44,373 bases of DNA, from positions 1 through 44,373 of the IMG/VR virus record IMGVR_UViG_3300045988_033491, one strand, 5' to 3'. Both the position numbers and the translations under genes were made by a program. The notes under the pieces are model-generated. The model was given only the letters and a program-made list of their open reading frames with translations. It was not told the origin of the DNA and ran no database searches. Positions 1 through 44,373 of the stretch are shown here, in pieces; positions within the stretch are counted from its first letter, which is position 1, and each line of letters begins with the position of its first letter. Source of the stretch: a virus.

Positions 1-46
1 GGGTGGTGGGATTTTCCAACCGGGGGGGTGGTGGGATTTTCCAACC
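1..46. repeat. Left part of an iteron-like tandem repeat array (unit GGGG(GGG)TGGTGGGATTTTCCAACC, 22-25 bp). Bases 1-36 duplicate 44338-44373 (terminal redundancy or circular closure).
   Basis: Direct reading: 1-21 and 22-46 are two repeat units. The 36-mer gggtggtgggattttccaaccgggggggtggtggga occurs at both window ends. Confidence 0.9.
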
Positions 47-299
47 ACTCCAAAACCGCCCAATAATTCGTCGTATATTCGCAATAACGAACCTTGTTTT
101 TTTCGTACTCAAATTTTGTAATGTACTGTTTTTCAACTAACGATTTGAGTATTTTAATAACGGTTGTTTTGTCTAACCCCGTCCACTCAATAAGGTATCG
201 CAACGACCCCTTAAAACGACTTTCCCCGTCTTGACTAAACCCGTGTATCAAAGCGAAAACCAACAATTCGTTACCTTTCAACTTTAACCGGGTAATCAT
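1..299 (-). CDS. 5' (N-terminal) part of a wrap-around gene: winged-helix/HTH domain of a putative replisome organizer or replication initiator.
   Basis: ATG at 299-297 and the frame stays open to base 1. It translates as MITRLKLKGNELLVFALIHGFSQDGESRFKGSLRYLIEWTGLDKTTVIKILKSLVEKQYITKFEYEKNKVRYCEYTTNYWAVLEWLENPTTPPVGKS... This is in the same frame as 43830..44373 once the 36-bp overlap is collapsed. Function is inferred from the HTH-like pattern and the embedded iterons. Confidence 0.6.
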   Translation of the reverse strand, partial: MITRLKLKGNELLVFALIHGFSQDGESRFKGSLRYLIEWTGLDKTTVIKILKSLVEKQYITKFEYEKNKVRYCEYTTNYWAVLEWLENPTTPPVGKSHH

Positions 300-330
300 C
301 GGGGCTAAAATCGTTATATAATTACTATCT

Positions 331-561
331 CTAATTGTCATTGTCAACCGTTTTATAAATTATACTTTTCCCGTCCTCCCTTTGGCTCGGACTACACAAA
401 CAACGGTTACATAAATCCGGGAATTGATTTAATACACATTGTTGGCAATCATATTGCCCCAAATTCTCAACACATACCGCCGTAATATAAAATTCGTGTC
501 GGCGGCGTATATTGATAGGGTCGCCCGGAACCGGGGCGAATTGTCGTTTACTTACTGCCAT
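331..561 (-). CDS. Hypothetical Cys-rich small protein (76 aa).
   Basis: ATG at 561 preceded by GGAGGGGGGCGAAA. It overlaps the upstream stop by 14 nt. Several Cys residues (CVENLGQYDCQQC...CNRCLC). Confidence 0.6.
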   Translation of the reverse strand: MAVSKRQFAPVPGDPINIRRRHEFYITAVCVENLGQYDCQQCVLNQFPDLCNRCLCSPSQREDGKSIIYKTVDNDN

Positions 562-1279
562 TTTCGCCCCCCTCCAATTGTTTAACAGGTTCCCACGCTT
601 TCCGTACTTTCAATACATTGTCCGGGCTTTCGTTCGGAACCAACGAAACAACCGGGAACCGGGATTTGTCGCCCGGCTTTTGGGTCGTGGCAAATTGTAC
701 GTTCAAATCAAATATTACGCCCTTACAAAATCCCCGTTCCTCCAACATACCGTCGAACGTTTCCCGGATTTGGGGAATTGTGGACGCCGTACCCTTTGTT
801 GCAAACTGCCATACCCCGGCAACACCACGCACCAAAGGAACAATAAAGTTTAACGTCAATGTAACCTCCCAACCGTCGGCGTCGGGTTGTTTGCTTTTCC
901 GGTTCGGGTATCGTTTGGCTATCGACGCCATAAGATTAGGATATTGCGTAACCGTCAATTCCTCGTATTTCTTTCCGTCCCATACTTGGAACGTTTCGCC
1001 GTCTCCCGCCGCAATCAATCGTCCGTCGTCGTCCCGGTATTCGTAACGCTCGTTGCATACTTTCGCCGGGTCGTCGTCCGGGAAAACAATTTGGATTGTT
1101 TGGGGCTTTTCTCCGTATGCCTGTGTAAATAATCCGGCATACTTTCCCACGGGGATAAAATAATCAACGCTTTGCGGGTATCCGTTGGCGTTGCGCATCC
1201 CTATTTTAATTTGACCGACACGGGGTAAAATTAGGCGGTTGCGTTCCGCCTCCGGTCGTTTTATTCGTCCTGTTTTCAT
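548..1279 (-). CDS. Conserved phage protein of unknown function, a possible partner of the adjacent nuclease.
   Basis: 243-aa ORF with ATG at 1279, 3 nt after the nuclease gene stop. The N-terminal GQIKIG...PQSVDYFIP pattern loosely recalls Gp3/RDF-like phage proteins, which I cannot verify here. Confidence 0.7.
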   Translation of the reverse strand: MKTGRIKRPEAERNRLILPRVGQIKIGMRNANGYPQSVDYFIPVGKYAGLFTQAYGEKPQTIQIVFPDDDPAKVCNERYEYRDDDGRLIAAGDGETFQVWDGKKYEELTVTQYPNLMASIAKRYPNRKSKQPDADGWEVTLTLNFIVPLVRGVAGVWQFATKGTASTIPQIRETFDGMLEERGFCKGVIFDLNVQFATTQKPGDKSRFPVVSLVPNESPDNVLKVRKAWEPVKQLEGGENGSK

Positions 1280-1282
1280 ATC

Positions 1283-2638
1283 CTATATTTCCGGGTTATC
1301 GTTCAACAACTTTTTCTTATTATCGTTTTTGGGCTTTTTAGGCTCTTTTACGGGCTTTTGTTCCTTTTCCGGTGCAACCGCCCGTTTCGTTGTCTTTCGT
1401 GGCGTGGCGGGCTTATTTTCCGCCTCCTTTGCCGTTTTCCCGGCACGTTTGACAATCTTTGCTTTCTTAACCTCCGGTTCCGGGGTTGCCTCCGGTGCGT
1501 CCGCATCCGCTTTGACCTTATCGGCGGCGTCCGTGGTTTCGTCCGGCGTCGCCTCTTTGGGGGCTTTTGTCTTAATCAATTCAGACAACGACAACGATAT
1601 TACATTGTTCGTTAAGTCCGGGGCATCGTCCAACACAACCAAACCATTAACCGCCGTAAACGTGTTATCCCGCTTTTCGTCCTCAATTGCGGCAATCTCC
1701 AACAAATACGGGATTTTCTTAATATTGGGGCTATCGGTTTGCTCTTTCAAATTATACGACGGACGTTTGCGCCAATCTTTCGGGCTGAAATTGAAAATAC
1801 GGGTTACGGGGAATTTCTCAAAATTAACGTTCCACATATCCCGGTACATTCCCAATTGTATTTCCGCTTCCTCATAAAAGCCCTTGCGCCCGCTTTTGAA
1901 ATCGACGATTGCGTTAATACGTTCGTCGCCGCCAATCTTTGCCAACATAGTACACGGGCAATCAATCATTCCGGCATACTTGTAATACGGGTGTACCAAC
2001 GCAATTTCCACGGCTAACGGTCTAACGTCATAATCCAAAACGAATTGAGCAAACGCCAATACGTCCTTTTTCAAATCGTCAGCATAATAAATAAAATCAT
2101 CCGGCAACCTGTAAACCTCAATATATTCTTTTAGTTTACCTTTTAGCCCGTCCAAATCGTAAGCCCGGTTAATCAATAATTCCTCAAATGCGGCGTGCAT
2201 AAATGTACCATACGCCGCCCGTTCGCCCTTATAACGTTCGCTTTCCTCAATCCCTTTGTTTGCAATCCAATTGATTAGAAACGGGGATTTTGGTAACGTT
2301 TGGGACAATATGGTTGTTACCGACGGAAAAAACTCCGGTTCCCCGTTTTCGTCGTATCGGTAATAATATCGGTGTCCCTTACTGTTTAACTGCCAAACCT
2401 TATACGGCGGTTCAATCAACGTTTTTTCGTCGAAAAACATTGCTGTCATTTCCTCAACCGTCATGCCCGGCACAATCTCAAATACTCCGGTCGGTTGTTC
2501 CGGTTCCATTTCCACAAACGGGGGGATTATATGTTGTTGTTCCTCGTTTACCTCCGGGAACATTTCCGGGGCAATATTGCCAACGGTTCCCGCAACCTCT
2601 TTTACCGGGTCGCCCGGTTTATCGCTCTTTGTTCTCAT
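1283..2638 (-). CDS. PD-(D/E)XK (Cas4/RecB-like) exonuclease with a K/P/E/A-rich low-complexity C-terminal tail.
   Basis: 451 aa. Motifs SVTTIL, GTFMHAAFE, MIDCP...IVDFKSG and EEAEIQLGMY fit the PD-(D/E)XK phage exonuclease layout. The last ~110 aa are lysine/proline/alanine rich. Confidence 0.7.
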   Translation of the reverse strand: MRTKSDKPGDPVKEVAGTVGNIAPEMFPEVNEEQQHIIPPFVEMEPEQPTGVFEIVPGMTVEEMTAMFFDEKTLIEPPYKVWQLNSKGHRYYYRYDENGEPEFFPSVTTILSQTLPKSPFLINWIANKGIEESERYKGERAAYGTFMHAAFEELLINRAYDLDGLKGKLKEYIEVYRLPDDFIYYADDLKKDVLAFAQFVLDYDVRPLAVEIALVHPYYKYAGMIDCPCTMLAKIGGDERINAIVDFKSGRKGFYEEAEIQLGMYRDMWNVNFEKFPVTRIFNFSPKDWRKRPSYNLKEQTDSPNIKKIPYLLEIAAIEDEKRDNTFTAVNGLVVLDDAPDLTNNVISLSLSELIKTKAPKEATPDETTDAADKVKADADAPEATPEPEVKKAKIVKRAGKTAKEAENKPATPRKTTKRAVAPEKEQKPVKEPKKPKNDNKKKLLNDNPEI

Positions 2639-2850
2639 TTTCTTTTAACCTCTTTATATTCTGAAATTCCACATACAACCATTGCCGCACACATAACAGC
2701 GAATAATAATTGCCACGGGTTCCAAAAAGAACCAACCAAACAACAAATTCCCAATACGCCAAATACGACAATTAGGGCTTTCGCTTGCCATATCTCGGAA
2801 AACATGGTATCGGCGGCACGTTCCAACCATGTTGTCAATTTACTTTTCAT
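2635..2850 (-). CDS. Small membrane protein (about 71 aa, two hydrophobic helices).
   Basis: Start refined to the ATG at 2850 (MKSKLTTWLERAADTMFSEIWQAKALIVVFGVLGICCLVGSFWNPWQLLFAVMCAAMVVCGI...). ATGA-type overlap with the downstream gene at 2635-2638. Confidence 0.6.
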   Translation of the reverse strand: MKSKLTTWLERAADTMFSEIWQAKALIVVFGVLGICCLVGSFWNPWQLLFAVMCAAMVVCGISEYKEVKRK

Positions 2851-3088
2851 TGCCGCCCTCCATTCCAAACAGGTAATCCGCCGTACAATCCAACATTTCG
2901 CAAAGGATAACGACCCATTCCGGGACAATCCGTTTGGTCGTGCCGTTACATAAATTCGTCATATTGACCTGTTGTGCGCTTTCACTTGCACCCTCAAAAA
3001 GACGTGCGGCAATGTCTTTTTTCAATACCTTTTTCCCGTTAGCCTCCGAACGGGCGATTGCTTCGTTTACTCTTAATCTTAATGCCAT
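2840..3088 (-). CDS. XRE-family (Cro/CI-type) helix-turn-helix transcriptional regulator.
   Basis: 82 aa. KKDIAARL...SESAQQVNMTNLCNGTTKRIVPEWVVILCEMLDCTADYLFG is a typical HTH_3 layout. Confidence 0.7.
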   Translation of the reverse strand: MALRLRVNEAIARSEANGKKVLKKDIAARLFEGASESAQQVNMTNLCNGTTKRIVPEWVVILCEMLDCTADYLFGMEGGNEK

Positions 3089-3105
3089 AACTTTAATTTT
3101 TTACG

Positions 3106-3534
3106 TTAATAACTTGGTTCGTTGTTCTCTTTATACCCACAATGTCGGCACATTTTTTCCTCCCAAATTGGGATATATTCCGGCGGGGTCAAATATCCGT
3201 CGCCTCCGGTCTGTTTATATTCGCCGTCCGTAACTTCCATTTCCCCGCCACACTCCGGGCAATCATCGTCGCCAATCAATATGCACTCCAACAGGTCGTC
3301 CAAATGAACGGAACGAACGGGGGAAACACCAATTGCCCGGATAATACCCGCCATTTGTTCAATTGTAACGTCCCGTTCGTAACAATCGACAACAGGGCAA
3401 CCCCAATTGTCGCTTATGTCCTCAATAATTCCTTTGTTGATTAACTCCGTAACGATTGTTTCGGATACTTTGTTGGGCGTTTGACCGCTTGCGGTTGCCA
3501 ACCTCTTTAATTGTTCGCTCTCTTTTATTTTCAT
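3106..3534 (-). CDS. Hypothetical protein with a C-terminal zinc-ribbon (CPECGG...CRHCG).
   Basis: 142-aa ORF with ATG at 3534. It is the first gene after promoter cassette P1. Two CxxC pairs. Confidence 0.7.
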   Translation of the reverse strand: MKIKESEQLKRLATASGQTPNKVSETIVTELINKGIIEDISDNWGCPVVDCYERDVTIEQMAGIIRAIGVSPVRSVHLDDLLECILIGDDDCPECGGEMEVTDGEYKQTGGDGYLTPPEYIPIWEEKMCRHCGYKENNEPSY

Positions 3535-3581
3535 ATCATTGCCCGGTATCCCTCCGGGTAGGCTGTTATTCTTTCGTTCTG

Positions 3582-3612
3582 CAAATGTAGAAAGAATATT
3601 TTAATTACCAAA
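3582..3612 (-). promoter_or_regulatory. Bacteroidota-type promoter P1 (-33 TTTG, 19-bp spacer, -7 TACATTTG) with a leader hairpin at 3542-3558.
   Basis: Plus strand has caaatgta at 3582-3589 and caaa at 3609-3612, with a 19-bp spacer. The cccgg/ccggg stem at 3542-3546/3554-3558 lies 8 nt upstream of the ATG at 3534. Confidence 0.7.
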
Positions 3613-3712
3613 AATAAAACCTTTGTTTTGAAAATCATTTTTACGGGGTGCATTGGATAACAACATTTTTAGCATATCTTTGCAATACCGCATTACCAAA
3701 TATCGCTCTCGG

Positions 3713-4237
3713 TTACTGCGAACCGCCCCCGGTCGTCCCTTTGGGATTGCCGGGGGTATCTTTTTCCAATGCCATTTGTTCCGCACAATAACAATATCGG
3801 TATATCTCCCCATAATATCCGGTTTGCTCGGTTATGGTTTCGATAACGCCCGCCGGATATTCCCCAAATACAACGTATTCATACTCCGTAAATCCGTCGT
3901 CTTTCAATGCCATTTCAAACGTAATGTCAACGTATTTGTCGCCGACCCGGTTAAACGCATGGTCTATTGGTATTATCGCAAGCGTTTTGCCCTCGCAATA
4001 TTGCACCCGGTCGGGAAATAACAACGTCAGCAAATGCGCATTTTTGTAACACGCTTGTTTTTGCGGGCGGACAATCCGCCGTATCAATTCAATTTCCCGT
4101 TCGTTGAATACCTCCGATACCGGGACGACCTCAACACGTTTTGCAACGTCGATTGTGTCCGTAAAATATTTATGTTGGCGGGGGTTCAAATCCAAACGTA
4201 AGAACGCCCGCATTTCCTCAATAATAACGCTTTCCAT
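3713..4237 (-). CDS. Hypothetical protein (174 aa).
   Basis: ATG at 4237, tightly packed after the upstream stop at 4241. No recognisable motif. Confidence 0.7.
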   Translation of the reverse strand: MESVIIEEMRAFLRLDLNPRQHKYFTDTIDVAKRVEVVPVSEVFNEREIELIRRIVRPQKQACYKNAHLLTLLFPDRVQYCEGKTLAIIPIDHAFNRVGDKYVDITFEMALKDDGFTEYEYVVFGEYPAGVIETITEQTGYYGEIYRYCYCAEQMALEKDTPGNPKGTTGGGSQ

Positions 4238-4240
4238 ATC

Positions 4241-4759
4241 TTAACACTTTGTAAAGCCCTTAAATGCCAATCGGTAAACATCGTATTGCTTACCGATAAC
4301 GTAAAATTCAATCATGCGGCTATCATTGCCGACGTCGTTTATTGCAATAGTTGGGTACGGTTCCCCCGGCAATTGGTTAAAATCGTCCTCAATATCTCGG
4401 TATCCCTCCGGGAACCCGGAACGGTCGGCGGCGAAATACCGGGTTAAACTCTCTTTTATCCGGGTCAATATTTCGTCCCCGTTCGGCTCAAATGCTGCTT
4501 TTATTTTATCTTGGTTTCTCAACGCCCAACGCATCGGTATTTGTTTTAATAGGTTATGAATACCCCGCCCGTCTTTTACGGCTTTGCCTGTAAACCAACC
4601 GGAATACGGGTATAATGTAACAGGAGAACCCCGGAACGTAAATTGTAAAGTCGTGGCGTTTATCTCCGTAACGGGATACCCCAACGCCTCCAACCGGGTA
4701 CGGGCGTATTCCGTCCGCTCCGGTTGCATTTCCTGTTGTCGCTCTCTGTTTCGGCTCAT
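4241..4759 (-). CDS. Hypothetical protein (about 172 aa).
   Basis: The ORF-track start at 4789 is a TTG inside a GC hairpin. The first ATG is at 4759 (MSRNRERQQEM...). Confidence 0.7.
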   Translation of the reverse strand: MSRNRERQQEMQPERTEYARTRLEALGYPVTEINATTLQFTFRGSPVTLYPYSGWFTGKAVKDGRGIHNLLKQIPMRWALRNQDKIKAAFEPNGDEILTRIKESLTRYFAADRSGFPEGYRDIEDDFNQLPGEPYPTIAINDVGNDSRMIEFYVIGKQYDVYRLAFKGFTKC

Positions 4760-4806
4760 TCTTTCAAATAATTGTGCCGGGGGGTTCAATTGCCCCCGGC
4801 TTGTTA

Positions 4807-5175
4807 TTACTGCAAATACGCAATTGCGTTTAACCGCTCCTTTTCCTTTGTTGCGCTCTCAATATTGCGGGCAATCCATTGTTCGGCGGGGTTTTCGGCT
4901 TTCCATTGTTCCCGGTAATCCGGCGTAAAATACGCAGCCATTTTTTTGTATTCTTTTTCCGGGTTTGCCAATATTGCCGCCGTATGGCTCAATCGTTTGC
5001 CGTGGTCGCCTTTGCCTATTAAATCCAACCGACCGAAATAAAACGAACCGTCGGCGGTACACGCCACATAATCACGGGCGGACGTTCTTGTTGAAACAAT
5101 GTTGCCGTTTTCGTCGGTAACTGTGTATAAATACTTTTTGCCTTTTGCCTGTTTGCTCAAAATGTACTTTGTCAT
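4807..5175 (-). CDS. Hypothetical protein (122 aa).
   Basis: ATG at 5175, flanked by GC-rich hairpins on both sides. Confidence 0.7.
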   Translation of the reverse strand: MTKYILSKQAKGKKYLYTVTDENGNIVSTRTSARDYVACTADGSFYFGRLDLIGKGDHGKRLSHTAAILANPEKEYKKMAAYFTPDYREQWKAENPAEQWIARNIESATKEKERLNAIAYLQ

Positions 5176-5216
5176 AATCTTTGTTGTTGTGCCGGGGGCG
5201 AACCCCCGGCGGGTTA

Positions 5217-5453
5217 TTATCTTAATGTTTTTAATTCGCCTCGGCGTTTCTTGTTTTCAAATGCACCCCGTACACACGCCCAATCTTTCGTCAGACTTTC
5301 CCCGTTTGGGAATATAAGGGTTTGTTTGCCTGTATAACTATCGGCGTCGTATCGTTCGCCTTTGGGTTCCAACGCTTGCACGACTACGATATAAACCATG
5401 TTGCCAATACCTTTGTAAGCGAACGTTTTTCCGATTAACTTTTTTGCGTCCAT
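5217..5453 (-). CDS. Hypothetical protein (78 aa).
   Basis: ATG at 5453, 7 nt after the upstream stop. Confidence 0.6.
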   Translation of the reverse strand: MDAKKLIGKTFAYKGIGNMVYIVVVQALEPKGERYDADSYTGKQTLIFPNGESLTKDWACVRGAFENKKRRGELKTLR

Positions 5454-5460
5454 ATCCGTA

Positions 5461-5733
5461 TTACTTTATTTCGTACAAACTCAATGAATTTTCACACAAT
5501 ACCCACGTCGGGAAATCTGATTTTTGCAGATAACAAAGATTATCCAACGCCGCCCGGCTCGTATAAAACCACAACCCAAACTTTTTGCCGATAAAATACA
5601 TATCGTTAACGCCTGTATCCCTGTAACCCTCCAACATTTGTTGGCTGTAAATGATTGACGAAAATTTAACCTTACCGTCTAACTTGGTTGCAATCTCGGC
5701 AATGTCGGTTGCCTGTGTTCTTTTTGTTTCCAT
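5461..5733 (-). CDS. Hypothetical protein (90 aa).
   Basis: ATG at 5733, preceded by the ccggg-N6-cccgg hairpin at 5753-5768. Confidence 0.6.
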   Translation of the reverse strand: METKRTQATDIAEIATKLDGKVKFSSIIYSQQMLEGYRDTGVNDMYFIGKKFGLWFYTSRAALDNLCYLQKSDFPTWVLCENSLSLYEIK

Positions 5734-5781
5734 AACTAAAATATATTAAGTTCCGGGAACCCGCCCGGTCGGATTTACTGA

Positions 5782-6030
5782 TTAATGATAATAAAAGGAT
5801 ATTTTCAAACCCCGACGCAATTTGCAATGTTCGGCATCCTTAACGCAACGGAACGCACGGCGCAACAATTTGTTTGCCATTTCGACGCCAACCAATTTAA
5901 TTAAACCGGAAACGCCAACCAACGTGTTTAACTTCTTACCGTTGAATACGCCGTTTACTTTGATTTTGAAAGTACGGTTAATTTCTTTTGTTGTGTACTC
6001 TAATCCGTTATAAATGCTTTCGGGTTTCAT
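5782..6030 (-). CDS. Hypothetical basic protein (82 aa), first gene after promoter P2.
   Basis: ATG at 6030, preceded by the leader AAAAAGAGCGATACA, which is identical to the leader of the gene at 37147. Confidence 0.65.
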   Translation of the reverse strand: MKPESIYNGLEYTTKEINRTFKIKVNGVFNGKKLNTLVGVSGLIKLVGVEMANKLLRRAFRCVKDAEHCKLRRGLKISFYYH

Positions 6031-6083
6031 TGTATCGCTCTTTTTGTTCCGGGAAAACGCCCGGTCGTTGTATTAACATGGTG

Positions 6084-6114
6084 CAAATATAGGGCTTTTA
6101 TTTCAACTACCAAA
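6084..6114 (-). promoter_or_regulatory. Bacteroidota-type promoter P2 (-33 TTTG, 19-bp spacer, -7 TATATTTG) with a leader hairpin at 6049-6064.
   Basis: Plus strand has caaatata at 6084-6091 and caaa at 6111-6114. The 23-mer ccgggaaaacgcccggtcgttgt (6049-6071) is repeated exactly at 41843-41865. Confidence 0.75.
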
Positions 6115-6274
6115 GAAATTTCTTTTTATTTTCGTGTTTTCGCATAAAAAATTATTCTTTTGGTATCCCGCAAAGTTATTTTTGGGTAATTTTTGATTTA
6201 AGACACTTTATTTGCCGGGACGGGTATTTTATCCACTCGGACAAAATAATTGAAATTTGGGGCTAAAAACGGGC

Positions 6275-6314
6275 AAAACGAAAAAGGGGATTGCAACCAA
6301 CAGTTACAACCCCC
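6275..6314 (-). terminator. Rho-independent terminator ending the late (lysis) operon.
   Basis: A 12-bp stem (6286-6297 / 6303-6314) is fully paired only in minus-sense RNA, with two G-U pairs. It is followed on the minus strand by TTTTTCGTTTTG and sits 32 nt after the stop at 6346. Confidence 0.75.
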
Positions 6315-6345
6315 AAAAAGTATAATACAGAATAAAAAGTTATCG

Positions 6346-6960
6346 TTATTCCTCTATCTCTATATATTCAACCCCTAATATATGCGTTGCCGGGTTCTTA
6401 CTAACGGCGTCTATCTTCCGGCTCTTTACTTTGCGGGTTTTCCAAAGGAACCCCAAAAACCGCTTATACTTAACCGTTGCCGCAATCAATAGACTATCCC
6501 GGTTTATATGTACCCCGGTAAATGTATTGTCCGGGTGTGCGCATCCGTGTAACTCAAACCACGGTTCCACAATATCGACGCAACGTAATACGGTCGTAAC
6601 CGTGTCGCCGGGCAAATAAACGACGCTATCCCGGACGGTTCCCCGTAATTCGTTTATCGTTTCCAATTGGGCGGTCGTAACCGCTTGCAAATCCCGGTTC
6701 TTTGTTTGCAACCTTTTTATCAATGCCGCATCGTCCGCCCTGTATTTTTGATATTCCGATAACGTCAAACGCAATGCGCCAACCGTGGCGGCGTTCAAAC
6801 TGTCCTTTGTTTTGTATTGTTCGACGTTCTGCAATAACGTTTCCGTATTGCTCCGGTACTTATCTCGTTCGGCGGTTAAACTCTTTATCCGGGCGTATTG
6901 CCCGTAAAGAACGGCGGCAATTGCTCCAATTATCGCCGTATATATCAATATCTTTTTCAT
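6346..6960 (-). CDS. Lysis-cassette membrane protein (N-terminal TM helix plus coiled coil), spanin-like.
   Basis: 204 aa. The MKKILIYTAIIGAIAAVLYG anchor is followed by a long helical region. ATGA overlap with the amidase gene. The call is positional. Confidence 0.5.
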   Translation of the reverse strand: MKKILIYTAIIGAIAAVLYGQYARIKSLTAERDKYRSNTETLLQNVEQYKTKDSLNAATVGALRLTLSEYQKYRADDAALIKRLQTKNRDLQAVTTAQLETINELRGTVRDSVVYLPGDTVTTVLRCVDIVEPWFELHGCAHPDNTFTGVHINRDSLLIAATVKYKRFLGFLWKTRKVKSRKIDAVSKNPATHILGVEYIEIEE

Positions 6961-7538
6961 ACAATTTGTTTTATTGCGGCGACGTGCATATTTGCGATAC
7001 GTTCCCGCCCGGTTTCACTCATAAGAAAACGGCAATCTTTTTCGGTATCCATAAAAAACGACTCCGTAAGGATTGCGGGGGCTTTCGTGTGCATAAGGAT
7101 ATAAAATGCCGCTTCCTTATCCGGGTCGCCGTCGGCATAATCCGCCCGCATCCGCCAACCGTCCGGCGCAAATTCCTTTTCCGCCTCTTTGTAAAATACG
7201 GTTGCCATTGGGTCGGCTTTAGTTTGACCGGGCGACGTGTAAACCTCCCAACCTGTGCCGCCCCCGGCGTTGGCGTGAATACTCAATAAAAAGCAATCGC
7301 CCCCGGTTTCCTCGTATATCTTATTTGCACGGCGGCAACGTTCCCCCAATGATATATCGGTTTCCTCCGGTACTAAAATCCGGTACGGTATCCCGGCGGC
7401 GTCCAATTGTGCCGCAATACGCCGCACAATGTCCCGGTTAAATTCATATTCAAACAATTGTTTGCCGTCGCTCCATACGGGCGAACGTTTCCCGGCTGTA
7501 TTGTTGCCGTGTCCGTTGTCTAAAATTACGGTTTTCAT
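6957..7538 (-). CDS. N-acetylmuramoyl-L-alanine amidase (Amidase_3-type endolysin).
   Basis: 193 aa. ILDNGHG...SIHANAGG...ILTESFFMD fits the zinc amidase_3 motif pattern. Confidence 0.85.
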   Translation of the reverse strand: MKTVILDNGHGNNTAGKRSPVWSDGKQLFEYEFNRDIVRRIAAQLDAAGIPYRILVPEETDISLGERCRRANKIYEETGGDCFLLSIHANAGGGTGWEVYTSPGQTKADPMATVFYKEAEKEFAPDGWRMRADYADGDPDKEAAFYILMHTKAPAILTESFFMDTEKDCRFLMSETGRERIANMHVAAIKQIV

Positions 7539-8050
7539 TCTTTCCCCTCCTTTTTGTTGTTAATAATATCCCCGTCGGTTTCGGCTTGGAACCGTTCGAT
7601 TATTGGTTGCCAATATGACGGCAACGCCCGTGTAAATTCCAACCGGATAACGTGGTAAATGATACGTAATGCAATCTTTTTGGGATATGCTACAATTAAA
7701 TTGCGAAAAGCGTTTTGCAAATACACATACATAAAAACGTATGTAAGCGACTTTATTACAATCATTGCCGCCTCGTTATCGCCACATTGTAACATTACGC
7801 TATAAATTACGTGAATGATTGTAACGTACAAAAGCAATTCCGCCAATGCGTTCTTAAACTTACGGAACGAAAAGCGTTTGCAATTCTTAATCGCCACGCC
7901 GTCCGCCCGCATACCCGCCCAAATGTTGAACGCAAACATTATTATCAAAGCGTACATAAACCCCGCCGTTGGGGTAAAATAAGCAAGTAACGGACTTGCA
8001 GTTGTGGCGAATATTAACCGCCATTGTTCCCACGTAAATAACTTTTCCAT
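7535..8050 (-). CDS. Putative holin (multi-pass membrane protein).
   Basis: The first ATG is at 8050; the track start at 8062 is TTG. Three to four hydrophobic helices. ATGA overlap with the amidase gene. Confidence 0.6.
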   Translation of the reverse strand: MEKLFTWEQWRLIFATTASPLLAYFTPTAGFMYALIIMFAFNIWAGMRADGVAIKNCKRFSFRKFKNALAELLLYVTIIHVIYSVMLQCGDNEAAMIVIKSLTYVFMYVYLQNAFRNLIVAYPKKIALRIIYHVIRLEFTRALPSYWQPIIERFQAETDGDIINNKKEGKE

Positions 8051-8066
8051 TGTAATAAGCAAATAA

Positions 8067-8089
8067 GGGGAAACGGTTGCCCGTTCCCC
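8067..8089 (-). terminator. GC-rich stem-loop after the tail-fibre stop; putative attenuator or terminator.
   Basis: Minus-sense GGGGGAACGGGCAACCGTTTCCCC followed by TTATTTGC. Same design as the hairpins at 21471-21500 and 40110-40130. Confidence 0.4.
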
Positions 8090-8100
8090 CGATTAGTTAA

Positions 8101-10734
8101 TTATCCTACCTTAACAACGATATAACAGGTTTCGCCCTCCACATACGTTGCGTTAACGTAAAACCCATTGTTATAAACGTCGGTTTTCAACTCGGCGTTC
8201 TTTGCCTCGACAACCTCAATTGTTTTGCCGTCCAATTCAGCGTTAACAATAACATGGTCTAACGTCGTACCGGAATAGTCAACAAACACGTATTCCGAAC
8301 CGTTGAACGTGCAATTGTACATCGACAAACGATTGGCGGGTTGCGTAACGTCAAAGAAACAACGATACATTACGGCGGTAAACATTTTCCCCGGTGTTAA
8401 CGTGTCGCCCTGTGCAATACTATCGACGCCATGCGGGTAAACTTTCCCGGTATTGTTTCGCAATTCAAATGTTCGTCCGGTATATGTTTTCAAATCCTTA
8501 CCCACTCCGGCGGCTTTGAGGAACCCAATAGCAAATCCGACGGCGGGGGCTAACTGAACAACACGATTAACCGGGTTATCGGCATCCGCCCAATTTGCCG
8601 ACGTAAAATATATACTTGGTACGGACGTACTCCAATTTACGGCTAACGGTTTACGGAAATCGTACCCGGCAACGGGCAACGAATTAGGTACGTAATATTT
8701 GGTACTCGCCGCAACGCCAACGGGGATTGCTTGCGTAAACATTATATCCGACAATTTAACCGTTTGATTTGATACGACGTTAGTAATAACAACAACGGAT
8801 AAATTAGGCAAAAATCGGTATATGTTCTCTACGTGTATCATTGGCGTACTCGTAAACACGGGGTCGCCGGATTGTCCCGCCCTCGCAATAATGTTATCCA
8901 ATACCTCGGCGGTATTAACAATATCGTATTCCTCGACAACATCGACAAAATCACAACCGAACGTTTGCGCCTCTGTAATTTCAGTAACGCCGTTTTGCAA
9001 TACCTTTTGTTTTACATTAAATACGCTTTCATACAATTGCGTTGGCGCAACGGCGGATACTGTCATTGTCTGCGCACCGCTCGTTAACGTTCCGGTCGAA
9101 AGGTTTACAAATGTTTGATTTTCCGGCGTTCCTGTGTTTTCGGAAAGGAATACAATATTATTTCCGTCAACAATACGCATAATATAAAATTTGGTTCCGT
9201 TCGTGTGCGTCCATTCCGTACCGATTGCGGTATTATCTTTCCCGTGTGCGTTTATGGTTCCAATCATACACGGTTGCGCATGGTTCGCCCCTATCGTTGT
9301 ATTTTGTACGTGCATCGGTGCGACGTCATCGCCATTTGTATTCGTGGCGGCTCCTATTCTCCAATTTACAAAATTGAACATTGGATTACCCGCATAATTT
9401 GGATTATTGGCGGCATATCTGTTTAACGTTCCCGCAATGAAATCCGAACCACGTTTTACCGTAATGCCGGGGTTGGCAAATTCAACGGTTAATTTGGATT
9501 TTCCACCCATACCCGTAATTGCTTGCATAACATCGGATTTGTTTACCAACGTTAGTGCGTTCTTTTCGGCGTATGATTGTCCGTTATCATAATGCACCGA
9601 TTTTTCTAAAAAATAAGACTCAAAAGGTGCGGACGCTCCCAAAAATACCCCAGTCAATCGTAAATCGTAAATCATTGGTTCGGTATTTGGCGAACCGTTA
9701 TAACTTGCAACTCGGATATATTCGCAACCGTCCGGGATTGTTACGGTTTCTACGTCTGCAACTTGCGTGTTCGGTATATTAACTTGCGTACCTGTAAAGA
9801 AATTAACATAACGGCATGCTCCTATTACTCCGCCACTTCGCATACCATAAAGACGGTACGTTTGCCCGGCAACAACAGGAACAAAACCGGACGTTGATAA
9901 CGACGGGTATGTATACGGATTGCCTGCTGCATTTAAATAAAAACCGTGTTCGTATGTATCGGGGTTCAACAGGTTTGTTTCGCTTATCTTTTCCACAACG
10001 TCGAAAGCATTCGTAACCTTTTGCACATTGGTTAGGCTTTCGGCAAATGTCGTTAATTGAGCTTGTATGTCGTCTATCCCTTTGGGTACAACGTATATAT
10101 CTTGGTTTGCCGGGTTTCCAACATAACCGGGGAATGAAACAGCAAACCAAAAAACGACCTCATTTTGACCGACCGTAATTTTGGTTGTTCCTTGCGGCAA
10201 TAAAATACGCCGAACCAATGACCCGTTACCGTCCAACATATAATTATGCATGTCGCTGCGGTCGTTAGTTACATACAAGACTTGACCCGGTTTAACATTC
10301 AATTTAATACATTTGTGATCCGGGTTAGTAGAAGGAACATAAACATATCTGCTAGAATCTATATATCCCTGTACATAATTAAGAGTTGGCGACGCTTGCG
10401 TTGCGTAATTGTTTATATCCAACATATTGGGAATATCAATTTGCACTCCGTTCCAAATGCCCGTCGCATTGCTCAATATGGCAATTCCACGGGTCAAAGT
10501 GAAATTATTAAAATTGGTGTATGTTCCCAAATTGGTTGCAAACCAAAATTGCGGGCTATCCGCCCCGCTTGGGTTTGTATTAAAAGTTGCCATACCTCGG
10601 AATTGTTGACCCAATCCCAATGCGTTAACCATACTGAACAACGTTTGTTGTAACAAGTTGCCCGTAATCTCGTTTTTTCCGTTTTGCTTAATTACATTAG
10701 CAATTGCGGCTTTTAAGTCTGTATAATTTGCCAT
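8101..10734 (-). CDS. Tail fibre / receptor-binding protein (877 aa).
   Basis: Start refined to the ATG at 10734 (MANYTDLKAAIANVIKQNGKNEITGNLLQQTLFSMVNALG...). It is the last large structural gene before the lysis cassette and contains beta-rich repeated modules. Confidence 0.65.
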   Translation of the reverse strand: MANYTDLKAAIANVIKQNGKNEITGNLLQQTLFSMVNALGLGQQFRGMATFNTNPSGADSPQFWFATNLGTYTNFNNFTLTRGIAILSNATGIWNGVQIDIPNMLDINNYATQASPTLNYVQGYIDSSRYVYVPSTNPDHKCIKLNVKPGQVLYVTNDRSDMHNYMLDGNGSLVRRILLPQGTTKITVGQNEVVFWFAVSFPGYVGNPANQDIYVVPKGIDDIQAQLTTFAESLTNVQKVTNAFDVVEKISETNLLNPDTYEHGFYLNAAGNPYTYPSLSTSGFVPVVAGQTYRLYGMRSGGVIGACRYVNFFTGTQVNIPNTQVADVETVTIPDGCEYIRVASYNGSPNTEPMIYDLRLTGVFLGASAPFESYFLEKSVHYDNGQSYAEKNALTLVNKSDVMQAITGMGGKSKLTVEFANPGITVKRGSDFIAGTLNRYAANNPNYAGNPMFNFVNWRIGAATNTNGDDVAPMHVQNTTIGANHAQPCMIGTINAHGKDNTAIGTEWTHTNGTKFYIMRIVDGNNIVFLSENTGTPENQTFVNLSTGTLTSGAQTMTVSAVAPTQLYESVFNVKQKVLQNGVTEITEAQTFGCDFVDVVEEYDIVNTAEVLDNIIARAGQSGDPVFTSTPMIHVENIYRFLPNLSVVVITNVVSNQTVKLSDIMFTQAIPVGVAASTKYYVPNSLPVAGYDFRKPLAVNWSTSVPSIYFTSANWADADNPVNRVVQLAPAVGFAIGFLKAAGVGKDLKTYTGRTFELRNNTGKVYPHGVDSIAQGDTLTPGKMFTAVMYRCFFDVTQPANRLSMYNCTFNGSEYVFVDYSGTTLDHVIVNAELDGKTIEVVEAKNAELKTDVYNNGFYVNATYVEGETCYIVVKVG

Positions 10735-10744
10735 AATAAAAAAG

Positions 10745-11617
10745 TTATAAAATGTTGTTTTTGAAATCGTTATTATAATCATTGTTGAAATCGCCGCCCG
10801 TTGGCGTAATGTATCCCCGTCCAATCTTTTTAATAACCGTTGCGGTCTGAAATTCCGCCTCAACGCTTGCTAAATTACCCTGTGTTTGCCATTTGGGGGT
10901 AATCAAAAACGTATCGCACGGATAAACACGCCCGTAATTATCGGTAACGGTTACAAAATCACTCATACGGATTATACGCATTACATCGCAAAGGTATTCG
11001 GGGGCTAAAAAAACAAACCTGTATGTCTTTTCGCTAACCTGTTTTTCCGGGAAAAAATACCCGTCCCGGTTTTCGCCCTCTTCCTCAAACACGTATTCCG
11101 GTTTTCCCAACTGCGTACAAAGGTACAAACGGTTTTTATACAGGGGGTCAACGTACACAATTTGCCCGTCGTCAAATACCATGTTTTCAACGTCGTACCA
11201 TTCAATTGTTAAATAGTTGGTATTCGTCATATTTACCAACGTAAAAACTTCGGAATACCACGTTTGCGCCCCGTCGGATAATTGGGCATAATATTGCCCC
11301 TCCGCCGAACTCCATATTAACGGCAACAAAGCCGTATAAACAATAACGTCATAACCCAAAGCCTCAAACGGGACAATTGACAATCCCGTTTCGGCAATCT
11401 GTGTGGTTAAATCTGCAACCTGTGTTCCGTCAATCTTATAAATCCTAAAATAATTTAGTCCGTTTGTACGGTGCGGGCGCACAATCTGAAACGGCAACAA
11501 CATATTCAACGGCGTAAACAGGGGGTAAACGTCCCCGTATGAATATGTTTTGCGGTGGTTCTGTTCGTCTAACGACTGATACCACGGTAAAACGCTTAAA
11601 TTATTATTCTGTATCAT
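10745..11617 (-). CDS. Tail/baseplate structural protein (290 aa).
   Basis: Sits between two large distal tail genes and overlaps the upstream gene by 14 nt. C-terminal DFNNDYNNDF motif. Confidence 0.55.
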   Translation of the reverse strand: MIQNNNLSVLPWYQSLDEQNHRKTYSYGDVYPLFTPLNMLLPFQIVRPHRTNGLNYFRIYKIDGTQVADLTTQIAETGLSIVPFEALGYDVIVYTALLPLIWSSAEGQYYAQLSDGAQTWYSEVFTLVNMTNTNYLTIEWYDVENMVFDDGQIVYVDPLYKNRLYLCTQLGKPEYVFEEEGENRDGYFFPEKQVSEKTYRFVFLAPEYLCDVMRIIRMSDFVTVTDNYGRVYPCDTFLITPKWQTQGNLASVEAEFQTATVIKKIGRGYITPTGGDFNNDYNNDFKNNIL

Positions 11618-14423
11618 ACTTTAATGTTACTTTGTTGCTACGACTATGCAAAGTTATTGAAATCTTGTCTATTTGCCCGCTCCCTATACTTGTTTTTATT
11701 AGTTTCATCGGGTCGGGGTCGTCAATTGACGGATATGTTACCGTTTGTTTCTTTTTCCGGTCGATACCGTATGCGTATGTTTCGGAATTATTGATTTTAA
11801 CCCGGCGGGCGGGCAAATCATACGGATAATATGTTGGTTGCAAATATATCCAACTTAAATACCCGTTTTGTATTTCGTAATCCAACCCGTTGTTACTGTA
11901 TTGAATAAACGGCAATTTATAAATTGGGTCAATCTCAATGCCGTAAGCATCCCCCGTTTGATAGGTAATAAAGATTTGCCCGCAATCCGCCGGAACATTC
12001 AATTGTTGCCGTGTATATATCTTTTTAGAACCCGTACCGATAAATTCATCTGATTGCCCAATATAGGCTTTCAAACTTCCGTCCTCGTTGGTACTCCAAT
12101 AGGTCGCCAAAACTGTTATTACGCCTCCCGTTGACCCGGTAACATATATATTGCCGTGTTCTTTTGGCAATGTAACCCGGTACGTCTGATATGGCGGACG
12201 GTTTGGATATTTAACGCCTCGCCAATAAAACGTATTGGATTCTGTAAACGCCGTATAACTATTATCGGCGGATATTGCCGCAAACAGGGCGAACCCGTCG
12301 TTACTCATTTCGCCGGGGTTCAACAACATAAAATCCACGTCGGTTGTAAAGTTGGAAACGTTTATTGTTTCAATCTTTCCGGGCGTAACGTACTTACTTA
12401 AAACCTCAATCGGGTATCCCTCGAAAGCCTGTGTAACGTCGTCCATCCATTCAAATTGGAAACGTTCCGGCATATCCACTTTATCAAATTCCCATGCGGC
12501 GGTATTGAAATCCCACGATTTGCCGTTACGGGTATTGATAATTTCCTGTAAATCGACGTTGAATTGTTGGTTGTAACTATACGAACCGCCATTGCGGAAC
12601 CATTGTATATGCTCAATCTTAAATTTGCCGTCCTGTATGTACCAATAACAACGGAAACAATCCCGCAACATATTTGTAATTTGTTGCAATGTTACGGGGG
12701 CTTTTTGTGCGGGTTGGTCGTATTCGCCTTTTAAGATATTTGTTTTTTGCGTTATTAAAAGAGTAAAACGGTTGTATCCTATTGGATTGGAACCCGTCCC
12801 GTATAAAAATTGGCTATATTCCGGGGTTGCTTCGTGGGTTATTCCCGGCGCAATTTGTCCCAACAATACCGATATAACGGACGCAAGCGGGTACGCATCC
12901 CGCAACGTGTATGTTTTGCGCCCCTCTCTTTCCAATATCCAATCAAACGTCGCAAAGCCGAACCAAATAGACGCATAACGCCACGTTGACCGGGCAATTG
13001 GGAAAAACGTTTGCCCCCAAATTGAATACGGGGGAATAAAGTATTTACCGTTGTCCGCTAATCCCCATTGGGTCGGCTCGTTGGAAAAGTTATTGGATAT
13101 ATACGCCACGTCGATTGCGTAACCGATTGCCCGTTTATAATTGCGGTTGTTCTCTACAATATCATCCGCCGGAATTTGGTACGTATTTAATCCGCTTATT
13201 GTGTCAACATCTAACAGATAACGAACGTAAATATTATATGTTGCCATTTCTGCCAATACCGTACCCGTTGCACCATTAGCGGTATTGGCGTTCATTGTGA
13301 AATCTAAATTATCCCATACCCCGGAACCGCCTATATTTGTCGAATATGAAAACATAATTGTATTATCGGACGTCCTAACTAAATTGCAATTTACAATTCC
13401 GAAAAACGGAGGTACATAAGCAACGGAAACATCAATACGAAAACCGTTAGACGTTTCGGGGTATAACGACCCGGTAAAATTGTTACTTTCTCGGTCTAAC
13501 TTCATGGAACCCGCATATAATCCGGCAACCGCTTTTGGCGTACCATTGTCGGCGGTAATGCGTATTTCTTTCAGCATATTGCACAAAGCAAAATGATAAT
13601 CGTAAACCAATGCCCGGCGGTCGGTTACTGCGTTGGCATCCTGTTCCCAATAGTTGCCGGAAAGAAAACACGAAACGACACTATCGCCCGGAATGTAACA
13701 TTGAATAAGCGGGCGTTTTGCAAGATTAAGACGGTTTATTTTCGGGGCTAACGTTATTAAATTATATTCCTTTTCCAATCCCGCCAATACGTCGTTATAT
13801 TCGTCCACGGTGTTAGGTTGCAACGTAACCTTTTTATCCGGGATACTCCATTGGCAATCCGTTTTCATAAATTTGCCGTGATAATATTCCGACCACGTTT
13901 GCCCCCAATCGTTCGATTTGTAGATATAAAATTGAAATTCAGTTTCAAAGGTTGCGTTATTCAACAAATCAAACTCTTTTCCGACAAAGGATATTTTGCC
14001 GGATATTTTCGGGCGGTAAAAGTGGTTATTGGTTTCAATTTCCCAATCTTTCGCCAAATCGTCCTTATAAACGGGGTGCATCAACTTTAATTCGTAAACC
14101 GTGAAATTCTGCCAATCTGCAACCCGTGTACTCGACCGGATATAATACGCATCGTCGGGAACCTTAATTGTTGTATTATCCGGGTCATACATAGCCCCGC
14201 CCGGAACACGTACTTTGTTGGCATCGTAAAACACGTAATTATAACACAACCCAAATTGTACACGTGAACCCGGCGTTACTTTCATATAACCGGACGTATT
14301 GAAAGCGGAATTTTCAACGGTATTACCTCCCAAAGATAACACCGCCCCAATTGTTGCGTCGCCCGCCCAATAACTAAACAGGTTTTCCCCTGTTGTAATT
14401 AGAAATTCATATATCGGGTTCAT
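11604..14423 (-). CDS. Large distal tail / baseplate protein (939 aa; Dit/Tal-position).
   Basis: Starts 1 nt after the tape-measure stop. The size and position are typical of a siphovirus tail-tip protein. Confidence 0.6.
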   Translation of the reverse strand: MNPIYEFLITTGENLFSYWAGDATIGAVLSLGGNTVENSAFNTSGYMKVTPGSRVQFGLCYNYVFYDANKVRVPGGAMYDPDNTTIKVPDDAYYIRSSTRVADWQNFTVYELKLMHPVYKDDLAKDWEIETNNHFYRPKISGKISFVGKEFDLLNNATFETEFQFYIYKSNDWGQTWSEYYHGKFMKTDCQWSIPDKKVTLQPNTVDEYNDVLAGLEKEYNLITLAPKINRLNLAKRPLIQCYIPGDSVVSCFLSGNYWEQDANAVTDRRALVYDYHFALCNMLKEIRITADNGTPKAVAGLYAGSMKLDRESNNFTGSLYPETSNGFRIDVSVAYVPPFFGIVNCNLVRTSDNTIMFSYSTNIGGSGVWDNLDFTMNANTANGATGTVLAEMATYNIYVRYLLDVDTISGLNTYQIPADDIVENNRNYKRAIGYAIDVAYISNNFSNEPTQWGLADNGKYFIPPYSIWGQTFFPIARSTWRYASIWFGFATFDWILEREGRKTYTLRDAYPLASVISVLLGQIAPGITHEATPEYSQFLYGTGSNPIGYNRFTLLITQKTNILKGEYDQPAQKAPVTLQQITNMLRDCFRCYWYIQDGKFKIEHIQWFRNGGSYSYNQQFNVDLQEIINTRNGKSWDFNTAAWEFDKVDMPERFQFEWMDDVTQAFEGYPIEVLSKYVTPGKIETINVSNFTTDVDFMLLNPGEMSNDGFALFAAISADNSYTAFTESNTFYWRGVKYPNRPPYQTYRVTLPKEHGNIYVTGSTGGVITVLATYWSTNEDGSLKAYIGQSDEFIGTGSKKIYTRQQLNVPADCGQIFITYQTGDAYGIEIDPIYKLPFIQYSNNGLDYEIQNGYLSWIYLQPTYYPYDLPARRVKINNSETYAYGIDRKKKQTVTYPSIDDPDPMKLIKTSIGSGQIDKISITLHSRSNKVTLKYDTE

Positions 14424-14424
14424 A

Positions 14425-17400
14425 CTAATTTTTATATGTTCGTTTCAAATTCTTGTAAATCTCAACAACCCGACCGTTTCCGGTTACATAGAAACGGCGT
14501 TTGTTTTGCTCTTTAATTTCCCGTACATCGTCCGACAATTCCCGTATATCCGTGGAACCTCCGTTTGCGTTTATTGTTATGGTATCCGCCCCGTTGTATG
14601 CGTTGCCATACTTATGCGCAAAGGTTCCGTTGTTCAACGACTTTATTACGTCCGGGATAAGACGGCGGAACCTCCGGGAATTACGTTTATTGATAACGGC
14701 GAAAAACTCGCCGCCCTCGGCACGTCGCCGGGTTCCGTCCGGCTTGGTTCCTAAATCTACATCGTTGCCGGATTGGTGCGACCCACCGCCCAACAACTCA
14801 ACCGTACCGTCGCCGTAACTTTCCGACCCGCCCCCCTCGGCGGCTTTCGTCATTTGGGACGCTTTTATTTTGGCGGCGGCGAACGACGCCCACATAACAG
14901 CGATTGCCGGAATTGCAAACGGGAACCCCAATTGCGACCAAATCAAAGCGGACGCCGTTACAAGGTTTCCGATTTGTTGGATTGTTTGGATTGCCTGTTG
15001 TGCCTTTTGCGCTTTCTGTTGTTCTTTCAACGCTTTGTCTTGGTTCCGCTTGGCGTTATCCAATTCCTTTTGCGCCATAACAACGTTATTGGCGTAACCG
15101 TTTGCCCTTGCTTCCAATTCAGCATCCAACGAACGTTGTGCGCTGTCAACCTCTTTGTCGGCGGCGGTAACGGCGGCATCGGCGGCGGCTAATTTAGCCT
15201 GTAAAAAGGTATCCAATTGCTCCATTGCGAACGATACGGACGTACTTATTGCCTCCTTTTGGTCGTCGTCTAAATTCAGCCCGAAAAGCCCGTATATATC
15301 GTTGCCTCGTTCGTCGCCTTTGCTTTTCTCAATTTCTTGGTTGATTTTGGCAATTGTGTTTTCTATTGTCTTAACCTCCTGTTCTGTCATTTTGACCCCG
15401 GCGGTTTTATTCAATTCCAAAATCTTTTGCAAACGCTTCTTTTCTTGGTCTAACCGGAACCGGGTTTTGCGTTCCTCGCTGTTACGCAACAAATCGAACT
15501 CCGACGCATCTAACGCCTGTTGTTGGTCGAATAACAACAACGCCCGTTGGTTGTTTAATTCGGTCGTCTGTTTCAATACCTCGGCATCGTATTTGGCGTT
15601 TATATCCGCTTCGTTTTGGCGGACGTCCTCGGCTAACTGCCTGTTTTGCGCCAATTCGATTGCCCGTTGTTGTTGCAACAATTGAATACGCAAATTTATT
15701 TCTTCCTGTGAACCCTCACGGGCGGCGTCCAAACGTAATTGCGTCCGTTGCGCTTCCCGGTTCATTTGGTCGATTGTAATTTGGTCGTTCAATTCGCCCA
15801 ACTCTTTTGCGTACTGTTGTTGCAATAGGGTTTGTTGGTTCAGCAACTCGGTCGTTTGCGCCTCGGTCAATCCCCGTTCGGTTTCCAACCGGGTTGTTAT
15901 ATCCTGTATTTGCCTATCGTATTCGACCCGCAATTGTTCCCGTTGCTTTTCTGCCCCCTCTGCCATAAGTGCAATTTGGGCGTCCTGCGTGGTACGTTGC
16001 GCCGCCAATTCCGCCGCCCGTTGTTGGTTGGCAATATCGACCATATCGTTTGCCAACTGTTGACGTAATGCCGTAATTTGGTCGTTCAACGCTTTGCGGG
16101 CTTTAGTTGTTAAATTCGCCTCCGTGCGCAACTGCAATTGTATATCGGCTATTGCACGGGCGTTGGCGGCTTGACGTTGCGCCCTCTGTTGGTCGAACGA
16201 ATTTTTAATTAACGCAATCCGGGCGTCCTCGGCTTTTCGTAAAATATCGGTTTCGGCTTTGGCGGCGTTCCGGTTTTCCTGTTGACGTTGTGCGTCTTGG
16301 ATTTTACGTTGTGCATCCAAATCCGCCCCCTCGGTTTTCAGATTAACGGCAATATCAACCGCCCGCCCGGTATTATCTATTTGCCCCTGTATGGCGTCTA
16401 TTGCATCATCAACCTTTACTTTATCAATCTTTCCGTCCAAATCGACGTCAATGTATATTTTTTTGTCGCCCCTTGCTTTGGCTTGATTGACACGCAACAA
16501 CATTTCGTTCAACTGTTGTAATTTCGCCCGGTTCGCCTCTAAATCGTTCAATTCTTGTGCATAAAATCCGACCGATTTATTGTGCGCCTTTGTACGTTCC
16601 GCCAATATTTCGTCCTCAATTTTCCGGGTTTCTCCCAAACTTGCGTTACGGGCTTTTGCAATGTTCAATTCCCGTTCCAATTGCGCAACACGTTCGTTGC
16701 TTACTCGGTTCATTTCGGTTGCCTCGGTTGCAAGGTAATCCAACCACGCCTTTTGCGCTTCGTTAAGTTTCTGTTGGTTCTTTGCCGATTTGTCAGTATT
16801 AGAGGCAAACAGGACTAACGCCCCGACAACGGTAATCAATGCCAACGCCAACAGAACATAAGGGTTTGCCGCCGCAATAAGATTAAACGCCTTTTGCGCT
16901 ACTGTCGCCGCCAACGTCGCCTTTGTCCCCTGCATGGTTACAAGTCGGTTGTAAACTTGCGCTTTCGACAACGCCGCCATTTGGATACGGGAAATACCCA
17001 ACATAACCGCCGATTGTTTTTGCACGGCGTTTTGTATCGCCTGTACTCCGGTCGTAATAGCGATTGCCGCTTGTAACTTCTTTTGCGCCTCTTGTACGTC
17101 CTCACTTTCCGCCCCGAACAATTCCATTGCCCCGGTAAATGCCGCAAAGCCACCGGACGCCGCCGCCGCCGCACCCAACACGGCATCCAAATTGGACGTA
17201 TCCGACGCCATGCGGGTAATTTCGGCGGTCGCATCCTTGACCGCATCCCGCAATATTGCCGTTTCTTTGCTCAACTGTTGGTATTCCGCCGTCCCCTGTT
17301 TGCCCTCCAAACGCAACAACGCCAATTGCTTTGTTTGGTTTTCTATTTGGGTCGTCAGTCCTTTTGCGGCGTCGGAATAGTTACCCACGTTCAACGACGT

Positions 17401-17919
17401 TTTCCCGGTCGCTTCCTGCAACCGCTTCATTTCCTCGTATATCGCTTTTGTTTCCGCAACCAACTTGCGCCCCTCCTCGGTTGCTTCCCGTTCCTCAACC
17501 GTCATGTTGTTAAGATAGATTTTGTTAAGGGAATATTGCGCCGACAACCTGTTATATGAACCCTCGGCGGATTGGTTCAATTTGATAACAAGTTTATTTA
17601 TATCGTTCGCCTCCTTTTGGGCTTGCTTCAATTCTGCCAACCGCTTTGCGTTCTCGCTTTCCGCAAATGCCAAATCCCGTGCCGCACGGGTTAAACGGTC
17701 TGTATCCGACGTTGCGCCCTTTATGGTTTTTCGCCCGTCCTCGGTTGCCCCGGATACGCCCGCCAAAGCCGCCCGAACACTAATTGCCTCACTCTTAATA
17801 TTTTTTAGAGTGTTCATATAGGCGTCGGAAAGTTGGTCTAATTGGTTGATTAGGTCGGTAATCGAATTATCCGGCTTAACCAAATCACTATATTTAATCG
17901 GGTTGTTATTATCTGCCAT
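14425..17919 (-). CDS. Tape measure protein (1164 aa).
   Basis: Very long Q/A/E/R/L-rich coiled coil. Central hydrophobic segment AFNLIAAANPYVLLALALITVVGALVLFA and a glycine-rich C-terminal part. It lies upstream of the tail-tip genes. Confidence 0.85.
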   Translation of the reverse strand: MADNNNPIKYSDLVKPDNSITDLINQLDQLSDAYMNTLKNIKSEAISVRAALAGVSGATEDGRKTIKGATSDTDRLTRAARDLAFAESENAKRLAELKQAQKEANDINKLVIKLNQSAEGSYNRLSAQYSLNKIYLNNMTVEEREATEEGRKLVAETKAIYEEMKRLQEATGKTSLNVGNYSDAAKGLTTQIENQTKQLALLRLEGKQGTAEYQQLSKETAILRDAVKDATAEITRMASDTSNLDAVLGAAAAASGGFAAFTGAMELFGAESEDVQEAQKKLQAAIAITTGVQAIQNAVQKQSAVMLGISRIQMAALSKAQVYNRLVTMQGTKATLAATVAQKAFNLIAAANPYVLLALALITVVGALVLFASNTDKSAKNQQKLNEAQKAWLDYLATEATEMNRVSNERVAQLERELNIAKARNASLGETRKIEDEILAERTKAHNKSVGFYAQELNDLEANRAKLQQLNEMLLRVNQAKARGDKKIYIDVDLDGKIDKVKVDDAIDAIQGQIDNTGRAVDIAVNLKTEGADLDAQRKIQDAQRQQENRNAAKAETDILRKAEDARIALIKNSFDQQRAQRQAANARAIADIQLQLRTEANLTTKARKALNDQITALRQQLANDMVDIANQQRAAELAAQRTTQDAQIALMAEGAEKQREQLRVEYDRQIQDITTRLETERGLTEAQTTELLNQQTLLQQQYAKELGELNDQITIDQMNREAQRTQLRLDAAREGSQEEINLRIQLLQQQRAIELAQNRQLAEDVRQNEADINAKYDAEVLKQTTELNNQRALLLFDQQQALDASEFDLLRNSEERKTRFRLDQEKKRLQKILELNKTAGVKMTEQEVKTIENTIAKINQEIEKSKGDERGNDIYGLFGLNLDDDQKEAISTSVSFAMEQLDTFLQAKLAAADAAVTAADKEVDSAQRSLDAELEARANGYANNVVMAQKELDNAKRNQDKALKEQQKAQKAQQAIQTIQQIGNLVTASALIWSQLGFPFAIPAIAVMWASFAAAKIKASQMTKAAEGGGSESYGDGTVELLGGGSHQSGNDVDLGTKPDGTRRRAEGGEFFAVINKRNSRRFRRLIPDVIKSLNNGTFAHKYGNAYNGADTITINANGGSTDIRELSDDVREIKEQNKRRFYVTGNGRVVEIYKNLKRTYKN

Positions 17920-18026
17920 AACGCCAATAATTACTTTGTTATTTTGGGGAAATATCCCCGTATTTCAATTTTCTTTTCTCGGTAATACAAATTTACCCAC
18001 CGGAACCAAACAAAGCCGGAAACGGG

Positions 18027-18797
18027 CTAATTTTTGCCCGCTTTGGCTTTTGCCTGTTTAGTCGTCTGTTTGATATACTCGAAAGCGTTATAATATTCCA
18101 ATACGGTAAACGTTTTCGGGTTAACGTGCAAATGTTGGGATAACATTAAACACATATTTTCAAACTGTTTGTCGTACTGTATTTCCATGCTATCCGACCC
18201 GCTAAACGATTGGGGTTTGGTATAAGTCAACAACAACGTTGTTATATCGTCAATTTCCGCCCGCTTATCGCTTTCGTCGCCCTGTATGATTGCATCCAAC
18301 ATTAACAACGTGCGTTGCTTCAATTGGTCGTAATACTCTTTAACCGTGGCGTCGTCGAATGATTTAGGAAAATACAATTGCAATTCTTCATCTATTTTTT
18401 TTTTGACCGCTTCCAATTGGGCGGTCAACTCTCCGTTCGGCGTATCTTTGAACAATTCCAACACCTTTGCCAATCCGTCCGGGGATAAATCGTTGTACTC
18501 GGTTCCGTTGACCTTGCGCACCAAAGCGCAAAACGCCAAATACCGGGGCGACATATCCGTTTGCACGAAATACACGTTTTGCCGTAAATTATCCAATTCC
18601 TTTTCCGCCAAATCCGGCTTACCTACTCGGATAAACCGGATTGTCTTTTCAATATGCGTGTCCCAATCTGCCAAATCGGAACCAATCCCGGCGTCGATTA
18701 ACAACGCTTTGTTATACGCATGAAAACGGGCAATCGGCAATTCGTCGATTGCGTCGTACAATTCGACCTCCAAATTTCCAATCTTTGTTGTTTTCAT
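18027..18797 (-). CDS. Putative tail assembly chaperone (256 aa, acidic, helical).
   Basis: Start refined to the ATG at 18797 (MKTTKIGNLEVELYD...), which forms an ATGA overlap with the upstream stop. It lies immediately upstream of the tape measure gene. Confidence 0.5.
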   Translation of the reverse strand: MKTTKIGNLEVELYDAIDELPIARFHAYNKALLIDAGIGSDLADWDTHIEKTIRFIRVGKPDLAEKELDNLRQNVYFVQTDMSPRYLAFCALVRKVNGTEYNDLSPDGLAKVLELFKDTPNGELTAQLEAVKKKIDEELQLYFPKSFDDATVKEYYDQLKQRTLLMLDAIIQGDESDKRAEIDDITTLLLTYTKPQSFSGSDSMEIQYDKQFENMCLMLSQHLHVNPKTFTVLEYYNAFEYIKQTTKQAKAKAGKN

Positions 18798-19051
18798 AGC
18801 AATATGCGGGTTATGGTCGTTGAACAAAAAGGAACCAACAGCAACGCCGGGTTCCCGGTACATATCGCAAACAGGACGGACAATAATACGCCGACCCACC
18901 ACGACAAACAGAAATCGCAACGGAACATCTTATTGAAAAAGTCGTTGCCGTGAACTTGGACGTATTCAATAACGCCCCATTTTTTCGCAACCGTCAACAG
19001 GAACGCCGCCACGGTTGCCACTACTAAAACCCAAATTATAAATATCTGCAT
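18794..19051 (-). CDS. Small integral membrane protein (85 aa) embedded in the tail module.
   Basis: ATG at 19051 (MQIFIIWVLVVATVAAFLLTVAKKW...FRCDFCLSWWVGVLLSVLFAICTG...). Two to three hydrophobic helices and a CxxC next to a TM helix. Confidence 0.6.
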   Translation of the reverse strand: MQIFIIWVLVVATVAAFLLTVAKKWGVIEYVQVHGNDFFNKMFRCDFCLSWWVGVLLSVLFAICTGNPALLLVPFCSTTITRILL

Positions 19052-19055
19052 AACT

Positions 19056-19652
19056 CTAAATGTTACAAGGTTGTGAAATTGACAATACACCCTCAAAGCG
19101 AAAACCGCCGAACGGGTGCATTAAATATTGGTTGTCCACTTCATCCAAAGTAAAACCCCGGTAAACGTTTTCGGCTAACTCATAAACCCGGTTAATCTCA
19201 ATTGTTCCCGCTTTCAACCAAAAGCCGCCATTTAAGACGTTTAATATTTCGTTTTTCAACGCCTCGGTATTCCGGTTGTTCTGTTGTCCCGGATATACTT
19301 TGCGTAAATCAAACCACACAATAAGCGCAAACGGGGCTTTTATTGTGCTTTGCTCCTTTGGAACCCAACCCACGCTTTGCGGGTCGTCAACCCAAAAGAA
19401 CGAAAAGTTGCCAATATTGGCGTCCGGGGATACGTCGATATAATCGTTGTTTCCCCGCCATTGTGTCCCGCCCGCATATACGTTGGGGGTATAATACCGT
19501 TTGCCGTTTATGACTTTCGCCACACGTTGCGCCCTACCAAACGCCACGTCCAACCAATCCACGTTGTCAGACAATCCGGTTTGCATTTCCCCAATAACCC
19601 GGTCGATTAATACCGGGTTGGGGATAATTGGTATATCTTTATTCTTTGCCAT
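19056..19652 (-). CDS. Tail structural protein, a candidate major tail/tube protein (198 aa).
   Basis: Positional only: it lies upstream of the chaperone and tape measure genes. Confidence 0.4.
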   Translation of the reverse strand: MAKNKDIPIIPNPVLIDRVIGEMQTGLSDNVDWLDVAFGRAQRVAKVINGKRYYTPNVYAGGTQWRGNNDYIDVSPDANIGNFSFFWVDDPQSVGWVPKEQSTIKAPFALIVWFDLRKVYPGQQNNRNTEALKNEILNVLNGGFWLKAGTIEINRVYELAENVYRGFTLDEVDNQYLMHPFGGFRFEGVLSISQPCNI

Positions 19653-20109
19653 ATATTACAGTTTTTGCCCGTTTCAATAAATCCGGGAATATGTATTGCC
19701 AAATCAACGCCGCAATGTTTTCGTTCGTCAATCCCAATATTTGCCGCCCGTACTTTTTTATCAAATCTTCCGTCTTGAAATCCGCCGCTTTTATTTCAAA
19801 TTGTTTGTCGCTAACCTCCAAAAAGAACGACGTTTCAAAATCCCCGGTATCCCTCAACGTTACCCGGTTGGTCGGTTGTCCCTTTTCCTCCTTTATGGCT
19901 ATCGTTAACGGGGAATACGGGGCGTAATCCATTATATCCACGCCTAAACGGTTAATACCCTGTTCAAACAATTGTTCCTCGGCGTTCATATCAATAATAT
20001 AGGCGTCGTTATCCCATATTATTTGCTGTATGTATCCGCCGGACGATAAGCCATTGTTGAACACGACAACCCGGTTGCGTAAATCCTGTATTGATTGTAA
20101 CCCCGCCAT
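19639..20109 (-). CDS. Head-tail joining / neck protein candidate (156 aa).
   Basis: Positional only. It overlaps the downstream gene by 14 nt. Confidence 0.4.
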   Translation of the reverse strand: MAGLQSIQDLRNRVVVFNNGLSSGGYIQQIIWDNDAYIIDMNAEEQLFEQGINRLGVDIMDYAPYSPLTIAIKEEKGQPTNRVTLRDTGDFETSFFLEVSDKQFEIKAADFKTEDLIKKYGRQILGLTNENIAALIWQYIFPDLLKRAKTVIYGKE

Positions 20110-20113
20110 TGCC

Positions 20114-21451
20114 TTACGTTGTACGGTATTTTACGCCGTGGTTATTACACGATAAACAAATACGGTCAATACCTTGCGTATCCAACCGTAACGCCTCGTA
20201 TGCTTTTTTAAGGTCATAACCCAAACCGCCGGGGCGTCCCTCAACGTTGCCGTCCAATTCGTACAATATTTCCAACCGGGTTGCGTTTACTTGGTTCCGG
20301 TTAACCTTAACGTCCGGGTTCATCGCTAACGTGCGTAAAGCAATTGCGGCGACCTGTCGTTGCAATACCGTTTGGAAAATCTGCCGTTCTTTAATGATAA
20401 AATCCGTAAGGTCGCAACCTACGGTTATTTCACAATTCAACCCGTAATTTTGGGTATTCGTGTACATCGTCAACGCTATATCCCACAACTCCGGGTATTC
20501 GTCGAATGTTTCCGGGGCGTTGTACATGAACGGGGATACCTGTAAATATTTGGTTATTTCCCGCCATTGTTCAATGTTGACGTAACCCGTACACGTTCCG
20601 CACGGTTCCCGGCTCCAATCCTTAACCATGTTAATTGCCTGCATCCCGGCGGGCAAATCGTTTTGATTGTAGCAAAGGAACCACGACCCCCCGGCGTTGT
20701 TTGCGTCGCTGATATATGGCAAATAACAATCTTTCAACGGGAACCATTGAAAGCCGCCGTTTGTCTGCGTGAAATTCAAATCAAACGTCTTTATCGGGTC
20801 TATTTGGGACGAATGAAACAAATACATACGAACAACCCCGGTTCCGCCTGTCATTTGCAAACCGATTTGTTCGATTTTCATTGTTACCCCCATTGAACGA
20901 ACCGGGACAATTTCAAACCCTACCAACTTATGATTATTAGGCAACGTCGCCCGGATACGTCCCGCACCGTCAAAGAACGTGCGACGCTCCAAAAGGTTCT
21001 TTGTTTCCTTATCCAATCCTTTTATCTGCGTGAACGTTTGTACCATTTGGGAAATACCGTTGCGGGTCAATCGCTCCAAATAATCGGATAAATAGTTGTA
21101 CGGTTGCCAATACGGGTTGCCGTAATCATTGTTGTAATCTTCGTTAAAATCGCTTTCGGTTGGTTCCTCGTTTGTGCTTTCCTGTGTGGCAATCCATACT
21201 TTGCCATTGTGTCGAACCTTTGCCCCAACCTTATACGTCAATATCAAATTCCATTCGGGATATTGAAAAACGAAATCATCCGGCATAATAGCCCGGATAT
21301 TATCTAACGTAACAAGCGGGTGCGCACCTTGAAAGTACAACCCGCTTTCCGTCTGCGTTAAATCGTCGTTTATCGCTTTTGCCGGGTCAAACGATTGTTC
21401 CCACCCGACAACGTGCAATAATGCGTCTTGTATATCTTTTAATCGGTACAT
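20114..21451 (-). CDS. Virion structural protein of unknown role (445 aa).
   Basis: Directly follows the capsid gene and its hairpin. Contains a DFNEDYNNDY motif and a CGTC pair. Confidence 0.5.
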   Translation of the reverse strand: MYRLKDIQDALLHVVGWEQSFDPAKAINDDLTQTESGLYFQGAHPLVTLDNIRAIMPDDFVFQYPEWNLILTYKVGAKVRHNGKVWIATQESTNEEPTESDFNEDYNNDYGNPYWQPYNYLSDYLERLTRNGISQMVQTFTQIKGLDKETKNLLERRTFFDGAGRIRATLPNNHKLVGFEIVPVRSMGVTMKIEQIGLQMTGGTGVVRMYLFHSSQIDPIKTFDLNFTQTNGGFQWFPLKDCYLPYISDANNAGGSWFLCYNQNDLPAGMQAINMVKDWSREPCGTCTGYVNIEQWREITKYLQVSPFMYNAPETFDEYPELWDIALTMYTNTQNYGLNCEITVGCDLTDFIIKERQIFQTVLQRQVAAIALRTLAMNPDVKVNRNQVNATRLEILYELDGNVEGRPGGLGYDLKKAYEALRLDTQGIDRICLSCNNHGVKYRTT

Positions 21452-21470
21452 CTGCGTTCTAAATTAACAA

Positions 21471-21500
21471 GGGGGGCGGGGATACCTTACCCCGTCCCCC
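21471..21500 (-). terminator. GC-rich stem-loop after the major capsid gene; putative attenuator or terminator.
   Basis: An 11-bp G/C stem with one mismatch and an 8-nt loop. Minus-sense tail TTGTTAATTT. Located between the stop at 21533 and the next ATG at 21451. Confidence 0.45.
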
Positions 21501-21532
21501 TCGGCATTTGTTAATAATAAGCGTTGAAAAGG

Positions 21533-22642
21533 TTACGCACCACCCCCGGCGGGAAATTGTGCGGCGTTCGTTACATAAACGGGCATACCTAACGGTTCGT
21601 TCGGGTTACGTGCGGCAATCTCGGCTTTGATAATCGGGTTTGCCACGGTGTCCGGGTTGCTGTTATATGCTACCATGTAGGCAACATCAACAGAAAATCC
21701 GAAATACTCCTTAACGGCACACGTCAAATCGGCGGTTGCGTCGCCCATGATTGCGGACTGGTCGCCAACGGCGGTGTAATAGTGCGAACCAACGGGCAAA
21801 TCAATGTACGGCAAACGTACAACGTCCCATTCGTGGAAATTCGCACGGGTGCGGCGCAATGCCTCACGGTCAACCCTTGTAAGAATACCAACGTTACCGT
21901 CCGCAACGGCAAACATTGTTCCCATTTTTCCGCTTTCGTCCGTTACGTTGTTCGTGTAATGCAATACTTTGTTATCGTATTCCATACGCTTGTTAACGTC
22001 GTTGTAAACCCCGTGTTGTGCCAACTTGCGGATAAGGCTATCAACCCCGGCGTTTGCGATTAAGTGGATATATTCCGGGTAACAGTTAGCCCGCATAATC
22101 GGGTTAATATCGCCCAAAATTTCGGTTGCCATTTGGGTTGGAACCTGTACAACATTTCCGGTCTGCGTGTAGTTAAGCAAGGTTTTGAAAACCTGTGTTT
22201 TGTTTGCCTCCAATGCGGCAACCGCTCCGACGTCCAATTTGTCAGCCAACGCACGACACGTTTTTTCCATTTTACGCAAAAAATCGTGTTCGTATGAAAT
22301 TTCGTTGTTCATGTATGCGGCGGGAACCATAGTAAACCCAATTGCATACGTCGCCCAAACGACCGTTACCAATGCGGACGTATTTTCATCGTCTGCGATA
22401 ACGCACGAACGCACGTTGCTAACTTGTACATCCCCGTCGTAATTGATAACCGGGATTTGTACGGTATTACCGATTGACGCAAACGCACGGTCGCGCAAAT
22501 TCGGATTAATGATTGAGGACGGTGCGTTGGTTTGCTCAATAAAGAAATCCAATGCGCCATACTCACACGGGCGGGTCATATTACGGTCTAATTCCGGGTT
22601 CTCAATCCGCCAATTCTGCAATCTTGTTGCTACTAATGACAT
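21533..22642 (-). CDS. Major capsid protein (369 aa).
   Basis: Its size, its position right after the scaffold-like gene, and the strong hairpin downstream. No motif-level proof. Confidence 0.7.
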   Translation of the reverse strand: MSLVATRLQNWRIENPELDRNMTRPCEYGALDFFIEQTNAPSSIINPNLRDRAFASIGNTVQIPVINYDGDVQVSNVRSCVIADDENTSALVTVVWATYAIGFTMVPAAYMNNEISYEHDFLRKMEKTCRALADKLDVGAVAALEANKTQVFKTLLNYTQTGNVVQVPTQMATEILGDINPIMRANCYPEYIHLIANAGVDSLIRKLAQHGVYNDVNKRMEYDNKVLHYTNNVTDESGKMGTMFAVADGNVGILTRVDREALRRTRANFHEWDVVRLPYIDLPVGSHYYTAVGDQSAIMGDATADLTCAVKEYFGFSVDVAYMVAYNSNPDTVANPIIKAEIAARNPNEPLGMPVYVTNAAQFPAGGGA

Positions 22643-22696
22643 AATCTAAAATTTTTATTGTTTATAAATGCGGGTTTACCCTTTACCCGTGGTTGT

Positions 22697-23653
22697 TTAT
22701 TTCTCCGGCAATGCGGCAACGTTGTTGTCCTGCCATGCCTGTTTCATTGCGGTATCGAATTTCTCCGACCCCGCCGTTAGCCCTTGCGCCATAAGGTTTG
22801 CGGCGATTGCGTCGTAAGCCTCAACACGGGTTTTTGCACCTGTAACGTCAACGGTTGTAACACCGCCGCCCGCACCGGAACCGCCCGCCGGGGGAACCGT
22901 TCCGCCGCCCGCCGCTTGGCGTCCTTTGTCGATAATACCCATTGTTTCCAATTCCTTTGCCAACAGGTCGCCCGGCGTGTACGGGTTTAACTGATTGTTC
23001 GGGTTACGCATGATTGCCCCGGTTTCGTCCTTAAACGCAATGATTTTGCCGCCTTTGCCGTCGTCGATAAATTCGGGGTTCATACCCTTAATTTTGTCGA
23101 TTGCTTGACCTAACAAAACCTTTGTTGCGCTTTCCGGCAATCCCGCCTTAAACTTCAACCCGGCGGTTGCACTATTCAACGCCCCCTCAATACGAACGCC
23201 GAACAACTCCTTTTGGTAATTTTGTTCGGCTTCGTCGTATTTCGTTTTGAGGTCGTTAAACTGTGTCGTTACCGCCGTTAGGTCGGCTTTCGCTTGCTTC
23301 AATGCCTTTGCGGTTTCCGCATCGGTCGCACCATCGGCAATTGCTTTTTCCAAACGTGCCTTTTCTTTCGTCAGACTGTCGATTTGGGATTGCAACCCGG
23401 TTGCGCCCTCGGCTTTGGTTTTGAACTCGGCGACCACACGTTTTGCGTAATCAAACGTTTTTTCGGTTCCATTCTTTGCGATACCGGACGCCGCCAATAT
23501 ATCGGCATCCAATCCGCCGTAAATTTCGCCCGTCTTTTTCGCTATAACGCTGTTTTCGTCGTTAGCGGACAATGTAGTAATTGCCGCAATTTGTTCGTCG
23601 GTTAATCCGGCTAACGCCGCATTTGCCCTTAATATTTCGCTTGTTAATGCCAT
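22697..23653 (-). CDS. Scaffolding protein (318 aa).
   Basis: Ala/Lys/Glu-rich predicted coiled coil (LTKEKARLEKAIADGATDAETAKALKQAKADLTAV...). It lies immediately upstream of the capsid gene. Confidence 0.6.
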   Translation of the reverse strand: MALTSEILRANAALAGLTDEQIAAITTLSANDENSVIAKKTGEIYGGLDADILAASGIAKNGTEKTFDYAKRVVAEFKTKAEGATGLQSQIDSLTKEKARLEKAIADGATDAETAKALKQAKADLTAVTTQFNDLKTKYDEAEQNYQKELFGVRIEGALNSATAGLKFKAGLPESATKVLLGQAIDKIKGMNPEFIDDGKGGKIIAFKDETGAIMRNPNNQLNPYTPGDLLAKELETMGIIDKGRQAAGGGTVPPAGGSGAGGGVTTVDVTGAKTRVEAYDAIAANLMAQGLTAGSEKFDTAMKQAWQDNNVAALPEK

Positions 23654-23687
23654 AATCTTACCCTTTGATTATTTGATTTATAATTGG

Positions 23688-24221
23688 TTACTTTTTCGCT
23701 CCGGTTTTGCCCTCGGCGTCGGCTTCTGCCTTTGCTTTCGCATCGGCTTTGGTTTCCTTTACAGGTTCCGCCGGGATAACTCCCGCCGCTTTCAATTCTG
23801 CCAAAATTTCCGCTTTTAGTGCGTCTTTCTCGGCGGCTTTTGCTTTGGCGTCGGCTTCTGCCTTTGCTTTCGCATCGGCGGCGGCTTTTTCCTCGGCGGC
23901 TTTCTGTTGTGCGGCGGTACGTTGTGCGGCTTCCTCCGTTTGTGCTTTTACATACTCGTTGGGGTCGTGCAAAATCGTAACGGTGTATCCCTGTTTTTTC
24001 AACGCATCGGCAACGCCGTTTTCAAATCCTTTTTTCCCGAATTTCTGAATACGGGGGATTGAAAGACGTTTGCCCGTTTCGCTGTCAAACTTGCGTACCT
24101 CAATGATGCAATGATACAAATGTTGTTCGTTGCTCGGTACAATGTAGTTTTCCGGGTTGACGTCGGTAATTGCGACGTCCTTTGTTTTACCCTCGGTTGC
24201 TGTTTTCACTCGCATACTCAT
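23688..24221 (-). CDS. Head-module protein with an Ala/Lys-rich repetitive C-terminal half (177 aa).
   Basis: Sits between portal and scaffold. Contains two copies of ADAKAKAEADA encoded by a perfect 33-bp direct repeat. Confidence 0.6.
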   Translation of the reverse strand: MSMRVKTATEGKTKDVAITDVNPENYIVPSNEQHLYHCIIEVRKFDSETGKRLSIPRIQKFGKKGFENGVADALKKQGYTVTILHDPNEYVKAQTEEAAQRTAAQQKAAEEKAAADAKAKAEADAKAKAAEKDALKAEILAELKAAGVIPAEPVKETKADAKAKAEADAEGKTGAKK

Positions 24222-25908
24222 TGAATTTATTTGTTATTACTCTGATTTTATCGGCGAACGGTATTTGCGTCCCGAACTCCAATAGGTTTGTATTTTCCCG
24301 CTCAAATCTGCGTACAAAGTTAGCAAAGTTAAGTTTTATACGCAATTCGTTTTCGGTTATTAAGTTACGCCCGTACAAATCCAATGCCTCGTTACGGGTT
24401 AAATGTCGGTACGGCTCCAATTCCGCCAATATTAACATACGTTGCAATTGGGTTTGGTTGTTCCTGTATTCCGTTTCGATTATCTGATTTTGTAGGGCAT
24501 CCAATTCCGCCTCACTTGCGCCGCTTTCTTTGGCGGCTTTATAACGGTTCCGTAACTCGTTTGCATCATACAAATAAAACTCCGTTCCGTAATTCACTTT
24601 TGCAGATACAAACAACGACCCATAACGTAAACGGCAAACGGTTTCATCGACGAACTGTTGTGCGCTCTCAAAGCCTTTTTTTACCCGGTTTAATACCGTG
24701 GATTGGCTTTCAAATGCCGCCATAACTTGTTGTTCGTTGAACGCCTCCCGTTGCGTTACTTCCTCGTTTTGTCCCACGACGGCGGTAATAATGTTTTCCC
24801 GCAATCGTTTTTCTTCCTCAACGTTATATTCCAAACTCCCACGGTCAACGGTCAACATTTGCACCGGGTTTCGTAAATCCGGTTGTTTGTCGCCGTCCGG
24901 TATCGGTATTTCCACGAACGAACCCGCCCCGGTAATACGCTTATCCCCGCATTTGGGGCAACGCATCAATAACCCGGCTTGGTCTAACCTGTAATACCCT
25001 TGTTTGTCTTTCAAAAAACCACCGTCGCAATAATCGCCGTTCTCGGCGTTGCTGAAATCGCACGATTGTTCGTAACCGGAATAAATCGGATACGCTCCGT
25101 ACATATCCAAATGACGCTTTGAAATATGGAAAAACAGGAACCAATCTAACGCCTCCAATTCCTTTGTAAGCGGGGATTGCTTAACGTCGGGTTCCTGTAA
25201 ATTCATTGGTTCACTCCAAAAGAAACGGGCGGGACAATATCCCAAATCGTGCGGACTATCAACCAATAATTCGCCAATGTTGCCCCCGTCGCTCTCTCTG
25301 AATATCCGGTAACGTTCGTTGTCTATAACGGCAATACGTTTGTCGTGTTGGCGGAAAATTATCCAATCCATAACGCCCGTTGTCCGGTTCGCTTCAAAGG
25401 TTATGACGCTTTCGATTGGCAACCAATAAAAATACGGTGCGGGGTAACGGTCGGCGGGGTTTTGTTCGGCGGGCAAATCAACAATTAACACGCTGTTTAT
25501 TTCCGTCTTGAAAAACTCCCAACCCTTTGTACTCCAAACCTCCGGTTCTCTTAAAACGTCCTGTCGGTAATACTCCCAATCGTCCCGTTGTTCGCTATTC
25601 ATAAATTGATAGTTGAACGCCGGGTTACGACCGTCGAAAATGCGGCTCAACTTATCAAAACAAATGCCCGTTACCTCATTCGTGCGAACGGGGTAACGGA
25701 ACAATGTTTTGAATATCTTAAATTTGTCGTGCGGGATAAGGTTTTGAACCCACGCCAAAAAATCGGTCGTCGGCAAACACATTAAGGGCGTAACGTTGGT
25801 TTGAGCGTGAAATTTAATGCGGTTTTGGTGTCTTACCGCCTTACTTATCGTCGCCCGTTTCCGTGGTTCCGTTATTTCCTTTTTTATGCGTTCTAACTCT
25901 AATCCCAT
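24187..25908 (-). CDS. Portal protein (573 aa).
   Basis: Its size and its position between the terminase block and the scaffold/capsid genes. Confidence 0.65.
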   Translation of the reverse strand: MGLELERIKKEITEPRKRATISKAVRHQNRIKFHAQTNVTPLMCLPTTDFLAWVQNLIPHDKFKIFKTLFRYPVRTNEVTGICFDKLSRIFDGRNPAFNYQFMNSEQRDDWEYYRQDVLREPEVWSTKGWEFFKTEINSVLIVDLPAEQNPADRYPAPYFYWLPIESVITFEANRTTGVMDWIIFRQHDKRIAVIDNERYRIFRESDGGNIGELLVDSPHDLGYCPARFFWSEPMNLQEPDVKQSPLTKELEALDWFLFFHISKRHLDMYGAYPIYSGYEQSCDFSNAENGDYCDGGFLKDKQGYYRLDQAGLLMRCPKCGDKRITGAGSFVEIPIPDGDKQPDLRNPVQMLTVDRGSLEYNVEEEKRLRENIITAVVGQNEEVTQREAFNEQQVMAAFESQSTVLNRVKKGFESAQQFVDETVCRLRYGSLFVSAKVNYGTEFYLYDANELRNRYKAAKESGASEAELDALQNQIIETEYRNNQTQLQRMLILAELEPYRHLTRNEALDLYGRNLITENELRIKLNFANFVRRFERENTNLLEFGTQIPFADKIRVITNKFNEYASENSNRG

Positions 25909-26059
25909 TATCTACAAATTCAAAAGTTGATTTTTCGGGTAATCGCCAACCGCCGTTGTTCTTCATCCGCAATAAACGTTCGGCGTGGCTTATCTCAAAT
26001 TCTTGCGTCGTGTTCAACGGCGGACACTCTAACACGACCTTTGTAACCTTTGCCGCCAT
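25841..26059 (-). CDS. Hypothetical protein (72 aa).
   Basis: ATG at 26059, 4 nt after the upstream stop. Its 3' end overlaps the portal start by 68 nt. Confidence 0.5.
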   Translation of the reverse strand: MAAKVTKVVLECPPLNTTQEFEISHAERLLRMKNNGGWRLPEKSTFEFVDNGIRVRTHKKGNNGTTETGDDK

Positions 26060-26063
26060 TGCG

Positions 26064-26714
26064 TTAAGGTTGTGCGGGTTTCAAATCCGTTAACGGGTTG
26101 AACTCCGGTGCGACAATCGCCAAATCGTCCGACCAATTGGGTAGGAAAGTCCACGATATTGCGTTGCTGTCCGGGGCTTCCAAACCTCCCAACGTTTTGT
26201 CCCCTACGAACAAAGAACGAATTGGAATAGGGTAATAGGTTCCCGCCGTACTTGCGTCCTCAATCGCTCCGATTGCGCCGTTTTCGTCAAACAGGAAAAC
26301 ACCCAAATTGTCGCCCCAACTTTCGCATTGCATTTCTTTCAATGCTTTGATTGTCGATTGGGCGGACTTGCGAATTACTCCGGTAAACGGGGTTGGTTCA
26401 CGTCCTACAATTTCCTCAACGCCTCCCAATGTTTCGTTACCGCCTCCGAATGTCCGGGCGGCTCCCGCCTCGGCGGTTGGGGCTTGGATATACGGGGAAA
26501 CAACAACCTTTGTATCGTCAGCCGCCGACAACAACGGCGTCCATGATGCAAGCAATGTTATTGCCTTTTGGGTTGTAAAACTGTTTTTCGTTCCGTCCGC
26601 TTTGGTTAGACGTTGAAACGCTACCTTTTGAATTTGCCCGAAAGTTTCGCCACAATTGGAAACGGGAACGTCGGGCAATGCAGCCCCCGCCGGGCATTTA
26701 CAAATTAAAGCCAT
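26064..26714 (-). CDS. Hypothetical protein (216 aa) between TerL and portal; possibly structural.
   Basis: ATG at 26714, preceded by a 125-bp intergenic gap. No motif recognised. Confidence 0.6.
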   Translation of the reverse strand: MALICKCPAGAALPDVPVSNCGETFGQIQKVAFQRLTKADGTKNSFTTQKAITLLASWTPLLSAADDTKVVVSPYIQAPTAEAGAARTFGGGNETLGGVEEIVGREPTPFTGVIRKSAQSTIKALKEMQCESWGDNLGVFLFDENGAIGAIEDASTAGTYYPIPIRSLFVGDKTLGGLEAPDSNAISWTFLPNWSDDLAIVAPEFNPLTDLKPAQP

Positions 26715-26839
26715 AATTTACTTTGTTTTTAACGTTAAAAATACTGTTGATTATCTCCGGGCTTTCCCTTTGCCCTTTGTTTTCGCCTACAAAGTTATAA
26801 ACTTTTTCGGTTACAAACTTGCATATACCAAAAATTATG

Positions 26840-28393
26840 CTAATTGCGACGTTTTACGCCTCGGCGTTCGTGCGTATATGGCATAATATTACCGTCGGCA
26901 ATCTCTTTTTCATATATCCCGGTCAATCCGTCCTCCGGGTCGTCGTGCGTGTTGGCATCGAACTTACGCAAAAATCCGGTTACATGGTCGTAAACGGCTT
27001 TGTATCTGTTTTCCCAACCGAACGGCATAATAACGGATTGATTGACCATTGCGGAATTAGTAACAATCCGGCTTTCCTTGTTACCCCCTTGATAAAACGG
27101 GTCAGTCATTGCACGGACTTTCTTTTTAATAACCTTTTCGTAACCCGCACCGCCGTTGTTGCTTTCAACCCATACTTTTTGCGTACCGTTACGGTTAATC
27201 ATTGCCGGGACGGTTACGGTTGTTACGTCCGTGTTTTCGTCTGTCATTTCCATATCGGTAATTAGGGCAAACAATATCGGCTCCATGCGTTTTGTTTTCT
27301 CATTGAAAAACAGGTTGTCGGATTTATAGACGTCATACGTTGCGGCAAACAACAGGTCGTCGCCCTCATCCGCAACGTCAATGTATGCGCCCGAACGAAT
27401 GTACGTGCCGAAATCGGACTTTTCAACCCATGTTTTGAACGGCTGATACAAACGACCCTCGGCGGAACCGGGGTTGCCCTGATACAAACATTGGAATTGT
27501 ACCGGGTCTAATGCTTTTTGCCCCTCCAATTTTAGCTTACTGTGTCGGCTTTCCCATAACGCCGCCCCCGGTTCCCGTGGGTCTATCTCCGTGGGTGCGC
27601 CTGTCTTTATTGCCTCAAAGTTTATGCGAACCCACGCCCCCGGCGGTATGTTCTGCAAATCCGCCCAACACGTAACATCAATAATCGTTTCCCCGCTCTT
27701 TTCAATGCGTCCAATCAAATCGTCGTCGTGCCAACGGGTAAATACGATTAATTCCTGTGAATTGTTGTGCAAACGGGTACGTACAACGGTCGTGTACCAT
27801 TTCCACGCCGCCGCCCTTACAATCGGGCTGTTACCCTCGGCGTAATCCTTATACACGTCGTCCAATATTGATACGTCCACGGTTTTAGACGTCAGCGAAC
27901 CGCCACGACCAACAACACGCAACGACCCCTTACGCCCGACCATTTCGATAACGTCGCTATTCCGTAAGTATGTATTTGCCATTGTTACGACGTTTGACCC
28001 GTTTAGGTACGTACCGGGGAACAATTCACGATACCGGGGCGTGTCGATTATTCGTTGAACGTCCCGGTTGAAATCCCGTGCAATCGTGGCGGCGTATGAA
28101 CCGATAACAATTTTCAAATCCGGGTTTAATCCCTCCATGAAAGCGGGTAATTTACGGCTCGACCCCTCGGATTTACCATGTTGGGGCGGCTGTTGTACAA
28201 TCATCTTTCGTATTAACCCGTGTGCGAACATATCCAACAGGGTATAATAAACGACGTGGAACGGCTCCAATACCAAATCCGGTTGCATATACCGGGCAAA
28301 GTTAATAAGACGCTTACGGGCGGCGGCTTTGACTAATTCGCCGGGGTTCTCGCTTATCGCTTTGTACATCTGCAATAATTGTTCGTTGTTCAT
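26840..28393 (-). CDS. terL: Terminase large subunit.
   Basis: Walker A-like PQHGKSE and Walker B-like VSILDDVYKD, plus a C-terminal nuclease-sized domain. The ATG at 28393 forms an ATGA overlap with the upstream stop; an alternative ATG is at 28417. Confidence 0.85.
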   Translation of the reverse strand: MNNEQLLQMYKAISENPGELVKAAARKRLINFARYMQPDLVLEPFHVVYYTLLDMFAHGLIRKMIVQQPPQHGKSEGSSRKLPAFMEGLNPDLKIVIGSYAATIARDFNRDVQRIIDTPRYRELFPGTYLNGSNVVTMANTYLRNSDVIEMVGRKGSLRVVGRGGSLTSKTVDVSILDDVYKDYAEGNSPIVRAAAWKWYTTVVRTRLHNNSQELIVFTRWHDDDLIGRIEKSGETIIDVTCWADLQNIPPGAWVRINFEAIKTGAPTEIDPREPGAALWESRHSKLKLEGQKALDPVQFQCLYQGNPGSAEGRLYQPFKTWVEKSDFGTYIRSGAYIDVADEGDDLLFAATYDVYKSDNLFFNEKTKRMEPILFALITDMEMTDENTDVTTVTVPAMINRNGTQKVWVESNNGGAGYEKVIKKKVRAMTDPFYQGGNKESRIVTNSAMVNQSVIMPFGWENRYKAVYDHVTGFLRKFDANTHDDPEDGLTGIYEKEIADGNIMPYTHERRGVKRRN

Positions 28394-28614
28394 TGTGCGC
28401 CCTCCTTTGGTTCCCATTTACTACACGCCCGACGACCTCGGACGATATGCCATTGATAATGCGGGCAACGTAAACAAATTGGTTTCCCGTTCAAATCCAA
28501 ATGCCGTAAATCGTCAGTTATCCACGACGAAAAACGGCACGTATCGCAAATTTCGTTTATCCATTTCGGTTGCGATTGTCCCGGACGTACCGGGGCGGTT
28601 CTTTTCTTTGCCAT
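28390..28614 (-). CDS. Small Cys-rich (zinc-binding-like) protein (74 aa).
   Basis: ICDTCRFS...NGKPICLRC...ACSKWEPKE. Paralogous pattern to 29665..29913 and to the C-terminus of 30396..31418. Confidence 0.6.
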   Translation of the reverse strand: MAKKRTAPVRPGQSQPKWINEICDTCRFSSWITDDLRHLDLNGKPICLRCPHYQWHIVRGRRACSKWEPKEGAQ

Positions 28615-29297
28615 TATTGCAACCCTCCCTTTTCCGTTAATACTTTCGCATACTCGGCGGACTGCAATTTGTCGGCGACTGCAAACAACAGGTCGTCGGG
28701 AATTGCTTTAACATCATATTTGGGTTTATCGTCGTCCGTTGACGAATTAACGCCCGGTATCTCAATTTTAACCGGGGCGTCGAACCCTAACATTTTCGCC
28801 CGGCGTTGTTGAATGTTCAAAAGCAAATCCAAAAACCGGGGGTTCCCGGCGGACGTTTCGGTTGCGGTTTCATTGTACCCGTAATATTCCGGGTCGGCGT
28901 CCTCGGCATCCGTTTTGATTGGTCGCCCTTTATTGGTTTTCTCTTTGGTGCGTTGTTTTCCGGTTTTGGATACCTCCCACGCCTCCCACGCTTGTTGCTC
29001 CATTGCGTCCAACTTTCGCAATTCCTGTGTAACGTAATCGTCGATATTATCCAACCGTTCCCGCTTCCATTCGATAAGCGTTTGTTGTAAGTCATAATAA
29101 ACCATTGCCAACGAAATTGTATAACCCGCATTTCGTTTGAGTAAATCGGCGTTTAATGCGGCGACAATTTCCCGGTATGTATATCCACGTAAAAAAAGAT
29201 TGGAACAAAACGAAATATCGTAATCCCGTTGTTCCTCGGTTCTTTTGTTGTATCCGGCGGGCTTCCGGTTCTTATTGCCCGTTGTCAATTTTCCCAT
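28614..29297 (-). CDS. terS: Terminase small subunit (putative).
   Basis: 227 aa. It is the first gene of the late block, 2 genes upstream of terL. HTH-like segment (GYTYREIVAALN) followed by a helical region. Confidence 0.55.
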   Translation of the reverse strand: MGKLTTGNKNRKPAGYNKRTEEQRDYDISFCSNLFLRGYTYREIVAALNADLLKRNAGYTISLAMVYYDLQQTLIEWKRERLDNIDDYVTQELRKLDAMEQQAWEAWEVSKTGKQRTKEKTNKGRPIKTDAEDADPEYYGYNETATETSAGNPRFLDLLLNIQQRRAKMLGFDAPVKIEIPGVNSSTDDDKPKYDVKAIPDDLLFAVADKLQSAEYAKVLTEKGGLQ

Positions 29298-29571
29298 TGT
29301 TCAAACCTCTTTTAATGTTCAAACGGGGTAAAAATTAGCCTTTTCGCCTTTTCGTCCTTTGGTTGTTTCCTTTGTCCTGTTTTTGGCTTTCGCTCCTTTT
29401 GGCTTTCTTTCCTCCGGTCGTCGGTTCCTCGGCTTTGTTCTTACTCTGTTTGCCCTCCTTAAAACGTTACTTACCCTTTACAAGTTATTTGCGGGGAATT
29501 TCCATTTTAAGAGGCTTTTGTTATTAATCCAATACTTTGTATATCTCGGCGGTTATCTTTTAACCACGGGG

Positions 29572-29603
29572 CAAATTTACGGCTTTTCCGTGGGTTATCC
29601 AAT
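29572..29603 (-). promoter_or_regulatory. Candidate late promoter (-7 TAAATTTG, imperfect -33 ATTG, 20-bp spacer).
   Basis: Plus strand has caaattta at 29572-29579 and caat at 29600-29603. It lies in the 367-bp non-coding gap upstream of terS. Confidence 0.35.
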
Positions 29604-29630
29604 TGGTTGTCCTCTCATGTATATAAACGG

Positions 29631-29656
29631 CAAAACCCCGGCTTTGTTTTCCGGGG
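29631..29656 (-). terminator. Rho-independent terminator ending the early block.
   Basis: Minus-sense CCCCGG-aaaacaaag-CCGGGG followed by TTTTG, 9 nt after the stop at 29665. Confidence 0.6.
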
Positions 29657-29664
29657 CTATTGCT

Positions 29665-29913
29665 CTATTGTCCTATTCCGTTTTCGTACTTTCCGTTTGA
29701 GCAACGAAAATGCGATTGCGTACCACGGGGGTTGGTGTATTCCGTTCCCCCTTTTATAATCTTACCGACCAAACAAACCGGGGCGGGTTTTCCATTTACC
29801 GGAAATTCCGGGTTAAAATGCCGACACGTTCCGCATATCTTTTCGGGACGTTTACCCGGTGCGCATCCGGTCGGCGTATCCGGGATTTTATCGGAACAAC
29901 TGTTTTTACTCAT
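29665..29913 (-). CDS. Small Cys-rich (zinc-binding-like) protein (82 aa).
   Basis: An internal ATG at 29913 of the 131-aa track ORF, giving an 8-nt overlap with the upstream stop. ICGTCRHF...NGKPAPVCL...FRCSNGKYE. Confidence 0.55.
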   Translation of the reverse strand: MSKNSCSDKIPDTPTGCAPGKRPEKICGTCRHFNPEFPVNGKPAPVCLVGKIIKGGTEYTNPRGTQSHFRCSNGKYENGIGQ

Positions 29914-30388
29914 TGCGTCGCCCTCCCTTGCGTTTGTTCTTTCCCCGGCGTTTATCCCGTGGGTTGCGCCGTGGCATTTCGACCCTGTGTATTTCAACTT
30001 TGGAACCGGGGAACATATCGCCGAAAAATTCCGCCATTGCTTGCACCTCCTTTGGAACATCGAACGCCTCCGGTTTCTTGTATTCCCTTTTGCGTTCCGG
30101 TTCCGGTTGACGTTTCATTTGTACATCCGGGCAAATTTCCGTAAGCGGGCAACCCTTACAACTTGCGGGGGTTTCTTTACCACGGTTCAATATGGCGTCC
30201 CGCTTCTTTTCATAATCGGCGGTACGGAACCCGTGCCAATCGTCCCTTTTTGCGCTATTCCGGGCGAACTGTCCCATTGCTTCGATTGCAACGCCCGCCA
30301 ATATGTAATCCGGGGTATCGTTAAACTCTCTTTCTAATCCGTGGCGGTTAATCAATTCCGCCAATTCTTTTGCAAATTTTTGTTTCAT
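29906..30388 (-). CDS. Hypothetical protein with a basic C-terminal tail (160 aa).
   Basis: ATG at 30388 directly preceded by AAAAGAGCG. The C-terminus is RRNPRDKRRGKNKRKGGRRNE. Confidence 0.7.
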   Translation of the reverse strand: MKQKFAKELAELINRHGLEREFNDTPDYILAGVAIEAMGQFARNSAKRDDWHGFRTADYEKKRDAILNRGKETPASCKGCPLTEICPDVQMKRQPEPERKREYKKPEAFDVPKEVQAMAEFFGDMFPGSKVEIHRVEMPRRNPRDKRRGKNKRKGGRRNE

Positions 30389-30395
30389 CGCTCTT

Positions 30396-31418
30396 TTAAT
30401 TTTTAGGTTTATATTCTTGGCAACGGAATATTCCGCACGATTGTTCGGCTTTGAACGCTTCGCAATATCCGTTCCCGTTTATGTCCTCATTGGTAAAATT
30501 GGCACAATCGCCGCAACCGTTGTTCTTTTCGGCAATCTCTTTGGCGTATCCGATTGCGTTCATTGCCTCCCTGTCAATTTCGGCGGCTAACAAAGCCCCG
30601 GCAATTGCCAATCGTTCCTTTTCGGGTTTTGCGGTTGTCTTATGCCACCAATCCCACGACCAACCGGAACGTCCGTAATACTCCGGGTCGTTTTTGATAA
30701 GGGCGGCGGCAACGTCCAACAATTCCCCGGCGGCGTTTTCCCGGTTGTCGTAATCCGGGGTTCGTCCTAACTCAATTTGTCGTTTGCGTTCTGTGGCAAT
30801 TGCACCCATGCCAATACGGGGGAATGTTGGTTTGCTGTCGTAATTTCCAACGGTGTGTATTCCTTTGGGTTCAAATTCCCGGTTAAAATCACGTTCCGGG
30901 CGGGCAATCATTCGTCCGTTAGGTTCCCGGACAATAAACCAACTTTCCGGCGCATCAATGAAAATGCCGTTACCGTCGGCAAAAGTATAAACCGCCCGTC
31001 CGTCCGGGGTTCTCGGCGTCGTCATTGTTCCGCCTCCGGTAAATCTCAACAGGTCGTCCACGTTATCCCGGCGAACTTGGATTGCGTCAACCTCTAACAA
31101 GGTACGACAATACCGGGTTCCCGCCGTGGCGTCCGGGTCAACTAACCGGGTACGGATTTGTTCCGGGTATTCCGTCGGGTCGTATGCCATTTGGAACACA
31201 ATACCCGTGTCCGTAACAACTGTATCTTTGAGGCGTCCGCCCGCACGTCCGGCAACGGCGTTTTTCATCGCCTCAATTTCACGGGACGAACAACCCCAAT
31301 TGTTAACCGTAATTTCGTAACCGTCGTTTTGTTCCTCAACGGCGGGTTCTCGCTTGGTTATATCTCTAATCATAACCAACAATTCCGCATCAAACGGATT
31401 TAATTTGCTTTCTTTCAT
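30396..31418 (-). CDS. Hypothetical multi-domain protein (340 aa) with a C-terminal Cys-rich module.
   Basis: ATG at 31418 preceded by AAAAAAAAAGAGCG. The C-terminus is GCGDCANF...NGNGYCE...CGIFRCQEYKPK. Confidence 0.7.
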   Translation of the reverse strand: MKESKLNPFDAELLVMIRDITKREPAVEEQNDGYEITVNNWGCSSREIEAMKNAVAGRAGGRLKDTVVTDTGIVFQMAYDPTEYPEQIRTRLVDPDATAGTRYCRTLLEVDAIQVRRDNVDDLLRFTGGGTMTTPRTPDGRAVYTFADGNGIFIDAPESWFIVREPNGRMIARPERDFNREFEPKGIHTVGNYDSKPTFPRIGMGAIATERKRQIELGRTPDYDNRENAAGELLDVAAALIKNDPEYYGRSGWSWDWWHKTTAKPEKERLAIAGALLAAEIDREAMNAIGYAKEIAEKNNGCGDCANFTNEDINGNGYCEAFKAEQSCGIFRCQEYKPKN

Positions 31419-31716
31419 CGCTCTTTTTTTTTAATTGTTTAACTGCGTTTTCTTTCGGATATGCTAACCGCCAAAATATTGTCTTTCGGTCGGTTCTGTT
31501 GTACTTATCGCAATGCAAGTGCGCCCCGGTGCAAACGTCCCGTCCAATCCTACAACGGACGCACCGTTGGCAAAACAGGGTTCCGGGACTATCTGCCAAC
31601 CGTTGTGCGGCTTTCGTCCAAACCTCGGCAATAATAACCATATCGTTATAAACGGCACGTTCGCCGGGCTTGTATTCCTTTTCCGGGTCGAATTGCTCCG
31701 GTTGTTTTACTCTCAT
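31390..31716 (-). CDS. Hypothetical Cys-rich protein (108 aa).
   Basis: ATG at 31716 in an ATGA overlap with the upstream stop. FCQRCVRCRIGRDVCTGAHLHC. Confidence 0.6.
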   Translation of the reverse strand: MRVKQPEQFDPEKEYKPGERAVYNDMVIIAEVWTKAAQRLADSPGTLFCQRCVRCRIGRDVCTGAHLHCDKYNRTDRKTIFWRLAYPKENAVKQLKKKSDERKQIKSV

Positions 31717-31904
31717 TTCCCCGCCTCGCTTACATACTCAAACAAAGCGGTAATATTTTCGTTGGTTCCGCTTACCGTTATGCGGGCTTCGCCCTGTCCG
31801 GCAATCCCTAATTCGACAACATCACAATCAAACCGGGGGGCGTTTATTTGCAACATACCCGCCGTTGTGCTGTTTACTATCTCCGTTCTTGTTTCCTTTT
31901 CCAT
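31713..31904 (-). CDS. Hypothetical protein (63 aa).
   Basis: The first ATG is at 31904, preceded by TTGAGCGAT; the track start at 31913 is TTG. Confidence 0.5.
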   Translation of the reverse strand: MEKETRTEIVNSTTAGMLQINAPRFDCDVVELGIAGQGEARITVSGTNENITALFEYVSEAGK

Positions 31905-31986
31905 ATCGCTCAATTATTGAGTACAAAATTAATAATTCCAACCGATATTGTAAGCCGGGGGCGTGGAATTATTCGCCCCCGATTAT

Positions 31987-32322
31987 TCATTTATTGCGTT
32001 TTATCCATATAAACCGGATACCAATGCCAAAACAGAACGCCCGCAATTCAACATCAACGTAACGGTCGTAACCGTTAACGGCGTCAATCGTTAATCCGAA
32101 TTGCCAACTATGATATTTAATATATTCCCGTGCATACAAGGCAAACCCCAACCGCCCAATATGACAACGCAATTGGACGTCGTGGCGTGGCGGGATAATA
32201 TGCAATTCGTTTTGGCAATACTCGGTTCCTGTTTGAATGTCCCGGTATATTCCGGCTCCTATTTCCTCGACTTTGATAACAACTCCCGACGTTGTGCGGG
32301 CTTTCTTAATATTCTGTTTCAT
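31987..32322 (-). CDS. Hypothetical protein (111 aa).
   Basis: ATG at 32322 in an ATGA overlap with the ASCH gene stop. Confidence 0.6.
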   Translation of the reverse strand: MKQNIKKARTTSGVVIKVEEIGAGIYRDIQTGTEYCQNELHIIPPRHDVQLRCHIGRLGFALYAREYIKYHSWQFGLTIDAVNGYDRYVDVELRAFCFGIGIRFIWIKRNK

Positions 32323-32819
32323 TTTTCAACCTGTGTTAATTCGTAACTTGCTTTATCCATAACCATTGCCACGGGATACGGCAAAATACAATCTTTTGAG
32401 TAAACCAAATTGTAAATCCCCAATTGCCCCTTAACAGGAAATTCGATAACCCGGCGGGGGTTCCGCATCAACCACCCGTACCCCTTTGTTATCGCCTTGC
32501 GTTTCTCCGAGGGTATCCGGGTTTGCGCCCAATCAAACGGCGTAAATTCCGACACGGGTTTAATGTCGTATAACTCGACCAACCCCAATGTAACCCCGTT
32601 TTCGTATCCCGGCAAATCCGGGTTCTTTGAGGAACAAATTAACAGGTCGCCCCGGTAATTTGTGTACTTACTCCGTACCTCAATAGATTTTTCCGCAAAA
32701 ACAAATCCGCCGTCCTCAAACGCCGCCGTTACCAACTGCGTTGCATACGGGTTTTTTACGGTTAATGCCCGCCAACGGTCGTGTTGTGCGGGGTTATAAT
32801 CTTTGTTATTAAACTGCAT
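32319..32819 (-). CDS. ASCH (PUA-like fold) domain protein.
   Basis: 166 aa. ALTVKNPYATQLV...KSIEVRSKYTNYRGDLLICSS matches the usual ASCH N-terminal pattern. It overlaps the radical-SAM gene by 11 nt. Confidence 0.65.
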   Translation of the reverse strand: MQFNNKDYNPAQHDRWRALTVKNPYATQLVTAAFEDGGFVFAEKSIEVRSKYTNYRGDLLICSSKNPDLPGYENGVTLGLVELYDIKPVSEFTPFDWAQTRIPSEKRKAITKGYGWLMRNPRRVIEFPVKGQLGIYNLVYSKDCILPYPVAMVMDKASYELTQVEK

Positions 32820-33663
32820 TTTCGTTGTTGTTTTCGTTAAACAAATCGTAATTCGCCGGGACGCAATAACCGGGCAATGTTTCCCGGTCTAACCCCGCCG
32901 CATTAACAATACTATCTTTCCAATATATCCGGGGTTTCCCGTCGTGGGTATTCCAATAATCGGCGACGTCGTAATAAAACCCCAACGTTTCCTTTTTGGT
33001 GTATTTTTGTCCGCTCTGCAACCCTATCTTAAACAGGTCAACGAACGGGTACGACAACGCAATTACAGACAACGCCCGGTCGAACATTCCCGCCGGGATT
33101 GGTTCCACGCTTACAAAGGTACGGAACCCGTGCCGTTTTGCCCTTGCGATTGCTGTTATACGCATCCGGTTTGGGCTTGCTTTAGGTTCCAATTCATCGC
33201 ACCCGGTCAACGTTGCACCAATCGCAATGCGGGATAAATCCCAACCCTCGGACGCCTCGGCAAAATCAATAAACCCGTTTATCCCCTCGGCGCATTTGCT
33301 CAATATCTTAACCGGGACGCCGTGGCGTTGGCATACGCCGACCGCTTGGCGGGTCAACCGTTCCGTTTCCGGCAACAACGGGTCGGTCGTGAATGAAAAG
33401 AACAACCCGGTTTTCTGCAATTCCTCCTTATGCTTCAACAATTCGTTCTTAAAAATGTCGATTGCAAACGGCGGTTCCCGCAACGTCTTTTTCAACTCCG
33501 GGCGATTGCCGCCCAATACTTTTGCGCCACGACCTTTGCGTAAAAAACAGTACGTACAACCATTTGAACAACCGACAAAGAAATTGGCGGCGTTCTCGGC
33601 GTATTCCGCCGCTTTACCCTTTGGGCTATAAATAACCCGTCCGTTTATCGCTCCCATACTCAT
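32809..33663 (-). CDS. Radical SAM protein (SplB/COG1533-like).
   Basis: 284 aa. The CX3CX2C motif GCSNGCTYCF is at residues 31-40 (nt 33547-33570). FFSFTTDP and the overall size fit the DNA-photolyase-like radical SAM group. Confidence 0.7.
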   Translation of the reverse strand: MSMGAINGRVIYSPKGKAAEYAENAANFFVGCSNGCTYCFLRKGRGAKVLGGNRPELKKTLREPPFAIDIFKNELLKHKEELQKTGLFFSFTTDPLLPETERLTRQAVGVCQRHGVPVKILSKCAEGINGFIDFAEASEGWDLSRIAIGATLTGCDELEPKASPNRMRITAIARAKRHGFRTFVSVEPIPAGMFDRALSVIALSYPFVDLFKIGLQSGQKYTKKETLGFYYDVADYWNTHDGKPRIYWKDSIVNAAGLDRETLPGYCVPANYDLFNENNNENAV

Positions 33664-33668
33664 ACAGA

Positions 33669-34085
33669 TTAAAACGGTAAATCGTCTGTTTCGTTTGGTG
33701 CGGGTGCATCCGGGGCGGGCGGCGGCGGGGCTTGCGTTCCGGCTCCGGTCGCTTTCGGGGTCAACATTTCCATATCGGTTGCGACTATTTCGGTAATATA
33801 CCGTTTTACGCCGTTGGCATCGTCATAACTCCGGGTTCTCAATTCCCCCTCAATATACAGTTTATCCCCCTTATGGACGTATTGTTGGGCGACCTTTGCC
33901 AACCCGTTTTGCAACACTATATTATGCCATTCGGTACGCTCCGGGATTTGCCGCCCGTCTTTCGTTGTAAACGCCCGTTTTGTGGTTGCCAACGTGAATT
34001 GCGCCACACAACCGCCGTTGTCGAAAGTCTTAAAATCGGGGTCTTTTCCTGTATTCCCCAATAACGTAACTTTGTTAACACTCAT
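33669..34085 (-). CDS. ssb: Single-stranded DNA-binding protein.
   Basis: 138 aa. OB-fold pattern VNKVTLLGNTGKDPD...TEWHNIVL...GDKLYIEGELRTRSY, a Pro/Ala linker and an acidic tail ending DDLPF. Confidence 0.9.
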   Translation of the reverse strand: MSVNKVTLLGNTGKDPDFKTFDNGGCVAQFTLATTKRAFTTKDGRQIPERTEWHNIVLQNGLAKVAQQYVHKGDKLYIEGELRTRSYDDANGVKRYITEIVATDMEMLTPKATGAGTQAPPPPAPDAPAPNETDDLPF

Positions 34086-34272
34086 GTTTTTTATCTTTTA
34101 ATTGTTCGTAAACTTTGGCGTTCTCAATCAATTGTTCAAATGCAGTTTCGCCAAATAAATAAATCAATTCCAAATACTCAACGAATTGTTCCCGGTCGTC
34201 CGGTGCGATATAATCCGGGGCAATACCCCGATACGCTTGTAATGCTTTTTGCATTAATTCAAAACCTCTCAT
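34075..34272 (-). CDS. Hypothetical protein (65 aa).
   Basis: ATG at 34272 preceded by AAAAGAGCGAAAAA. It overlaps ssb by 11 nt. Confidence 0.55.
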   Translation of the reverse strand: MRGFELMQKALQAYRGIAPDYIAPDDREQFVEYLELIYLFGETAFEQLIENAKVYEQLKDKKHEC

Positions 34273-34327
34273 TTTTTCGCTCTTTTGGTTAATACTCTAC
34301 GCATAACCAATTTAAGCGGGAAAAGGT

Positions 34328-34681
34328 TTATTTGAACTTAACGCCGTCGAACAAATAGGTTGTTTTTCTATCCGACCAACCCGCCGCCGTGTTTAGGGCT
34401 TTGCGGTCGTCGTCGTGTACAAATTCGCAATACCATGAATTGCCGCCAACATTCGCTTTCTCTTTGAGGCGTACCAATTTCCCGACAATGTACCGGGCAA
34501 ACTTGGCGTAACCGCTCGTTTCGGATATATGAATAATGCGGCGTTCTGCATTTATTTTCGGCAATTCTTCGATTTGCGGGGCTTTCTGTTCTGTTGGGTA
34601 TGTTTGTACCCTTTGGAAATCTCGTTTAATAGAACGCTTTGAAATAGCCCCAAAATCGGGCGTTCTTTTTTTTGTTCTCAT
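34328..34681 (-). CDS. Hypothetical protein (117 aa).
   Basis: The first ATG is at 34681 (MRTKKRTPDF...), overlapping the upstream TAA by 1 nt; the track start at 34693 is TTG. Confidence 0.6.
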   Translation of the reverse strand: MRTKKRTPDFGAISKRSIKRDFQRVQTYPTEQKAPQIEELPKINAERRIIHISETSGYAKFARYIVGKLVRLKEKANVGGNSWYCEFVHDDDRKALNTAAGWSDRKTTYLFDGVKFK

Positions 34682-35085
34682 TATCTTTTGCAATTTGGGT
34701 TTAATTGTCCCATTTTAGACAATGCAACCCGTTTTCGGGTTATCGGGTTATTAGAATTTTGTTTGCGGGTACTCCAACGCAAGTTATTGGCATTGTTGTT
34801 GGCTCGGTCGCCGTCGATATGGTCTATTTCCGGCAAATTTTCCGGGTTCGGAATAAACGCCGCCGCAACTAATCTATGTAACCGAAACGTTTTGCGCTTT
34901 TGGTTTACACATAGAATAACGCCTTTGTAACCCTCTTTGTCTGTATGCGGTTTCAATATTCGCCCTTTCTTGTTGTGGCAATTCTGCAACCGACCATTTA
35001 CAACCATATCTTTAGAACGAACACGCCCGTAATTGCTAACCTCGTAACGGTCGCTATATCCGTCTATCACTTTCCAAACTTCCAT
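34681..35085 (-). CDS. HNH homing endonuclease (NUMOD4 + HNH_3 type).
   Basis: 134 aa. WKVIDGYSDRYEVSNYGRVRS (NUMOD4-like) and HRLVAAAF...IDHIDGDRANNNANNLRWSTRKQN (HNH). Confidence 0.85.
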   Translation of the reverse strand: MEVWKVIDGYSDRYEVSNYGRVRSKDMVVNGRLQNCHNKKGRILKPHTDKEGYKGVILCVNQKRKTFRLHRLVAAAFIPNPENLPEIDHIDGDRANNNANNLRWSTRKQNSNNPITRKRVALSKMGQLNPNCKR

Positions 35086-35512
35086 ACTCCCTTTTTATTA
35101 ACTCTATCGTTCTAACATTGCCCGGATAAATACGCATTTTAGTTTTATCCCCGTTCTCCCATTGGCTATGATGCTCAAAGCAAAGTATATTAATATTTCT
35201 TGCATCGTGCGCCGCCTCCGGGTATGCGCCACGGGTCAAAATGTGGGAACAATATACGGCGGAATAATTGCGTAACGGTTTCAAACATTCCTCGCATTGG
35301 TGCGGCTTGTTATCCCAAACCCACCTAAAAAACCGCTCGTTTGCCTGTGGAATGTTTCCACGCCCGAAAACACAATGCCCGAACAATTCCCGTTGTATCG
35401 CAACCCGTAATCGTATATCCATGCGAAAATTACGAATATCCAACAGGGGATTATACCCCCGTTGGATACAATAATCGTATTCGTCCCGGTCTGTCAACAA
35501 ATACGGCTCCAT
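35054..35512 (-). CDS. NinG/Rap-like HNH-type endonuclease (putative).
   Basis: The first ATG is at 35512; the track start is TTG. CEECL...SHILTRGAYPEAAHDARNINILCFEHHSQWE resembles the HNH/NinG pattern. Confidence 0.5.
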   Translation of the reverse strand: MEPYLLTDRDEYDYCIQRGYNPLLDIRNFRMDIRLRVAIQRELFGHCVFGRGNIPQANERFFRWVWDNKPHQCEECLKPLRNYSAVYCSHILTRGAYPEAAHDARNINILCFEHHSQWENGDKTKMRIYPGNVRTIELIKREYGSLESDRRI

Positions 35513-35516
35513 TGTT

Positions 35517-36212
35517 CTACATATTTGCCGTTTCGTCGTCCTCGGTTTCCTCGTTATCGTTGCCCTCGGCGGGGTCGTCAACGGACGGGAACAAATCGTT
35601 TTCCGGTTGCGCTGTCAATCCCGGTGCGGGTTCGCCGTCAGCCCCGAACAACTCCAATTGCGCCTTTTTGCCCTTAAACAAAAATTCGTAAACCTCGTTT
35701 TCAATGTCGGCGGCAATTTCTTCCAATTCTTCCTCAAATCCGAACGTTTCCGTATTGAACTTTAGGCGGGGCGAATTTATTGCCGTCTTTTGATTATTCG
35801 ATACCGTAAACAATCCCGTTAGAACAACGCCAACGTTATCGTCTTGACCGGAAAAGGACACGCCCCGAACCTCTATGTTTTTCAACATTTCGTCGGCGAA
35901 ATTACGGGCGGTTTCCTGTTGTTTTTTGTTGGCTTTGAAATCGTCGGTTTCAATCAACGTTAAAAACGACGTAATGTTGAATATCCGACCCATGATTGGG
36001 CGCAACCTGTCAAAGCAATTACGCAAATCCGGGTGTATATCCTTTGCGCTTTCGACGTGGTATTTGTTCGTATAACTTTCGTTTCCGACCGTTTCCGTAA
36101 CCTCATAGTGTACGTCCAACCCGCCGTCCTTTAATGTCTTTACTTTAGACAACGCAAACGCCTTTTCGGACGGTATCAACATTACGTTTGCTTTTTTTTC
36201 TTCGTTACTCAT
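35517..36212 (-). CDS. Hypothetical protein with a strongly acidic C-terminal tail (231 aa).
   Basis: ATG at 36212. C-terminus DDPAEGNDNEETEDDETANM. It lies downstream of the Toprim gene. Confidence 0.7.
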   Translation of the reverse strand: MSNEEKKANVMLIPSEKAFALSKVKTLKDGGLDVHYEVTETVGNESYTNKYHVESAKDIHPDLRNCFDRLRPIMGRIFNITSFLTLIETDDFKANKKQQETARNFADEMLKNIEVRGVSFSGQDDNVGVVLTGLFTVSNNQKTAINSPRLKFNTETFGFEEELEEIAADIENEVYEFLFKGKKAQLELFGADGEPAPGLTAQPENDLFPSVDDPAEGNDNEETEDDETANM

Positions 36213-36259
36213 ATAATTGCAATTATATTATTGCGGGGGAACCCGCCCCCGCTCGGTTT

Positions 36260-37147
36260 TTATAAATCTTCCTCAACGTATCGTTTTAACTCGGCTTGGA
36301 ATTGTTCCCGTTCGTCGTCCTCCTGATTAATCAATTCGTCGTACAAATCATTGTCGAATATTTCGCCCAACGCATCGTCCAACATGGCAATCAATTTTTC
36401 GGGCTTAACGGCGTCTAACTCGACCTGTCCCAATCCGTCCCAATTTGCCGTCCGGCTATCGGTTTCCTTTGCCGGGGCGGGCGGCAAACCCCATTCGACA
36501 ACCTGTTGTTCCATTAACGCAATACGGCGTATTTCCACGCCATAAACGCCGAACTTTTCCAAATTTTCGCCGATTGACCGGGGTATGTCCTCGCCGGACG
36601 GGTCGTAATCTCCGAAATATAAGATTATCGCCTGTTTGCCGTTGCACTGTTGTTCTCGCAACCGTTCGGATAACTCATATAGGAAAGTTAACGACGGGTA
36701 GCCCTTGCAAGCCCCAACCGCAACGTCCCATTTGCGGCACGGTTTCGCAAAAACGCCCTCCAACGCTTTCTTTTCAATAAGTATTTCGGGATAATAGGGT
36801 TGATTTTCCCAACGGTTTTTGCTGTATGAATGCATCCACGCCCGAACCTGTTGTTTTGCTTCGTCCTGTTTGTCGTCCAAATTGGTTGCGTCGGCTTTTG
36901 TTTCGCCACACATTGCCCTATCTCGGTCGCTGAACGCCTCAAAATCAACCCGACCGTCCCACCGGGCAACCTCCATTGCGGCGACAACACGTTTGTAATG
37001 CTGTAACGTGTTTGTCATTCCCCGGCTAACTAATTGATAATGCAACGCACGGATTGTCAATATACCGTTTTCGTAATTACTTAACACGTCAATTGATTGT
37101 TCAATAATCCAATCCCGTGTAAATTCGTCTTTAATACGCTTTGCCAT
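36260..37147 (-). CDS. TopoVIA/Spo11-like protein (winged-helix 5Y-CAP-like plus Toprim).
   Basis: 295 aa. TIRALHYQLVS (candidate catalytic Tyr region), EILIEKKALEGVF (Toprim Glu) and ILYFGDYDPSGEDI (Toprim DxD). Confidence 0.55.
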   Translation of the reverse strand: MAKRIKDEFTRDWIIEQSIDVLSNYENGILTIRALHYQLVSRGMTNTLQHYKRVVAAMEVARWDGRVDFEAFSDRDRAMCGETKADATNLDDKQDEAKQQVRAWMHSYSKNRWENQPYYPEILIEKKALEGVFAKPCRKWDVAVGACKGYPSLTFLYELSERLREQQCNGKQAIILYFGDYDPSGEDIPRSIGENLEKFGVYGVEIRRIALMEQQVVEWGLPPAPAKETDSRTANWDGLGQVELDAVKPEKLIAMLDDALGEIFDNDLYDELINQEDDEREQFQAELKRYVEEDL

Positions 37148-37193
37148 TGTATCGCTCTTTTTGGTTATCCGGGAAATTGCCCGGTCAATTGCA

Positions 37194-37224
37194 CAAATGT
37201 ACGTATATTCTTTTAACTACCAAA
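37194..37224 (-). promoter_or_regulatory. Bacteroidota-type promoter P3 (-33 TTTG, 19-bp spacer, -7 TACATTTG) with a leader hairpin at 37169-37184.
   Basis: Plus strand has caaatgta at 37194-37201 and caaa at 37221-37224. The leader AAAAAGAGCGATACA-ATG is identical to that of P2. Confidence 0.75.
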
Positions 37225-37238
37225 AGAAATTACCGTTA

Positions 37239-38066
37239 TTAAAAATCGTTTTCGTCCAACATTTCCCGTGTGCGTTTCAATGCGTCGTTATCGGCTTTCG
37301 GTCGTGGCGCATCCGGGACGGGTTCGGGTTCCGTTTTGGGGGCGGTTCCGATTGGCTCCGTTACCGGGTTGGGGTCGTTGAACTCTATATTACGCCCGCT
37401 TTGCCCCTTTTGCGGCTCAAATTTCGCCTTTAATTGTTCCGCCGGGTATTCCTTTTGTTTCAACTCAATAATCCCTAATTCGACCAATTCCGGGACGCAA
37501 CGGCGTAACGCTCGTATGTCCTCCAATGCGTCATGCGCCGGGAATGTTTCGCCGGGGAATAACTTGTTATATAATTCCTCCAACGTCGGGAATTTACCGG
37601 GGCGACCATTTGCGAACAATGCGCCGACGAACTTAATACATTTCATCATCGTATCAATTCGTTTGCCTTTGTGCAATGCGTCCTCCGCTTTGGCGTCGTA
37701 ATATTCCCGACCGCACCAACGCAAAACGTTTGCTTTTAACATCGACGTATCAAAGTAAATGTTGTGCGCACAAACCAACGGGGCGTCGGCGGCATCCGTC
37801 AAAAATTCGTCCACGACCACGGCGAACGGTACGCCCTCGGCAATTGCCCGTTCGGTTGTTATCCCGTGTATTGCCGTTGTTTCCTCCGGTATTTCGTACC
37901 CGTCCGGTTTGATTATGTAGCTTTTTTCTTTGTCGCCAACCGACCACGCCAATTGTACGACTTGCGGGAATTGCATAAAATCCGCATCCCATTTCAACCC
38001 CTTTGCGGGAACCCCTGTTGTTTCGCAATCGAAAAAACAAATATTGCTCAAATCAAATGTTTTCAT
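37239..38066 (-). CDS. DEDDh 3'-5' exonuclease (DnaQ/epsilon-like).
   Basis: ExoI FFDCETTG, ExoII AHNIYFDTSML, ExoIII HDALEDIRAL. The C-terminal ~70 aa are Pro/Glu-rich. Confidence 0.85.
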   Translation of the reverse strand: MKTFDLSNICFFDCETTGVPAKGLKWDADFMQFPQVVQLAWSVGDKEKSYIIKPDGYEIPEETTAIHGITTERAIAEGVPFAVVVDEFLTDAADAPLVCAHNIYFDTSMLKANVLRWCGREYYDAKAEDALHKGKRIDTMMKCIKFVGALFANGRPGKFPTLEELYNKLFPGETFPAHDALEDIRALRRCVPELVELGIIELKQKEYPAEQLKAKFEPQKGQSGRNIEFNDPNPVTEPIGTAPKTEPEPVPDAPRPKADNDALKRTREMLDENDF

Positions 38067-38090
38067 ACTCTCGTTACTGTTTAATTGTTA

Positions 38091-38336
38091 TTACTGATTA
38101 TCTGTGCGGAATTTATCCCGCTTTTTCTCTAACTCCAATACGTCCCGGTTTTCCTCGACATATTCCCGGACGTCCTTACGGCAAAACGGTTGGTCGGCTA
38201 ACCAAAGTAAATGCCAATACGGTACGTCCTCCATTTTTTCGCCCTTAAATTTGCCTTGCGGCATCGGGCTATTATCGTCTAACTGCATACTAAAATAGTC
38301 TTTTTTGCCCGTCGTCGTTGGGCGTTTGTTCCACAT
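38091..38336 (-). CDS. DUF3820-like small protein.
   Basis: MPQGKFKGEKMEDVPYWHLLWL resembles the DUF3820 signature. The alternative ATG at 38288 would remove the 47-nt overlap with the upstream gene. Confidence 0.55.
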   Translation of the reverse strand: MWNKRPTTTGKKDYFSMQLDDNSPMPQGKFKGEKMEDVPYWHLLWLADQPFCRKDVREYVEENRDVLELEKKRDKFRTDNQ

Positions 38337-38475
38337 ACTTTGCCCGTGTAATCCAAACGCACCCGCACCGTAAACACTTTATACGGCTGTAATGCTTTGG
38401 CGTGTATTCATGGCGGATTATTCGCCAACCCGCCAACGGGTATTGTTTCCGTTTTCCGTTACACTTGCAAAACAT
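38290..38475 (-). CDS. Small zinc-ribbon-like protein (61 aa).
   Basis: CKCNG...CLRCGC. ATG at 38475, 2 nt after the upstream stop. Confidence 0.5.
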   Translation of the reverse strand: MFCKCNGKRKQYPLAGWRIIRHEYTPKHYSRIKCLRCGCVWITRAKYVEQTPNDDGQKRLF

Positions 38476-38477
38476 AA

Positions 38478-38909
38478 CTATAACGTTCGGGGGTCGTCAA
38501 TAAACGTGTTGTATTCCTCGGCGGCTAACTGTTTGAGCGCTTCGATATGTTCGATTAACTCGGCGTTGCTTAATTCCGCCACGGTGCGCAATTCGTGGGA
38601 ATATTCCCCCGTTTCCTCGTTGACCCGTTCGACGTACATAACCGGGGAAAATTCCCGCAAACGACGTTCGGTTTGTTCCTCTGTCAATCGTTCGCCCGCC
38701 TCCCAAATTGCGTGTTTGAACGTTGGCACAACATAGTTAAAATAATAGCCTTTCAAAGCCTCGGACGAACCGGGCGACGCTACAATGAACCGGGCAATTA
38801 CACGGGAACCCCTCCAACCTTTGAAAAACTCGTTTAATTCTCCCATGTACATTGCCAATCCGCCGTTATTGTTTATCGTCCCCGTCGCTGTTATTTCTCG
38901 CTTTTTCAT
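38478..38909 (-). CDS. Hypothetical protein (143 aa), possibly NinB/Orf-like.
   Basis: ATG at 38909 gives a 44-nt overlap with the upstream gene; alternative ATGs are at 38852 and 38846. The size and context suggest NinB, but I see no motif-level support. Confidence 0.5.
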   Translation of the reverse strand: MKKREITATGTINNNGGLAMYMGELNEFFKGWRGSRVIARFIVASPGSSEALKGYYFNYVVPTFKHAIWEAGERLTEEQTERRLREFSPVMYVERVNEETGEYSHELRTVAELSNAELIEHIEALKQLAAEEYNTFIDDPRTL

Positions 38910-40092
38910 CGGCTAATAACTTTTTCATTGTTTCGTTAAATGCTCCCATTCCGACGGTACGGATAAACGCCCGTTCGCTCGACGAATACCCGGTTGCGAC
39001 CTTATCCAAAACGGACGCAAACAATACGGTAAATTTTCCCGGCTCCCAATCCCCGGCGTTGTGCATCCGGTCGATAACGTGCGCCCGCAATCGTTCGTTC
39101 ACTTTTGCGGCTTTTTTCCGGGCGTTTTCCCGGTCGTTCCAAAGGCTTGTTAATTGGGTTTGCAGATTGGCGAAAAACAACGGCATTTTCAGAACGTCCG
39201 CAATACTCAAATCCGCCACGGGAACCGGGACGGCGGCGATTGCTTCGTTGGCTTTCTTTTGGGCTTTCCCGCCCTTTTTCATTGCCTCCGTTAATTCCTT
39301 TGTTGCCTCTGCAATCTCATTAACCCCGGCGGCGGTTCCTTTGTTAATACCATAACCGAACAATGCAAAATCCCCTTTTGCGGGGTCATTGGGGAATATC
39401 TCGGCGAAACGGTCGGTTATCTCAATAGCGGTGCGCAAATCCGGTGTCCGGCGTGTTGTCAATCCCAACCGTATTGCCTGTTTATGTACGTGGGTATCTA
39501 ACGGGATTATCAAATTGCGGGGGTCGCATACGTCCCACAATCCAAAGTCAACCGGGGAACTTTTACGGCACATCCAACGCAAAAACAGACACAACCGTTT
39601 GCAAGCGGATTGCGTTTCAAAATCCGGGATACCATTAACGGAACCGAACAACGATTGCAACGTTGCCAATGCCGTTTCCCCGTTCGTTTCGTGCGCTTTC
39701 TTTATTGCCGCTTCCATGCTTTCCGCCGACGTGTAAACATCGTACAAACGGGCGCAAAGGTCGGCAAAATCTCCATACGTAAACGTTCGGTAAAAACTTT
39801 CCTTACTGCCTTTGTATTGTTCCCATTCCGGGGCGGCTCCGGGCGCAACGTTGTTGCCGACAATGTAATGATACGGTTCGCCCTTGAAAATTTCCCGGTC
39901 TATAAAATCCGCCTTTTTGATAATCTGTTTACGTGCGCCCCACGCAATCCACGCCGTAACAAATGCGCTTATCTCAATGTTTACCCGGCTATCGTAACGG
40001 TGCGGAATTTGCACCGGGTCGGATTTAATAAACTCGGCGGTTTCGTATTGTTCCGCCCAACGCTTCAAATTTTCGTTCAATGTAAATGCCAT
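38866..40092 (-). CDS. DUF2400/TIGR02757-like protein fused to a ~140-aa C-terminal extension.
   Basis: 408 aa. FIKSDPVQIPHRY, ACKRLCLFLRWMCR, GLWD...LIIPLDTHVH and DPAKGDFALFGYGI match my recollection of the TIGR02757 family. Residues ~270-408 have no counterpart that I know. Confidence 0.55.
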   Translation of the reverse strand: MAFTLNENLKRWAEQYETAEFIKSDPVQIPHRYDSRVNIEISAFVTAWIAWGARKQIIKKADFIDREIFKGEPYHYIVGNNVAPGAAPEWEQYKGSKESFYRTFTYGDFADLCARLYDVYTSAESMEAAIKKAHETNGETALATLQSLFGSVNGIPDFETQSACKRLCLFLRWMCRKSSPVDFGLWDVCDPRNLIIPLDTHVHKQAIRLGLTTRRTPDLRTAIEITDRFAEIFPNDPAKGDFALFGYGINKGTAAGVNEIAEATKELTEAMKKGGKAQKKANEAIAAVPVPVADLSIADVLKMPLFFANLQTQLTSLWNDRENARKKAAKVNERLRAHVIDRMHNAGDWEPGKFTVLFASVLDKVATGYSSSERAFIRTVGMGAFNETMKKLLADEKARNNSDGDDKQ

Positions 40093-40109
40093 TGTTTTTG
40101 CTGTATTAA

Positions 40110-40130
40110 GGGGAACGGGAACCCGTCCCC
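40110..40130 (-). terminator. GC-rich stem-loop after the ATPase stop; putative attenuator.
   Basis: Minus-sense GGGGGACGGGTTCCCGTTCCCC followed by TTAATAC. Confidence 0.35.
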
Positions 40131-40137
40131 CGGTTAA

Positions 40138-41583
40138 TTATTCGTTTTCGCTGTATTCCTCAATTACTAAATCGTCCTGTCCTCGCTTGACTTCCTCAAT
40201 AAAGCCTTGATAACCCTCTTTTCGGGCTAATTCGATAAGCGATTGCAAACGTTTTGCGCCCAAACTTTCGCCCCTCGCAATGCGGAATACCTTAACGGTC
40301 GGATTGCTCGCAATGATAAGTTTTGCGGCGACCTCCATAATTTGACTATCGGATACTTTCCCGGCAACAAACGGTACGCCGTTCAACTCCAACCCGTCGT
40401 CGGTAAATGTCAACCCGTCGATTGGTAATTTGGATTTGGCAATAAGGTTTTCCCGTTCTTTCAACAAATCGGACAACTTTTTGTCGTGGGTTTGTGCCGT
40501 CTTTTCGGCGGCATCCTTTTGCTTTTTCTTTGCCAAATAATCCACAACCAACGTATTAATCCGGTTGTGTTCCTCGGCTTGTTTGAGGCGTTCCGCCGTA
40601 TCCAAATTTTCGGGGTTGTTTTCCTCATATTTCGCCAACCAATCGGCGGCGTTCTTTTTACGGGTTTCGTAATCAGCTTTGTCGGCTTCGATTTGCGCCA
40701 ATGTTTCGTCGTATTTATCGGCGGCGGCTTTGGCGGCGGCTTTGCTCTGTTTTTTGGCGGTATCCAATGCCTTTTTTGCCTCGGCAACAATACGGTCGTA
40801 TTCCGCTTGCGCATCGGCTTCGGCTTTGGCGGCGGCGGTAATCTCTGTATTCTTGGTTTCCTCGGCGGCTTTTATACGACCGGGGATTGCCTCCAATTGT
40901 TCCGTCCGTGTCTGCAATGCGGTACGTACTGTTTTTGCCTTTTCAATCAACCGGGCGTTCTCGTTTTGTTCCTCCATTAAGTCGGCAATGTCGATTTTGT
41001 CGGCATACGTTTTCACGTCGCCCGGCTTCAACTGTTTTTCGGCGGCGGCGCAAATAGTCGTGTATGTCTTAACCTCGGCGTTGGCGTCTTTTCGTTTGTC
41101 CTTAACGGTCGTAACCTCGGCGTCTATTTCGTCGATACGTTTTTGCACATCAACAGGCAACAACGCCCGGACGTACTGAACTTGTTTGCGGCGACCCTCG
41201 GCGGTTTCCGACCAACGGGAAAACTCCACGGCGTCAAAATCGGTATATCCGAAAACCTTTTGCAACATACTTACGTTATCCGACCGCATCCCGGTTGTTT
41301 TTTGTTTGATTGATAACGTACCCCGTGGGTTGGCTTTGGTAAATCGCAATTCAACGTCGTATTCCTCGCCGTCGTCGCCTACAACCATTTTTGCAAACCC
41401 TTTTTCCTCGCCATTACGCAAAACGGCGTCCCGGTTCCCGGTCAATAACGCCCCGATTGCCTTTAATAGCGTGGATTTTCCCAACTCATTGTCCCCGGTA
41501 ATGAAATATACATTACCCTCAAAATCTGCGTTGAACTCCTTAATTACTTGGAAATTCGACAATTCTAACTTTTTTATAATCAT
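40138..41583 (-). CDS. SMC/Rad50/SbcC-like ATPase with a central coiled coil.
   Basis: 481 aa. N-terminal LELSNFQVIKEF...FITGDNELGKSTLLKAIG (Walker A), ~250 aa of A/K/E-rich coiled coil, and a C-terminal signature/Walker-B-like region. Confidence 0.7.
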   Translation of the reverse strand: MIIKKLELSNFQVIKEFNADFEGNVYFITGDNELGKSTLLKAIGALLTGNRDAVLRNGEEKGFAKMVVGDDGEEYDVELRFTKANPRGTLSIKQKTTGMRSDNVSMLQKVFGYTDFDAVEFSRWSETAEGRRKQVQYVRALLPVDVQKRIDEIDAEVTTVKDKRKDANAEVKTYTTICAAAEKQLKPGDVKTYADKIDIADLMEEQNENARLIEKAKTVRTALQTRTEQLEAIPGRIKAAEETKNTEITAAAKAEADAQAEYDRIVAEAKKALDTAKKQSKAAAKAAADKYDETLAQIEADKADYETRKKNAADWLAKYEENNPENLDTAERLKQAEEHNRINTLVVDYLAKKKQKDAAEKTAQTHDKKLSDLLKERENLIAKSKLPIDGLTFTDDGLELNGVPFVAGKVSDSQIMEVAAKLIIASNPTVKVFRIARGESLGAKRLQSLIELARKEGYQGFIEEVKRGQDDLVIEEYSENE

Positions 41584-41623
41584 TTTATCGCTCCTTTTAT
41601 GCCGGGGTTGCCCCCGGCGGTTA

Positions 41624-41821
41624 CTACTTTGTTATTATTCCCTTTGTAAATCTAAAACCTAAAAAATGAAACGCCGCATCTGTGATATTAAACCACGGTT
41701 TTATAAAACCCTTGCGAAACAATATATTACCATGAAACCAAATAGCATGATAATACGGGGTACATTTACGACCGTCGGCGCATTTATCGACTTTTTTAGA
41801 ATAAATTTTAATTGCTCTCAT
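41624..41821 (-). CDS. Hypothetical protein (65 aa), first gene after promoter P4.
   Basis: ATG at 41821, downstream of the P4 leader hairpin. Confidence 0.5.
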   Translation of the reverse strand: MRAIKIYSKKVDKCADGRKCTPYYHAIWFHGNILFRKGFIKPWFNITDAAFHFLGFRFTKGIITK

Positions 41822-41877
41822 TGCTTTATGTATTTAGCGTTACCGGGAAAACGCCCGGTCGTTGTTATTTCATGCCG

Positions 41878-41908
41878 CAAATCTACGTATATTATTTTAA
41901 TTACCAAA
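41878..41908 (-). promoter_or_regulatory. Bacteroidota-type promoter P4 (-33 TTTG, 19-bp spacer, -7 TAGATTTG) with a leader hairpin at 41843-41858.
   Basis: Plus strand has caaatcta at 41878-41885 and caaa at 41905-41908. The spacer AATATACGTA is shared with P3. Confidence 0.75.
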
Positions 41909-41919
41909 ACTTTTTTCTT

Positions 41920-42111
41920 TTATTTTTTAAGTTTTCGCAATAATCGACCCAAAATAACAACCTTACCAATTCCGGGAAACTCAACTAACATATTGCCATT
42001 GCGTCCCCGAATACATTTGCCGTCTAAACGACGAACCGCCCGGCACGGCATACGTCGCAATTCCGGGCGGGTCAATCGGTCGCCTAAATAGATATAATCC
42101 ATTTCGTCCAT
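41920..42111 (-). CDS. Hypothetical protein (63 aa).
   Basis: ATG at 42111, 1 nt after the upstream stop. Confidence 0.5.
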   Translation of the reverse strand: MDEMDYIYLGDRLTRPELRRMPCRAVRRLDGKCIRGRNGNMLVEFPGIGKVVILGRLLRKLKK

Positions 42112-42112
42112 A

Positions 42113-42334
42113 TCAAAATAATTTCATTTGTGTATCTGTCAGAACCGCAACCACGGCGTCAACCTCCTTTTCCCAACGCTCCAACGTTGCCAACTTTTCC
42201 GGGGTTGGGTTCCGTTGGCAACGTCGTTGGTTGTGCCGCATCTGCTTTACCATTTCCGCCAACTCTTTTGCCGTTATTTTTTCGGTATTTTCGATTTGCG
42301 GGGCTTTGTTGTCGTCTGCCATACTCTTAACCAT
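42113..42334 (-). CDS. Hypothetical protein (about 73 aa).
   Basis: The track start at 42409 is TTG and overlaps the resolvase gene. ATGs are at 42334 and 42322. Confidence 0.5.
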   Translation of the reverse strand: MVKSMADDNKAPQIENTEKITAKELAEMVKQMRHNQRRCQRNPTPEKLATLERWEKEVDAVVAVLTDTQMKLF

Positions 42335-42360
42335 TTGGGAAATTAAAGCCGTGTACGGGC

Positions 42361-42897
42361 TTAAAATAAACGATTGTGCATTGGGGCGGGTAAATTTTCC
42401 AAAACCCAACGGGGGTTGTTATGTAAAATGTATCGTCCAAAGTGTAAAATCATAAGCGCATCGGCGTTCCACAATGTCGCCTTAACATCCGGGTAATAAT
42501 CGGCGGCGGCTCGTTGGTATCGCTTTTTGCGTTCGGGCTTTTCCTCCCCCTTAACACGCAATTTCAATTCGTTTTGCCATTTTTGGGGGTGTACCAAAAC
42601 AAACGGTACGTCGCACATGGCAATTATCGTTTTCAGTTTCTCAAACTCCGACAACAGTTTTTGCACCCGGAACGCCTTACCGGGGTTGTCGTTTACATCG
42701 TCCGGGCGCAATTGCACCTTTTCGACGAAAACAAGCGGTTTACAAATACTTTTCATGTACTCAAACCATTGTTTCAACTCCATAAGGTCGGCGGGCATCT
42801 TGATAACCTCGGTTTTATGGTTCGGACGCCAAACGGCAATCCCTCCGGTTTTTCCGGGGTCAATGCCAATAATACAATCAATCGTTATTTTATTCAT
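42361..42897 (-). CDS. RuvC-like Holliday junction resolvase.
   Basis: IIGIDPGKTGGIAVW...VFVEKV is the RuvC-fold catalytic pattern. The ATG at 42897 forms an ATGA overlap with the upstream stop. Confidence 0.7.
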   Translation of the reverse strand: MNKITIDCIIGIDPGKTGGIAVWRPNHKTEVIKMPADLMELKQWFEYMKSICKPLVFVEKVQLRPDDVNDNPGKAFRVQKLLSEFEKLKTIIAMCDVPFVLVHPQKWQNELKLRVKGEEKPERKKRYQRAAADYYPDVKATLWNADALMILHFGRYILHNNPRWVLENLPAPMHNRLF

Positions 42898-43826
42898 TTC
42901 CAAAAATTCAAATAATCATCAACTTGCAATTCGTCCGCAATCATACGGTCGAACGCTTTTATTATCTCTTTTCTCCGGGCAACCTCAAACGCCGTATAAT
43001 CAATTTCTTTGCTTTTGGTTCCATCCTTACGAACATGGTAAACGGTAAATTCATTTACGAACCCACGGGCGGCACGGGCTAAAAACCGCCCCAATGCCTC
43101 CCGGCGGTCGTCCTCGGTTTCTTTCACTTCATCCGCCAAACCAACAGCCAATAACCAATTATAAACGAACATTTCCCCGGCAATACCGAAATCGACCCGT
43201 CCGGTATATTTGTATTGCAGAAACGCCAAACGGTTACGGCTTTCCGTGTCGTTGTGGTAATATCGTTTTTGCTCCGGGGTTAACTCCTTTTTCGGTTCCG
43301 GCAATGCTTTGTACGCTTTGGCAATAACTCCGTTTTGTTTTCGCCTGTATGCGTTCAATATCTTTGCGAAATAATCGGCGTTAAACTGTTGGTAGTGGTG
43401 TTTGTCCGGTTGCCCGTCCCGTCCTTTTGGCAAATATTCGTCCAATTCCCCGGTTGCGGTTAACTCAAATGCCAACTTAACGTCCGCTAATGTTAGTTGC
43501 GAAAAGTATTTTTTGAGTATATCCAACAACCGGGTACAAATATACGCCCAATCGTCGGCGTTGGTCGGGATTATATACCCAACGTCCATTGCTATAAACC
43601 GGAACATTTGCCCGGTTTTAGCAACCAACGTGGCGTCGTCAATCTCGGCAATCTGTGTTTTGGTTGACGCCGCAAAAATATACTTTTCAACCGACGACAA
43701 CGATTTGGCAACCTCCGGTAATTGTACCATTTGGCGGCGTATCTCTATTGCTTTGGTTCCGGGCGGGGGATTATATACCGCCAACGCCACGGATTGCGTA
43801 TTTATCTTTTCCGGCAATTGTTCCAT
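42894..43826 (-). CDS. Hypothetical replication-module protein (310 aa).
   Basis: It lies immediately downstream of the organizer-like gene. No NTPase motif seen. Confidence 0.65.
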   Translation of the reverse strand: MEQLPEKINTQSVALAVYNPPPGTKAIEIRRQMVQLPEVAKSLSSVEKYIFAASTKTQIAEIDDATLVAKTGQMFRFIAMDVGYIIPTNADDWAYICTRLLDILKKYFSQLTLADVKLAFELTATGELDEYLPKGRDGQPDKHHYQQFNADYFAKILNAYRRKQNGVIAKAYKALPEPKKELTPEQKRYYHNDTESRNRLAFLQYKYTGRVDFGIAGEMFVYNWLLAVGLADEVKETEDDRREALGRFLARAARGFVNEFTVYHVRKDGTKSKEIDYTAFEVARRKEIIKAFDRMIADELQVDDYLNFWK

Positions 43827-43829
43827 TTA

Positions 43830-44373
43830 TTAATAATCGTTATTAAGAAATTCCATTGCGCCCGCTACATTCAAACGACTTTGCGGGGCTTGGTATTCCG
43901 GTTTCAAATGTAATTTCTTCTTTTCCACATCGCCACGAATGAAATTGCGTACCGTGGCAATCCAACCCGTCCGGGTGCGCTTAACTCCCTGTTTGGTTTC
44001 CGACCAATCGGCGACGGTATGGAAATAATAAACCAAATCGACCTTTTCAAATTCCGGCGTCGCAAATAGTTTTTCAAACTCGGAATAATCGTTTACGCCG
44101 TCCGCCCCAAACTTAACCAATTTGTAAACCTCGGAATTGCGAAATATAGACGTTCTTTTTTTATCCTTATCGTCAACCTTTTGTTCATCCGGGAACAAAT
44201 CCCCGACAACCCCGTTGGCGGGTTTATCCTTATCGGTATCTAAAGAGTTATCTATATTAGTATTTAATATAGGGTTGGATTTTCCTACCGGGGTGGTGGG
44301 ATTTTCCAACCGGGGGGGTGGTGGTGTTTCGCAACCGGGGTGGTGGGATTTTCCAACCGGGGGGGTGGTGGGA
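43830..44373 (-). CDS. 3' (C-terminal) part of the wrap-around replisome-organizer-like gene.
   Basis: The frame is open from the window end down to the stop at 43830. The track start at 44309 is a TTG inside the repeat. Joined with 1..299, the gene encodes about 268 aa. Confidence 0.6.
   Translation of the reverse strand, partial: PTTPPVGKSHHPGCETPPPPRLENPTTPVGKSNPILNTNIDNSLDTDKDKPANGVVGDLFPDEQKVDDKDKKRTSIFRNSEVYKLVKFGADGVNDYSEFEKLFATPEFEKVDLVYYFHTVADWSETKQGVKRTRTGWIATVRNFIRGDVEKKKLHLKPEYQAPQSRLNVAGAMEFLNNDY
44290..44373. repeat. Right part of the iteron-like tandem repeat array.
   Basis: Units at 44290-44311, 44312-44336 (variant ggtggtgtttcgcaacc) and 44337-44358, plus a partial unit at 44359-44373. 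Confidence 0.9.

Follow-up and report, generated by a model that had tools for sequence, protein, structure and literature searches.

Overlapping but separable radical-SAM and ASCH-domain genes in the replication module of a PDS1-like Bacteroidales siphophage

In the 44,373-nucleotide viral DNA analysed here (IMG/VR record IMGVR_UViG_3300045988_033491, hereafter the window), the end of a gene for a radical-SAM protein runs into the start of a gene for an ASCH-domain protein. The question raised by this arrangement is whether the two products form one module, as the first-pass annotation proposed in describing a catalyst coupled to a reader, or whether they act separately. The window is the genome of a PDS1-like Bacteroidales siphophage from the gut, and both genes are located in its early/replication module. 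In GenBank relatives one protein is already labelled “radical SAM enzyme” and the other “ASCH/ASC-1 homology domain protein”, and a module combining the two was not found described in the literature. The reading favoured here, with middling confidence, is that they are two independently acting accessory genes, tightly packed in the early/replication module of this phage.

The features of the locus are listed in Table 1. The ssb gene is the upstream neighbour adjoining the radical-SAM gene. Two codons into the latter lies a second, in-frame ATG, which gives a 282-aa form, the one reported by public gene callers. The start residues M1 and Q2 of the ASCH protein are invariant in 46 homologues; therefore, the overlap between the radical-SAM stop and the ASCH start is real. 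The positions originally given for the cluster motif are exact, and the coordinates of both overlaps and of ssb as neighbour hold as well. Gene overlaps are, however, unremarkable in the window, since 20 of its 53 same-strand junctions overlap, including a second junction of 11 nt at ssb/orf65. The 111-aa product was initially called an ORFan, which is no longer tenable: about 80 contigs of related phages have a homologue with 47-67% identity at this position, as detected by tblastn, and Elizabethkingia phage TCUEAP2 encodes another with 49% identity. No family match was obtained for it in Pfam, PHROG, NCBIfam or PADLOC, and no PADLOC defence-system model matched the radical-SAM protein, the ASCH protein, the orf111 product or five neighbouring proteins.

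Table 1. Coordinates of genes, motifs and junctions at the radical-SAM/ASCH locus (positions in the window).
Feature	Position (nt)	Strand	Remarks
orf111	31987-32322	minus	111 aa; overlaps ASCH stop via ATGA
ASCH (ASC-1 homology, PUA-like) ORF	32319-32819	minus	166 aa; phrog_3193
ASCH octapeptide GxKxxExR codons	32673-32696	minus	A42-E-K44-S-I-E47-V-R49; first Gly replaced by Ala
Radical-SAM stop/ASCH start overlap	32809-32819	minus	11 nt; from ORF coordinates
Radical-SAM ORF	32809-33663	minus	284 aa; from ORF list
CX3CX2C motif codons	33547-33570	minus	C32-S-N-G-C36-T-Y-C39, within GCSNGCTYCF
ssb	33669-34085	minus	Pfam SSB 104 bits, E 3.5e-30; phrog_44 E 9e-45

The 284-aa protein belongs to the radical-SAM superfamily, as its motif, fold and profile matches indicate, and the assignment made at first reading is thereby confirmed. 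An alignment of 64 homologues shows no variation at the cysteines C32, C36 and C39 or at G31, S33 and Y38. The window protein alone scores 25.2 bits against the Pfam model Radical_SAM (PF04055), below the cut-off of 29.5, and all 64 family members match this model at E <= 0.01, with a best value of 1.4e-11; the Pfam model of spore photoproduct lyase (SPL) is touched by 34 of the 64 and that of DUF5131 by 31. A partial match to the NCBIfam family PA0069 (NF033668; E 1.3e-11, 44.1 bits) covers residues 24-201. The AF2 model (pLDDT 93, pTM 0.91) shows alternating strands and helices that form a partial (beta/alpha)6 TIM barrel, and its best Foldseek matches in the PDB are SuiB, SPL (4fhf), MgmA and SkfB, with TM-scores of only about 0.5. 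In BFVD the top matches of the fold are also radical-SAM proteins, but only generic or unnamed viral ones, and the homologues in IMG carry the label ‘DNA repair photolyase’. Single-sequence searches of the PDB with the radical-SAM protein and with the ASCH protein returned no meaningful match.

Within the superfamily the protein represents a mostly phage-borne, uncharacterised branch near the SPL/COG1533/DUF5131 group. SPL (SplB; PF20903) resembles it in having a single CX3CX2C cluster, a partial TIM barrel and an aromatic residue before the last cluster cysteine (CTYC here, CHYC in SPL). Among the structures matched by Foldseek, SPL (4fhf) is one of the best (E 8e-6, TMq 0.52, TMt 0.44), and SPL is the only PDB sequence match of the family profile (E 0.04), confined to the surroundings of the cluster motif. 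The differences are nevertheless considerable: the window protein is about 60-85 aa shorter, the roughly 240 aligned columns superimpose with an rmsd of 9.6 at 15% identity, and the SPL Pfam model does not match the window protein at E <= 0.1. SPL has a conserved H-atom-donor cysteine (C140/141) outside the cluster motif. Unlike SPL, the window family has no conserved fourth cysteine across the alignment of its 64 homologues that could be an H-atom donor, and its genes are carried by phages whose Bacteroidota hosts do not sporulate.

The best match to a curated family is to the COG1533/PA0069/MJ0683-like proteins (‘DNA repair photolyase’, SOS-regulated in several phyla), at profile positions 59-237 of NF033668, and a phage homologue at 29% identity is annotated as a PA0069 family protein. 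However, the score of 44 bits compares with a cut-off of 360 and the match does not extend into the C-terminal third of the profile, which indicates homology and not membership. Unlike the COG1533 genes of chromosomal SOS regulons, the window family is phage- or prophage-borne and resides in replication modules. DUF5131 (PF07505; phage Gp37/Gp68) is Megacluster-5-2 of RadicalSAM.org; it shares its megacluster with SPL and with the MJ0683-like proteins and has the motif CX6CX2C (PMC9477430). It is likewise phage-associated and gives weak matches in 31 of the 64 family members (best 2e-9), whereas the window protein has the canonical CX3CX2C and no DUF5131 match of its own. Pseudomonas phage M6 gp53, the thymidine hypermodification isomerase, is also a phage-encoded, SPL-like radical-SAM protein, but it has no tblastn similarity to the window protein, its cluster motif lies at about residue 125 instead of residue 32, and the kinase, pyrophosphorylase and PLP partner genes of M6 are missing here. 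The literature gave no function for COG1533 or DUF5131, and, in line with the first-pass annotation of the pair, neither protein of the locus has a characterised function.

In the mechanism proposed, the radical-SAM protein would be a stand-alone enzyme with a single [4Fe-4S] cluster bound by C32, C36 and C39, in which the reductive cleavage of SAM would generate a 5'-deoxyadenosyl radical that abstracts an H atom from the substrate. DNA is most likely this substrate, because the kin of the family are SPL, COG1533 and DUF5131, an auxiliary cluster is absent, and the genes are always located in phage replication modules. On DNA, the enzyme could carry out a lyase- or isomerase-type repair or act as a post-replicative modifier, working in anaerobic hosts. 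The characterised DNA-acting radical-SAM enzymes are SPL and phage M6 gp53, an SPL-like isomerase (PMC8989533), and COG1533 genes are under SOS regulation in Bacteroidetes and other bacteria (PMC8565304).

The scores of the window protein below the Pfam and NCBIfam cut-offs and the peptide-modifying role of its best Foldseek match, SuiB, are observations that speak against a DNA substrate. The substrate might be a peptide or protein, as for a RiPP-like maturase or a radical activase, or else tRNA, rRNA or a small metabolite, a reading that we regard as unlikely. The other top structural matches include a second peptide-modifying enzyme, SkfB, and the protein methylase MgmA, and the sequence likeness to SPL is mostly limited to the cluster motif. 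The authors of the PDS1 study, speculatively, tied gp34 to quorum-sensing chemistry (autoinducers; PMC10773633). However, the 284-aa protein is a single domain with only three conserved cysteines; it has no cysteines of a SPASM/twitch or other auxiliary cluster and no B12 or RRE domain. Precursor-peptide or biosynthetic genes do not recur in its neighbourhood, which instead comprises replication, recombination and anti-restriction genes, and the profiles group the family with SPL, DUF5131 and COG1533.

The 166-aa protein is a genuine ASCH domain in which, to judge from the alignment, the catalytic Lys-Glu-Arg is retained. Alone, it matches the Pfam ASCH model (PF04266) at E 0.025 with 15.7 bits, where the cut-off is 21.2, but two close homologues have precomputed PF04266 matches and the protein matches phrog_3193 at E 4e-26. 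Its family alignment was compared by hhalign with an alignment of canonical phage ASCH proteins, one member of which passes the Pfam cut-off, giving a probability of 98% and E 2e-13. In profile searches of the PDB both alignments lead to the ASCH domain of human ASC-1 (TRIP4), the canonical one at E 3e-15 and that of the window family at E 8e-4, so that the domain call of the first-pass annotation is upheld. K44, I46, E47, V48 and R49 are invariant in the 46 homologues, the first Gly position of the octapeptide is G, A or S, and the invariant residues align to GIKDIENR of canonical ASCH. An AF2 model built with the 46 homologues had a pLDDT of 52.9, too low for use.

The ASCH domains of TRIP4 (ASC-1), EOLA1, Thermus thermophilus TTHA0113 and Escherichia coli YqfB are thus related to the window protein by profile homology, by the Lys, Glu and Arg of the octapeptide and by an equal domain size; unlike them, it is extended by 17 residues at the N-terminus and contains inserts, has an Ala in place of the first motif Gly, and scores below the Pfam cut-off. 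Deacetylation of ac4C by TthASCH, EOLA1 and TRIP4-ASCH was found to require the Lys and Glu (bioRxiv 10.64898/2026.02.27.708502, preprint). By analogy with these non-phage proteins, and as an extrapolation from the preprint, the phage ASCH protein, which is of the TRIP4/EOLA1 ‘GKER’ type, may be an amidohydrolase of the N4-acyl-cytidine type or an enzyme that binds nucleic acid, acting for example on tRNA ac4C. Since the Lys-Glu-Arg motif of the ASCH amidohydrolases is kept, such an enzyme is more likely than a protein that passively reads what the radical-SAM enzyme makes, and the role of reader first assigned to this protein is not the best guess.

A more far-reaching reading of both proteins is one that we consider distinctly unlikely. 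It holds that a widespread, SPL-like branch specific to phages of Bacteroidota acts directly on phage or host DNA in anaerobic hosts, either repairing lesions that arise in the densely packed virion DNA or installing a hitherto unseen post-replicative modification, while the ASCH protein independently strips N4-acetyl or N4-acyl groups from cytidines of host tRNA or other nucleic acid. If this were true, the locus would yield two new nucleic-acid chemistries of phages.

The opposite possibility is that the proteins function as a writer-reader or writer-eraser pair, in which the radical-SAM enzyme installs or repairs a DNA or RNA base and the coupled ASCH protein recognises or processes it, as part of a modification or counter-defence module. 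In the window the genes lie side by side and overlap, and they are syntenic in all of the approximately 80 close relatives. This adjacency is uninformative, because synteny within the clade extends over the entire ssb-to-orf340 block. Moreover, the overlap is not maintained. At the radical-SAM/ASCH junction of 79 close relatives it is present in 34, while in the other 45 the genes are separated by a spacer of 56-315 nt, falling into classes of 56-65 nt (n=6), 162-168 nt (n=26) and 270-315 nt (n=13). The spacers can carry an acidic ORF of about 60 aa or a Lar-like gene; the insertion of such anti-restriction-like genes exactly at this junction could be taken in favour of the pair. A scan of the 162-nt spacer for terminators and promoters revealed nothing beyond the shuffled expectation.

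The ASCH gene also persists where the radical-SAM gene is absent. In the Elizabethkingia phage TCUEAP2 the syntenic order is orf175, orf121, ssb, ASCH, orf111, orf66, orf108 and orf340, and its ASCH protein is 63% identical to that of the window. Among isolate and GenBank phage genomes both genes occur in six, ASCH alone in seven and the radical-SAM gene alone in two; thus, 7 of the 13 sequenced phage genomes with the ASCH subfamily of the window do not have the radical-SAM gene. Naturally occurring insertions and deletions thus demonstrate that the two genes can be separated, and the occurrence of each without the other in related phages argues for their independence.

Several hundred matches to the radical-SAM protein are present in IMG/VR, and 160 loci were sampled, which contain at least 115 radical-SAM lineages, defined as clusters at 85% identity. 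Among 115 distant lineages, an ASCH gene is located within six genes in 14 (12%) and directly adjacent, on either side, in five (4%), leaving 101 with none in this range. ASCH is nominally the commonest neighbour family, and genes for Tad2-like proteins and methyltransferases are common near the distant radical-SAM loci, both points in favour of the pair; however, other accessory neighbours are about as common as ASCH, namely DUF4406, C5-methyltransferase-like, VRR-NUC and two unknown families, with 11-13 lineages each. In a control from the same module, anchored on the Holliday-junction resolvase, ASCH lies within 3 kb at 1 of 31 loci, compared with 15 of 115 for the radical-SAM gene (Fisher p = 0.19). 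The several comparisons gave p = 0.19-0.56, none significant, with an odds ratio of about 3-4.5 and a small control of 31-38 loci, so that a weak association of the two genes may exist. In the reverse test, a radical-SAM gene was found near only 3 of 80 ASCH loci. An independent gene call with Pfam searches around one radical-SAM homologue (P0056) detected no ASCH, and no fusion proteins were present among the radical-SAM homologues listed, the longest of which has 322 aa.

Three frequent neighbour families, phrog_8581, phrog_874 and phrog_625, contain a KxxT/ExR motif, and the ASCH neighbour counts were made both with and without them. If they were counted as ASCH-like, 41 of the 115 lineages would have such a gene near the radical-SAM gene, with a similar frequency (29%) in the control. 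As candidates for cryptic ASCH domains they were rejected, with hhalign probabilities below 3%, a single Pfam match at E 0.14 and no support from PDB profiles.

Viewed from either gene, the pair recurs in only a minority of loci beyond the close clade, and the catalyst-and-reader module of the first-pass annotation is not supported; on the evidence of the lost overlaps, TCUEAP2 and the distant loci, a functional pair is improbable. Least probable of all is a DNA hypermodification pathway that places a non-canonical base in the virion DNA: it has the precedent of M6 gp53, an SPL-like phage radical-SAM enzyme acting on DNA (PMC8989533), a DUF2400/TIGR02757 protein in the phage (annotated as a glycosylase/lyase in PDS1, with no function found for DUF2400 in the literature) and a MazG-like gene listed in relatives, but 5-hmdU kinase, aGPT-Pplase, PLP enzyme, hydroxymethylase and glycosyltransferase were not found among the 29 Pfam-scanned ORFs of the window or in the annotations of its relatives, tblastn revealed no likeness to M6-type phages, and the radical-SAM gene has no conserved partner across the 115 lineages.

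Two accessory genes that act independently therefore remain the preferred account of the locus, in which the 11-nt overlap would reflect how densely genes are typically packed in this genome and not an obligatory co-function. For annotation this calls for caution, since in compact phage genomes an overlap between ORFs is no evidence for a functional pair. Through the ASCH result, a gene common in phages is connected with the ac4C-eraser activity that was recently proposed. If the radical-SAM enzyme acts on DNA, a large family carried by gut phages would join SPL and phage M6 gp53, the only two radical-SAM enzymes known to work on DNA, and this would provide a handle on how anaerobic Bacteroidales phages maintain or disguise their DNA.

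Almost every gene of the phage genome (~44 kb) is carried by the minus strand, and the features of interest are listed in the table. The motif C32-X3-C36-X2-C39 of the 284-aa radical-SAM protein is encoded at nt 33547-33570. The TAA stop codon of its gene falls within the first 11 nt of the ASCH gene, whose first two residues, M1 and Q2, are invariant in 46 homologues, and an ATGA overlap joins the ASCH gene to orf111. Inspection of the ORFs and the sequence showed that the coordinates, the CX3CX2C motif, the 11-nt overlap and the ATGA coupling had been described accurately in the first-pass annotation. Such overlaps are not exceptional, since 20 of the window's 53 same-strand junctions have one, and a second 11-nt overlap occurs at ssb/orf65.

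Features of the radical-SAM/ASCH region and other genes of the window
Feature	Position (nt)	Strand	Remarks
ssb	33669-34085	-	first in transcription order
Radical-SAM ORF, 284 aa	32809-33663	-	downstream of ssb
ASCH ORF, 166 aa	32319-32819	-	downstream of radical-SAM ORF
orf111, 111 aa	31987-32322	-	downstream of ASCH ORF
ORFs of 66, 108 and 340 aa		-	in that order downstream of 111-aa ORF
orf340, 340 aa	30396-31418	-	PDS1 homologue annotated MazG
NUMOD4 + HNH_3 homing-endonuclease gene	34681-35085	-	
DUF2400/TIGR02757 protein, 408 aa	38866-40092	-	Pfam E 2e-63; NCBIfam 218 bits, cut-off 139
ORFs of 225 and 135 aa	29660-30337; 31513-31920	+	antisense to conserved minus-strand genes 29906-30388, 31390-31716, 31713-31913; almost certainly spurious

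The DNA of the region is 81-85% identical to that of several phage isolates, namely Alistipes phage AS73P1, Bacteroides phages BKO1-3 and C1_85S2P, and Parabacteroides phages PDS1 and PD491P1, and an IMG/VR contig matches it at 100% protein identity. Both genes are already named in the public records of these isolates, the first as "radical SAM enzyme" or "putative radical SAM superfamily protein" and the second as "ASC-1 homology domain protein" or "ASCH domain-containing protein". The paper describing PDS1 mentions gp34 only in a speculation on quorum sensing (PMC10773633). The product of orf340 contains no MazG domain detectable with Pfam, which gave only weak HIPIP-like matches on its Cys-rich C-terminus (CGDCANF...CEAF...CGIFRC); its identity to relatives (33-75%) is much lower than that of the neighbouring genes.

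The window radical-SAM protein scores 25.2 bits against Pfam Radical_SAM (cut-off 29.5) and partially matches NCBIfam PA0069 (COG1533) over residues 24-201 (E 1.3e-11; 44 bits, cut-off 360). A large protein database contains 1225 relatives, many of which are called "DNA repair photolyase", the COG1533 name, by IMG, and which bear precomputed matches to Radical_SAM, SPL (PF20903) and DUF5131 (PF07505). Among 64 aligned members, Radical_SAM is matched by all 64 (best 1.4e-11), SPL by 34 (best 6e-6) and DUF5131 by 31 (best 2e-9). The only conserved cysteines in the alignment are the three cluster ligands, which leaves no auxiliary cluster. The AlphaFold2 model built from the family alignment is confident (pLDDT 93, pTM 0.91), and the PDB structures that it resembles most are radical-SAM enzymes, among them SuiB (E 4e-6, TMq 0.54) and spore photoproduct lyase 4fhf (E 8e-6, TMq 0.52), as well as MgmA and SkfB. 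Searched against PDB sequences, the family profile found SPL alone, within the cluster motif region (E 0.04), while a BFVD fold search returned only generic viral radical-SAM proteins. RadicalSAM.org places SPL, DUF5131 and MJ0683-like proteins in one megacluster, in which DUF5131 has the motif CX6CX2C (PMC9477430), whereas the window family has CX3CX2C. In membership tests the family fell outside each of the SPL, PA0069/COG1533 and DUF5131 subgroups; it forms an uncharacterised branch near this megacluster, carried mostly by phages and prophages.

The enzyme presumably holds one [4Fe-4S] cluster and generates a 5'-deoxyadenosyl radical, which would abstract a hydrogen atom from the substrate. 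The most likely substrate appears to be DNA, in a repair-lyase or isomerase-type reaction, because the relatives include SPL and COG1533, which is SOS-regulated (PMC8565304), because gp53 of phage M6, an SPL-like DNA isomerase (PMC8989533), provides a precedent, because auxiliary clusters and peptide-recognition domains are lacking, and because the replication-module context is constant. A different substrate is a serious alternative, since the best fold match of the model is a peptide-modifying enzyme. Neither Pfam scans of 29 window ORFs nor the annotations of relatives revealed any enzyme of the known hypermodification pathways, be it a hydroxymethylase, a nucleotide kinase, a glycosyltransferase or a PLP enzyme, in agreement with the first-pass annotation, which had reported the first, second and third of these as missing. 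PADLOC defence models gave no match to the radical-SAM, ASCH and orf111 proteins or to five neighbouring proteins.

A possible DNA-base-directed enzyme in the same phage is the 408-aa protein, which consists of a full-length DUF2400 domain and a C-terminal extension of ~160 aa. Its PDS1 homologue is annotated as 'N-glycosylase/DNA lyase'; searches found neither a sequence relative in PDB nor literature on its function.

The single ASCH sequence matches Pfam ASCH weakly (E 0.025) and also matches phrog_3193. Its family profile aligns by hhalign with that of a canonical phage ASCH family (98% probability, E 2e-13), which shares a PHROG with the window family and has one member above the Pfam cut-off. 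The ASCH domain of human ASC-1/TRIP4 in PDB is matched by the canonical family with E 3e-15 and by the window family with E 8e-4. The segment A42-E-K44-S-I-E47-V-R49 aligns with the ASCH octapeptide GxKxxExR, and K44, E47 and R49 are invariant in homologues. According to a 2026 preprint, N4-acetylcytidine in tRNA is deacetylated by 19 ASCH proteins, among them TRIP4-ASCH and EOLA1, and the octapeptide Lys and Glu are essential for this activity (10.64898/2026.02.27.708502); the ASCH protein therefore looks potentially catalytic and not merely a reader. The simplest reading would make it an enzyme with a role of its own, either of the amidohydrolase type or one that binds nucleic acids. The AF2 model (pLDDT 53) was unusable. 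Both identities proposed at first pass are confirmed and refined, that of the SPL/COG1533-like radical-SAM protein by motif, Pfam/NCBIfam and fold matches, and that of the ASCH protein by profile matches and the octapeptide.

The first-pass annotation had also suggested that the two proteins act together in a base modification or repair module, or perhaps in counter-defence. Across ~80 IMG/VR contigs of the PDS1-like clade, synteny extends over the entire stretch between orf175 and orf340, so adjacency within the clade is by itself uninformative. The radical-SAM/ASCH junction is an insertion hotspot in these relatives: the genes overlap as in the window in 34 of 79 contigs, and are separated by spacers of 56-65 nt in 6, 162-168 nt in 26 and 270-315 nt in 13. 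The two genes are therefore not consistently coupled in translation. The 162-nt spacer, read by eye, encodes an ORF of ~60 aa with an acidic tail (MKRNEIRVEVPADCQ...NDENEDEPDNKK; 6832-7012 in relative locus L029, and 25 other relatives), and the spacer of ~300 nt corresponds to a Lar-like restriction-alleviation gene annotated in BKO1-3 (7304-7624 in locus L001); either inserted gene overlaps both the radical-SAM and ASCH genes. The homing-endonuclease gene lies upstream of orf121 or between ASCH and orf111 in relatives, or is missing, a variable position typical of a mobile element.

Elizabethkingia phage TCUEAP2 (OK632025.1, 3200-6150) retains the order orf175, orf121, ssb, ASCH, orf111, orf66, orf108, orf340, with an ASCH protein 63% identical to that of the window and block proteins 36-69% identical; a 147-nt ORF occupies the radical-SAM position, and the radical-SAM gene is found nowhere in the genome. 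The window ASCH subfamily occurs in 13 genomes of a phage genome collection, only six of which carry the radical-SAM gene; four Parabacteroides phages, together with phages that infect the aerobes Croceibacter and Elizabethkingia, are among those with ASCH alone. Conversely, two phage records contain the radical-SAM gene without this ASCH subfamily. The host of TCUEAP2 is an aerobic member of the Flavobacteriales, and Croceibacter phage P2559S, also of an aerobic host, likewise has ASCH and no radical-SAM gene. That phages of aerobes lack an oxygen-labile enzyme is a suggestive pattern and not a proven one, given that the four Parabacteroides phages lack it too.

More distant homologues (~45-50% identical to the window protein) were collected at 160 loci from bacterial genomes, in prophage-like contexts, and IMG/VR; clustering at 85% identity gave 115 lineages. 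In 14 of these 115 the radical-SAM gene has an ASCH homologue no more than six genes away, and in five the two are directly adjacent, with ASCH on the upstream side in some and on the downstream side in the rest. Other accessory families reach similar frequencies: two families of unknown function (13 and 12 lineages), DUF4406 and a C5-methyltransferase-like protein (12 each), VRR-NUC (11), and YopX, a Tad2-like protein and Holliday-junction resolvase (9 each). In control loci anchored on Holliday-junction resolvase in the same kinds of phages without the radical-SAM gene, ASCH was found within 3 kb in 1/31, against 15/115 around the radical-SAM gene (Fisher p = 0.19); with three candidate ASCH-like families recognised by motif only, the values were 9/31 and 42/115 (p = 0.53). 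In the reverse direction, a radical-SAM gene lies within 8 kb of only 3/80 canonical-ASCH loci. Precomputed gene calls and Pfam revealed no ASCH near the homologue P0056, whose gene ends a helicase-containing module, and no radical-SAM/ASCH fusion was present among the listed homologues (longest 322 aa). An obligate module is ruled out; taken with the variable junction, the ASCH-only genomes and the control, the 14/115 and 3/80 cases do not support a functional pair. A weak association could still exist, since the control is small.

In 8 of the 115 lineages another radical-SAM-like protein of ~285 aa, unrelated to the studied one (motif CIRKCKWC; Pfam Radical_SAM E 0.009; 3765-4625 in locus L217, and seven other loci), is encoded 1-5 genes from the studied gene. 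Proteins in which a crAss001_48-related domain is combined with a Tad2-like domain (Thoeris anti-defence 2) are encoded 2-6 genes from distant radical-SAM homologues in nine lineages (9736-10446 in locus L141, and eight other loci), which characterises the surroundings as rich in anti-defence and accessory functions. The locus comprises a member of an uncharacterised SPL/COG1533-like phage radical-SAM family beside an ASCH protein; on the most likely account, the two would be independent accessory enzymes, neighbours in a part of the replication module that is variable and rich in anti-restriction genes.

Follow-up and report, generated by a model that had tools for sequence, protein, structure and literature searches.

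A DUF2400 fusion protein in a gut Bacteroidales phage: a probable divergent HhH-GPD glycosylase-like domain carried as optional cargo beside an SMC-like ATPase

The 408-aa protein encoded next to an SMC-like ATPase in this gut Bacteroidales phage is, in the reading that we favor with a probability of roughly 0.6, a divergent HhH-GPD glycosylase-like domain joined to a resident phage module, and it is carried as optional cargo and not as the nuclease partner of the ATPase. The window, by which we mean the whole stretch of 44,373 nucleotides that was analyzed, has all of its recognizable genes on the minus strand, and the locus resembles that of PDS1-like Bacteroidales siphophages. The ATPase gene (40138..41583, minus strand) and the DUF2400 gene (38866..40092, minus strand), both found where a preliminary description of this DNA had placed them, are adjacent and co-oriented with 45 bp between them, and the DUF2400 gene is followed by a 143-aa "NinB-like" gene (38478..38909, minus strand). 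The space between the constant ATPase and NinB-like genes is a hypervariable slot with the module as its usual resident; the glycosylase-like domain would be an optional but selected cargo, and it is the variability of the slot that argues for cargo and against a nuclease partner of the ATPase.

Family membership and predicted fold of the DUF2400 domain

The first 252 residues of the protein (39337..40092, minus strand) are a DUF2400/TIGR02757 domain. This assignment had been suggested from the sequence and is confirmed by the profile searches: PF09674 matched at an E value of 2.1e-63 (214.9 bits against a cutoff of 25; aa 25-249, profile positions 1-224 of 225), and the NCBIfam profile TIGR02757 gave 218.4 bits (cutoff, 139.2; aa 21-251, profile positions 1-229 of 229). 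The peptides previously quoted, ACKRLCLFLRWMCR, LIIPLDTHVH and DPAKGDFALFGYGI, are all present in the protein. Like the cellular members of the family, it matches the full length of the profiles above the curated cutoffs and has all the family-invariant residues, namely D25, P26, E40, R102, K165, R172, W173, R176, D182, G184, W186, P197, D199, D236, P237 and D241 (alignments A2 and A4, for both of which the window's 408-aa protein was the reference sequence). The cellular members differ in being standalone proteins of about 230 to 270 aa, whereas the phage protein adds about 155 aa of linker and module and is encoded in a phage replication/recombination gene block. The family is indeed common in Bacteroidota, as had been proposed; 596 DUF2400 relatives were confirmed in the genome collection, and the best 80 are mostly from this phylum. 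The fused architecture of the window was found in more than 120 clusters on contigs of approximately 44 to 45 kb, and the fused gene is under purifying selection, with a dN/dS of 0.19 over 77 ORFs. A literature search found no biochemical report on DUF2400, TIGR02757 or PF09674; in GenBank, a homologue is labeled "N-glycosylase/DNA lysase", independently in PDS1 and C1_85S2P.

The idea of an HhH-type glycosylase fold is favored by structure comparison. With the full-length AF2 model (pLDDT of 91.3) as the query against the PDB, the top 17 Foldseek matches were all HhH-GPD enzymes of the Ogg/AGOG/EndoIII type, with probabilities of 0.54 to 0.99 and modest target-normalized TM scores of 0.30 to 0.54, and the next matches had probabilities of at most 0.07. 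Among the 17 were MBOgg1 (probability 0.99), Pab-AGOG and Pfu-AGOG, hOGG1 and mOGG1, CacOgg, and EndoIII (target-normalized TM score of 0.54); the best E value was 0.11, and no PDB match reached an E value of ≤1e-3. As far as can be judged from the model, the domain probably resembles the all-helical, two-lobed HhH-GPD fold class, and AGOG, Ogg and EndoIII enzymes (PF00730; 7oue, 1xg7, 4ejy and 1orn) are its sole credible fold matches in the PDB. PF00730 is also the sole secondary Pfam family that recurs among 107 DUF2400 members; at permissive thresholds it matched 20 of them (best E value of 8.3e-4), compared with at most 2 members for any other family, and it did not match the window's 408-aa protein itself.

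The candidate catalytic residues point in the same direction. An HMM search aligned IIPLDTHVH with the catalytic motif AIPVDTHVHRIANRLGW of EndoIII in the PDB, and hhalign against Escherichia coli Nth also aligned the Asp motif (E values of 0.012 to 0.023, probability of 2 to 4% with a single sequence). The "hPhDTHV" motif of DUF2400 in this way pairs with the EndoIII motif that holds the catalytic Asp: both HMMER and hhalign put D199 of IPLDTHV (codon at 39496..39498, minus strand) opposite D138 in the PVDTHV of the E. coli enzyme. D199 is invariant in A4 and at least 90% conserved in A2, while K165 (codon at 39598..39600, minus strand) is at least 90% conserved among the 107 family members and in both A2 and A4. 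In the model, K165 follows a loop at the N terminus of helix 165-175, 34 residues upstream of D199, and the catalytic pairs of AGOG, K140/D172 and K142/D174, have 32 residues between Lys and Asp (PMC9638937). The EndoIII and Nth alignments cover the Asp motif only and place K165 opposite no known catalytic Lys; its conservation and AGOG-like spacing make it a candidate Schiff-base lysine that may be the counterpart of the HhH catalytic nucleophile. Both residues are retained in 75 of the 77 close fused ORFs, and one divergent fused homologue (P0126) has neither the Lys nor the THV motif.

Since D199 lies at the position of the catalytic Asp and the near-invariant K165 is kept, base excision with AP-lyase activity is the most likely chemistry; the domain would flip and excise a damaged or modified base and then nick the strand through a lysine Schiff base. 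This activity and this substrate are predictions. DUF2400/TIGR02757 itself is probably an outlying branch of the HhH-GPD superfamily, with the AGOG, Ogg and EndoIII enzymes as its closest relatives. Cellular DUF2400 genes also resemble those of these enzymes in being standalone genes without a conserved neighbor, which is typical of base-excision repair glycosylases. The differences are that the similarity in sequence barely reaches significance or falls short of it, each link being sub-significant or marginal (E values of 8e-4 to 0.19), that DUF2400 has a conserved N-terminal motif of its own, DPxQFPHRY, as well as an LRWMxR helix, that its sequence has no evident Fe-S cluster cysteines and, by eye, no obvious canonical G-h-G hairpin, and that in the window an orphan phage module is joined to it.

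The SMC-like ATPase and the NinB-like gene

The 481-aa ATPase, a constant core member of the gene module, is SMC-like in the broad sense, its modeled structure having two lobes, an antiparallel coiled coil and a head like those of SMC, Rad50, RecN and RecF. It matched Pfam AAA_23, AAA_15 and AAA_29 and phrog_1499 (E value of 1.5e-55). In the AF2 model (pLDDT of 85), helices 144-383 fold back as an antiparallel coiled coil of about 240 aa and are accompanied by a C-terminal lobe. Foldseek gave 105 PDB matches at an E value of ≤1e-3, with an SMC head at the top (3.3e-12) and Rad50, LmuB, JetC, SbcC, RecF and RecN after it; in sequence searches against the PDB, only the N-terminal 100 aa or so matched, to Rad50, RecF and RecN. 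The Walker A motif GDNELGKST in the N-lobe (aa 30-38; 41470..41496, minus strand) is invariant in 68 homologues.

The preliminary description called this protein a Rad50/SbcC-type ATPase, and the Walker A motif, the coiled coil and the C-lobe agree with that. The arrangement of N-lobe, antiparallel coiled coil and C-lobe is shared with Rad50/SbcC-Mre11/SbcD and with T4 gp46/gp47, and Rad50 and SbcC heads are among the fold matches. However, the label is too specific: the zinc hook, the LSGGE/Q signature, the Walker B Asp-Glu and the H-loop His are all missing, as is an Mre11/SbcD gene among the scanned ORFs. A CxxC motif was found in the coiled coil of none of the 68 homologues, and the window's ATPase has a single Cys (C178). 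The C-lobe motif block SDSQIMEVAAKLIIASNPTVKVFRIARGESLGA (40255..40353, minus strand) has a degenerate signature, VS(D/T)SQ in place of LSGGQ/E, and a noncanonical Walker B position, KVFRIA(R/Q)GESLG, with an invariant E439 and without the Asp at the end of the strand; no His occurs beyond residue 366. Heads of SMC, LmuB, JetC, RecF and RecN score equally well as or better than those of Rad50/SbcC. The absence of an Mre11/SbcD gene, as claimed before, holds for the 52 minus-strand ORFs scanned, in which no Mre11, SbcD or Metallophos match was obtained with Pfam at an E value of ≤0.01.

The ATPase can also be compared with RecF and RecN acting with a mediator. Like these, it is short, SMC-like and without a hinge, and RecN and RecF are among its best sequence and fold matches. 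Lambda Orf/NinB substitutes for RecFOR, and a small protein labeled NinB accompanies the ATPase in 75 of 75 surveyed loci, while the gene block around the ATPase in the window also holds an SSB, a DEDDh exonuclease and a RuvC-like resolvase. The likeness ends with the noncanonical motifs of the C-lobe and with the NinB identity, which the searches did not confirm. The sole source of the name is how PDS1 and BKO1-3 are annotated in GenBank; the 143-aa protein (phrog_23774) did not match the NinB Pfam profile even at an E value of ≤10 and had no sequence match in the PDB. A protein 70% identical to it is present in Elizabethkingia phage TCUEAP2, and in PD691P3 its gene directly adjoins that of the ATPase.

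The start of the NinB-like gene overlaps the end of the fusion ORF by 44 nt (38866..38909, minus strand), as it also does in PDS1, L004-L006 and L254, and dS falls to 0.16 in this dual-coding stretch. The overlap accounts for the conserved ...KARNNSDGDDKQ tail on any ORF that precedes the NinB-like gene; the PAPS-reductase and radical-SAM ORFs discussed below end with the same tail.

The orphan module and the variable slot

The C-terminal extension of the 408-aa protein is helical (model helices 255-402) and consists of a linker with two lower-confidence helices (aa 253-292; 39217..39336, minus strand; pLDDT of 59 to 82) and a module of about 110 aa (aa 293-408; 38869..39216, minus strand). 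The linker varies in length and sequence among homologues, which are 361 to 433 aa long. The extension had been described as a novel fused domain; it is a separate domain but not a novel one, belonging to a resident family of small phage proteins with standalone members. Standalone forms of about 116 to 119 aa are found in about a quarter of the relatives (among them BKO1-3 gp6, L004-L006 and 83 clusters), and standalone proteins in BFVD matched the module with TM scores of 0.82 to 0.94, while no Pfam, PHROG or PDB match was obtained. In the tree, modules with and without the fusion are interspersed, and in one relative (L182) the module is fused C-terminally to a radical-SAM domain, DUF2400 being N-terminal to it in the window. 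In our reading, the module is an orphan phage protein, small and helical, whose usual place in PDS1-like siphophages is the slot between the ATPase and the NinB-like gene. Because its fusion to DUF2400 is conserved across 39 to 53% identity and also in contexts without the ATPase, it may function as a genuine part of the enzyme and not as an independent resident gene, and it might tether the protein to the replication/recombination machinery.

In the survey of the slot, which covered 75 ATPase-bearing loci of related phages, the module was present in 71 and DUF2400 in 53. The slot held the module alone, DUF2400 with the module, the module with a radical-SAM domain, the module followed by a PAPS-reductase gene (two loci; PAPS_reduct, E value of 8.7e-18), an unrelated small ORF, or nothing. 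In-frame deletion scars, in which DUF2400 was lost and the module kept, were seen in three relatives (P0316, P0317 and L217).

Possible roles of the glycosylase-like domain

A possible, if somewhat doubtful, alternative to repair is that the same chemistry serves phage-host or phage-phage conflict, for example by removing a modified base from the DNA of the host or of a competitor, by processing a DNA modification of the phage or by countering defense, with the module as an adaptor shared by interchangeable DNA-modifying enzymes. The presence or absence of DUF2400 changes over a very short distance, the ATPases of loci with and without it being 90 to 94% identical, and the alternative occupants of the slot include the PAPS-reductase-family gene and the radical-SAM fusion. 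In LoVEphage and BI-TP1, DUF2400 is found among DNA methyltransferase, radical-SAM and PAPS-reductase genes, and Ogg/EndoIII-like domains and glycosylases, such as Brig1, are known in defense against modified phage DNA (PMC12191111). The domain shares with Brig1 and the END nucleases a phage-host context for an Ogg/EndoIII-like domain and with it a fusion to another module (PMC12191111). However, PADLOC gave no match for the 408-aa protein, cellular DUF2400 genes have housekeeping contexts with no defense-island signature, the window has no sign of DNA modification by the phage itself, the nearest structural relatives of the domain are repair enzymes, and the role of adaptor for the module is entirely conjectural. 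The anti-defense role that the preliminary description had also raised is neither favored nor disfavored by these results.

It is improbable that the domain is a noncatalytic reader that binds or flips a noncanonical base without excising it and so works as a sensor or DNA-binding domain on behalf of the module or of neighboring proteins. This is what the inactivated EndoIII/Ogg-like domains of END nucleases do as sensors of modified bases (PMC12191111), the tie of K165 to a catalytic lysine is indirect, and P0126 persists despite the loss of the Lys and the THV motif. In contrast, END domains are host encoded, fused to PLD nucleases and have lost their catalytic residues (PMC12191111), whereas the window's gene is phage encoded, has a small helical protein as its fusion partner and keeps the candidate catalytic pair, which is invariant or near-invariant in the family and, at the dN/dS given above, maintained in nearly all close homologues.

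The least probable reading is that of the preliminary description, in which the fusion protein would be a nuclease or glycosylase partner of the ATPase that replaces Mre11/SbcD in a phage recombination machine. Besides the adjacency of the genes and the lack of a metallophosphatase among the scanned ORFs, this is consistent with an arrangement that most PDS1-like phages keep, as does a divergent 44-kb phage (ATPase 49% and DUF2400 39% identical). The distribution of the two genes largely refutes it. They are not linked in related phages, which the preliminary description itself had named as a refutation: DUF2400 is missing from 22 of the 75 surveyed ATPase loci and from the ATPase-encoding phages TCUEAP2, PD691P3 and P2559S and Arthrobacter phages. 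Conversely, LoVEphage, BI-TP1, PV4-TP1, C3_41T2LP and an SNF2-linked contig have DUF2400 but not the ATPase, and of 80 genome loci with DUF2400, on cellular chromosomes or in prophages, 79 have no such ATPase nearby and DUF2400 has no conserved neighbor there. Some fused homologues have an upstream gene other than the ATPase, the invariant neighbor of the ATPase is the NinB-like gene, and the gene module has other nucleases (the DEDDh exonuclease, a weak PD-(D/E)XK match, the RuvC-like resolvase and an HNH). DUF2400 is therefore not the partner of the ATPase.

Our preferred reading remains the divergent glycosylase-like domain as optional cargo. An unlikely extension of it is that the module is a docking adaptor that tethers interchangeable DNA-base-processing enzymes to the ATPase/NinB-like machinery, either an active HhH-GPD-type glycosylase at its N terminus or a radical-SAM enzyme at its C terminus, and that the slot is a plug-in site for counterdefense or DNA-modification cargo. 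If this were true, the cellular DUF2400/TIGR02757 proteins would be unrecognized and widespread bifunctional DNA glycosylases of Bacteroidota and other anaerobes.

The DUF2400 domain and HhH-GPD glycosylases

The window, a compact phage genome whose recognizable genes all lie on the minus strand, falls within the PDS1-like Bacteroidales siphophages, with nucleotide identities of 82 to 86% to Parabacteroides phage PDS1, Alistipes phage AS73P1, and Bacteroides phages C1_85S2P and BKO1-3. The two neighboring ORFs singled out in the preliminary description, an SMC-like ATPase of 481 aa (40138 to 41583, minus strand) and a fusion protein of 408 aa (38866 to 40092, minus strand), were found as described there and are separated by 45 bp. 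The assignment of the first part of the fusion protein to the DUF2400 family was confirmed by PF09674 (E value of 2.1e-63, residues 25 to 249, profile positions 1 to 224 of 225) and by TIGR02757, with a score of 218.4 bits (curated cutoff, 139.2). Since the same fusion architecture is found in more than 120 protein clusters (at least 75% identity), on contigs mostly of about 44 to 45 kb, an assembly artifact can be dismissed. An exhaustive search of representatives with DUF2400 returned 2,562 clusters at an E value of ≤1e-3, and its members are frequent among gut Bacteroidota as well as in several phage lineages that abound in the gut. We found no function for DUF2400, TIGR02757, or PF09674 in the literature and no PHROGs family for the DUF2400 protein.

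An AlphaFold2 model of the fusion protein, built from an alignment of 107 DUF2400 sequences from the exhaustive search, had a mean pLDDT of 91.3. When it was compared with the PDB by Foldseek, the 17 best matches were all HhH-GPD DNA glycosylases (bacterial, archaeal, and mammalian Ogg1, Pyrococcus AGOG, and endonuclease III), with probabilities of up to 0.99, falling to ≤0.07 thereafter, and target-normalized TM scores of up to 0.54. The E values of these matches were weak (0.11 to 1.2), and independent tests were therefore sought. With a permissive Pfam threshold, HhH-GPD (PF00730) recurred in 20 of the 107 members, with a best E value of 8.3e-4, and was the only recurrent secondary family, all others being seen in at most two members. 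In the family profile, the invariant motif iiPLDthvlrqarelgl aligned to AIPVDTHVHRIANRLGW of endonuclease III, and hhalign comparisons with Escherichia coli Nth gave the same register, placing D199 of the fusion protein opposite the catalytic D138; these comparisons aligned the Asp motif only and never the HhH lysine. The near-invariant K165 opens a helix (residues 165 to 175) and precedes D199 by 34 residues, compared to 32 residues in the catalytic Lys/Asp pairs of AGOG, K140/D172 and K142/D174, which are functionally equivalent to K249/D268 of hOGG1 (PMC9638937). Because no alignment placed K165 opposite a known catalytic lysine, we can only infer that it fills this role. Searching PDB chains directly with the sequence of the 408-aa protein gave nothing meaningful, and the matches of this protein and of the profile of its C-terminal module (CFAP251, a cytotoxin, and CagS with an E value of 0.031) were regarded as chance.

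In its fold class and Asp motif, the DUF2400 domain points to the HhH-GPD glycosylases, with an activity that is predicted, and the preliminary suggestion of a glycosylase-like fold thereby gains support from the structural matches, the recurrence of PF00730, and the Asp motif alignment. The glycosylase reading is not new, since the homologues in PDS1 and C1_85S2P already carry the GenBank label "N-glycosylase/DNA lysase." Among 77 full-length fused ORFs from IMG/VR, K165 and D199 were both kept in 75, and the median dN/dS was 0.19 for the DUF2400 part and 0.34 for the module; judged by these ratios, the DUF2400 domain is shown to be under purifying selection. A partial DUF2400-like match (fusion protein residues 149 to 244, 38% identity, E value of 8e-8), spanning the K165-D199 region, was also seen in Archaeoglobus profundus pleomorphic provirus 1 (BK065154.1, 5696 to 5977), which is of interest because the AGOG enzymes, the nearest structural relatives, are archaeal.

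Linkage and character of the SMC-like ATPase

The preliminary description had proposed the DUF2400 protein as a partner of the ATPase in a genome without Mre11/SbcD. A Pfam scan of 52 minus-strand ORFs at an E value of ≤0.01 likewise gave no match to a metallophosphatase family. A 451-aa "exonuclease" (1283 to 2638, minus strand) was considered as a hidden Mre11 and rejected, having a weak PD-(D/E)XK match instead. This ORF is followed by a Gp3-like protein (548 to 1279, minus strand; PF18897, E value of 9e-33), annotated by that family as recombination-directionality-factor-like; the pair is also present in PDS1, BKO1-3, and a further related locus (L255), and, were the genome circularly permuted, it would directly precede the replication block.

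The partnership itself was not borne out. Among 75 IMG/VR loci carrying the ATPase at ≥76% identity, DUF2400 was found downstream in 53, versus 75 of 75 for a 143-aa gene called NinB-like after its GenBank relatives (38478 to 38909, minus strand). The module was present in 71 loci, fused in full to DUF2400 in 51 and without DUF2400 in 20, while 2 loci had DUF2400 with a half-deleted module and another 2 had neither. The ATPases of natural variants with and without DUF2400 are 90 to 94% identical. In more distant phages, the NinB-like gene (35% identity) directly follows the ATPase in PD691P3, an unrelated 112-aa ORF lies between the two in Elizabethkingia phage TCUEAP2, and in Arthrobacter phages the genes around the ATPase encode an exonuclease, a hypothetical protein, and SSB. 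The short ORFs that come after the ATPase in TCUEAP2, PD691P3, and P2559S were tried as divergent modules and rejected (hhalign E values of 0.13 to 0.61).

DUF2400 also occurs without the ATPase, in LoVEphage, BI-TP1, and PV4-TP1 among methyltransferase, radical-SAM, and PAPS-reductase genes, in C3_41T2LP, and, on a short contig that looks phage-like, next to an SNF2 helicase; none of the phage records with DUF2400 alone was among the 62 records matching the ATPase. In a genome scan with a profile from a 16-sequence alignment, the ATPase or the module was found in only 1 of 80 chromosomal or prophage loci (the best 80 of 596 relatives), and that one was a PDS1-like contig binned into a MAG. 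No conserved operon partner of DUF2400 was found in 72 cellular or prophage loci, where the largest neighbor cluster was mannitol dehydrogenase (9 of 72) and the others were unrelated housekeeping genes. Among deeply divergent fused homologues, the upstream gene is not the ATPase in two (P0126 and P0155), and the order of ATPase, fusion, and NinB-like gene is retained in one (P0138). The DUF2400 domain is thus optional relative to the ATPase, and the distribution in the 75 loci and beyond identifies the stable pairs as ATPase with NinB-like gene and DUF2400 with module, not ATPase with DUF2400.

The ATPase matches AAA_23, AAA_15, and AAA_29 as well as phrog_1499 (annotated as of unknown function), and its AlphaFold2 model (pLDDT of 85) has an N-lobe, an antiparallel coiled coil of about 240 aa, and a C-lobe. 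Foldseek gave 105 PDB matches at an E value of ≤1e-3, the best being an SMC head (3.3e-12), and these span the heads of SMC, Rad50/SbcC, condensin, Smc5/6, MukB, JetC, Lamassu LmuB, RecF, and RecN; by sequence, matches to known structures are confined to the N-terminal 100 residues or so. Across 68 homologues, Walker A and Q134 are invariant; the signature reads VS(D/T)SQ and not the canonical LSGGQ, the Walker B position (KVFRIA(R/Q)GESLG) lacks an Asp at the end of the strand, the C-lobe has no His, and none has a CxxC hook. The description of the protein as Rad50-type therefore did not hold, and from its sequence and modeled fold the ATPase is SMC-like in the broad sense. The C-lobe (40156 to 40425, minus strand; residues 387 to 476) is nonetheless strongly conserved, with A436, G438-E439-S440-L441-G442, Q459-G-F, E463, R467, and Q469 invariant in the 68 homologues, and this conservation without the Walker B Asp, the H-loop His, and LSGGQ suggests an unusual catalytic arrangement or a protein that only binds ATP.

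PADLOC gave no match for the DUF2400 protein, and its matches for the ATPase (AriA, PtuA, GajA, LmuB, and JetC) were weak and centered on Walker A and were rejected as evidence of a defense system. The 295-aa "DNA topoisomerase" (36260 to 37147, minus strand; phrog_6247, E value of 7e-63), which had no Pfam, PADLOC, or PDB sequence match, may be a nuclease or primase-like partner of the ATPase. It carries the motif GDYDPSGEDI, which we take to be like the acidic Toprim motif of TopoVI-A/Spo11/JetD-like proteins, and it is conserved as far as TCUEAP2 and split into two ORFs in PDS1. Elsewhere in the window, a 284-aa protein with a weak radical-SAM match (32809 to 33663, minus strand; PF04055, E value of 2.1e-5, under the gathering score) adjoins the SSB gene (33669 to 34085) and is kept in PDS1, as "radical SAM enzyme," and in three related loci (L004 to L006). 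An 81-aa protein (38091 to 38336, minus strand) matches QSregVF_b marginally (PF12843, E value of 1.3e-4), and the label of its PDS1 homologue, quorum-sensing-regulated virulence factor, is probably an over-annotation.

The C-terminal module and its variable cargo

The C-terminal extension, which had been described as novel, is rather an existing orphan family that also occurs as a separate protein. In BKO1-3, the gene after the ATPase encodes 118 aa that are 74.6% identical to residues 290 to 407 of the fusion protein, without DUF2400, and the order of ATPase, 116-aa module, and 143-aa gene recurs in three further genomes. A search with the extension alone gave 83 clusters, mostly standalone proteins of about 116 to 119 aa on contigs of 36 to 46 kb, and in BFVD the module resembles small standalone siphovirus proteins (TM scores of 0.82 to 0.94, 22 to 38% identity). 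The module had no Pfam or PDB match, and 20 module homologues gave no PHROGs family even at an E value of ≤1. Deletion scars were found in three proteins or loci: P0317 retains DUF2400 residues 1 to 20 or so and the last 20 or so before the module, and in P0316 and L217 the first 19 to 24 or so DUF2400 residues are joined to the module or its linker. In the module tree, fused and unfused forms intermingle, with several deep branches held by fused proteins, and the glycosylase-like domain thus seems to have been lost or exchanged repeatedly.

Other extensions of DUF2400 were also seen. Six homologues of 449 to 610 aa (P0147, P0168, P0169, P0172, P0220, and P0244) carry C-terminal extensions of 200 to 360 aa that match neither Pfam nor the module, and several unknown domains are thus fused to this family. 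In a metagenomic protein of 289 aa (P0213), the segment before the module has, by eye, the look of an N-terminal TonB-like membrane anchor with a linker rich in Pro and Glu; the protein may be a true chimera or else an artifact of assembly or of a prophage junction.

The slot before the NinB-like gene holds other cargo in related loci. The module may be followed by a 295-aa PAPS-reductase-family gene (L176, 8553 to 9440, and also L177; PF01507, E value of 8.7e-18) with a PP-loop (SGGKDS), or by a 72-aa ORF, and in L182 (9491 to 10804) a radical-SAM domain with a CX3CX2C motif (CPMRCKFC; PF04055, E value of 6.8e-5) is fused to the module C terminus in a protein of 437 aa. Whichever ORF precedes the NinB-like gene, be it module, PAPS reductase, or radical-SAM fusion (L176 and L182), it ends in KKRDNSNGDD. 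Because the last 44 nt of the upstream ORF (38866 to 38909, with dS down to 0.16) overlap the NinB-like start, we regard this conserved acidic tail as a by-product of dual coding and not as a feature of the module. In some PDS1-like phages without DUF2400, a DNA methyltransferase lies a few genes downstream (L005 and L006, 6795 to 7622; L001, 6751 to 7365), being of C5 type (PF00145) or, in BKO1-3, assigned to phrog_757; methyltransferase-positive loci make up 2 of the 75, both without DUF2400, too few to call an anticorrelation.

Possible roles and implications

The DUF2400 domain would flip and excise a damaged or modified base by means of D199 and K165, with nicking by a lyase step, and the module may tether this domain, and other enzymes, to the surrounding replication and recombination proteins. 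The housekeeping contexts of cellular DUF2400 genes favor a role in the repair of replicating phage DNA, and the presence/absence polymorphism of DUF2400, together with the PAPS-reductase and radical-SAM cargo, favors a role in conflict, acting on modified DNA of the host or of rivals. Ogg- and EndoIII-like domains are known in conflicts involving modified DNA (PMC12191111).

In conclusion, there is no categorically new system here; the glycosylase-like fold of the preliminary description is supported, whereas the partnership with the ATPase, the Rad50-type character, and the new appendage are not. The constant companion of the ATPase is the 143-aa protein and not the glycosylase-like gene, and the ATPase is a secondary lead through its conserved, noncanonical C-lobe lacking the Walker B Asp, the H-loop His, and the hook. 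The site between the ATPase and the NinB-like gene is a hotspot for the exchange of enzymes acting on nucleic acid bases and is useful when gut phages are mined for accessory or counter-defense genes. The candidate catalytic residues K165 and D199 are immediate targets for mutagenesis, and a widespread family would gain a testable biochemical role should DUF2400/TIGR02757 prove to be an active HhH-GPD-type glycosylase.

What the first reader, a model, noticed from the sequence alone, without database searches (positions are those of the whole stretch)
44238..44373. Iteron-like repeats plus an AT-rich tract inside the replisome-organizer gene: a putative lambda-O-style origin
In the circular molecule there are four tandem units of GGGG(GGG)TGGTGGGATTTTCCAACC, arranged as two 47-bp double units with one degenerate unit. 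In window coordinates they lie at 44290-44373 and 1-46. They fall exactly in the linker after the N-terminal winged-helix domain of the wrap-around gene, where they encode ENPTTPPVGKS-type peptide repeats. Immediately downstream in gene orientation is a 31-bp tract with only 4 G/C (44241-44271). In phage lambda, ori consists of iterons plus an AT-rich region embedded in the O initiator gene. The same layout here suggests the initiator binds repeats within its own coding sequence.
Basis: partly seen in the sequence, partly recalled or inferred. Interest (0 to 1): 0.65.

Follow-up and report, generated by a model that had tools for sequence, protein, structure and literature searches.

The report
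Replication origin inside phage initiator gene
A gut Bacteroidales phage carries five short DNA repeats and an easily melted AT-rich stretch inside the gene for its own replication-initiator protein, which is the classic lambda-type origin layout, supported here by about ninety related phages but not yet by experiment.

Summary
The window is a circular phage genome with a 36-bp terminal overlap. Once that is trimmed, a 282-aa gene on the minus strand wraps around the ends.

Its layout is: an N-terminal winged-helix domain, then five tandem DNA units spaced 25/22/25/22 bp, then a 31-bp tract with 4 G/C, then a conserved C-terminal domain.

The repeats behave as DNA elements, not peptide repeats:
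- The same unit is read in all three frames.
- Each unit is a dyad (GGTTGG-AAAAT-CCMACC).
- Across 27 distinct relatives, synonymous-site diversity in the array falls below that of any other equal-sized stretch of the gene.

In 86 related loci the same C-terminal domain is fused to at least five different N-terminal domains. Each has its own repeat family at the same position, always followed by an AT-rich tract. Flanks that are 96-98% identical show the N-domain and repeats are exchanged as one cassette.

More distant homologues in phages B40-8 and FCV-1 repeat the pattern.

This matches the lambda O/ori and SPP1 G38P/oriL architecture, so I call it a new member of a known kind. Binding and replication initiation are inferred, not shown. 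GC skew is uninformative. The conserved C-domain and the conserved downstream 310-aa protein match no known family.

The parts
1..341 (-). 5' part of the initiator gene. The ATG is at 341, with an alternative ATG at 299. The winged-helix N-domain (aa 9-101) spans 317 down to 39. Repeat units 1 and 2 lie at 46 down to 1.
   Evidence: Translation of the trimmed circle gives a 282-aa ORF. Pfam HTH_36 matches aa 20-74. AlphaFold pLDDT is 72-88 for aa 9-101.
43830..44337 (-). 3' part of the initiator gene. It holds units 2-5, the AT tract, a disordered linker and the conserved C-terminal domain. The stop codon is at 43830-43832.
   Evidence: Residues 105-176 have pLDDT below 50. Residues 177-282 have block-mean pLDDT of about 77-90, falling to 55-70 near the C-terminus.
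44338..44373 (.). Terminal redundancy: an exact copy of window 1-36. It is not extra sequence in the circle.
   Evidence: s[:36] equals s[-36:]. A raw join would create a truncated unit and 12 extra aa seen in no homologue.
22..46 (-). Repeat unit 1 in gene order, 25 bp: GGTTGGAAAATCCCACCACCCCCCC. It is read as LENPTTPP.
1..21 (-). Repeat unit 2, 22 bp, completed by base 44337: GGTTGGAAAATCCCACCACCCC. It is read in a second frame as VGKSHHP. The same unit appears as 44337-44358 in the end copy.
44312..44336 (-). Repeat unit 3, 25 bp, degenerate: GGTTGCGAAACACCACCACCCCCCC. It is read in the third frame as GCETPPPP. The degeneracy is conserved in most relatives.
44290..44311 (-). Repeat unit 4, 22 bp: GGTTGGAAAATCCCACCACCCC.
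44272..44289 (-). Repeat unit 5, degenerate: GGTAGGAAAATCCAACCC.
   Evidence: TRF finds 4.8 copies. The same fifth unit is present in BKO1-3.
44241..44271 (.). AT-rich tract, the candidate DNA-unwinding element: 4 G/C in 31 bp. It encodes part of the disordered linker (ILNTNIDNSL).
   Evidence: It is one of 8 such regions in the genome. By my reading of the ORF list the other 7 lie at gene boundaries, so it is the only one inside a gene. It is the third least stable 40-mer. An AT tract follows the repeats in all five module types and in B40-8 and FCV-1.
43833..44225 (-). Conserved C-terminal module, from KPANGVVGDLF to the end. It is shared by all N-domain types. No known family matches it. 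Its inferred role is recruiting the replication machinery.
   Evidence: No Pfam, NCBIfam or PDB match.
1..556 (-). Left part of the exchangeable specificity cassette. The cassette runs 556 down to 1, then 44337 down to 44293. It contains a small 76-aa ORF (331-561), the N-domain and the repeats.
   Evidence: Type-B1 locus L007 is 97.7% identical up to window 557 and 95.7% identical from window 44292 onward. Nothing in between aligns.
42894..43826 (-). Conserved downstream 310-aa all-alpha protein (phrog_34953). It sits next to the initiator gene in every relative. It is a candidate partner, by analogy with lambda P after O, but that is inference only.
   Evidence: Synteny in six isolate phages. 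No family or fold match.

Best explanation
This is the phage's replication origin, built like ori-lambda and embedded in the initiator gene.

Proposed mechanism:
1. Dimers of the initiator's N-terminal winged-helix domain bind the five dyad-symmetric 17-bp cores (GGTTGG-AAAAT-CCMACC).
2. The cores are spaced 22 or 25 bp apart, so their A-tracts are roughly in phase.
3. The resulting nucleoprotein complex strains and opens the adjacent 31-bp AT-rich tract.
4. The conserved C-terminal domain then brings in the helicase. This is most likely the host's, because no phage helicase, primase or polymerase is recognisable. The conserved 310-aa downstream protein may take part.

The cis-elements sit in the part of the gene that encodes a disordered linker, where the protein tolerates them.

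Shown here:
- the anatomy;
- constraint at the DNA level;
- exchange of the N-domain and repeats as one unit;
- recurrence of the layout in distant relatives.

Inferred:
- binding;
- unwinding;
- helicase recruitment;
- that replication starts at this site.
For: The protein:
- HTH_36 above its Pfam cut-off, with DnaD_N just below.
- PHROG hits to replication-initiation, DnaD-like and O-like families.
- The model shows a winged-helix domain, a 70-residue disordered linker and a folded C-domain. The repeats and AT tract lie in the linker.
- The DnaD N-domain is the second-best structural match.

The repeats act at the DNA level:
- Spacing is 25/22/25/22 bp, so one unit is translated in all three frames.
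- The commonest unit across relatives, GGTTGGAAAATCCAACC, is a perfect 6+5+6 dyad. It accounts for 70 of 133 units.
- In 27 distinct genes, third-position versus first/second-position diversity is 6.6 in the N-domain, 3.2 in the C-domain and 0.92 in the array.
- Third-position diversity in the array is 0.060. The lowest value among 481 equal-sized windows elsewhere in the gene is 0.136.
- The type-C array shows the same drop.

Comparison with relatives:
- Across the 86 loci plus this window, the same C-domain carries N-domain types A, B1, B2, C and D.
- Their repeat families have periods of 22/25, 15, 15, 23-24 and 21 bp, and the motifs are strictly type-specific.
- Each array is followed directly by an AT-rich tract.
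- The cassette boundaries fall at the repeat/AT-tract junction, between flanks 96-98% identical.
- The C-domains closest to the window's (97% and 95%) belong to type-B1 genes, so modules have been exchanged.
- HTH_36 homologues in B. fragilis phage B40-8 and Flavobacterium phage FCV-1 also carry dyad repeats followed by an AT tract. These are GGTGAAAATCACC x4 and GGTGCAGAAACTGCACC x3.

Precedent:
- Lambda ori lies in the middle of gene O, as iterons plus an AT-rich tract. Extra iterons add residues to O (PMC7466680).
- SPP1 oriL lies inside gene 38, as repeated boxes plus an AT-rich unwinding element (PMC5737612).

Context:
- The phage encodes SSB, an exonuclease and a Holliday-junction resolvase.
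- No helicase, primase or polymerase was recognised among the ORFs scanned.
Against: - There is no experimental or read-depth evidence.
- GC skew is uniformly negative and gives no origin signal.
- The N-domain is a generic winged helix. Its best structural matches have E of about 3e-3, and MarR-type regulators score as well as DnaD. One source names homologues 'MarR family transcriptional regulator'.
- The C-domain and the downstream protein match nothing known, so the recruitment step rests on analogy.
- The type-B1 array (15-bp, in-frame units) shows no drop in synonymous diversity.
- The N-domain and repeats are adjacent, so their co-inheritance could reflect linkage rather than function.
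- Some assembled relatives have only one or two units. If that is real, it is few for an iteron origin.
Confidence: 0.75

Rival explanations
1. The repeats are binding sites for the winged-helix protein, but they act as an operator (autoregulation or transcription control) or another nucleoprotein site, not as the origin. The origin would lie elsewhere, for example in an AT-rich intergenic region.
For: The N-domain's structural neighbours include many MarR/SarX-type regulators. One source calls homologues MarR-family regulators. Other AT-rich regions exist, such as 41888-41936 and 22634-22671.
Against: - PHROG similarity is to initiators and DnaD-like loaders, not repressors.
- The other AT-rich regions lie at gene boundaries. 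Two of them (3588-3619 and 41888-41936) fall within the repeated promoter-like element.
- No other tandem array exists in the genome.
- An operator would not need an adjacent AT tract conserved across five unrelated repeat families.
- This reading does not exclude the origin reading. Initiators often autoregulate (my knowledge of plasmid Rep proteins).
Confidence: 0.12
2. The repeats are a neutral by-product of replication slippage in a Pro/Thr-rich disordered linker and have no cis function.
For: - The array lies in a predicted disordered linker.
- Copy number varies among assemblies.
- The type-B1 array shows no synonymous constraint.
Against: - Synonymous sites in the type-A array are two to three times more conserved than anywhere else in the gene.
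- Units are dyad-symmetric.
- The layout of five units spaced 22 or 25 bp is kept across relatives 70-93% identical.
- At least five, and with B40-8 and FCV-1 seven, unrelated repeat families occupy the same position, each with an AT tract.
Confidence: 0.08
3. The array is real, but its unit number in this window is an assembly artefact, because the contig ends lie inside the array.
For: - The contig breaks inside the array with a 36-bp overlap.
- Three of the 33 type-A loci that include the array have N- and C-domains in different frames, because a 47-bp or 22-bp unit is missing. Truncated ORF clusters P0089, P0093, P0094 and P0110 fit the same pattern.
- This is the expected signature of short-read collapse.
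Against: - The trimmed circle gives an intact frame and the modal five-unit layout, seen in 21 of 30 distinct arrays.
- The layout is identical to isolate BKO1-3 and to the 282-aa homologues.
- Adding 47 or 94 bp would break the frame.
- This rival concerns copy number only, not the nature of the element.
Confidence: 0.05

Closest known systems
Phage lambda ori inside gene O (lambdoid phages, including Stx phages)
   Same: - The origin lies in the middle of the initiator gene.
- The order along the coding strand is the same: N-terminal DNA-binding domain, tandem iterons, AT-rich tract, C-terminal domain.
- Iterons carry G-tracts and an A-tract and are bent, and iteron number varies between relatives (4 versus 6) with matching extra residues in the protein (PMC7466680).
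- The phage depends on the host replisome.
- From my knowledge of lambdoid hybrid-phage work, the N-domain and iterons form the specificity module.
   Different: - The protein is not a Pfam Phage_rep_O member (no hit). It has only a weak PHROG 'O-like' match (E 3.6e-8).
- The C-domain is unrelated and uncharacterised.
- No P-like or DnaC-like loader is recognisable.
- The host is Bacteroidota.
- Unit spacing of 22/25 bp puts the units in three reading frames.
Bacillus phage SPP1 oriL inside gene 38 (replisome organizer G38P)
   Same: Repeated binding boxes and an adjacent AT-rich unwinding element are embedded in the gene of the protein that binds them. The initiator has no AAA+ domain (PMC5737612).
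   Different: - SPP1 encodes its own helicase (G40P) and loader (G39P). None is found here.
- G38P belongs to pfam09524, which this protein does not match.
- SPP1 has a second site, oriR. No convincing second array exists here.
DnaD-like N-terminal winged-helix proteins (phage 'DnaD-like helicase loader', PHROG 186)
   Same: The N-domain matches DnaD_N at 24.3 bits. The DnaD N-domain 2v79 is the second-best fold match. PHROG 186 matches at E 1e-8.
   Different: The Pfam score is below the cut-off of 27. There is no DnaD/DnaB_2 C-terminal domain.
Iteron plasmids (Rep/pi/RepA type origins)
   Same: The logic is the same: tandem iterons bound by a winged-helix initiator next to an AT-rich unwinding element (review PMC4980987, listed but not read in detail).
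   Different: In those plasmids the iterons are usually intergenic. There is no Rep_3-type match here. Only weak N-domain hits were found in plasmids.

Membership tests
Lambda-type intragenic phage origin (architecture) | Three or more tandem direct repeats inside the initiator gene, between the DNA-binding and C-terminal domains | tested here: met
   Five units at 46-1 and 44337-44272, in the disordered linker after the winged-helix domain.
Lambda-type intragenic phage origin (architecture) | An AT-rich tract directly next to the repeats, on the C-terminal side | tested here: met
   44241-44271 has 4 G/C in 31 bp and is the only such tract inside a gene. It is present in all module types.
Lambda-type intragenic phage origin (architecture) | Repeat units have internal dyad symmetry and an A-tract, as binding sites for dimers would | tested here: met
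   GGTTGG-AAAAT-CCAACC is a perfect dyad in 70 of 133 units. The window's variant matches 5 of 6 arm positions.
Lambda-type intragenic phage origin (architecture) | Repeats are selected as DNA, not as peptide | tested here: met
   Units are read in three frames. Third-position diversity is 0.060, against a minimum of 0.136 elsewhere in the gene. Type C agrees and type B1 does not.
Lambda-type intragenic phage origin (architecture) | The N-domain and repeats form an exchangeable specificity module on a constant C-domain | tested here: met
   Five N-domain types each have their own repeat family. Cassette boundaries fall at the repeat/AT junction.
Lambda-type intragenic phage origin (architecture) | The initiator binds the repeats | not testable with these tools
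   Needs EMSA or footprinting.
Lambda-type intragenic phage origin (architecture) | Replication initiates at this site | not testable with these tools
   GC skew is uninformative.
Lambda O protein family (Pfam Phage_rep_O) | Sequence match to the family model | tested here: not met
   No Pfam hit at E 0.01 or better. There is only a weak PHROG 678 'O-like' match at E 3.6e-8.
SPP1 G38P replisome organizer family (pfam09524 and related) | Sequence match to the family models | tested here: not met
   No Pfam hit for the whole protein or for the C-domain alone, even at E up to 10.
DnaD N-terminal domain (PF21984) | Score at or above the gathering cut-off | tested here: inconclusive
   24.3 bits against a cut-off of 27. 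The fold match to 2v79 has E 4e-3.
HTH_36 (PF13730) | Score at or above the gathering cut-off | tested here: met
   31.8 bits against a cut-off of 25, covering aa 20-74.

The most novel reading that the evidence does not exclude
Near-identical gut Bacteroidales phages (flanks 96-98% identical) carry at least five interchangeable initiator-N-domain-plus-iteron cassettes. This diversity may be actively selected. It could work as replication-specificity or incompatibility types that let co-infecting phages avoid competing for, or being inhibited by, each other's initiators or origin decoys.

A further speculation concerns indels of single 22-bp units or 47-bp double units. These break the frame and are seen in several assemblies. 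They could be real variants that switch the initiator off, or split it into two proteins, rather than assembly errors.
Probability: 0.15. Interest if true: 0.6.

Novelty: new member of a known kind. Interest (0 to 1): 0.4.

Why it matters
- As far as the searched literature shows, no replication origin has been defined for this group of Bacteroides, Parabacteroides and Alistipes siphophages. Their initiator genes are mostly annotated 'hypothetical protein'.
- A defined pair of initiator and origin would give a testable minimal replicon for Bacteroidota genetics, for example phagemids or vectors.
- It would also give a way to type these abundant gut phages by replication module.
- It provides a clean natural series of swapped specificity cassettes for studying how initiators recognise origins.
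- Practically, the array explains why assemblies break or frameshift at this gene.

Tried and rejected
- **GC skew**. It is monotonic and negative because all genes share one strand, so it gives no origin signal.
- **Sequencing runs** to check copy number or depth.
- **C-domain identity.** No hit in Pfam or NCBIfam, in a PDB profile search, or in the fold search, where all hits fell on the N-domain.
- **Downstream 310-aa protein.** Its model has mean pLDDT 77, but no PDB fold match has E below 0.8. The helicase-loader idea stays untested.
- **Exact-match search for the junction** in viral contigs. Neither the trimmed nor the raw form was found, so this says nothing either way.
- **Genome-contig scan** for a two-unit pattern. 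It found only one 2-kb contig in a MAG. The array is not found in the host genomes or plasmids scanned.
- **Plasmid search.** Only weak N-domain hits appeared.
- **Second binding site like SPP1 oriR.** An inverted pair of near-matches lies at 9471-9508, but hits outside the array (5) are not clearly above chance (2.7 expected).
- **Synonymous-constraint test on type B1.** Negative.
- **Rfam.** No RNA family anywhere in the window.

Full report
**1. What is in the sequence**

The window's last 36 bases are an exact copy of its first 36. It is therefore a circular assembly of 44337 bp written with a terminal overlap.

Almost all long ORFs lie on the minus strand. On the trimmed circle one minus-strand gene wraps around the ends. 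Its ATG is at window 341, and it runs down to 1, then from 44337 down to the stop at 43830-43832. It encodes 282 aa.

A raw end-to-end join is also in frame. However, it creates a truncated repeat unit and 12 extra residues that none of 27 aligned homologues has.

Gene order across the junction is exonuclease, Gp3-like protein, this gene, a 310-aa protein, then a Holliday-junction resolvase. The six related isolate phages keep this order around the gene, and five of them show it in full. In those genomes the region is internal to the record, so the wrap-around is sound.

**2. The repeats and the AT tract**

In gene orientation the array reads:

| Unit | Sequence | Length |
|---|---|---|
| 1 | GGTTGGAAAATCCCACCACCCCCCC | 25 bp |
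| 2 | GGTTGGAAAATCCCACCACCCC | 22 bp |
| 3 | GGTTGCGAAACACCACCACCCCCCC | 25 bp, degenerate |
| 4 | GGTTGGAAAATCCCACCACCCC | 22 bp |
| 5 | GGTAGGAAAATCCAACCC | degenerate |

- TRF reports 4.8 copies.
- It is by far the strongest tandem repeat in the window, scoring 132 against 58 or less for any other.
- The 13-mer core with up to 2 mismatches occurs 11 times against 2.7 expected. None of 100 shuffles reached that number.

Directly after unit 5 comes TATATTAAATACTAATATAGATAACTCTTTA (44271 down to 44241), with 4 G/C in 31 bp.

- Only 8 regions of the genome are this AT-rich.
- By my reading of the ORF list, the other 7 lie at gene boundaries.
- It is the third least stable 40-mer in the genome.

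**3. The protein**

- Pfam finds HTH_36 (31.8 bits, cut-off 25) and DnaD_N just below its cut-off.
- PHROGs match replication initiation proteins, a DnaD-like helicase loader and an O-like initiator, at E 1e-7 to 1e-10.
- The AlphaFold model has a winged-helix domain (aa 9-101, pLDDT 72-88), a disordered stretch (aa 105-176, pLDDT about 30) and a folded helical C-domain (aa 177-282).
- The repeats (about aa 99-136) and the AT tract (about aa 136-147) fall almost entirely in the disordered stretch.
- The best PDB fold matches are winged-helix proteins. The DnaD N-terminal domain ranks second, but all matches have E of about 3e-3 or worse.
- The C-domain matches nothing in Pfam, NCBIfam or the PDB.

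**4. The repeats are DNA elements, not peptide repeats**

- Spacings of 25 and 22 bp are not multiples of three. The same DNA unit is therefore read as LENPTTPP, VGKSHHP and GCETPPPP.
- Each unit is a dyad. Across 30 distinct arrays of this type the commonest core, GGTTGGAAAATCCAACC, is a perfect 6+5+6 inverted repeat (70 of 133 units). Spacing is only ever 22 or 25 bp, differing by one CCC codon. 21 arrays have five units.
- In an alignment of 27 distinct genes, the ratio of third-position to first/second-position diversity is 6.6 in the N-domain and 3.2 in the C-domain. It is 0.92 in the array.
- Third-position diversity in the array is 0.060. That is below the minimum (0.136) of all 481 equal-sized windows elsewhere in the gene. 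Synonymous sites are thus constrained.
- The type-C array shows the same drop. The type-B1 array, with in-frame 15-bp units, does not.

**5. Comparative anatomy**

Searching viral contigs with the C-domain gave 80 loci. Six isolate phages were added. With the window that makes 87 genes, and the same C-domain is joined to at least five N-terminal domains:

| Type | N-terminus | Genes | Repeat family | Period | Units |
|---|---|---|---|---|---|
| A (this window) | HTH_36 | 29, plus 4 frame-broken or cut off | GGTTGGAAAATCCMACC... | 22/25 bp | about 5 |
| B1 | MATNNTITRR... | 28 | ACGGAAAAYCCGGAT | 15 bp | 3-6 |
| B2 | MADTIRR... | 3 | similar to B1 | 15 bp | - |
| C | MKYTILINQ... | 21, plus 1 frame-broken | CCCCTAAACGAAAGTTTAGGG | 23-24 bp | 3 |
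| D | - | 1 | AAATCCCGTTGAAGCGGAAAA | 21 bp | 4.3 |

- Motif counts are strictly type-specific.
- In every type the array sits at the same place and is followed at once by 30-60 bp of AT-rich DNA, then the shared C-domain.
- Type-B1 locus L007 is 97.7% identical to the window up to the end of the Gp3-like gene (window 557). It is 95.7% identical again from window 44292 onward. Nothing aligns between these points.
- In four further comparisons the right boundary falls within about 150 bp, from the AT tract to just inside the C-domain.
- The exchanged cassette is therefore the N-domain plus its repeats. The AT tract and C-domain belong to the constant part.
- The C-domains closest to the window's (97% and 95%) belong to type-B1 genes, so exchange has happened among close relatives.

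More distant HTH_36 homologues show the same design:

- B. fragilis phage B40-8 gp23, which has a different C-domain, carries four 23-bp units with the dyad GGTGA-AAA-TCACC, then an AT tract.
- Flavobacterium phage FCV-1 gp53 carries three copies of GGTGCAG-AAA-CTGCACC, then an AT tract.

**6. Mechanism proposed**

Initiator dimers bind the dyads through the winged-helix domain. The complex opens the adjacent AT tract. The constant C-domain then recruits the helicase.

The window encodes SSB, an exonuclease, a Gp3-like protein and a resolvase. It has no recognisable helicase, primase or polymerase. The host replisome is therefore probably used, as with lambda.

The conserved 310-aa neighbour could be a loader. 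Its model matches no solved fold, so this is only an analogy.

**7. Comparison with known systems**

- The layout is that of ori-lambda in gene O: iterons plus an AT-rich tract in the middle of the gene, with iteron number varying between relatives and adding residues to the protein (PMC7466680).
- It is also that of SPP1 oriL inside gene 38 (PMC5737612).
- The protein is not a sequence member of the O or G38P families. It is only borderline DnaD_N-like.
- It therefore works like those systems but is a separate lineage.
- The phiPDS1 paper does not discuss an origin. Searches found no description of iterons in this phage group.

**8. Caveats**

- Binding and initiation are not shown.
- GC skew is useless here.
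- Read data were not available.
- Co-inheritance of adjacent elements could be linkage.
- Three of the 33 type-A loci that include the array, and several ORF clusters, have the two domains in different frames because a 47-bp or 22-bp unit is missing. This is most simply explained by short-read collapse, so copy numbers from metagenome assemblies should be treated with care.
- The window's own count rests on the trimmed join matching the modal layout and the isolate genome.

**9. Verdict**

This is a well-supported, lambda-style intragenic origin with its initiator, in a gut Bacteroidales siphophage. It is a new member of a known kind. I put confidence at 0.75 and interest at 0.4.

Noticed in passing
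window 3565-3613, 6049-6132, 41843-41926: Three copies of a 50-84 nt intergenic repeat (families D6 and D7). On the gene strand each reads as a GC hairpin (CCGGGCGTTTTCCCGG) followed by TTTG...TAGATTTG-type boxes. From my knowledge, these resemble the Bacteroides promoter consensus (-33 TTTG, -7 TAnnTTTG). They are probably repeated terminator-promoter units. They account for two of the other very AT-rich spots.
   Followed up: partly
L035, L047 and L052 (about 200 nt before position 1501 of each); proteins P0089, P0093, P0094, P0110: In several related contigs the N-domain and C-domain of the initiator are in different frames, because the array lacks a 47-bp double unit or a 22-bp unit (47 mod 3 = 2). 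This is most likely short-read collapse of the tandem array. Real split-gene variants cannot be excluded.
   Followed up: partly
window 9471-9483 (+) and 9496-9508 (-): An inverted pair of near-matches to the repeat core (GGTTGGCAAATTC and GGGTGGAAAATCC), 12 bp apart, inside the 920-aa ORF 8101-10863. Hits outside the array are not clearly above chance (5 against 2.7 expected), so this may mean nothing. SPP1 has a second initiator-binding site, which is why I noted it.
   Followed up: partly
window 43563-43580 and 43762-43785: GGGATTATATACC occurs twice, about 200 bp apart, inside the downstream 310-aa gene (seen). Unexplained.
   Followed up: no
window 331-561 (-): A small 76-aa ORF overlaps the initiator start by 11 nt and is part of the type-A cassette. 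It is absent from type-B loci, where the initiator gene overlaps or directly abuts the end of the Gp3-like gene. No family match.
   Followed up: partly
L003-L005, L007 and others compared with the window array: The type-A and type-B units share the core GGAAAATCC. Type-B N-domains give weak HTH_36 matches (E 8e-3 and 9e-4). The two modules may therefore be diverged relatives rather than unrelated. TAAATACTAAT is shared by their AT tracts.
   Followed up: partly
L089 (SFEB01000099.1, 164-200): The only hit to a two-unit type-A pattern in 185,579 species genomes is a 2-kb contig binned into a Clostridiales MAG. It is probably a mis-binned phage fragment.
   Followed up: no
window 42894-43826 (-): A conserved 310-aa all-alpha protein lies next to the initiator gene in all relatives. 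It has 1503 homologues at E 1e-3 or better, the 120 best listed being 74-100% identical and carrying no annotation. No Pfam, NCBIfam or PDB fold match.
   Followed up: yes
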